Shown: positions 1 through 26,318 of the stretch, piece by piece
Layout: every line of letters begins with the position of its first letter
How positions within the stretch are numbered: the first letter of the stretch is position 1
Made by a program: the position numbers and the translations under genes
The notes under the pieces: model-generated
What the model was told of the DNA's origin: nothing
The model's input: only the letters and a program-made list of their open reading frames with translations
The model's database searches: none
Source: a virus
Taxonomy: Duplodnaviria > Caudoviricetes
Virus record (IMG/VR): IMGVR_UViG_3300020414_001906
Span: 1 to 26,318 of that record
Strand: one strand, 5' to 3'
DNA: 26,318 nt

Positions 1-1652
1 CCACTAATTGGTGAACCTTCTTCTGTATCATCTACATCAGTTTCATCAAAGTCTGCGCCGCCGCCTTCAAACTCGCCACCAGGAACACTTGCACCTACTG
101 ATTTAAGACCGTCTTGACCTTCAGGATCACCAGTGCCTTTTTCTTCTGCCCATAGTTTTTCGTTTTCCATGATTTCTTCATCAGATAGACCCAAGAAACG
201 TTTCATTGCAAAACGTTTACTTACATACTCTGCACCTTCGATTGCAGTGAATACGTTCATCATTACTTGGTCAACTTCTGCTTGACGATACTTACCAAAG
301 TTTTGTGGAGTATTGAATTTCAAATCAAATAAAGAACTTTCAATTACAACACCTCTGTGTTTCAAGAACATCTTAAATTCTCTATCTAAGTCTTCAACTA
401 CTAGTGCTTGTAATCTTTCACAGAATTTAGTAAATCTAAACTCTTGAATAAATGCAGTTCCTACACGACCATCATTGTAACCGTTACCATCGCTATCTAA
501 ACTACCTAGATAACTTGGCGGTACTCTAAGACCACGCATTAACTTATCATTGAAATATCTTAAGTCATCAATCTGTCCTAAGTTTTCACCACCTGGTAGT
601 GTCTCAACTTTAGAACCACGACCTTCAGCCGTTTGTGCAAAGAAATAATCTTCCATAATAGATAGTGGGTTGTATGCACTATCTGTGATGTTTTGTCCAC
701 CACCTGTTTTTGAAGGGATACGTCTTTGATGAATATCATTTTTGATACGTTCTAAATGGGCACGTGCTTTATGTGTTGGCATGTTACCAACATCAATGTA
801 GAATACTCTACGCTCTGGTGCTCTTTGAACACGATAAATTAAGATTGCATCTTCAAGTAATTCTTTTTGTTTGTAAACTTTGAATACTGGTTCAAGAATT
901 GAATTACCAAAAGGCCAAAAGCCATCGATACCTTCACTTAATGAAATATGAACAACGTGCTTTGCATCAACTGGTGTTGATGTTTGTTCTGATACATATC
1001 TTGTTCCTCCTACAGAACCAGCCGCATATCCCTGAGTTGTATTTGCATTTACGTTAGGACTAGATGGGAATCCAGCTGATGAATGTAAGAGTTTATTTTC
1101 GTCTGCGGTAATGTTAAGACTTTGTAGATTGACATCCATATCTTTAATATAATATGCTTCAATCTTTTTGCCTTTACCTTCGTTAACAATAACTTTTTCA
1201 ATTTTTGCAGGATCAACCCAGAATAATTTAAATGTTTCTGGATCACGAACAAAGATTTGGTCACCGTACTTAACAGAATTTCTAAAAAGTCTAAACATAC
1301 GTTTGTGCATTTCATTCATGTTGCACCACTGTTTTAATGACTTTTGAATAATGTCGTTTTCTGTGTCACTTGCTTCTTCGTTATATTCTACATGAAATGG
1401 TAACTTAGTGTACTCATTCTTTAATGTAGAAAATTCTGCAATAGTATCTAATGCAGTATTGACTTCTGAATCAAGATCCATCTGGTCATATTGTCCATAT
1501 CGTTGTACACGATTTGGTTGACCTTGATAGACTTCTGGTAGCCAACTGCTATATCGTTTTGTGTCTGCATCTGCCGATACACCAGTGCCTGTAGATGCAG
1601 GCATTCTTTCTGGCATCCCGTCATATGTTTTAAAATATTTTTTCCAACTCAT
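1..1652 (-). CDS. gp20: Portal protein (T4 gp20-like), 3' end runs off the window
   Basis: Translated by hand from ATG at 1652: MSWKKYFKTYDG...; contains LEDAILIYRVQRAPERRVFYIDVGNMP and EDYFFAQTAEGRGSKVETLPGGENLGQIDD, hallmark gp20 motifs. Absent from the ORF track because no stop lies in the window. Confidence 0.95.
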   Translation of the reverse strand, partial: MSWKKYFKTYDGMPERMPASTGTGVSADADTKRYSSWLPEVYQGQPNRVQRYGQYDQMDLDSEVNTALDTIAEFSTLKNEYTKLPFHVEYNEEASDTENDIIQKSLKQWCNMNEMHKRMFRLFRNSVKYGDQIFVRDPETFKLFWVDPAKIEKVIVNEGKGKKIEAYYIKDMDVNLQSLNITADENKLLHSSAGFPSSPNVNANTTQGYAAGSVGGTRYVSEQTSTPVDAKHVVHISLSEGIDGFWPFGNSILEPVFKVYKQKELLEDAILIYRVQRAPERRVFYIDVGNMPTHKARAHLERIKNDIHQRRIPSKTGGGQNITDSAYNPLSIMEDYFFAQTAEGRGSKVETLPGGENLGQIDDLRYFNDKLMRGLRVPPSYLGSLDSDGNGYNDGRVGTAFIQEFRFTKFCERLQALVVEDLDREFKMFLKHRGVVIESSLFDLKFNTPQNFGKYRQAEVDQVMMNVFTAIEGAEYVSKRFAMKRFLGLSDEEIMENEKLWAEEKGTGDPEGQDGLKSVGASVPGGEFEGGGADFDETDVDDTEEGSPIS

Positions 1653-1671
1653 TTTTTAGTCCTTAACTTTA

Positions 1672-1700
1672 ATACTAGCATATCTAGTATTGTTTGTCAA
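1672..1700 (-). promoter_or_regulatory. Sigma70-type promoter upstream of the portal gene
   Basis: TTGACA-N17-TAGTAT with extended -10 TG; overlaps inverted repeat AATACTAG-N5-CTAGTATT (1671-1691). Confidence 0.6.
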
Positions 1701-1704
1701 CCCC

Positions 1705-4038
1705 TTAATACGCACTAGGGTTACTCAATGCATTAATTAAATTCCTTATCTCTCCGATTAGAGCATTTCTGTCTTTATTGTTATCACCTGTTAGTTCATC
1801 CGCCCTTTCTTGACTTCTGAACAAGTTAGCTTTGTATTCGCCGTCTAGGGAGGTAATTGCTTGAATTAGTCTCTCTAATTGTTCTTGTCCTTCTGGAGAA
1901 CGTGCCGCATCTGTTGTTGCTATTGCTTCTATTGCCGCAAGTAAATCAGCTTTGTTTGACGCAAACGTATCCCCACTGTTAAACCCTGTCATTTCTGCTA
2001 GGTCTAACGCAATACCTTTCATAGCCGCAGGATCTTTAGATTTTAAAGCCGCCTCAATTTCGTCAAACATGTTTTCTGCACGATTATCCAAAAACAAGAA
2101 TCCGCCTCTGTCTTCTAATCTACTTTTACCGACTGCTAAATCAGTATTGGAATCAACAATATCAGAGGCTCCTTTTGCTACTTCTTCTGCGTTATCACCT
2201 GCTTCCGTTAAATTTGGTATTAATTCGTTAGCACTTGTAATAAAACCTAAAGCCTTAGTAAGTGCAACTCCTATGTTTCTACCTGCATCAACTACTATAC
2301 CTGACGCTTCACCAACTGTAGAAGTCAGTGCCGCTGTATTCTCACCTAACTGAATTGTACTGACTATTAAATCTTCGTTAGTACTATTAAGTCTTCTAAG
2401 ATTATTTGCACTTGTTTCAGTTTGAGCATTAACTAAATTTTCAATAGCAACTGTAGATTTTCTTGCTAGGTCTTCTGATTGAATTACTAATTTGTCCATT
2501 TCTGATTGACCTTGATTTCCACCAACAGTACCGGCATCTGCATCTTCCGCCGTTGACATTTGTTTAAGCATACTATCAAATAATGCTTGTAGTTCAGGAG
2601 ATGTTTGTAATAGTGCAATAATATCTTCTCTGTTACGCAAACCGCCCATTAACTCTTGAAACTGACCACCTAATCCTGCAACCACAGTTTGAAAATCGCC
2701 TGCATTGGCATCTGTGTTCTCAACTAAACTTGCAAACTGTTCAATCATTGGTAACATTTGAAGACCAATACCACCTGGTAAATCTCTTAGTGCTTGTGCT
2801 TCAGGTGAACGTGCTTCAAATCTGTCACGTGAACCAGCTGTCAATCTTGCAATCAACGCCTGACCAAACATACTGTCTTCACCTATGTTACCCATATTTG
2901 CTAATGCTGTTCTTGTTCTGTCTGCTTTTTCAGGATCCATCATGGCCAATAAAGAAGTAACTTGTTTATCTTCAAGTCTATTTTTAATTATTTCAGCCGC
3001 TTCTGTAAGTGAAACTTTTAATGTATTGGATGTTGATTGAACACCTTCCATAAAATCTTCCATGCCATTACGCATTTGTTCTTCATTCATTTTACCTAAT
3101 AAGTTTGCATTACGCAACGTATCCAAATACGTACCTGCCATACCAACAGTTTCAGTAAAGTTTAATCCAAATCTTTGCATCATGTTAACACCATCATCGA
3201 ATGGTTCTAGTGCCATTGCATTTGCAAACTTTAATGCTTTTTCTACACCTACTTGCCCAACTGCAAAGCTAAACTTATCAACAAATGCCGCGGCATCTCC
3301 AAATGTAAATCCTGTTGCAGTTATCATTTCTGACATGTTCTGTAATCCAGCAGTTGTGGCATCAAATCCTGCCATTAAACCTGATTGTCTTATTTCATTT
3401 GCTAGATTAAATCTGTCTTCAAATCCTTGCTGTAAAAAACCATTAATACCTTCTGATGCTGTTAAAATCGCCGCGCCTGCTTTTCCTAGTTTGCCTATGT
3501 GGTCTTTCATCTGTACTGGTAGAGCCTTGTCAGCTAAACCTTCAAAACTTAATAAATCTGCATTATCAGTTTTCTTGGCCAATTCTAGTTTAGCGGCTAA
3601 TCTTGCATTCGCCTCATCATCTGCATATACCTGTCCTGGTCCCATATATTTTCTTGTAAGACTGTCTTCTAGTAGTTTATTTCTTCTGGCGTCTAACTCT
3701 TGTTGTATTCTATCATTACGAACCATATCCTGTAAGGCAGTTGATATTCTTCCAAACATACCCAATGACTTCTTTTCAATATCCGTAGCTTTGACTGTTG
3801 TTGTTTTTAAATCATCGACTGCTTTTTCAACTGAGTCTGAGGTTTGTTGTATGGTTTGACGCAATACTTTTAAAGTTGCCGCTTCACCTTTCGCTACAGC
3901 ATCTAATTTCCTAGATACATCAGCGGTAAGTTTGTTCTCTCCAGCTAATATATTTTTTATATCCCTAAGAGTAGCCTCAGTGGACCATTGCGGTAGATTA
4001 GGACCTAAACCTTCAATAAAAACATTTTCTTCAGCCAT
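1705..4038 (-). CDS. Putative tape-measure-like virion protein
   Basis: 777 aa, Ala/Gly/Leu/Gln-rich and apparently helical; lies between the portal and the tail chaperone-like gene; late-promoter motif upstream. Function inferred from composition and context. Confidence 0.55.
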   Translation of the reverse strand: MAEENVFIEGLGPNLPQWSTEATLRDIKNILAGENKLTADVSRKLDAVAKGEAATLKVLRQTIQQTSDSVEKAVDDLKTTTVKATDIEKKSLGMFGRISTALQDMVRNDRIQQELDARRNKLLEDSLTRKYMGPGQVYADDEANARLAAKLELAKKTDNADLLSFEGLADKALPVQMKDHIGKLGKAGAAILTASEGINGFLQQGFEDRFNLANEIRQSGLMAGFDATTAGLQNMSEMITATGFTFGDAAAFVDKFSFAVGQVGVEKALKFANAMALEPFDDGVNMMQRFGLNFTETVGMAGTYLDTLRNANLLGKMNEEQMRNGMEDFMEGVQSTSNTLKVSLTEAAEIIKNRLEDKQVTSLLAMMDPEKADRTRTALANMGNIGEDSMFGQALIARLTAGSRDRFEARSPEAQALRDLPGGIGLQMLPMIEQFASLVENTDANAGDFQTVVAGLGGQFQELMGGLRNREDIIALLQTSPELQALFDSMLKQMSTAEDADAGTVGGNQGQSEMDKLVIQSEDLARKSTVAIENLVNAQTETSANNLRRLNSTNEDLIVSTIQLGENTAALTSTVGEASGIVVDAGRNIGVALTKALGFITSANELIPNLTEAGDNAEEVAKGASDIVDSNTDLAVGKSRLEDRGGFLFLDNRAENMFDEIEAALKSKDPAAMKGIALDLAEMTGFNSGDTFASNKADLLAAIEAIATTDAARSPEGQEQLERLIQAITSLDGEYKANLFRSQERADELTGDNNKDRNALIGEIRNLINALSNPSAY

Positions 4039-4051
4039 TATATTTTCTCTC

Positions 4052-4080
4052 TTGACAAGTTAAACTTCGTAGTTTATAAT
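4052..4080 (+). promoter_or_regulatory. Consensus sigma70 promoter
   Basis: TTGACA (4052-4057)-N17-TATAAT (4075-4080). Confidence 0.8.
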
Positions 4081-4091
4081 ATGTCTAAATA
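4062..4091 (+). promoter_or_regulatory. 14-bp palindrome plus late-promoter-like CTAAATA
   Basis: AAACTTCGTAGTTT followed by TAAATA at 4086-4091; the same architecture recurs at 12522 and 24222. Confidence 0.55.
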
Positions 4092-4125
4092 TACGTATAT
4101 AACCACACTTAGTTTATTATAAGTG

Positions 4126-4133
4126 TATTTATC
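4126..4133 (-). promoter_or_regulatory. T4-like late promoter (GATAAATA) for the tape-measure-like gene
   Basis: Variant of the T4 late TATAAATA box; the same octamer precedes the structural operons at 12543 and 24243. Confidence 0.55.
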
Positions 4134-4149
4134 AATTCAAGGAATTAAC

Positions 4150-4995
4150 ATGACAGAAAATCCGCTATCTAAATATTTTAGAAAACCGGCGATTTACATT
4201 AGTTTACCATCAAAGGGACATTTTAACCCTGAGATAGACCAAACAATGATTGATGAAGTGGGCGTATTACCCATGACTGCTATTGATGAAATAGGAATGA
4301 GAAGTCCTGATGCATTACTTAATGGTGAGGCAATGATTTCTCTTATAAAAAGTTGTGTACCTTCAATACCAAATGTGAGAAATCTATGTAATATAGATGT
4401 TGAAGCCCTTTATCTTGCTATTCAATATGCTACTTACGGAAAAGATATCACACATTCTCACAAATGTTCAAAATGTGGGTCACAAAGCGATTTTAATATA
4501 GATATCAACTTTTTATTAAATAAGTTTCCAGAAATCGATAAAGTAGAACCGATATTATATGAAGATTTAGTCATACATCTAAGACCACCAAGTTTAGAAA
4601 GTGTAACACGGGTTGCTCTTATCAGAATAGAAGAACAGAGAATAATTAAAAATATTCAAACTGAATCTGTTGATGAAACTGATGAGGTAGAACTTGCGAA
4701 ACGTTTTTATTCAAGTTTTAAACGTGTTGCCAATCATAATGTAGACTTGTTGGGTGAAACTATTAATAAAATAGAAACACCAAACGGTGATGTAACTGAC
4801 CGAATGCAAATCAAAGAGTTTTTATCAAATATACCAAGTAATATTGTTGAGAAAATCAACAAAACAGTAGAAGGTATTACTAAAAGACCAGATGATTTAT
4901 CAAAATTCAATTTTGTTTGTCCTGAAAAGGAATGTGGACACAAAGAAGATGTACAGTTGGAGTTGAACCCTGTAAATTTTTCCAAAGCTGGTTAG
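4150..4995 (+). CDS. T4 gp26-like baseplate hub / tail assembly chaperone
   Basis: Start ATG 4150 after AAGGA. N-terminal NPLSKYFRKPAIYISLPSKG, MTAIDE, DALLNG, and two Cys pairs (CSKC, CPEKEC) typical of gp26-like proteins of T4-related phages. Confidence 0.75.
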   Translation: MTENPLSKYFRKPAIYISLPSKGHFNPEIDQTMIDEVGVLPMTAIDEIGMRSPDALLNGEAMISLIKSCVPSIPNVRNLCNIDVEALYLAIQYATYGKDITHSHKCSKCGSQSDFNIDINFLLNKFPEIDKVEPILYEDLVIHLRPPSLESVTRVALIRIEEQRIIKNIQTESVDETDEVELAKRFYSSFKRVANHNVDLLGETINKIETPNGDVTDRMQIKEFLSNIPSNIVEKINKTVEGITKRPDDLSKFNFVCPEKECGHKEDVQLELNPVNFSKAG

Positions 4996-5006
4996 CAACC
5001 GCCAGC
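4974..5006 (+). other. Candidate -1 programmed ribosomal frameshift signal
   Basis: A_AAT_TTT heptamer in X_XXY_YYZ phase; GGAG 11 nt upstream; GCTGGT/GCCAGC stem 6 nt downstream; the -1 frame is open to 5213. Confidence 0.65.
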
Positions 5007-5213
5007 AATGAAGAAATTGTAGAAAAACAAAAAAAGTTTGAAAAAGAACTTGACAACGTACATAAAAATTTGTTACAATTAAGCTGGTATATGAGAGGTG
5101 GGGTCTCGATTCGGGAACTTCACGATATGCCAGTAAATCATATCAAGCATCTTAACGAAATAGTTGAGAAAAACTTTGAAATGAGTAAAAAGGCAGGAAT
5201 GCCAATACTATAA
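4980..5213 (+). CDS. Small tail-chaperone C-terminal extension (gp51-like / GT-like), probably reached by frameshift
   Basis: -1 frame relative to the upstream gene; LSWYMRGGVSIRELHDMP resembles the T/E' segments of tail assembly chaperones. The track start at 4932 is internal to the upstream gene. Confidence 0.65.
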   Translation, partial: FQSWLATASNEEIVEKQKKFEKELDNVHKNLLQLSWYMRGGVSIRELHDMPVNHIKHLNEIVEKNFEMSKKAGMPIL

Positions 5214-5275
5214 CTAATACGACTAATACAATCTAATATCTAACTCGGCGAAAAGGGAAAAGAGAATGACTAATA
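5214..5275 (+). repeat. Short direct repeats CTAATA x4
   Basis: CTAATA at 5214, 5223, 5233 and 5270. Confidence 0.5.
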
Positions 5276-5712
5276 TCTCAGCATACATAGTGGAATCGTT
5301 TGTCGGGTTGCCGACACGGGATTGAGATTGCAAATGTAGTGTTTGCCGTCGGACTAGTCAGGATGAATTCTGACATTCTTCTCGTAAACCACAAAGAGTA
5401 TTCATAATCATAAAACAGCCATGGTCCCTGAAGGACATGGTTGACTAGTATAAATTTACCGATGATAGGTTTTTATAACACTATCTGCTTTTTATAGTTT
5501 CTATCTATGTGGATTATAAAAGGTGCCGTTGGGTCGAAAGACGCAATACTAAGTTAAGGAGGGATCGCCAACCGACTCCGTCGTAACTAGCGACTAACTT
5601 AGACATAGAGGCGATGAGCAAGGGACAGATAAGACAAGAATTTTCTGTACAGCCATTTTTTAATTGTCCTGGGAACAGGGCAATTATGGCTTCTTCACGG
5701 GACAGAGATCCC
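5245..5712 (+). ncRNA. Putative large structured non-coding RNA (family not recognised; boundaries approximate)
   Basis: GC-richer interval with no credible ORF. At least 9 stems, two closed by GNRA loops (GAAA 5536-5539, GGAA 5672-5675), multi-way junctions, and G-U wobbles that pair only on the + strand. Confidence 0.7.
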
Positions 5713-5718
5713 ATACTA

Positions 5719-5747
5719 TTGACATATGATTATAATTGATATATAAT
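5719..5747 (+). promoter_or_regulatory. Consensus sigma70 promoter upstream of the resolvase
   Basis: TTGACA (5719-5724)-N17-TATAAT (5742-5747). Confidence 0.8.
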
Positions 5748-5840
5748 ATAAAAACAAATACCGAATTAATTCGAATGAGTGAAACGAATGAGAATTAAGA
5801 GGGATTAGGTCTTTAGACCTTTTATAGTGAAAGATATAAT

Positions 5841-6371
5841 ATGCCAAGTAAAAGTAAAGCAAAAGGTAGTTCTTATGAAAGGGAACTAGCAAAATTCTTA
5901 AGTGAGAAATATAATGGGAGTTTTGTACGTGTACCAAATAGTGGTGCATATATAGGTGGTAGTAATTTCCATAGAGCAACTAACTTAAGCGAAGGACAAG
6001 TAAGAGGTTTTAAAGGAGATATTATACCTCCTGATAACTGGAAATACTTTAACTGTGAATGCAAGAGTTATGCTGATTTCCCTTTTCACCATTTTCTATA
6101 CAATAAGAAAATTCCGCTTTTAGAAGGTTGGATAAATCAAACCATGGAGATTGCGGAAGAGGGCGATGTTAATATTCTTTTCATGAAATTTAATCGTAAG
6201 GGAACTTACGTAGCATTCCAAGAACATCTAATCAACAAAGGTTGGAGATGTCCTATTCATGTGAAATACAATTCAGAAAAATATGGTACTTGGTTATTTT
6301 TAAGTACAGATGAATTCTGGGAGTACAACACTGAACGATTTGAATATCACTGTGTAAGTGGTATTAAATAA
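5841..6371 (+). CDS. Holliday junction resolvase (Hjc-like PD-(D/E)xK)
   Basis: KGSSYERELAKFL, RVPNSGA, GDII and ECKSY motifs. Confidence 0.8.
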   Translation: MPSKSKAKGSSYERELAKFLSEKYNGSFVRVPNSGAYIGGSNFHRATNLSEGQVRGFKGDIIPPDNWKYFNCECKSYADFPFHHFLYNKKIPLLEGWINQTMEIAEEGDVNILFMKFNRKGTYVAFQEHLINKGWRCPIHVKYNSEKYGTWLFLSTDEFWEYNTERFEYHCVSGIK

Positions 6372-6495
6372 AGAACGACATAATCAGTAAACCCATAATA
6401 AGACCTTTTATATAAGCAATCCAGGCAAGACCATATGCGTCTACATTAAATTTCTTTTGCCATTTTTCAGTTTGTTTTCTATGCCACTGTAACAT
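6364..6495 (-). CDS. Small putative membrane protein (43 aa)
   Basis: Hand translation MLQWHRKQTEKWQKKFNVDAYGLAWIAYIKGLIMGLLIMSFFI; GGAG SD upstream; hydrophobic C-terminus; below the track length cutoff. Confidence 0.7.
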   Translation of the reverse strand: MLQWHRKQTEKWQKKFNVDAYGLAWIAYIKGLIMGLLIMSFFI

Positions 6496-6496
6496 G

Positions 6497-6715
6497 TTAT
6501 TCTCCTTCACTATCTTTGCAAGTAACTTTATAACCTGCGTAATAGTTTGGTATTTGTTCTGTTTTCATAGCCCACTCTATATATTCTATAGCGGCTAATC
6601 TAACACGTTCACATTGTTCTATGGTGTCAAAAGGTCGAGGTACGAACGGTCCCTGATTGGGAACCATTTCTTGACCATTTGATAATATAAAAATAATAAC
6701 CATAAACACTTTCAT
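6497..6715 (-). CDS. Hypothetical protein (hydrophobic N-terminus, two Cys)
   Basis: 72-aa ORF in a tightly packed operon; ATAAATA box just upstream. Confidence 0.7.
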   Translation of the reverse strand: MKVFMVIIFILSNGQEMVPNQGPFVPRPFDTIEQCERVRLAAIEYIEWAMKTEQIPNYYAGYKVTCKDSEGE

Positions 6716-6761
6716 CTAAGTATTTATGGAATGGTGTCAAAAACTTAACAACTGAGTTAAG

Positions 6762-6980
6762 TTAACCCCCTACATAAGTCTTGTTTTTAGGTCTGAACCA
6801 GACTTTTTGTTCATGAATTCTTCCTAGCAGATTTTGTATCTCAAGCATTTCTTCTCTTAGTTCTGGAGACGTTTCACCCTGAGCGATTGCTAGTCCGCGT
6901 CTACCTGCTTTAGCACGTAACGCCTGTTCAATAACTTCTATATCTCTTACTGATAATTCAAATTTTTTGTTTGCTTTCAT
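6762..6980 (-). CDS. Hypothetical phage protein
   Basis: ORF overlapping its neighbour in the operon; ATG at 6980. Confidence 0.7.
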   Translation of the reverse strand: MKANKKFELSVRDIEVIEQALRAKAGRRGLAIAQGETSPELREEMLEIQNLLGRIHEQKVWFRPKNKTYVGG

Positions 6981-7158
6981 CACTGCTACTCTTTACTTTA
7001 GTCCAATGAGAATCTTCTGATACGCTACCGATATATTCTTCGCCCGTTTCCATATCGATAAGTTTATATTTGTTTGGGCATTTAGTATAAATTTTTAATG
7101 TAATTGCTTTTTCTAATTCGTTTGCGATATTACCGTTTTTAAGTTTTCTTGTTTTCAT
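6958..7158 (-). CDS. Hypothetical phage protein
   Basis: 66-aa ORF overlapping both neighbours. Confidence 0.7.
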   Translation of the reverse strand: MKTRKLKNGNIANELEKAITLKIYTKCPNKYKLIDMETGEEYIGSVSEDSHWTKVKSSSDESKQKI

Positions 7159-7327
7159 TTTTCTTTAATGGACTCTTACTGTTTCGTCTAAACTTATAAT
7201 TAAGTTGACCTTCCTCTGTGATTGCGCCTTCAGGGCATTGTTGAATCTTTCCACCCTTTTTCAAAAATTGTTCAATCTGTTTATTTAGAAGTTCTTTCTC
7301 TAATCGTTTTTGTTCTTGTTTGTCCAT
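7139..7327 (-). CDS. SutA-like RNA polymerase-binding small protein
   Basis: LNKQIEQFLKKGGKIQQCPEG matches, from recall, the FL-x-x-GG-x-I core of the SutA RNAP-binding domain; AAGGA SD. Confidence 0.55.
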   Translation of the reverse strand: MDKQEQKRLEKELLNKQIEQFLKKGGKIQQCPEGAITEEGQLNYKFRRNSKSPLKKNENKKT

Positions 7328-7340
7328 CGGAGTTCCTTAT

Positions 7341-7372
7341 AAAAAATAGCCCGACACAGAATGTCGGGCTAT
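7341..7372 (-). terminator. Rho-independent terminator
   Basis: 11-bp perfect stem ATAGCCCGACA/TGTCGGGCTAT, 5-nt loop, U-tract on the minus strand. Confidence 0.85.
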
Positions 7373-7449
7373 GTTGCTCTCTGTGTTGAGAAACTAAAGA
7401 TGCCTAGCTAGATGAGAGAGGTTGAGAGGAGACACTTGACATCTTTAAT
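7341..7449 (-). ncRNA. Putative small RNA with CU-rich anti-SD loop
   Basis: Own promoter and terminator; 10-bp stem UAAAGAUGUC/GGCAUCUUUA encloses CUCCUCUCAACCUCUCUC. Confidence 0.7.
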
Positions 7450-7455
7450 ATATAC

Positions 7456-7484
7456 ATATTAACAAAAACACAGAGGCATGTCAA
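7456..7484 (-). promoter_or_regulatory. Sigma70-type promoter of the sRNA
   Basis: TTGACA-N17-TAATAT with extended -10 TG and an A-rich UP element. Confidence 0.7.
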
Positions 7485-7502
7485 CACCTTTTTTTAATTT
7501 TT

Positions 7503-7910
7503 TTAGTTTTTTTCAGGCATTGTGAATAAAGCACGAACTCCGTGAGGATAAACATCAGAAGGTCTACGTGCAAAAACAACCCATCTGTAACCCATTGCTT
7601 TTAACCACATTGGATATTTTTCTTCTATAAATTCTTTAAAACTTGTACCTGTTGTGAATACATCATCGCAAACAAGTGTTTGATGTGTTGGATCTCCACT
7701 AGCATATTTTTGTAATGCATTTGCTAATTTTATTCCACCACGTGGTATACCAACGGCTTCATAGAAAGGCTCAGTTTGATATTCCATAATCATTGTTGCT
7801 AAACAATCCCATTCTTCATCTGTGATTGCATCACACTCTAGTTTCCATTTTAATGGTAAACCTGCGTGACTTATAAAGTCACCCGCAGTAAATAATTTTT
7901 CTTTAGTCAT
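7503..7910 (-). CDS. Type I phosphoribosyltransferase (orotate PRTase-like)
   Basis: PRPP-binding motif LVCDDVFTTGTS, GIPRGG loop, N-terminal FISHAG. Confidence 0.8.
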   Translation of the reverse strand: MTKEKLFTAGDFISHAGLPLKWKLECDAITDEEWDCLATMIMEYQTEPFYEAVGIPRGGIKLANALQKYASGDPTHQTLVCDDVFTTGTSFKEFIEEKYPMWLKAMGYRWVVFARRPSDVYPHGVRALFTMPEKN

Positions 7911-7918
7911 AATAAAAC

Positions 7919-8176
7919 TTAAATTAAATATTCATCGTTTTCGTTTTCCCAGGAACTGATAATATTTCTAAAACCTAATCCTAAGAAATCATAACTTGGA
8001 CTATCAGTCAATAGTTCCCATTCTGCGATAACTTCTTCAATTTGTTCTTTGCTTAATGTGTCAGTATCTTCAACTTGAAAATGTTCTTTAATGATACCAT
8101 CTGCCCATTCAGTGCATTCACCTTCAAGCCATTCTAACATTTTATGTGGTTTGTGAACCATTTTAAATTCAGACAT
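7919..8176 (-). CDS. Hypothetical acidic protein
   Basis: 85-aa ORF with AAGGA SD directly after gp46. Confidence 0.7.
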   Translation of the reverse strand: MSEFKMVHKPHKMLEWLEGECTEWADGIIKEHFQVEDTDTLSKEQIEEVIAEWELLTDSPSYDFLGLGFRNIISSWENENDEYLI

Positions 8177-8179
8177 AGT

Positions 8180-9964
8180 TTATCCTTTCGTTTCTTCTGT
8201 TTCTAGTTCATCTTCTTGTGAGAATGATGTAAATCCATTTTCTTTAATCACATTAAGAACGTTAGTCACACGACCATATAATTCATCTCTGTGTGAAACT
8301 AAGAATATAGAACGACCTCTTTCACGTTGCATTTTCTTTAATACTGCAAGAGAAGCCTCTACACCATTTGAGTCCATACCACTATCAATAAGTTCATCAA
8401 CAAATAGAACATTAATAGTTGAGTATAAAGATTCGAATATATCACGGAATGCCCATGATAGACCAAGAATAAGTCTGTTACGTTCACCTCTAGATAAATT
8501 ATCAAAGTCAAGTTCACGACCTAGTTCTGTAATTTCTACAGACAAGTCACTCATAAATTTAACTTCATGAGGTAAACCTAATCTATCAAGATATTTTTCT
8601 AAACGTGTGTTTAAGAAAGATAAGTTCTGGTCAATAATCTTTTTACGAATAAAACTGTCTTTATTTGTTAACAGTTTCATTAAGAAGTCCTGATGTTCAC
8701 GATAAGAGTTTAGAGCATTCATTTTAGAATAGTCTAGTTCTTCAAGTGAACTTTCACGCATTTCTTTAATCTGGTCAGTATAAGGATCCTCTTGTTTCTT
8801 TTTAGTTTCAATTTGTTCCTTAAGTACTGTTACAGAATTTTGATGCTCATAAGCATCATTTAAATTTTCATAGAATACTTGTGGCGGAGAACTAAGTTCT
8901 CCAACTTCGGAAATTATTTTTTCGTATTCTTCTAATTTGTTTTGGTTTTCTAAAAGATGTGTTAGTGTTTCGCCTAACAAATCTTCTTTTTCTCTTAGAA
9001 TTTCTTCTTGTTTATTATCATGAATATCTTGTCCACAAGCAAAGCATTTGTGGTCTTTAATCTTTTCGATATCACTTCTAACTCTTGTTTCTAAATCACT
9101 TAGTTTTTTGTTATCAGCATTAACACTTTCGATCCAACGATTAGTTTCATCTAGTTTAGCTTTCTTTTCGTTGTATTCTTTTAGTGACTGATGATTAGCG
9201 ATTTCTTGTTTGATATCAACATGTGAAAGACTATCAAAACCATTTTGTAGTTCTTCTAGTTCAGTATCATGCTTTTCTTTCCAGATACGTTGTCTACGTT
9301 CAATGTCTGTGATACTTTTTAGAATACGTGAGTTAGCATCTTCTTTCGCTTTGAGGTTGTATTCTTCATCTTTGATTTCGTCTTTTGTTTCTTTGATTAC
9401 TTCTTTTAGAGCCTCTGCTTTACGAGACAATTCAGTAATACCCAAAAGTTCTTCAATCAATTCACGTTGGTCATTCGCTCTCATGCTCAAGAACGGTTCT
9501 GTGTATGTGTTTAGTGCAACAACATGTTTGAACATTGCATGAGAGATACCTATGATAGAATCTACTTCTGTTTGTGTTTGACGCATTTCGCCTTGTGCTT
9601 CGTCTACTGATTCATTTAAATCAATACCATCACGCATTAAACGAAATACATTTGGTCTACGACCACGTTCAATTCTGTATTGACTTCCGTTGTATTCAAA
9701 GTCAATCGTAACAAGCATGTTTTTAGCATTTGTCTTGTTAATTAAATTATCTTTTCTGATGTTTGTAAGAGCATTTCCATAAAGACCATATGAAAGAGCA
9801 TTGATAAGAGTAGTCTTACCAGTACCGTTACGGGAACCGTCACCACCCAAGTCTACGTTATTACCTAGAACAAGTGTAAGATTATCTCGTTCTAAGTTAA
9901 CCGCTTGGGTTACGTTTCCTACACTCATAAAGTTTCGGATTGTAATGTTTTTAATCTTTAACAA
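8180..9964 (-). CDS. gp46: Recombination endonuclease ATPase subunit (gp46 / SbcC / Rad50-like)
   Basis: Walker A NGTGKTT, Zn-hook CFAC, signature LSRGE, Walker B LFVDE, H-loop VSH. Probable TTG start at 9964 behind a GAGAGG SD. Confidence 0.93.
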   Translation of the reverse strand: MLKIKNITIRNFMSVGNVTQAVNLERDNLTLVLGNNVDLGGDGSRNGTGKTTLINALSYGLYGNALTNIRKDNLINKTNAKNMLVTIDFEYNGSQYRIERGRRPNVFRLMRDGIDLNESVDEAQGEMRQTQTEVDSIIGISHAMFKHVVALNTYTEPFLSMRANDQRELIEELLGITELSRKAEALKEVIKETKDEIKDEEYNLKAKEDANSRILKSITDIERRQRIWKEKHDTELEELQNGFDSLSHVDIKQEIANHQSLKEYNEKKAKLDETNRWIESVNADNKKLSDLETRVRSDIEKIKDHKCFACGQDIHDNKQEEILREKEDLLGETLTHLLENQNKLEEYEKIISEVGELSSPPQVFYENLNDAYEHQNSVTVLKEQIETKKKQEDPYTDQIKEMRESSLEELDYSKMNALNSYREHQDFLMKLLTNKDSFIRKKIIDQNLSFLNTRLEKYLDRLGLPHEVKFMSDLSVEITELGRELDFDNLSRGERNRLILGLSWAFRDIFESLYSTINVLFVDELIDSGMDSNGVEASLAVLKKMQRERGRSIFLVSHRDELYGRVTNVLNVIKENGFTSFSQEDELETEETKG

Positions 9965-9968
9965 ACGT

Positions 9969-10565
9969 TTACCTCTCTCTTGCAAAAGTCCCTGTTTGAA
10001 TAGGGTCTAAACTGATTTCATTGATATTAACATAATCTGGTTGATTAATCAACCATAAAATAACTTCTGCAATGTACTCAACATCGATTAGTTTTCTATC
10101 AGGATGTTTTTTCATTACACTCGCAGTTGTTAAACTTCCAGGTGATACACATGTAGTTTTGATATTTGAACCACCCATTGTCATGTATGTTAAATCTCTG
10201 TTATAATCTCTTAGTGCTTTCTTTTCTGTTGGATAACGCCATGTTCTACCTTTAACACCTGTATCGGCAGTAGAACCCATGTGTATCAAATATGCAGTAT
10301 GTCCAGCATCTTTGCATTTGTTGTAAACTTGTTCAGCAATCATAATTTGATGAAACTTCCACAATGCAGAATTGTTGATAAAAATATCATACTTGTTTTC
10401 TACAAAGTATTCAGCGAGTCGTTGTTGTTCTTCTGCTTTTTCTAAAGCCCAACCATTGCTACGACTGACAGTGCTATAGCTAATATTATCCATATTATCA
10501 AAAAGATTGCATATCGCTTGGCAAAGCCCATAGTCTCTGTTTCCTGTTATTAAAATCTTTTTCAT
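9969..10565 (-). CDS. Short-chain dehydrogenase/reductase-like protein
   Basis: ILITGNRDYGL nucleotide-binding loop, INNS, catalytic S...YPTEK (YxxxK), SPG, and C-terminal VNINEI typical of SDRs. Confidence 0.8.
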   Translation of the reverse strand: MKKILITGNRDYGLCQAICNLFDNMDNISYSTVSRSNGWALEKAEEQQRLAEYFVENKYDIFINNSALWKFHQIMIAEQVYNKCKDAGHTAYLIHMGSTADTGVKGRTWRYPTEKKALRDYNRDLTYMTMGGSNIKTTCVSPGSLTTASVMKKHPDRKLIDVEYIAEVILWLINQPDYVNINEISLDPIQTGTFARER

Positions 10566-10566
10566 G

Positions 10567-11583
10567 TTACAAGTTCTGGTATAATTCTACAAGTATCTTT
10601 TTATTGAAGCTACCGTTATCGTCAATAGAATTTAACTGAGATATAACAATTTCATCAATCGTTTCAAAATGTATCTCAGCACCAGTGTCTTCTTCGTGTT
10701 GTGCATTCTTCATTGGTTGTAACGTAATATCTCGTAAGTCATACGTTTCAATGAATGTATCTTTAATGAAGTTTGCTTCTTCATATGAGATATCAATGTC
10801 TAGTGAAATTCTTGCATTTGTTTTTGGCAATAAAATTTCACTTGGATTTTCAAGTAAAGAAGACAACGTGACATTTCGGTATTTAGGAGCATCAGGCCAT
10901 GCAAAGAATTCCGGTTCTTTATCCCACTCTAAAAACATCCAACCTCGTTCATCGTCCCATGAATCTGAAAAGTTGTGTGGGAAAGCATTGCCTGTATATA
11001 TCACGTTGCCTTTTATTTGTCGATGATGAAAGTGTCCTGAAAATACATAATCTTGATGTTCAAACATTTCACTTTTTAAACCACCATGATCCGGCATTTC
11101 AACCATCGCATTAAGTTTAAATGTCGGGAGTTCAAAGTGTCCAAACATATACTTTGATTTTATCTTCGGAATTTTTTTCCACTCATCACCAACTAACCAA
11201 CTGACAAGGGTAACATCACCTTCGTTGAGTACACTGTCAATCAGAATAATGTTAGGTAATTCTTTTGCAAACTCTACTGAGTTTACATCACGTGTTTCAC
11301 GATAAAACAAATCATGATTACCTAGAATAAAGTAAACTTTGTCAAAAGCGTTGTTGAGTTTTCTAAGACCGTCAAGTGAATACTTCATTGTTGAAATATT
11401 CAAACTAGCACGATTATGATGCCAGTCTCCACCAAAGATACAGGTTTCACAACCTTTTGCTTTAGCTTCTTCGATGAACCAGTCTATGAATGCATCACAA
11501 TCTTCATTATGCCACTTTGCGTTGTTACGCATACCATAATGAATATCAGTGAACCAAGCCGCTTTGTTAAAAAGATTAGTCAT
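10567..11583 (-). CDS. gp47: Recombination endonuclease nuclease subunit (gp47 / SbcD / Mre11-like)
   Basis: Metallophosphoesterase motifs TDIH, GGDWHH, GNHD, GHFE, SGHFH; ATG 11583 overlaps the end of the sigma gene. Confidence 0.93.
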   Translation of the reverse strand: MTNLFNKAAWFTDIHYGMRNNAKWHNEDCDAFIDWFIEEAKAKGCETCIFGGDWHHNRASLNISTMKYSLDGLRKLNNAFDKVYFILGNHDLFYRETRDVNSVEFAKELPNIILIDSVLNEGDVTLVSWLVGDEWKKIPKIKSKYMFGHFELPTFKLNAMVEMPDHGGLKSEMFEHQDYVFSGHFHHRQIKGNVIYTGNAFPHNFSDSWDDERGWMFLEWDKEPEFFAWPDAPKYRNVTLSSLLENPSEILLPKTNARISLDIDISYEEANFIKDTFIETYDLRDITLQPMKNAQHEEDTGAEIHFETIDEIVISQLNSIDDNGSFNKKILVELYQNL

Positions 11584-12448
11584 TGTCCGCGTATATCTCT
11601 TTGATTGTCTCTGTAGGAATTTGGTCATCAGTAATTCTTGTTTTAATTACTTTCTGCCATCTTTCTTGAGATTTCATTTCATGTTCTAACTGTCTAGTCC
11701 AACTTGGCATCTGACCTGATTTCTCTAATAGGTCATCACGAATACCTTGATTTTTCTTTTCAGTGTTTAGAACACGTGTAAATGAATTGTTCACTGCCGC
11801 GGTATAATATGCAAATGGATTGTCTGACTTTGCTTCGTTAAATTGTAAACCAATTTGTGTAAGTTGCAATAGTGCTTGTCCACGCATTTCATCGATATAT
11901 GTGTAACCACGCCAGTTACTTCTTTGAGAATAACGCTCTACTAATTTAATGTACATGTTGGCAAGTTTCGCAGTGATTTTACCAGCTTGTAAATCAAACT
12001 CTTTGTTTTTGTTGTGATGTGAAATAGCCACTTCTCTGAATTTTCTACCATCTAATACATAATGTTTGTATGGAGGAAAGTTTACTTTGACCTTATGGTC
12101 AGCGATTGTCTTTGGATTGTTCTTTCTTCCAGGTTCATCAGGGATATGCTCATAAGTCATAACTCTGAATATCAAACTGTTTTTATCGATTGTATTTGGA
12201 TCAACTAAAAAATCAGATTGTCTTTTCTTTTTGTCTTCGTTCTTTTCCCAGGCTTCTTTTTGCATTCTATCTGCCCGGTTTTGTTGTGCTTGAGGAATAG
12301 CGTCACGAATTTCGCTTGTGTCCTCAACTATAATATCATACTGATGATATGCTTGTCTGTCTTCAAACCAAGTGTAATTACCCTTTGAGGTATGAATCTC
12401 TTTGAGCATATCTTTGTTGTTTAAATAATTTTGACCTCTACGTGCCAT
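11576..12448 (-). CDS. gp55: Late-transcription sigma factor (gp55-like)
   Basis: YLNNKD N-terminus, NWRGYTYIDEM and FNEAKSDNPFAYYT; adjacent to gp47/46 as in T4-like phages. Start ATG 12448 with AGGAG SD. Confidence 0.82.
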   Translation of the reverse strand: MARRGQNYLNNKDMLKEIHTSKGNYTWFEDRQAYHQYDIIVEDTSEIRDAIPQAQQNRADRMQKEAWEKNEDKKKRQSDFLVDPNTIDKNSLIFRVMTYEHIPDEPGRKNNPKTIADHKVKVNFPPYKHYVLDGRKFREVAISHHNKNKEFDLQAGKITAKLANMYIKLVERYSQRSNWRGYTYIDEMRGQALLQLTQIGLQFNEAKSDNPFAYYTAAVNNSFTRVLNTEKKNQGIRDDLLEKSGQMPSWTRQLEHEMKSQERWQKVIKTRITDDQIPTETIKEIYADND

Positions 12449-12472
12449 GGTTTTGCTCCTAATTAATACTTT

Positions 12473-12502
12473 ATTATATACTATTTTGAATGCACTTGTC
12501 AA
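12473..12502 (-). promoter_or_regulatory. Sigma70-type promoter for the gp55-gp47-gp46 operon
   Basis: TTGACA-N18-TATAAT on the minus strand. Confidence 0.6.
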
Positions 12503-12521
12503 GCGAAATGTGAACTTTTTT

Positions 12522-12550
12522 AAACTACGAACTTTATATGACGATAAATA
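12522..12550 (+). promoter_or_regulatory. 14-bp palindrome plus late promoter GATAAATA (baseplate operon)
   Basis: AAACTACGAACTTT-ATATGAC-GATAAATA. Confidence 0.7.
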
Positions 12551-12570
12551 CACAAAAGAAGGAGAATCAA

Positions 12571-13146
12571 ATGGCATCTGATAATTTATATATTGAGTCA
12601 CAACCAGTTTATATAACTGATCCAAGTGGAAGACTCGGTGCATCTGGACTGAATACAGTACAGTTTCCCTACACACCCACTATTAGTGTTATTACACAAT
12701 CTGGTTATACATCATATGATTTATCACATACTAATTTTCAACAACGTGCATTTGAAATGGCATCTAATACAGAGTTTAACATGGCGGCTCCTATCATTAT
12801 TCGTAGTGAAGAAGAAGCACAAACTGTGTTAAGAATGGGTCAATTTTTCAGAGGAGCGTTGAAAATGAACTTTGGTCCTAGAGATCCAGATGCAGGTCTA
12901 CCCCCTCCGGTATTGCGTTTTTATGCACACAACATTTATACAAACGTACCAATACTTGTAAGAGATTTTACTTGGAACTTAGACCAAGATGTTGACTATA
13001 TCACTCTTTCATCAGGCGAAAGAGTTCCGGTACAACAAACATTTGTTTTATCTTTAACAACAACATATTCTCCAAAGAACGTAAGAGAGAATTTCACAAT
13101 GAATGATTTCTTAAGTGGGAAATTGAAAAGTAAGGGGTATATCTAA
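12571..13146 (+). CDS. Baseplate / tail-tube initiator protein (gp48/gp54-like)
   Basis: FPYTPTI, YDLSHTNF and GLPPPVLRF motifs typical of contractile-tail tube initiators; AGGAG SD. Confidence 0.65.
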   Translation: MASDNLYIESQPVYITDPSGRLGASGLNTVQFPYTPTISVITQSGYTSYDLSHTNFQQRAFEMASNTEFNMAAPIIIRSEEEAQTVLRMGQFFRGALKMNFGPRDPDAGLPPPVLRFYAHNIYTNVPILVRDFTWNLDQDVDYITLSSGERVPVQQTFVLSLTTTYSPKNVRENFTMNDFLSGKLKSKGYI

Positions 13147-13436
13147 TGTATGATCCAACATCTCCTTGGAAGAAAACCGGGATAATCAAAGAAAAAGTTT
13201 TAGATATTATGAATCCTGTTTATCTAGAGTTTGATCCTTTAGATGAAACATATACCATACCACAACATTACGACATGAGACCAGACTTGTGTAGTTATGA
13301 AATGTACGGCACTTCAAAGTATTGGTGGATTTTTGCAAAGAGAAACCCAGATATAATAGAAGATCCTATCAGAGATTTTCTATCAGGAACAAAGATTAAA
13401 CTTCCTAGCAAAAATGCAATCGAAAAAATGAAGTAG
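13146..13436 (+). CDS. Baseplate wedge protein (gp53-like, LysM-like fold)
   Basis: RPDLCSYEMYGTSKYWWIFAKRN...DPI...GTKIKLP. Confidence 0.8.
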   Translation: MYDPTSPWKKTGIIKEKVLDIMNPVYLEFDPLDETYTIPQHYDMRPDLCSYEMYGTSKYWWIFAKRNPDIIEDPIRDFLSGTKIKLPSKNAIEKMK

Positions 13437-13440
13437 TACA

Positions 13441-16400
13441 ATGACGGTAAGAAGTGCAAGAAATAATAATCCAGGAAACATCGAATCTAACTCAACTGCT
13501 TGGGTTGGAAAAACCGGCGATGACGGAAGATTTGTTACCTACGCAACACCTGAACATGGTGTTCGTGCAATGGGCAAAACTCTTGAAACTTACCAAGATA
13601 AACATGGCTTAACATCAGTGAATCAAATGATTGCACGTTGGGCTCCACCCAATGAAAACAACACAACCAATTACGCAAACTTTGTTGCAACCGAAATGGG
13701 TATCAGCCCAGACGCAGAAATTGATTTAAGTGCAAATCCAGAACTTGCTCAAAAAATGGTTGGAGCAATGATAAAAATGGAAGGCGGACTTGAAGCATAT
13801 AATTATTTTAAACCAGCTATCAAAGGTGGTTTAGATATGGCATATGGTAATATAGATACTCCTGAAATATCAGATGTAGAGTCGAGTGAGTTTATGGATA
13901 TAAATGAACCACCTGGAGAAGGCATAGATGCGTTAGATCCAACTCAAAAAGAAGAAGCAGGAAAACAAATTTTAAATACAGCTACTAGTTTAGAAGAAGT
14001 CGTTGATAGAATGGAACGACTAAACATATTCTGGGATAATGAACTAGATAATTTTCAAAACTATACATACAATATTGAACTATTTCAAGTCAATCAAGGT
14101 GAGGCAAGAAACTATTTAAGATTAGAAAATACACCTGACATGTTATTAGATGTAGTCAACGATGGTTGGCCTAAAGCCGGCATGAAAAAAATTACGATTG
14201 CAAAAACAGGTGTAAGTGCAGAACTAGTTATAACAGATGTACAAATTAGAGGTACAGGATATGGTGCAGTTAGCCTAAGCAGAATGGCAGGGACCGCAAC
14301 AGAATTACAGTTTCAAATAACACAAGTAGGCGGAACTTCATTACCTGACATGTTACAAAATGCGGCATTGTTATCTGGATACACAAGCATATTTGATTCT
14401 ATATACTTTATGAAAATAAAGTTTATGGGTTACGATGATGATAATCAGATTGTAAGAGATTTCCCAGCTACAAAAGTTTTACCATTTAAAATTAAACAAA
14501 CTACAGATTTAGATACTACAACTGATGCTAGAGGTACAAGTGTATTACTATCAGGTAATATATTAACTGATGAAGTTGTAAATTCTACAGATGTTTCTAA
14601 AGTAGAAAGTAATTTTGAATTTGCAACAAAAGACACACTTGAAGAAACTCTAGAAGAATTTATGGATAAGTTAAACAAAAACGTAATACAAAATTCCGTA
14701 CTTGACAGTACTCAGTTTATTCACACTTATAAAATTTCTATGTCAGAAGAATTCAAACAAAGGTACGGACAAGCAGACATGAGAGGAATTGGTTATCCAA
14801 ACTATGCTTCTGCTAATAATGAAACAGAAAAGAAAGCGGCTGTTAAAATATCTCAATCAACAGGCGTTGTACAACCTGGACATTCTATCTATGAATGTTT
14901 GCATAATATAATCATAAACGCAAAACAAGTTAGAGAAGAACTTACTGCATCTGAAAAGAAAATGACAGAAATATTTGTGATTAAACCACATGCTGTTCCA
15001 AAAGAAAATGGATTTAATGTATTGACAAACAAAAGTGCATATGATGTTACGTTTTATGTAACGTTACATGAGTCTTTACTACCACAAAATGCTATACATA
15101 ATGCTATGCTTTCACAAGCAACCGCAGATATTCTTAAACAAGTATTTTTAAAAGGAAGATGTCATAAAAGATATTATTATCAGTATACAGGAAAAAATGA
15201 CCAGATAATTGATTTTCAAATTCAACTAAGAAGACAACTTGAAAAGATTTATTCTAAACCATCTGACCAATATATGGCGAATACGTTCTTAGATGCTATT
15301 GGCGATTATAGAAAAAATATAGATAAAAAGGCTCAACAAAAGTTAACTGAGTTAGAAGCGGAAGCAAAAGTATTATTAGAAATTAAAAACAAGACAAGTC
15401 AAAATGTAGAACAACTCACAAGCGAGTTTGATAAAATGCAAGACGAACTAGCCAGTGAATTTGAAAGACGTTTGAGAGCAAATGGAGTTGATCCGGATCA
15501 ATTAGGCGGAGATGAGATTGCCATCAATGCGGCGGATATTAATTACCTTAGAGAGTCATTGAAAAGAGGAAATGGACAGACTAAAGAAGGTACGATAGCC
15601 TATGAAATTTTTAATGATATCTTCAAAGGAGAAACAAGAGAAAACTTTAATAAGTTAAACAATCTTGTTAGACAAGCAAAATTAGATGATAATAGTGCGT
15701 TAAACAATCTTGAAGAAAACTATAGAGAAAATGATGATGTAATGCGTGAAGCATTAGGTCATTTACTATCAAAGAAATTTTTAGAATCTACAACAGCAAC
15801 AGGTGAAGCCTGGGACGAATTAGGAATAACAGCAACTAATCTTCCTGGTCAAGAGATAGTACTTATTGAACAATTAGATAAAGAAATAATACAAAAATTA
15901 AGTCTAGACCAATTTGATGCTTTGATGAAAACTCTTATTGAGAACCCTGTGAACTTTAATAGAATTACTAAACCAATACTATCTAATCCAACAAGATTAA
16001 AAGTTATTAAACATCCAGACCAAGAAGAAGTAGAAGTTGCATTATCAAAATATTATGAAGGTCGTTCAGGAAATTTAAGTATGCAAAATGCATCAATGAC
16101 TATTAAAGGTGATCCTTATTGGTTAGAGACATTTATACCAGTTGAAATTGAAAAGAAAAACTTCTCAAATAAAAATTCAAATGAACAATTTAAGATGCAT
16201 AGTTCATCATTAAATGGAGCAAATTACTGTCTTGTTATAGCAGATAAGGCAGAAGGAAATTATTTAGAAAATTCAAATAACGTAGGACAAGATGCGGCGA
16301 ATTCAGATGGTATAAAAAAGACAAGACTAGAAACTATGGTGTATCAAGTAAATGATATTATACATAGTTTTAGTGGAGGTCAGTTTACACAAACATTAGA

Positions 16401-18486
16401 AATGGTAAAACATCCTGCGGCATCTACTTTTCAACAATCATCACTTACTTTTGGTATTGTAGATGGTCCTACATTATGGACAGAAGACAGAGCCGTAGCA
16501 CACACTGATATTCCTGCAGAACTTGGCACAAATGATGGCACAGGTACAGGAGGTGATGGTAGCGGAAAAGATGGAGCAGGACAATCAGCCGAAGCAGGAA
16601 ATATTGCTCCTCCGGAAGGTGCTGGAAACGCCTTAGTAGATACAGATGGTGATGGTGAAGGTGATACAGTAGTAGTTGAAAATACTGACGCGGCCTATCT
16701 TGCGGCATCGGCGGCCTATAAAAATGCAACTGGTCTTTTTATTGATAACGATGGTGTTGACGGCATACCAGAAGAAGCAGATGCAAAACAACTGGCACTT
16801 GTAACTAGTCAACTTCAAGATTTATGTAACTTAGGAAACCAAGCGGCATGTTCAGACTTAGCAATGGGTAGACAACAAATAGTAAATCACTTTGGCGATG
16901 CAGATGAGGCTAGAAATATAATCAATGAATCAATAGACGATGGAACAACTGTGTCCTCTGCCACGATTGCGATGTTAGATAATACATACGAATCATTAGG
17001 ACAAGAAAAAATTTCAGATGGTATAACAGGAGTTGACCAAGATGAAATAGATGCTTGGTCTGAACAAATCGATAAAGATATGGATAAAACTTATTTAGGT
17101 CCTAATGATGCATTGAATAACCCAAATCAAGTTATGTCAGAATTAGAACCAGGCGGATTGTTTGGAAAAGCAGGCACAGATGCAATGCTTAATGGTGATG
17201 TACAACTTTATGACGGCGGAATGAAACACAAACAAACAAGTACAATTACTGGTGGACAAACTAGAGAGTATTCTTTTGACACAGGAAAGAAAACTTTAAC
17301 TGCACAAGAATTTAATCAAGTTCAATCATTACATGATGAAAATCAAGACCTTATAAATGGCAGAAGTTTATGGGATTTAACTGATACAGAATATGCACAA
17401 GTAAAAGCAAATGAAAATGCAATAAACAAAATTACAGAAAATGCAACAACAGGTGTTAGAGGTGAAGTAAGAAACGAAGTTATTGACAAAGAAAAAAGAG
17501 AAAACATATCACAACTAAAACTAGAAGAACAAGAATTAGAAGACGAACTAGATGGTTTTTATTTTACGAATAAAGGCAGACAAGAAGATGAACAAAAACT
17601 TAATGAAGTTAGAGAACAAATTCTTATTGACCAAATAGAATCTAGTCCGATTGTTATGACAGAAGTTCAAGAACTAACCGGTAATCAAGGAGGTAGTAAC
17701 TTTAAAACTGATAATCTACCTAAAACAACAGAAGATAGTCCAATTATTGTTCCTAAACCAGATGTGTTACCTGACGTTTATGTAGATAATAACGACGGAA
17801 CTATTACAGTTCCTCCTCCCCCACCAAACACATATAGTGTTACACCATCGGGCAACACTGCTATTGATAATCTAAATGTACCAGACGATGTGAAAGATGA
17901 ATATAAAGAAGTATTAGAAAGTAACAACGGTTTAAAAGTTAAACAGTTTATAGATGATTTACCGGTAGACCAAGCAAACGAAATTTATCAATTACAACAA
18001 ACACAGGATCTTGTAGAATTGCCTGGTTCTCAACCAGCAGTACTAAGTGAAGGTGTTGACATGTCTGGTATAACTGAAGATGACCAGAAACAACTTGCCG
18101 CGGCAAGAAGTATATATGATAACATCTCCAAACAAGCGGAAACTTTACCTAGGAGAACTTTAACACAAACTTACGGTGATGAAACTTTTGTTGACCAAAC
18201 ACCAGATATGTCTTTCATCGAACCAGTAAAGTATATTGATGCAGACGGCAATGTGCAAGAATACGTCATTGATACTAGTAAAGTTGATACAGAAAATGGT
18301 TGGACTGTACCAATGTTGGATCAAATGAAAAAAGATATTGCATCTAAATTTCCATCAATTGGAACAGGAAAAACAGAAGTTAAAAGATCCAGTGCTGGGT
18401 TAGGCGAACCGATAAGAATTGGAATAGGAAATGGTGATGTATTTGCAATCGAAGTTGAAGTTCCAGAACAAGAGGGACCACAGTAA
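13441..18486 (+). CDS. Large baseplate hub protein (gp27-like core) with N-terminal lysozyme-like domain
   Basis: N-terminal RNNNPGNI...GRFVTYATPEHGVRA...RWAPPNENNT virion muramidase-like domain; IKGDPYWL and GGQFTQTLEMVK hub motifs; position between gp53-like and gp5-like genes; long acidic C-terminus. Confidence 0.65.
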   Translation: MTVRSARNNNPGNIESNSTAWVGKTGDDGRFVTYATPEHGVRAMGKTLETYQDKHGLTSVNQMIARWAPPNENNTTNYANFVATEMGISPDAEIDLSANPELAQKMVGAMIKMEGGLEAYNYFKPAIKGGLDMAYGNIDTPEISDVESSEFMDINEPPGEGIDALDPTQKEEAGKQILNTATSLEEVVDRMERLNIFWDNELDNFQNYTYNIELFQVNQGEARNYLRLENTPDMLLDVVNDGWPKAGMKKITIAKTGVSAELVITDVQIRGTGYGAVSLSRMAGTATELQFQITQVGGTSLPDMLQNAALLSGYTSIFDSIYFMKIKFMGYDDDNQIVRDFPATKVLPFKIKQTTDLDTTTDARGTSVLLSGNILTDEVVNSTDVSKVESNFEFATKDTLEETLEEFMDKLNKNVIQNSVLDSTQFIHTYKISMSEEFKQRYGQADMRGIGYPNYASANNETEKKAAVKISQSTGVVQPGHSIYECLHNIIINAKQVREELTASEKKMTEIFVIKPHAVPKENGFNVLTNKSAYDVTFYVTLHESLLPQNAIHNAMLSQATADILKQVFLKGRCHKRYYYQYTGKNDQIIDFQIQLRRQLEKIYSKPSDQYMANTFLDAIGDYRKNIDKKAQQKLTELEAEAKVLLEIKNKTSQNVEQLTSEFDKMQDELASEFERRLRANGVDPDQLGGDEIAINAADINYLRESLKRGNGQTKEGTIAYEIFNDIFKGETRENFNKLNNLVRQAKLDDNSALNNLEENYRENDDVMREALGHLLSKKFLESTTATGEAWDELGITATNLPGQEIVLIEQLDKEIIQKLSLDQFDALMKTLIENPVNFNRITKPILSNPTRLKVIKHPDQEEVEVALSKYYEGRSGNLSMQNASMTIKGDPYWLETFIPVEIEKKNFSNKNSNEQFKMHSSSLNGANYCLVIADKAEGNYLENSNNVGQDAANSDGIKKTRLETMVYQVNDIIHSFSGGQFTQTLEMVKHPAASTFQQSSLTFGIVDGPTLWTEDRAVAHTDIPAELGTNDGTGTGGDGSGKDGAGQSAEAGNIAPPEGAGNALVDTDGDGEGDTVVVENTDAAYLAASAAYKNATGLFIDNDGVDGIPEEADAKQLALVTSQLQDLCNLGNQAACSDLAMGRQQIVNHFGDADEARNIINESIDDGTTVSSATIAMLDNTYESLGQEKISDGITGVDQDEIDAWSEQIDKDMDKTYLGPNDALNNPNQVMSELEPGGLFGKAGTDAMLNGDVQLYDGGMKHKQTSTITGGQTREYSFDTGKKTLTAQEFNQVQSLHDENQDLINGRSLWDLTDTEYAQVKANENAINKITENATTGVRGEVRNEVIDKEKRENISQLKLEEQELEDELDGFYFTNKGRQEDEQKLNEVREQILIDQIESSPIVMTEVQELTGNQGGSNFKTDNLPKTTEDSPIIVPKPDVLPDVYVDNNDGTITVPPPPPNTYSVTPSGNTAIDNLNVPDDVKDEYKEVLESNNGLKVKQFIDDLPVDQANEIYQLQQTQDLVELPGSQPAVLSEGVDMSGITEDDQKQLAAARSIYDNISKQAETLPRRTLTQTYGDETFVDQTPDMSFIEPVKYIDADGNVQEYVIDTSKVDTENGWTVPMLDQMKKDIASKFPSIGTGKTEVKRSSAGLGEPIRIGIGNGDVFAIEVEVPEQEGPQ

Positions 18487-18522
18487 TGTCAAATAAATAT
18501 TTGAATATAATGGAAGGATACT

Positions 18523-20361
18523 ATGTCTTTTAATAATGATAACTTACTAGGTAAAAGCATTCAAAGTGAAAGAAAACACTATGATAACCCTTTACTAAGA
18601 AATGTACAAAGTGGTGTATGGAAAGCTATCACTGTTGGTGGCAAACCAGACCCTGAAGGTAGAGGAAGAATTGCGGCTTATATACCTAAGTTAGGCGGCG
18701 ACCCAGATAATCCATTATACTTTCAATATGCATCACCATTTGGCGGAGCAAATGCTCAGGGACCATATGGTATGTTTGCAGTCCCACCAGACGCTGGAGT
18801 TACTATTTTAGTTTTCTTTGCAGAGAATGGTGACTTGAACGAAGGTTATTGGTTTGCAGTATCACAGGAGGTACCATCCGTTGTTAGTGGTGGTGCGGCA
18901 GATACAGCAAAAGCAGATGGTACAGGTCAAGGCGAAGGCGTATTCAAAGATGTCAAGTCTGCAAAAGTAAGACCTATATCAATGCGTGATGTAGTAAAAA
19001 CTGATCCTGCTGAACAAGAAAATTCTAATAAAAATTCTAATACTGCTAGTCAAGGTATATATTCTGATAGTTTAAGAGGTCAATCAACTGCAAGTCCACA
19101 CAGAGATGCCAATTATGAAACCACTCAACATTCTAAAGTAGTAGGATTACTTTCACCAGGAGGAAATTCTATAACTATGGACGATGGTTCTGTTGGCGAT
19201 GATGGAACTATTCATCCTAATCAAATTCGAATATCTACAGGATCAGGTGCTCAAGTTATTGTTGATGGTACAAACGATTTTGTTTATGCAATTAATAGTT
19301 CAGGTTCTGGATGGGTTGAAATAGGAGCAGATGGTGAAGTAATGGTTTACGCAGAAGGTTCACTATCAATGCGTACAGAAAAAGATTTTAATATACGTGC
19401 AGACAAAAATATAAACATTGAAGCAGGTGAAAAAATAAATGTAAGAAGCGGAGACAACTATAATCTAAATGTAGGTAATCAATATCATACAAAAACAAAA
19501 GGTTCTTCTTTCTTAGAAAGTGGTGGAGCAAATCATGTAAAAGTGAGTACAAGTATGTATGTTTCTACAGGACAACATTTGCATCTTAATGGTCCTATGG
19601 CTTCTATAGCATATGATATTCCATTAACTGCACAACCAGATATACAGAATTTAGAAAATACACAAATTGATGAAAGTATTATTCCTAAAATACCAACACA
19701 TGAACCTTTCTTAAGAGGAACTGAAGCAAATATGCCTAGTTCTTCTGGCGAAACACCTTCACAAACTAGCGATACACAAAAAGCAGGAAACGATATAGCA
19801 AAAGATCCTTCTAGTGCAGAAGGACAAACATCTGCATCGAATCAAGATGCCAATTCAAATGAAGATGTTCCTGGTCTACCACCAGGAGAAGGTCTTGCAA
19901 CAATCAGAGCAAGTAATGGTGTTGGTTGTAGAGTAGCCGCAATATTTCAGAAAAACTTTCAAGGTCTTATTGATGATTTGGAAGCAACAGGTTATGAAAT
20001 TAGAAATTTACATGGCTATGTGAATAGAAATCAAAGAGGTGGAAGTAAACCTAGCTTTCACGCAATGGGTGCCGCAATAGATATCAATGCATATGCACCA
20101 AATGGTTACGCAAGGTCTAGACCATCTGGGTGGAATCCAGGTGTAACAAGAGGTTCAGATAAGGGTTGTGATTTACCATTAAATGTAGGCGATATAGCCG
20201 CAAGACATGGATTAGGTTGGGGTGGTAACTGGAGTTCACCTTGGGATCCAATGCACTTTTCAGCCGCAAGTGTTGAACGAGGAGCATATGTATTAAATCG
20301 ACAATACAAAGTAGCAGAGAATTCAGACGTTACAGGAACAACATCAGTGAGGTTAGCATAA
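18523..20361 (+). CDS. Baseplate central spike (gp5/VgrG-like) with C-terminal M15 metallopeptidase
   Basis: OB-fold DPEGRGRI...YGMFAVPPDAG; beta-helix repeats; C-terminal SFHAMGAAIDIN...WGGNW...DPMHF zinc-peptidase motifs. Confidence 0.82.
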   Translation: MSFNNDNLLGKSIQSERKHYDNPLLRNVQSGVWKAITVGGKPDPEGRGRIAAYIPKLGGDPDNPLYFQYASPFGGANAQGPYGMFAVPPDAGVTILVFFAENGDLNEGYWFAVSQEVPSVVSGGAADTAKADGTGQGEGVFKDVKSAKVRPISMRDVVKTDPAEQENSNKNSNTASQGIYSDSLRGQSTASPHRDANYETTQHSKVVGLLSPGGNSITMDDGSVGDDGTIHPNQIRISTGSGAQVIVDGTNDFVYAINSSGSGWVEIGADGEVMVYAEGSLSMRTEKDFNIRADKNINIEAGEKINVRSGDNYNLNVGNQYHTKTKGSSFLESGGANHVKVSTSMYVSTGQHLHLNGPMASIAYDIPLTAQPDIQNLENTQIDESIIPKIPTHEPFLRGTEANMPSSSGETPSQTSDTQKAGNDIAKDPSSAEGQTSASNQDANSNEDVPGLPPGEGLATIRASNGVGCRVAAIFQKNFQGLIDDLEATGYEIRNLHGYVNRNQRGGSKPSFHAMGAAIDINAYAPNGYARSRPSGWNPGVTRGSDKGCDLPLNVGDIAARHGLGWGGNWSSPWDPMHFSAASVERGAYVLNRQYKVAENSDVTGTTSVRLA

Positions 20362-20567
20362 TGGAAGTATTTTTACTAGTTATTAGTATGTGGGGAAACG
20401 ACGGAAAAAATTGGGTTTTTATCGGCAACCAATACGTTAATAATAACTTAATGACACAAGAACAGTGTGAAGCAATAGCAAGTGATTCAAGTTGGTCAAA
20501 GCATAGGGAAAATCAATACTATGACATACAGTTTGATTGCTTTCATAAGGATAAAGAACTTAAATGA
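20361..20567 (+). CDS. Hypothetical protein (hydrophobic N-terminus, two Cys)
   Basis: 68-aa ORF coupled to both neighbours by overlapping start/stop codons. Confidence 0.7.
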   Translation: MEVFLLVISMWGNDGKNWVFIGNQYVNNNLMTQEQCEAIASDSSWSKHRENQYYDIQFDCFHKDKELK

Positions 20568-21205
20568 TATTTGATAAAAGAAAAGGTTCATTATTAAATT
20601 ATATTCAACTTCCGTTGAATGTAATAACACCTTACGGAACTTATTTAGGTACAGGATACAAAGAAACAGGCGAACCAAATTATATTTTATCTCATGTAAG
20701 ATTAACAACATTTCCAATAGAACAATTAGTATTTGGTTCTATGAGCAAGGACGCAATCATTGATACTGAAACACCAACGTTAGAAATTTCAGATAGCAAT
20801 GAAGTTGGTTATGGTTATCAAGTTACAAATACAGAAATAAAATATGGTTATGTTACAGTTGCATCACAAAGAATAGATATATCTAGTGGTAAGATTACAA
20901 AAGTAATGGCAAACTTTATATTAGAAAAACAATTAAGAAATATTGGAAATGTTTTAGAAAGATTTGTTAAGAAAGAATTATCTCAACCACAATTTGATGC
21001 ATTATGTTTTTACTTCTTTAAAGAAGGTGTAGAAAAAATTGAAAATCATCCTATTGTTAGTTTAATTAATAATGAAAAGTGGTATGATATCACAGATGAA
21101 ATTCAAACTAATATAAAAAAGAATAACGGCCAGTTTGATGAAAAACTAGCCGCTATGAAAATACGTACTGCAAAAATGTGGAGTTACGTACCTGGTTTTA
21201 GTTAA
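20564..21205 (+). CDS. Divergent GH24 lysozyme-like protein
   Basis: VGYGY and LSQPQFDAL resemble GH24 TIGYG and LTQNQFDAL; the C-terminal RRxxE motif is absent. Confidence 0.55.
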   Translation: MIFDKRKGSLLNYIQLPLNVITPYGTYLGTGYKETGEPNYILSHVRLTTFPIEQLVFGSMSKDAIIDTETPTLEISDSNEVGYGYQVTNTEIKYGYVTVASQRIDISSGKITKVMANFILEKQLRNIGNVLERFVKKELSQPQFDALCFYFFKEGVEKIENHPIVSLINNEKWYDITDEIQTNIKKNNGQFDEKLAAMKIRTAKMWSYVPGFS

Positions 21206-21390
21206 AAATCATAGATTGATTTAGTATAACCTTGAGTAGGTTCTACATTTACAATTTCAATTTTAGAATCTGGGTTCATTTGTTGCATAAGTTTTTGAAC
21301 ACGATATGCATCATCAACCGTAGTGTCTTTTGTTACATCAACACCATCAATTTTAACCCTTACGGGATTTCTAAGTTCTTGTTTTGACAT
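21202..21390 (-). CDS. Hypothetical protein
   Basis: 62-aa ORF, last gene of the minus-strand block. Confidence 0.65.
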   Translation of the reverse strand: MSKQELRNPVRVKIDGVDVTKDTTVDDAYRVQKLMQQMNPDSKIEIVNVEPTQGYTKSIYDF

Positions 21391-21405
21391 ACAACCCTTT
21401 CTTTG

Positions 21406-21654
21406 TTAAGACAATGCATTTAGTAAAGTTTCATCACTTGTTTCTAAAGTAACAAAACTTCCAAAATAATTGTCAAAAGTTTTTACGAGATTAGTGTAAT
21501 CTCCTGATTTCATTTCATCGATAACTTTGTTACCGTCTAGACCGAGGTCACGACACAGACCTTGTGCCGTACCTAATAGATAGAACGCATTACCAGCCGA
21601 ACCATCTAAATCGATTTTATATTCACGAACATTGTTTTTCTGAACTACTGCCAT
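21406..21654 (-). CDS. Hypothetical phage protein
   Basis: 82 aa, IDLDGSAGNAFYLLG; AGGAG SD. Confidence 0.75.
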   Translation of the reverse strand: MAVVQKNNVREYKIDLDGSAGNAFYLLGTAQGLCRDLGLDGNKVIDEMKSGDYTNLVKTFDNYFGSFVTLETSDETLLNALS

Positions 21655-21986
21655 TATGCAATCTCCTTAAAACCAAAACTAGCAACTTCATACTTTTTAG
21701 TACCAACAAGCATTTGGTCACCAACAGATGTAGAACGCAAACCCCATTCCTTACCACTATCATCAACGTGAAGTGGAGCCATTACAGTGACATTAGGATT
21801 AAAGTCACCATTAGTTTCTCCGTCTTCAAAAACTTCTTTTTTGATAGACCAAGAACCCATTACATTGTTAGTCCAACGATAAGCATACTCCATTGCTTCC
21901 ATTTCTTCTGTTCCTTCTGGAACATCAACAAATGCTACAACGTGGGGAGTATCTCCGAATGCTGAATGAATAACTGAAACTTTCAT
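21654..21986 (-). CDS. Hypothetical protein (RSTSVGD, YodL-like motif)
   Basis: 110 aa; GAGAGG SD; RSTSVGD resembles the SLSVGD motif of YodL-like domains. Confidence 0.65.
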   Translation of the reverse strand: MKVSVIHSAFGDTPHVVAFVDVPEGTEEMEAMEYAYRWTNNVMGSWSIKKEVFEDGETNGDFNPNVTVMAPLHVDDSGKEWGLRSTSVGDQMLVGTKKYEVASFGFKEIA

Positions 21987-22014
21987 AACGACCTCTCTTT
22001 CGATTATAATTGAT

Positions 22015-22488
22015 TTATACTAGACTTGTACGGGTATCGCCTTCAATTTTAAGGACGCATTTTCCTGTACTAAGATTATCGACATTACCAACAAACTTAC
22101 CAATAAGATGTTCATACTCAGAACCTTTCTGCCAACCACCAACGATATAGCCACGTTTCATGTACCAATCGTTTGACGATTTGCCTTTACGAACAATTTT
22201 GTCAACATAAAGAGTTTCCCATCCTTCTGGGTCATACTCTTTTTGAGATTTAAGAAACTCAGATTCAAAATCATCGTCACACTCAAAGAAATCAAAAAAG
22301 TTTTCTTCAAATGCATTGCTAGAATCTGTAACTAAAGGAATGACAGTTTTAGCCTCTTCGGCTGTTTCTGCCTCTACGATATAAGTGTTTCCACCTTTGT
22401 TTTTCCAGTATGCTGAAACACCATCCCAATCATCATTATGAGCGGCATAGTTTTCACGAATAGCAGTTTCGATAACAAATTTACTCAT
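22015..22488 (-). CDS. Hypothetical early protein
   Basis: AAGGAG SD before ATG 22488; own promoter. Confidence 0.75.
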   Translation of the reverse strand: MSKFVIETAIRENYAAHNDDWDGVSAYWKNKGGNTYIVEAETAEEAKTVIPLVTDSSNAFEENFFDFFECDDDFESEFLKSQKEYDPEGWETLYVDKIVRKGKSSNDWYMKRGYIVGGWQKGSEYEHLIGKFVGNVDNLSTGKCVLKIEGDTRTSLV

Positions 22489-22509
22489 AGCTTTCTCCTT
22501 CATCATGTT

Positions 22510-22546
22510 TATATAATAGCACGATTCGTGAATCTGTCAAGTTTTT
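22510..22546 (-). promoter_or_regulatory. Repeated early promoter, copy 1
   Basis: TTGACA-N16-TATTAT with extended -10 TG; spacer contains GATTC and GAATC; 34/37 identical to 22918-22954. Confidence 0.8.
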
Positions 22547-22893
22547 TAGTCTAACCTTGAACCAGCATATGCTTTGAAACCGTAAGATTTCATTACTTTT
22601 GCATAAGCCTCTGCGCCTTCTTCTTTGGCGTCAATGTTTTGACCTGCGTACTTACCAGGATTCCACAACTGCCAGGCTTTGCCTGTCCAGTCTTTAGTAA
22701 ATCCAATAGATTCTAGACCTGCCCTTTCAGCTTTACCTAGTTTAGTGTTACCCTTGTTTTCAGGATAAACAGTAACCCATGCAAAACCACATGCAAATTG
22801 GTCTTCACCTTTTAAAACATCATTGAAAAATTTATCAACAGCCGCCGTTGCTTGTGTAGTGGCTTCTGCGTGAACTTGTGCGTATGTAGTCAT
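22546..22893 (-). CDS. Hypothetical early protein (CGFAWV motif)
   Basis: GAGAGG SD before ATG 22893; own promoter. Confidence 0.75.
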   Translation of the reverse strand: MTTYAQVHAEATTQATAAVDKFFNDVLKGEDQFACGFAWVTVYPENKGNTKLGKAERAGLESIGFTKDWTGKAWQLWNPGKYAGQNIDAKEEGAEAYAKVMKSYGFKAYAGSRLD

Positions 22894-22917
22894 AACTAAC
22901 CTCTCTTTCATTATGAC

Positions 22918-22954
22918 TATATAATAGCATGATTCTTGATTCTGTCAAGTTTTT
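22918..22954 (-). promoter_or_regulatory. Repeated early promoter, copy 2
   Basis: TTGACA-N16-TATTAT; spacer contains GAATC twice. Confidence 0.8.
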
Positions 22955-23528
22955 ACACCCATTTAAAGTGTATATTTGGCACTTTTCGAGGAGATCCATC
23001 CTTCTTTTTATCAATAATATCAATGCTTCCTGACAATAGTTCATATCTACTGTCTTCTACTAGTTCTTTTTTACCGTACCAAGTGCCATAATAGGTTGCA
23101 TTTTTCTTCATCTTTTTATCTTCATTGAGCATATGACTACGCCAGTCAGATTCAACCATATCTTGCATTGCACAAAATAGTTTTGTAGAATCGTTATATT
23201 TCCAACTCAATAAGAGATACAATCCAGGTCGTTTTGAGAAACTACCGCCTTGCCATTTATCAGCACCACATGTTTTTATTTCAACTGGTTCTCCATTGAT
23301 ATAAACATCAGCGACATTTACACCTACTTTGACTTCTGTGTTGATATTCTTTTCTTTGAGAATATTAAGAAAACTTACTTGAGCGATTTCACTCATTAGT
23401 TCACTTTGTTGTTTTGTACTGAATTCAATTCCGTCTTTTTCAAATTCTGAACGATACTTGTTAAACAAAGTTCGTATTCGTTCTTCTACCGCAGGCCAGT
23501 TTTTGCGGATGATATCTTTTGTAGACAT
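22953..23528 (-). CDS. PD-(D/E)xK nuclease, restriction-endonuclease-like
   Basis: Helix E (SEIAQ), then ADVYINGEPVEIKT catalytic pattern. Confidence 0.6.
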   Translation of the reverse strand: MSTKDIIRKNWPAVEERIRTLFNKYRSEFEKDGIEFSTKQQSELMSEIAQVSFLNILKEKNINTEVKVGVNVADVYINGEPVEIKTCGADKWQGGSFSKRPGLYLLLSWKYNDSTKLFCAMQDMVESDWRSHMLNEDKKMKKNATYYGTWYGKKELVEDSRYELLSGSIDIIDKKKDGSPRKVPNIHFKWV

Positions 23529-23560
23529 CGATGTGATCCTTCTCATTGTTTACGGGATAG

Positions 23561-24157
23561 TTACTCTGGTCTTTTGTCGATTATTTTGTCAATAAGACCG
23601 TACTTCAATGATTCATCTGGGTTCATGAAATTATCTCGTTCCATATCACCATAGAAATCATTATAAGATTTTCCGGCTGTATTGTGTTGCACATATATTT
23701 GAATTAGTCGTGCTTTTGTTTTTAGAATTTCTTGTACTTGAATTTCCATATCTGTAGCTTGACCGCCTGCTCCACCACTAGGTTGATGAATCATATGTCT
23801 AGCATTAGGCAACATATATCGTTTACCTTTTGCTCCAGCAGTAGCTAAAAGAGAACCCATAGAACATGCTTGTCCAAGAACCATTGTAGAAACATCTGGT
23901 TTGACAAATTGCATAGTATCATAGATAGCCATACCAGCAGTTACATGACCTCCTGGTGAATTGATATAGAAATGGATATCTTTTTCTGGATTTTCTGCTT
24001 CTAAGAATAGAAGTTGGGCACAAATCAAGTCAGATTGATAATCATTGACTTCGCCTGTAAGAAATATTACTCGTTCTTTAAGCAAACGAGAAAAAATATC
24101 GAAACTACGTTCTCCGTTTGCAGTTTGGTCAATGACCATAGGTACTAGATTAGGCAT
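23561..24157 (-). CDS. clpP: ATP-dependent Clp protease proteolytic subunit
   Basis: [21 protein letters not shown]; catalytic Ser (QACSMG), His (MIHQP) and Asp (ERDNFM). Confidence 0.96.
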
Positions 24158-24187
24158 AATTTTATTTATTCTCCTATAATTTCAACT

Positions 24188-24216
24188 ATTATACATAAAA
24201 TGAATCAAAATGTCAA
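24188..24216 (-). promoter_or_regulatory. Consensus sigma70 promoter of clpP
   Basis: TTGACA-N17-TATAAT with a GATTC in the spacer. Confidence 0.8.
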
Positions 24217-24221
24217 TACAA

Positions 24222-24250
24222 AAAGTTCGAAGTTTATATGTTGATAAATA
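24222..24250 (+). promoter_or_regulatory. 14-bp palindrome plus late promoter GATAAATA (gp25-gp6 operon)
   Basis: AAAGTTCGAAGTTT-ATATGTT-GATAAATA. Confidence 0.7.
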
Positions 24251-24275
24251 CTCTTAATAGTAAAGAGAGTATATA

Positions 24276-24632
24276 ATGGCAAGATTTATAGGTTTTAGTA
24301 CTAAAAACAAATTAGCAATTAATCACACACTAACTGGAAAAGAGTTAGTGGTTGAGGACTTGTTGAATAACATAATGACTCGAAAAGGCGAAAGAATAAT
24401 GATGCCTACTTACGGGTCTATTATACATGACCTAGTATTCGAACCATTAACTCCTCAGATAAAAACACTTATCGAAGATGATTTAACAGAGATTATCAAC
24501 GATGATCCAAGGGTCAGCTTAACAAGTATTAATTTACGTGAAACAGACCACACAGTAACAGCATCAATATCGGTTGATTTATTACCAGAGAAAGAACCGA
24601 TTACATTAACAATAGACCTACAGAGAGAATAA
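24276..24632 (+). CDS. gp25: Baseplate wedge subunit (gp25-like)
   Basis: TRKGERIMMPTYGSIIHDLVFEP...DPRV motif. Confidence 0.92.
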   Translation: MARFIGFSTKNKLAINHTLTGKELVVEDLLNNIMTRKGERIMMPTYGSIIHDLVFEPLTPQIKTLIEDDLTEIINDDPRVSLTSINLRETDHTVTASISVDLLPEKEPITLTIDLQRE

Positions 24633-24633
24633 A

Positions 24634-26318
24634 ATGAGTCAAGACAGAATAGATAACTTATTCGCAAGTGAAAGTTGGACTAGTGTGTATACCGCATTTA
24701 CCAATGTTAGCTTGAAGGCTTATGATTTTGATACTATACGTGAAAGTTTACTTTCGTATATTAGCAGAACATACCCGGATAAATTTAATGATTTTATAGC
24801 AAGTTCTGAATTTATAGCAATTCTAGACCTTGTTGCATACCTAGGTCATTCTCTAGCATTTAGAAATGACATGAATACACGTGAAAACTTTTTGGATACC
24901 GCAGAACGCCGTTTGAGTATTTTGCGTATGGCAAAAACGTTAGGTTATATCAAAACAAGACCTATCAATGCACGTGGTATGATGAAGATTACAAGTGTAT
25001 CAACTACAGAAGATGTTTCAGACAACGAAGGTAATTCTCTCGCTGGTGTCGTATGTAACTGGAATGATTCTAATGATGTTGACTGGTATGAAAAATTTGT
25101 AACTGTATTAAATGCATCCTTCAATAAGAATACAAAAATTCAAGATCCAAGTGCAAGTCTTATTGTTGGTACTATAGAAAACTATCTTTATGAAATCAAC
25201 GAAAACCCAGAATCAAAATCTCTAGCATATGCGTTTACATCAAATGTTGCAGGTGCTAACAGAAGATTTGAAGCAGTACGTACAGTCATTGAAGATGATA
25301 AAATTATTGAGGGTGAACCTCTTTCTGGAAAAAATTTCACAATCTTAAACAGAAATGATAACTTAGGACCAGCATCAGACAGAACAGGTTTCTTTGTGAC
25401 TGCAAAAGCGGGTCAGTTAAAAAGTGAATTGTTTAGATACTTGACTCAAGTATCAAATAGAACAGAAATTGTAAATGATACAGACGTTTCTAATTCAGAT
25501 ATTTGGATACAAAAAGTAGACTCATCAAGTGGAACATATCTGTCAAGTGTAACTAAAGTAGATAATGATACACGTGAAACTGCAATTTATAATTCACTAA
25601 GAACAGGTAATGGTGATTTAGTTAGTGTTCATACAAACATTGATAACTCAGTAGAGTTACGTTATCCTGATGGCGTATTCGGAAATGCGGCATTCGGTGA
25701 CTATCGTGTTTGGTATAGAGTTTGTGCAAACGAAAACTTTACAGTGAATTCAAATGATATTGCAGATGTACAGATTTCTATTCCATACATTGGTGCAGAT
25801 GACCAAAAATATAGAATTACATTATCACTAGCAAGTACACGTGACTTTGCAGAAAACTTTGCGGCAGAAACATTTTCAAGTGTTAGAAGAATTGCACAGA
25901 AGGCATATTATTCACAAGACAGAATGGTCAATGCTCAAGACTATAACATCTATCCTTTATCATTAGGAAACAATGTTGTAAGAAAAGTCAAAGCAGTAAA
26001 CACTTCATTCGCAGGTAATTCACGTTACTTTGAAATGGACGATGTTACAGGACATCACTCAGATTTAAGTATTACAGGAACAGACGGTTCTGTATTTTTA
26101 GAAAACGAGGGCGGAGAGCGTTTTGATTATACAACTGTAGATGGCACAGACCCAAATTCATGGAGCGATGCATTAAGACTTTCTTTAAAGTTTAACAGAG
26201 ACCACGGAAATTCTACAGACTTTATTAGAAACGAATTAACTAAAGCAATATCTCATCCAGCAATAGTTAATCAATATTTCTATCAATACAGAGACAGTAA
26301 AGATATTAAAAACTTTAG
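24634..26318 (+). CDS. gp6: Baseplate wedge subunit (gp6-like), runs off the window end
   Basis: Hand translation MSQDRIDNLF...YDFDTIRESL...FNDFIASSEFIAILDLVAY...ENFLDTAERRLSILRMAKTLGY; later DGVFG and QDRMVNAQDY; follows gp25. Confidence 0.9.
   Translation, partial: MSQDRIDNLFASESWTSVYTAFTNVSLKAYDFDTIRESLLSYISRTYPDKFNDFIASSEFIAILDLVAYLGHSLAFRNDMNTRENFLDTAERRLSILRMAKTLGYIKTRPINARGMMKITSVSTTEDVSDNEGNSLAGVVCNWNDSNDVDWYEKFVTVLNASFNKNTKIQDPSASLIVGTIENYLYEINENPESKSLAYAFTSNVAGANRRFEAVRTVIEDDKIIEGEPLSGKNFTILNRNDNLGPASDRTGFFVTAKAGQLKSELFRYLTQVSNRTEIVNDTDVSNSDIWIQKVDSSSGTYLSSVTKVDNDTRETAIYNSLRTGNGDLVSVHTNIDNSVELRYPDGVFGNAAFGDYRVWYRVCANENFTVNSNDIADVQISIPYIGADDQKYRITLSLASTRDFAENFAAETFSSVRRIAQKAYYSQDRMVNAQDYNIYPLSLGNNVVRKVKAVNTSFAGNSRYFEMDDVTGHHSDLSITGTDGSVFLENEGGERFDYTTVDGTDPNSWSDALRLSLKFNRDHGNSTDFIRNELTKAISHPAIVNQYFYQYRDSKDIKNF

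Follow-up and report, generated by a model that had tools for sequence, protein, structure and literature searches.

What does a phage keep in the largest stretch of its DNA that holds no gene? The question is raised by a 26-kb viral record, analysed at its full length of 26,318 nt and referred to here as the window, in which positions 5214–5715 contain no ORF of at least 70 aa. That this is the largest gene-free stretch had been claimed in the original prediction and is correct; the one other gap of about 500 nt, 6984–7502, contains two ORFs of 62–66 aa. The window carries genes for a gp26-like hub protein, a RusA-like resolvase, an SbcC/SbcD-like pair, a late sigma factor and baseplate proteins, whose best matches in cultured phages are to Atu_ph07, Phosso, PA5oct, GAP32 and RaK2 at 24–34% identity. 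On the strength of this gene content and these matches, the phage is placed among the GAP32/RaK2-like jumbo phages. Likewise, the 60 hub gene relatives listed of the 97 matching phage records are GAP32/RaK2/Atu_ph07-like jumbo phages, again at 24–34% identity. A position check locates a slippery heptamer, A AAT TTT, at 4974–4980 near the end of the hub gene, where a −1 frameshift probably joins this gene to the overlapping ORF that follows (Table 1), and AAATTTT occurs at the corresponding place in the marine relatives displayed. Elsewhere in the window, a ClpP-like protease gene (23561–24157, minus strand) was identified by eye from its translation, and a weak Rfam match below threshold (7341–7434, minus strand, E 0.25) corresponds to a mere terminator hairpin.

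Table 1. Features in and around the gene-free interval, numbered along the window
Feature	Position	Strand	Remarks
T4 gp26-like baseplate hub gene	4150..4995	+	phrog_150, E 1e-21; 97 phage records match
Overlapping ORF	4932..5213	+	From the ORF list; overlaps the end of the hub gene
Candidate RNA promoter, TTGACA-18-TACAAT, extended -10 TG	5050..5079	+	11/12 consensus; inside the upstream ORF
Four CTAATA boxes	5214..5275	+	Positions in the window; boxes also in the leader of the phage SSB gene
19-codon leader ORF (MTNISAYIVESFVGLPTRD)	5266..5325	+	Overlaps the first hairpin
Conserved structured RNA core, about 420 nt	5285..5707	+	87-pair, 14-helix model; covariation
Pseudoknot A (predicted)	5365..5403	+	Loop 5365-5368 of hairpin 5357-5374 with 5400-5403; 97.9% paired; both sides of one pair changed in 13/35
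Pseudoknot B (predicted)	5445..5590	+	5445-5448 with loop 5587-5590; 100% paired, two compensatory pairs
Pseudoknot C (predicted)	5504..5609	+	Loop 5504-5510 with 5603-5609; 5/7 pairs compensatory
Pseudoknot D (predicted)	5528..5572	+	5528-5532 with loop 5568-5572 inside the three-way junction 5549-5602; 100% paired
Repeat 1 (GGGACAGA)	5622..5629	+	Co-varies with repeat 2; mismatch direction; putative template-pairing RNA
Terminal hairpin	5661..5686	+	92% paired; U run precedes, not follows
Repeat 2 (GGGACAGA)	5699..5706	+	Conservation ends here; putative site of the hybrid and of the RNA 3' end
AT-rich tract, candidate unwinding element	5707..5760		Contains the resolvase consensus promoter 5719-5747
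Tandem G.A hairpin, core 5775-5789, GAA triloop	5765..5803	+	Candidate single-stranded-DNA loading signal for primosome or helicase
Second conserved hairpin	5807..5820	+	32-35 nt downstream of the GA-core start; in 29 of 30 loci with a GA hairpin
RusA-like Holliday junction resolvase	5841..6371	+	phrog_244

The composition of the interval is unusual in the ways first noted. It is richer in GC than the window (41.9% vs 35.0%), with only 1.5% of 468-nt windows equally rich, and it folds better than shuffled controls (z −2.81; 1 of 100 shuffles as good), although to call it almost fully pairable was an overstatement. When restricted to 5285–5707, folding reaches z −3.61 on the plus strand (0/100 shuffles as good) and z −1.92 on the minus strand (5/100). 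Conservation likewise extends from 5285 to 5707, with 65–100% identity in 66 distinct sequences of marine jumbo phages of the GAP32/RaK2-like clade, and a start of the RNA at 5245 is thus not borne out. These homologues were gathered by protein and pattern scans, which matched at 98 of 119 loci in one viral scan and at 25 of 119 in a metagenome scan, and the resulting 66 full-length sequences comprise 35 at <95% identity and 12 at <85%. A protein-coding reading was considered and rejected, as the 35 homologues share no conserved long ORF and a 66-aa ORF on the minus strand is not conserved (at least 60 aa in 5/35). The marine element has no DNA match among annotated phages and plasmids. Bacterial genomes gave 15 pattern matches, all confined to the 24-nt pattern itself; therefore no host copy was found and no host is assigned.

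A model of 87 pairs in 14 helices accounts for the conserved core. Across the 35 homologues, 92.2% of its cells are paired, compared with 82.6% in shuffles and 32–45% when the model is slid, and 43 pairs change in a compensatory manner; as the model was partly derived from the same alignment, with an effective size of about 10, these values are tilted towards it. Individual helices nevertheless show several independent pair types, which is the covariation among homologues that a structured RNA in this interval called for. Within the pairs, G-U cells outnumber A-C cells by 217 to 37, and therefore the plus strand is taken as the correct one. The loop at 5536–5539, one of the GNRA loops claimed earlier, is GNRA in 35/35. 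A DNA cruciform and a minus-strand RNA were accordingly rejected on the G-U excess and this invariant loop. The structured RNA is thus real, and the model has it covary as a plus-strand RNA with four pseudoknots.

All stems named in the original prediction exist in the window sequence, and for most of them the 35 homologues add covariation support: the stem at 5301–5316, the CCATG/CATGG arm, the GATAG/CTATC stem, the stem at 5488–5523, the GTC-GAAA-GAC hairpin, the three-way junction at 5549–5602 and the hairpin at 5661–5686. Five of the pairings fail on the alignment. The AATC/GATT extension has one pair broken in 32/35 homologues; the long-range GTCGG.ACTAGTCA/TGACTAGT..CCGAT stem has 69% and 81% of cells paired, its 8-pair part being devoid of compensatory change; AGCCAT/ATGGCT (59% of cells paired) and GGGA/TCCC (45%) are unsupported. 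GCAAAT/GTTTGC is a real hairpin (72% paired, four compensatory pairs), albeit one whose register shifts. The earlier description lacks the hairpin at 5357–5374 and all four pseudoknots, and mentions neither the repeats that co-vary nor the leader ORF nor the GA hairpin downstream. The variable pair of pseudoknot D is G-C in 21 sequences and A-U in 14, and pseudoknots C and D both have counterparts in a second RNA, that of phage GAP32 and its relatives. Many of the unpaired bases are invariant across homologues.

Does such an RNA belong to a known family? Rfam 15, including GOLLD, ROOL, OLE, HEARO, RNase P, tmRNA and the group I/II introns, gives no match at E <= 1 in the interval and none on the element in nine related loci, while ARAGORN finds no tRNA or tmRNA gene in the 26-kb window. 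These nulls agree with the missing hallmarks of tmRNA, RNase P and group I/II introns that had been remarked upon; together with covariation and the G-U excess, they support a large, uncatalogued structured phage RNA on the plus strand. It belongs to no catalogued family and likely works like a known kind. The literature searched, which left most subscription papers outside its reach, held no earlier description of the RNA, and its motif strings do not occur in four supplement files of Fremin 2023 (PMC10690425), the alignment archives and mmc1–3 of which lay outside the search and may contain it.

The kind that first suggests itself is that of GOLLD, ROOL and OLE, which are likewise large, ornate and pseudoknotted RNAs of phages or bacteria. 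Under this main rival explanation, which we consider somewhat unlikely, the RNA would be free, stable and trans-acting, serving as a cage, a scaffold or a sponge for SSB or another protein. The four pseudoknots and the many invariant unpaired bases suit a compact fold of this type, and the phage RNAs GOLLD and ROOL have kissing loops and no known function (10.1101/2024.12.08.627333). Contigs containing the element come from 4/4 RNA libraries examined, out of 23 runs listed, in runs labelled marine, seawater, aquatic or viral metagenome, and cover parts of it (e.g., 5259–5676 in X9) with neither strand nor level given. The same contigs also cover coding genes, and DNA carry-over is possible; transcription of the RNA in the window phage is thus weakly suggested. 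Conversely, the marine RNA is shorter than GOLLD, ROOL and OLE and shares no covariance-model match with them, and the repeats and DNA-type hairpin at its 3' side are not described for them in the portion of the source at hand (10.1101/2024.12.08.627333). GOLLD and ROOL are often found near tRNA islands (10.1101/2024.12.08.627333, in part), a trait not seen in the 26-kb window, which has no tRNA.

Upstream of the core, the candidate promoter at 5050–5079 resembles those of sigma-70 and is also present in close relatives. The promoter scan yielded 6 sites against 6.3 expected, such that the number of sites alone is no evidence. Under the strict pattern, a promoter lies within 230 nt upstream in 6/32 loci, with four more recognized by eye as TTGACA-17-TAGTAT, and several relatives have a promoter inside the gap itself. 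These analyses of flanking DNA use 32 loci, 3 of the 35 having too little flank. Given a sigma-70-like promoter in the window, gap promoters in relatives, and a counterpart that is inverted or lies elsewhere with its own promoter, the proposed co-transcription with the chaperone genes is not needed. The same points count against an assembly or packaging RNA of the virion, co-expressed with the hub chaperone. This would be in keeping with the position of the RNA directly after the hub gene pair in 21/23 loci (the remaining 2 begin at a contig end; gene order was counted for 23 of 34 loci) and with two RNA-library contigs that span the upstream ORF and the element. A virion role is nevertheless highly improbable in light of the promoters and of PA5oct ncRNA004, an RNA paralogous to the corresponding gap of that phage, which falls rather than rises late in infection (PMC7318152).

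Between the promoter and the core lie the CTAATA boxes, of which 3–7 precede the element in 32/32 loci. Three such boxes also precede the SSB gene in the marine genomes G001–G004, and there are none before the SSB gene in GAP32 or 121Q; in the complete genome G001 the boxes form only three clusters. They overlap the start of the leader ORF, which is open from an in-frame ATG in 43/52 distinct sequences, compared with 5 in the only other open frame (52 sequences counted, 14 of the 66 being left out). In two loci, L257 and L297, the leader ORF has lost 1 nt, for which a start in the shifted frame compensates. The gp32 protein of T4 represses its own translation at an AU-rich leader, and SSB could regulate the leader ORF in an analogous way. 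No consistent leader ORF was seen in 32 sequences of the GAP32-type RNA. A cis-regulatory leader or attenuator that couples the downstream gene to free SSB would also fit the conservation of the leader ORF, the presence of the same boxes in the SSB leader and the replication or recombination gene that is often next. This explanation is nonetheless quite improbable: the resolvase follows the RNA in 15/23 loci and a different gene does so in 8/23, and this neighbour is thus not obligate; the resolvase has its own consensus promoter in the window; and the GAP32-type counterpart points away from the resolvase and has no conserved leader ORF. In seven loci (L062, L114, L051, L118, L077, L065 and L070), the place of the resolvase downstream of the element is taken by an ORF that begins MS(D/E)W and presumably resembles Seg-like homing endonucleases.

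At the 3' end of the element, two direct repeats of 7–8 nt, about 77 nt apart, flank the terminal hairpin. The repeated word varies among lineages and is common to both copies within each sequence, with a mean shared word of 7.0 nt, compared with 5.08 ± 0.24 nt (maximum 5.77) in 300 permutations of the 35 sequences. The 32 distinct repeat pairs show transitions within positions +2 to +4 that run 14 to 1 in the direction tolerated by wobble pairing: repeat 1 has G where repeat 2 has A, or T where repeat 2 has C. The single contrary case is a mis-anchored row, one of two among the 32, and the 14 cases perhaps represent 5–7 independent events. This direction fits what would be tolerated if the RNA of repeat 1 pairs with the DNA strand complementary to repeat 2. 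No third segment of the RNA is complementary to all repeat classes, with only 8/29 sequences, all of one class, showing such a segment (6 of the 35, with a shared word of <6 nt, being left out). For a free RNA, the repeats would instead be two sites for one protein and the hairpins downstream an RNA tail, and in some sequences both repeats do lie in small hairpin loops; a free RNA does not predict the one-way wobble bias. Nor does it predict the missing terminator: the U run lies before the terminal hairpin rather than after it, and therefore this hairpin is not an intrinsic terminator, with no more than 4 T in the 8 nt that follow it in 35/35 homologues.

Beyond repeat 2, an AT-rich tract followed by a tandem-GA hairpin is found in 30/32 loci. 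The first 45 nt of the tract are 80–100% AT in the 30 loci scored, whereas 2.3% of windows in G001 reach 80%. The GA hairpin itself occurs in 30/32 loci, 43–85 nt after repeat 2, against a background of 0.0095 per 260 nt, and its loops are triloops in 22/30. GNA triloops are especially stable in DNA, although a literature search on this stability returned no paper, and a free RNA would not predict loops of mostly three bases. Tandem GA pairs also occur in RNA. The hairpin pattern matches the plasmid ColE1 (NC_001371) once, at 1330, downstream of the RNA II region and on the same strand, at what we take to be the ColE1 primosome assembly site. The second conserved hairpin is terminator-like in the window, and its T run is missing in several relatives.

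The cassette has a candidate counterpart for each part of the ColE1 and T4 origins, and an RNA-primed origin is therefore taken as the best reading. A 550-nt transcript of ColE1 enters a persistent hybrid when its stretch of rG pairs with a stretch of dC on the template; the transcript is cut by RNase H and primes DNA synthesis, and the displaced strand loads helicase (PMC5043065, PMC4412123; restart proteins, PMC5778457; each consulted in part). T4 has several origins, of which two consist of a promoter and an AT-rich element with an R-loop and three lie near transcription switches (PMC3016281, in part). By analogy, the RNA with its four pseudoknots may be the primer RNA of an R-loop replication origin of the phage, akin to ColE1 RNA II, a proposal whose chances we put at about even. 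From the observed conservation, covariation, strand, repeats, hairpin, leader ORF and boxes we infer a hybrid, a priming step and protein partners. Host RNA polymerase would transcribe the RNA from the upstream promoter, and the folded RNA would present repeat 1 for pairing with the template DNA strand where the identical word recurs, as repeat 2, about 77 nt further on. This pairing would convert the transcription bubble into a persistent RNA-DNA hybrid reaching the AT-rich tract, and a nuclease, or release of the polymerase, would provide leading-strand synthesis with a 3' end close to repeat 2. On the displaced strand, the tandem-GA hairpin could then fold for loading of helicase or primase. 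In the marine clade, SSB would bind the CTAATA boxes and so govern how the leader ORF is translated and, in turn, how the RNA folds. Of the functions offered originally, replication priming thus finds circumstantial support, and none was found for assembly or catalysis. A wider generalization, that replication in jumbo phages of this clade is started by a self-targeting RNA in which a pseudoknotted scaffold carries a short, freely variable guide that invades matching DNA downstream, with firing in the marine phages gated by free SSB via the leader peptide, must be regarded as speculative and rather unlikely to hold in full.

The likeness to ColE1 RNA II comprises a host-type promoter, an RNA that folds and is several hundred nt long, a downstream triloop hairpin with tandem GA on the strand of RNA sense and, in ColE1, an RNA stretch that pairs with template DNA to form a persistent hybrid (PMC5043065, PMC4412123), for which the proposed repeats would be the marine counterpart. 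The marine RNA differs in lacking any sequence similarity to RNA II, in a hook that is a variable repeat of 7–8 nt rather than a G run, in its four predicted pseudoknots and leader ORF, and in belonging to a phage rather than a plasmid. ColE1 gave no match with the GAP32-type profile and none below E 1 with the marine model, and a plasmid search returned nothing beyond one chance match of 33 nt. No conserved antisense RNA was seen; in the window, a weak promoter-like site on the minus strand (9/12) lies upstream of the 3' end of the element, where an antisense RNA I counterpart might start. The oriF and oriG origins of T4 offer another likeness, with a T4-like phage in both cases, a promoter followed by an AT-rich element, several origins per genome and a location close to transcription switches (PMC3016281, in part). 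The minimal origins of T4 are of about 100 bp, with no specific R-loop sequence, no common motif and, as far as the consulted portion goes, no need of an elaborate RNA fold (PMC3016281), whereas here a covarying RNA of 420 nt lies between the promoter and the AT tract. A promoter-like site and an AT-rich tract are present, as in T4, but about 600 nt apart, and AT-rich intergenic DNA is common.

Evidence from cultured relatives bears on these alternatives. GAP32, Munch, A4 and BF have a gap of 0.7–0.9 kb at the corresponding place, containing a conserved element on the opposite strand. This GAP32-type RNA is present in five copies in GAP32, all on the same strand and each behind its own TGGTATAAT promoter, with five copies also in BF and Munch, four in 121Q and A4, and two in RaK2. 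The five same-strand copies of GAP32, BF and Munch are 52–84 kb apart (P of the minimum gap 0.003–0.005), and the spacing in four-copy genomes gives P 0.03–0.05, in each case more even than chance would give; these genomes are related, and the P values are not independent. A free RNA does not predict such even spacing on one strand. In the complete marine genome G001 and in G002–G004 only one copy was found, where very divergent paralogues could be missed. Covarying helices of the GAP32-type core are ordered and nested as those of the marine core, both alignments sharing a loop pseudoknot, a CCGUU pseudoknot, a three-way junction and a repeat-hairpin-repeat end. Its repeats change in lock-step at two variable columns (28/28 and 27/28), and one repeat position mismatches in 13/28.

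Whether the two RNAs share an origin was approached in several ways. They have in common the same gap, two pseudoknots and the three-way junction in the same order and nesting, the CCGUU..YAACC motif, the repeats around a hairpin at the end, and the GA hairpin. They differ in the 5' half, in orientation and in copy number (2–5, compared with one in marine phages), and the GAP32-type RNA has neither CTAATA boxes nor a conserved leader ORF. A joint core pattern, composed after both families had been seen, finds 1 site in G001 and 3 of the 5 copies in GAP32, all on elements. By nhmmer there is no match between the families; a covariance model across them reaches E 0.009 at best, misaligned; and the profile-profile score of 19.3 compares with 15.0 ± 2.2 in shuffles (maximum 20.5). 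Common ancestry is therefore likely, although not statistically significant, and the link between the marine RNA and that of enterobacterial phages is new in the present analysis. Among whole genomes, the GAP32-type core pattern is absent from PA5oct, Phosso, Atu_ph07 and RsoM2USA and occurs three times in XacN1, two of these sites being identical.

The presence of the counterpart in both orientations and at several loci, like the ribozyme-like size and complexity of the RNA, would also suit a ribozyme or domesticated mobile RNA whose repeats are alternative sites of splicing, circularisation or insertion. In Munch, moreover, an ORF of 318 aa with repeated Cys/His motifs lies directly upstream of a copy of the RNA on the same strand (L163:4724-5680), and its tail appears endonuclease-like by eye. 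Against such an RNA, which we judge improbable, are the lack of any Rfam intron, RNase P or ribozyme match and of an internal guide strand for the repeats. Furthermore, the RNA interrupts no gene, and its copies keep matching positions between GAP32 and BF and are therefore old.

The annotation of PA5oct fills the syntenic gap with four tiny ORFs, which are probably spurious. This gap, beside the resolvase (L038:5526-7038), matches the PA5oct RNA ncRNA004 (L488:417-1120, i.e., PA5oct 246116-246820) over 126 nt at 82.5%, together with an identical GA hairpin of 32 nt, and the two are, on sequence grounds, paralogues. RNA-seq detected ncRNA004 as a low-level transcript that made up 0.08, 0.03 and 0.02% of phage reads, highest early in infection (PMC7318152). 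PA5oct shares the genomic gap with the marine locus, and ncRNA004 likewise has a promoter, a G-rich terminal hairpin between repeats and a GA hairpin; it is linked to the window by position and layout only. Its annotated end, placed by the annotators from read coverage, falls on the final base of the second copy of its repeat (CATAAG), with the GA hairpin 55 nt further on. Its scarcity is not what a free RNA of the ROOL type would lead one to expect, as ROOL can equal 16S rRNA in abundance (10.1101/2024.12.08.627333, in part).

For the primer RNA, then, the points counted in favour are the co-varying repeats, the wobble bias, the AT tract with the GA hairpin, the absence of a terminator, the even spacing and separate promoters of the five GAP32 copies, and the layout and early peak of ncRNA004. 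Counted against it are the single copy in G001, the shortness of a 7–8 nt repeat, the few independent wobble events, the non-significant homology to the GAP32-type RNA, the occurrence of GA pairs in RNA too, the link to PA5oct through position and layout, and three phages (Atu_ph07, SCTP-2 and Vibrio phage 2.275.O) in which there is no such gap at the locus. Skew enters on both sides: in GAP32 and G001, the main skew switch is only 1–7 kb from the locus, which is counted in favour, but no switch is seen at the locus when four-fold sites are used, and therefore the raw skew follows gene direction, which is counted against. As for removal of the RNA, a 5'-3' exonuclease domain (PF02739), the type to which T4 RNase H presumably belongs, is encoded in 5/5 genomes tested and is counted in favour, indicating capacity only; RNase HI (PF00075) was detected in 2/5, neither of them one of the two marine genomes, which is again counted against a primer.

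An RNA-primed origin, if true, would show how phage genomes of 300–480 kb begin copying, and would extend the primer principle of ColE1 to an unrelated and far more elaborate RNA. No replication origin of GAP32/RaK2/PA5oct-like jumbo phages is described in the literature searched, and reviews of ColE1 and of T4 leave open what makes a transcript form a persistent hybrid (PMC5043065; PMC3016281). The natural variants of the repeats provide ready compensatory tests in cultured phages. Should the primer fail, there would still be a new class of large pseudoknotted RNA with cultured representatives.

Several smaller observations concern the same gap in relatives. Copies of the GAP32-type RNA carry a short conserved module (GATCCGTC..AAATTT) in differing variable arms (L233, L193 and L231). 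In Atu_ph07 (L036:5060-5560), an apparent resolvase gene directly follows the hub pair, and its 240-nt annotation seems partial by eye. In Phosso (L037:5846-7246), an RNase HI gene adjoins a 1-kb gap with a minus-strand promoter-like site and a GA hairpin. Lastly, XacN1, Xoo-sp13 and RAS14 (L161:5839-6522, L167:5906-6602 and L168:5807-6626) share a third conserved gap element, 70–83% alike, that lies before a helicase-sized gene.
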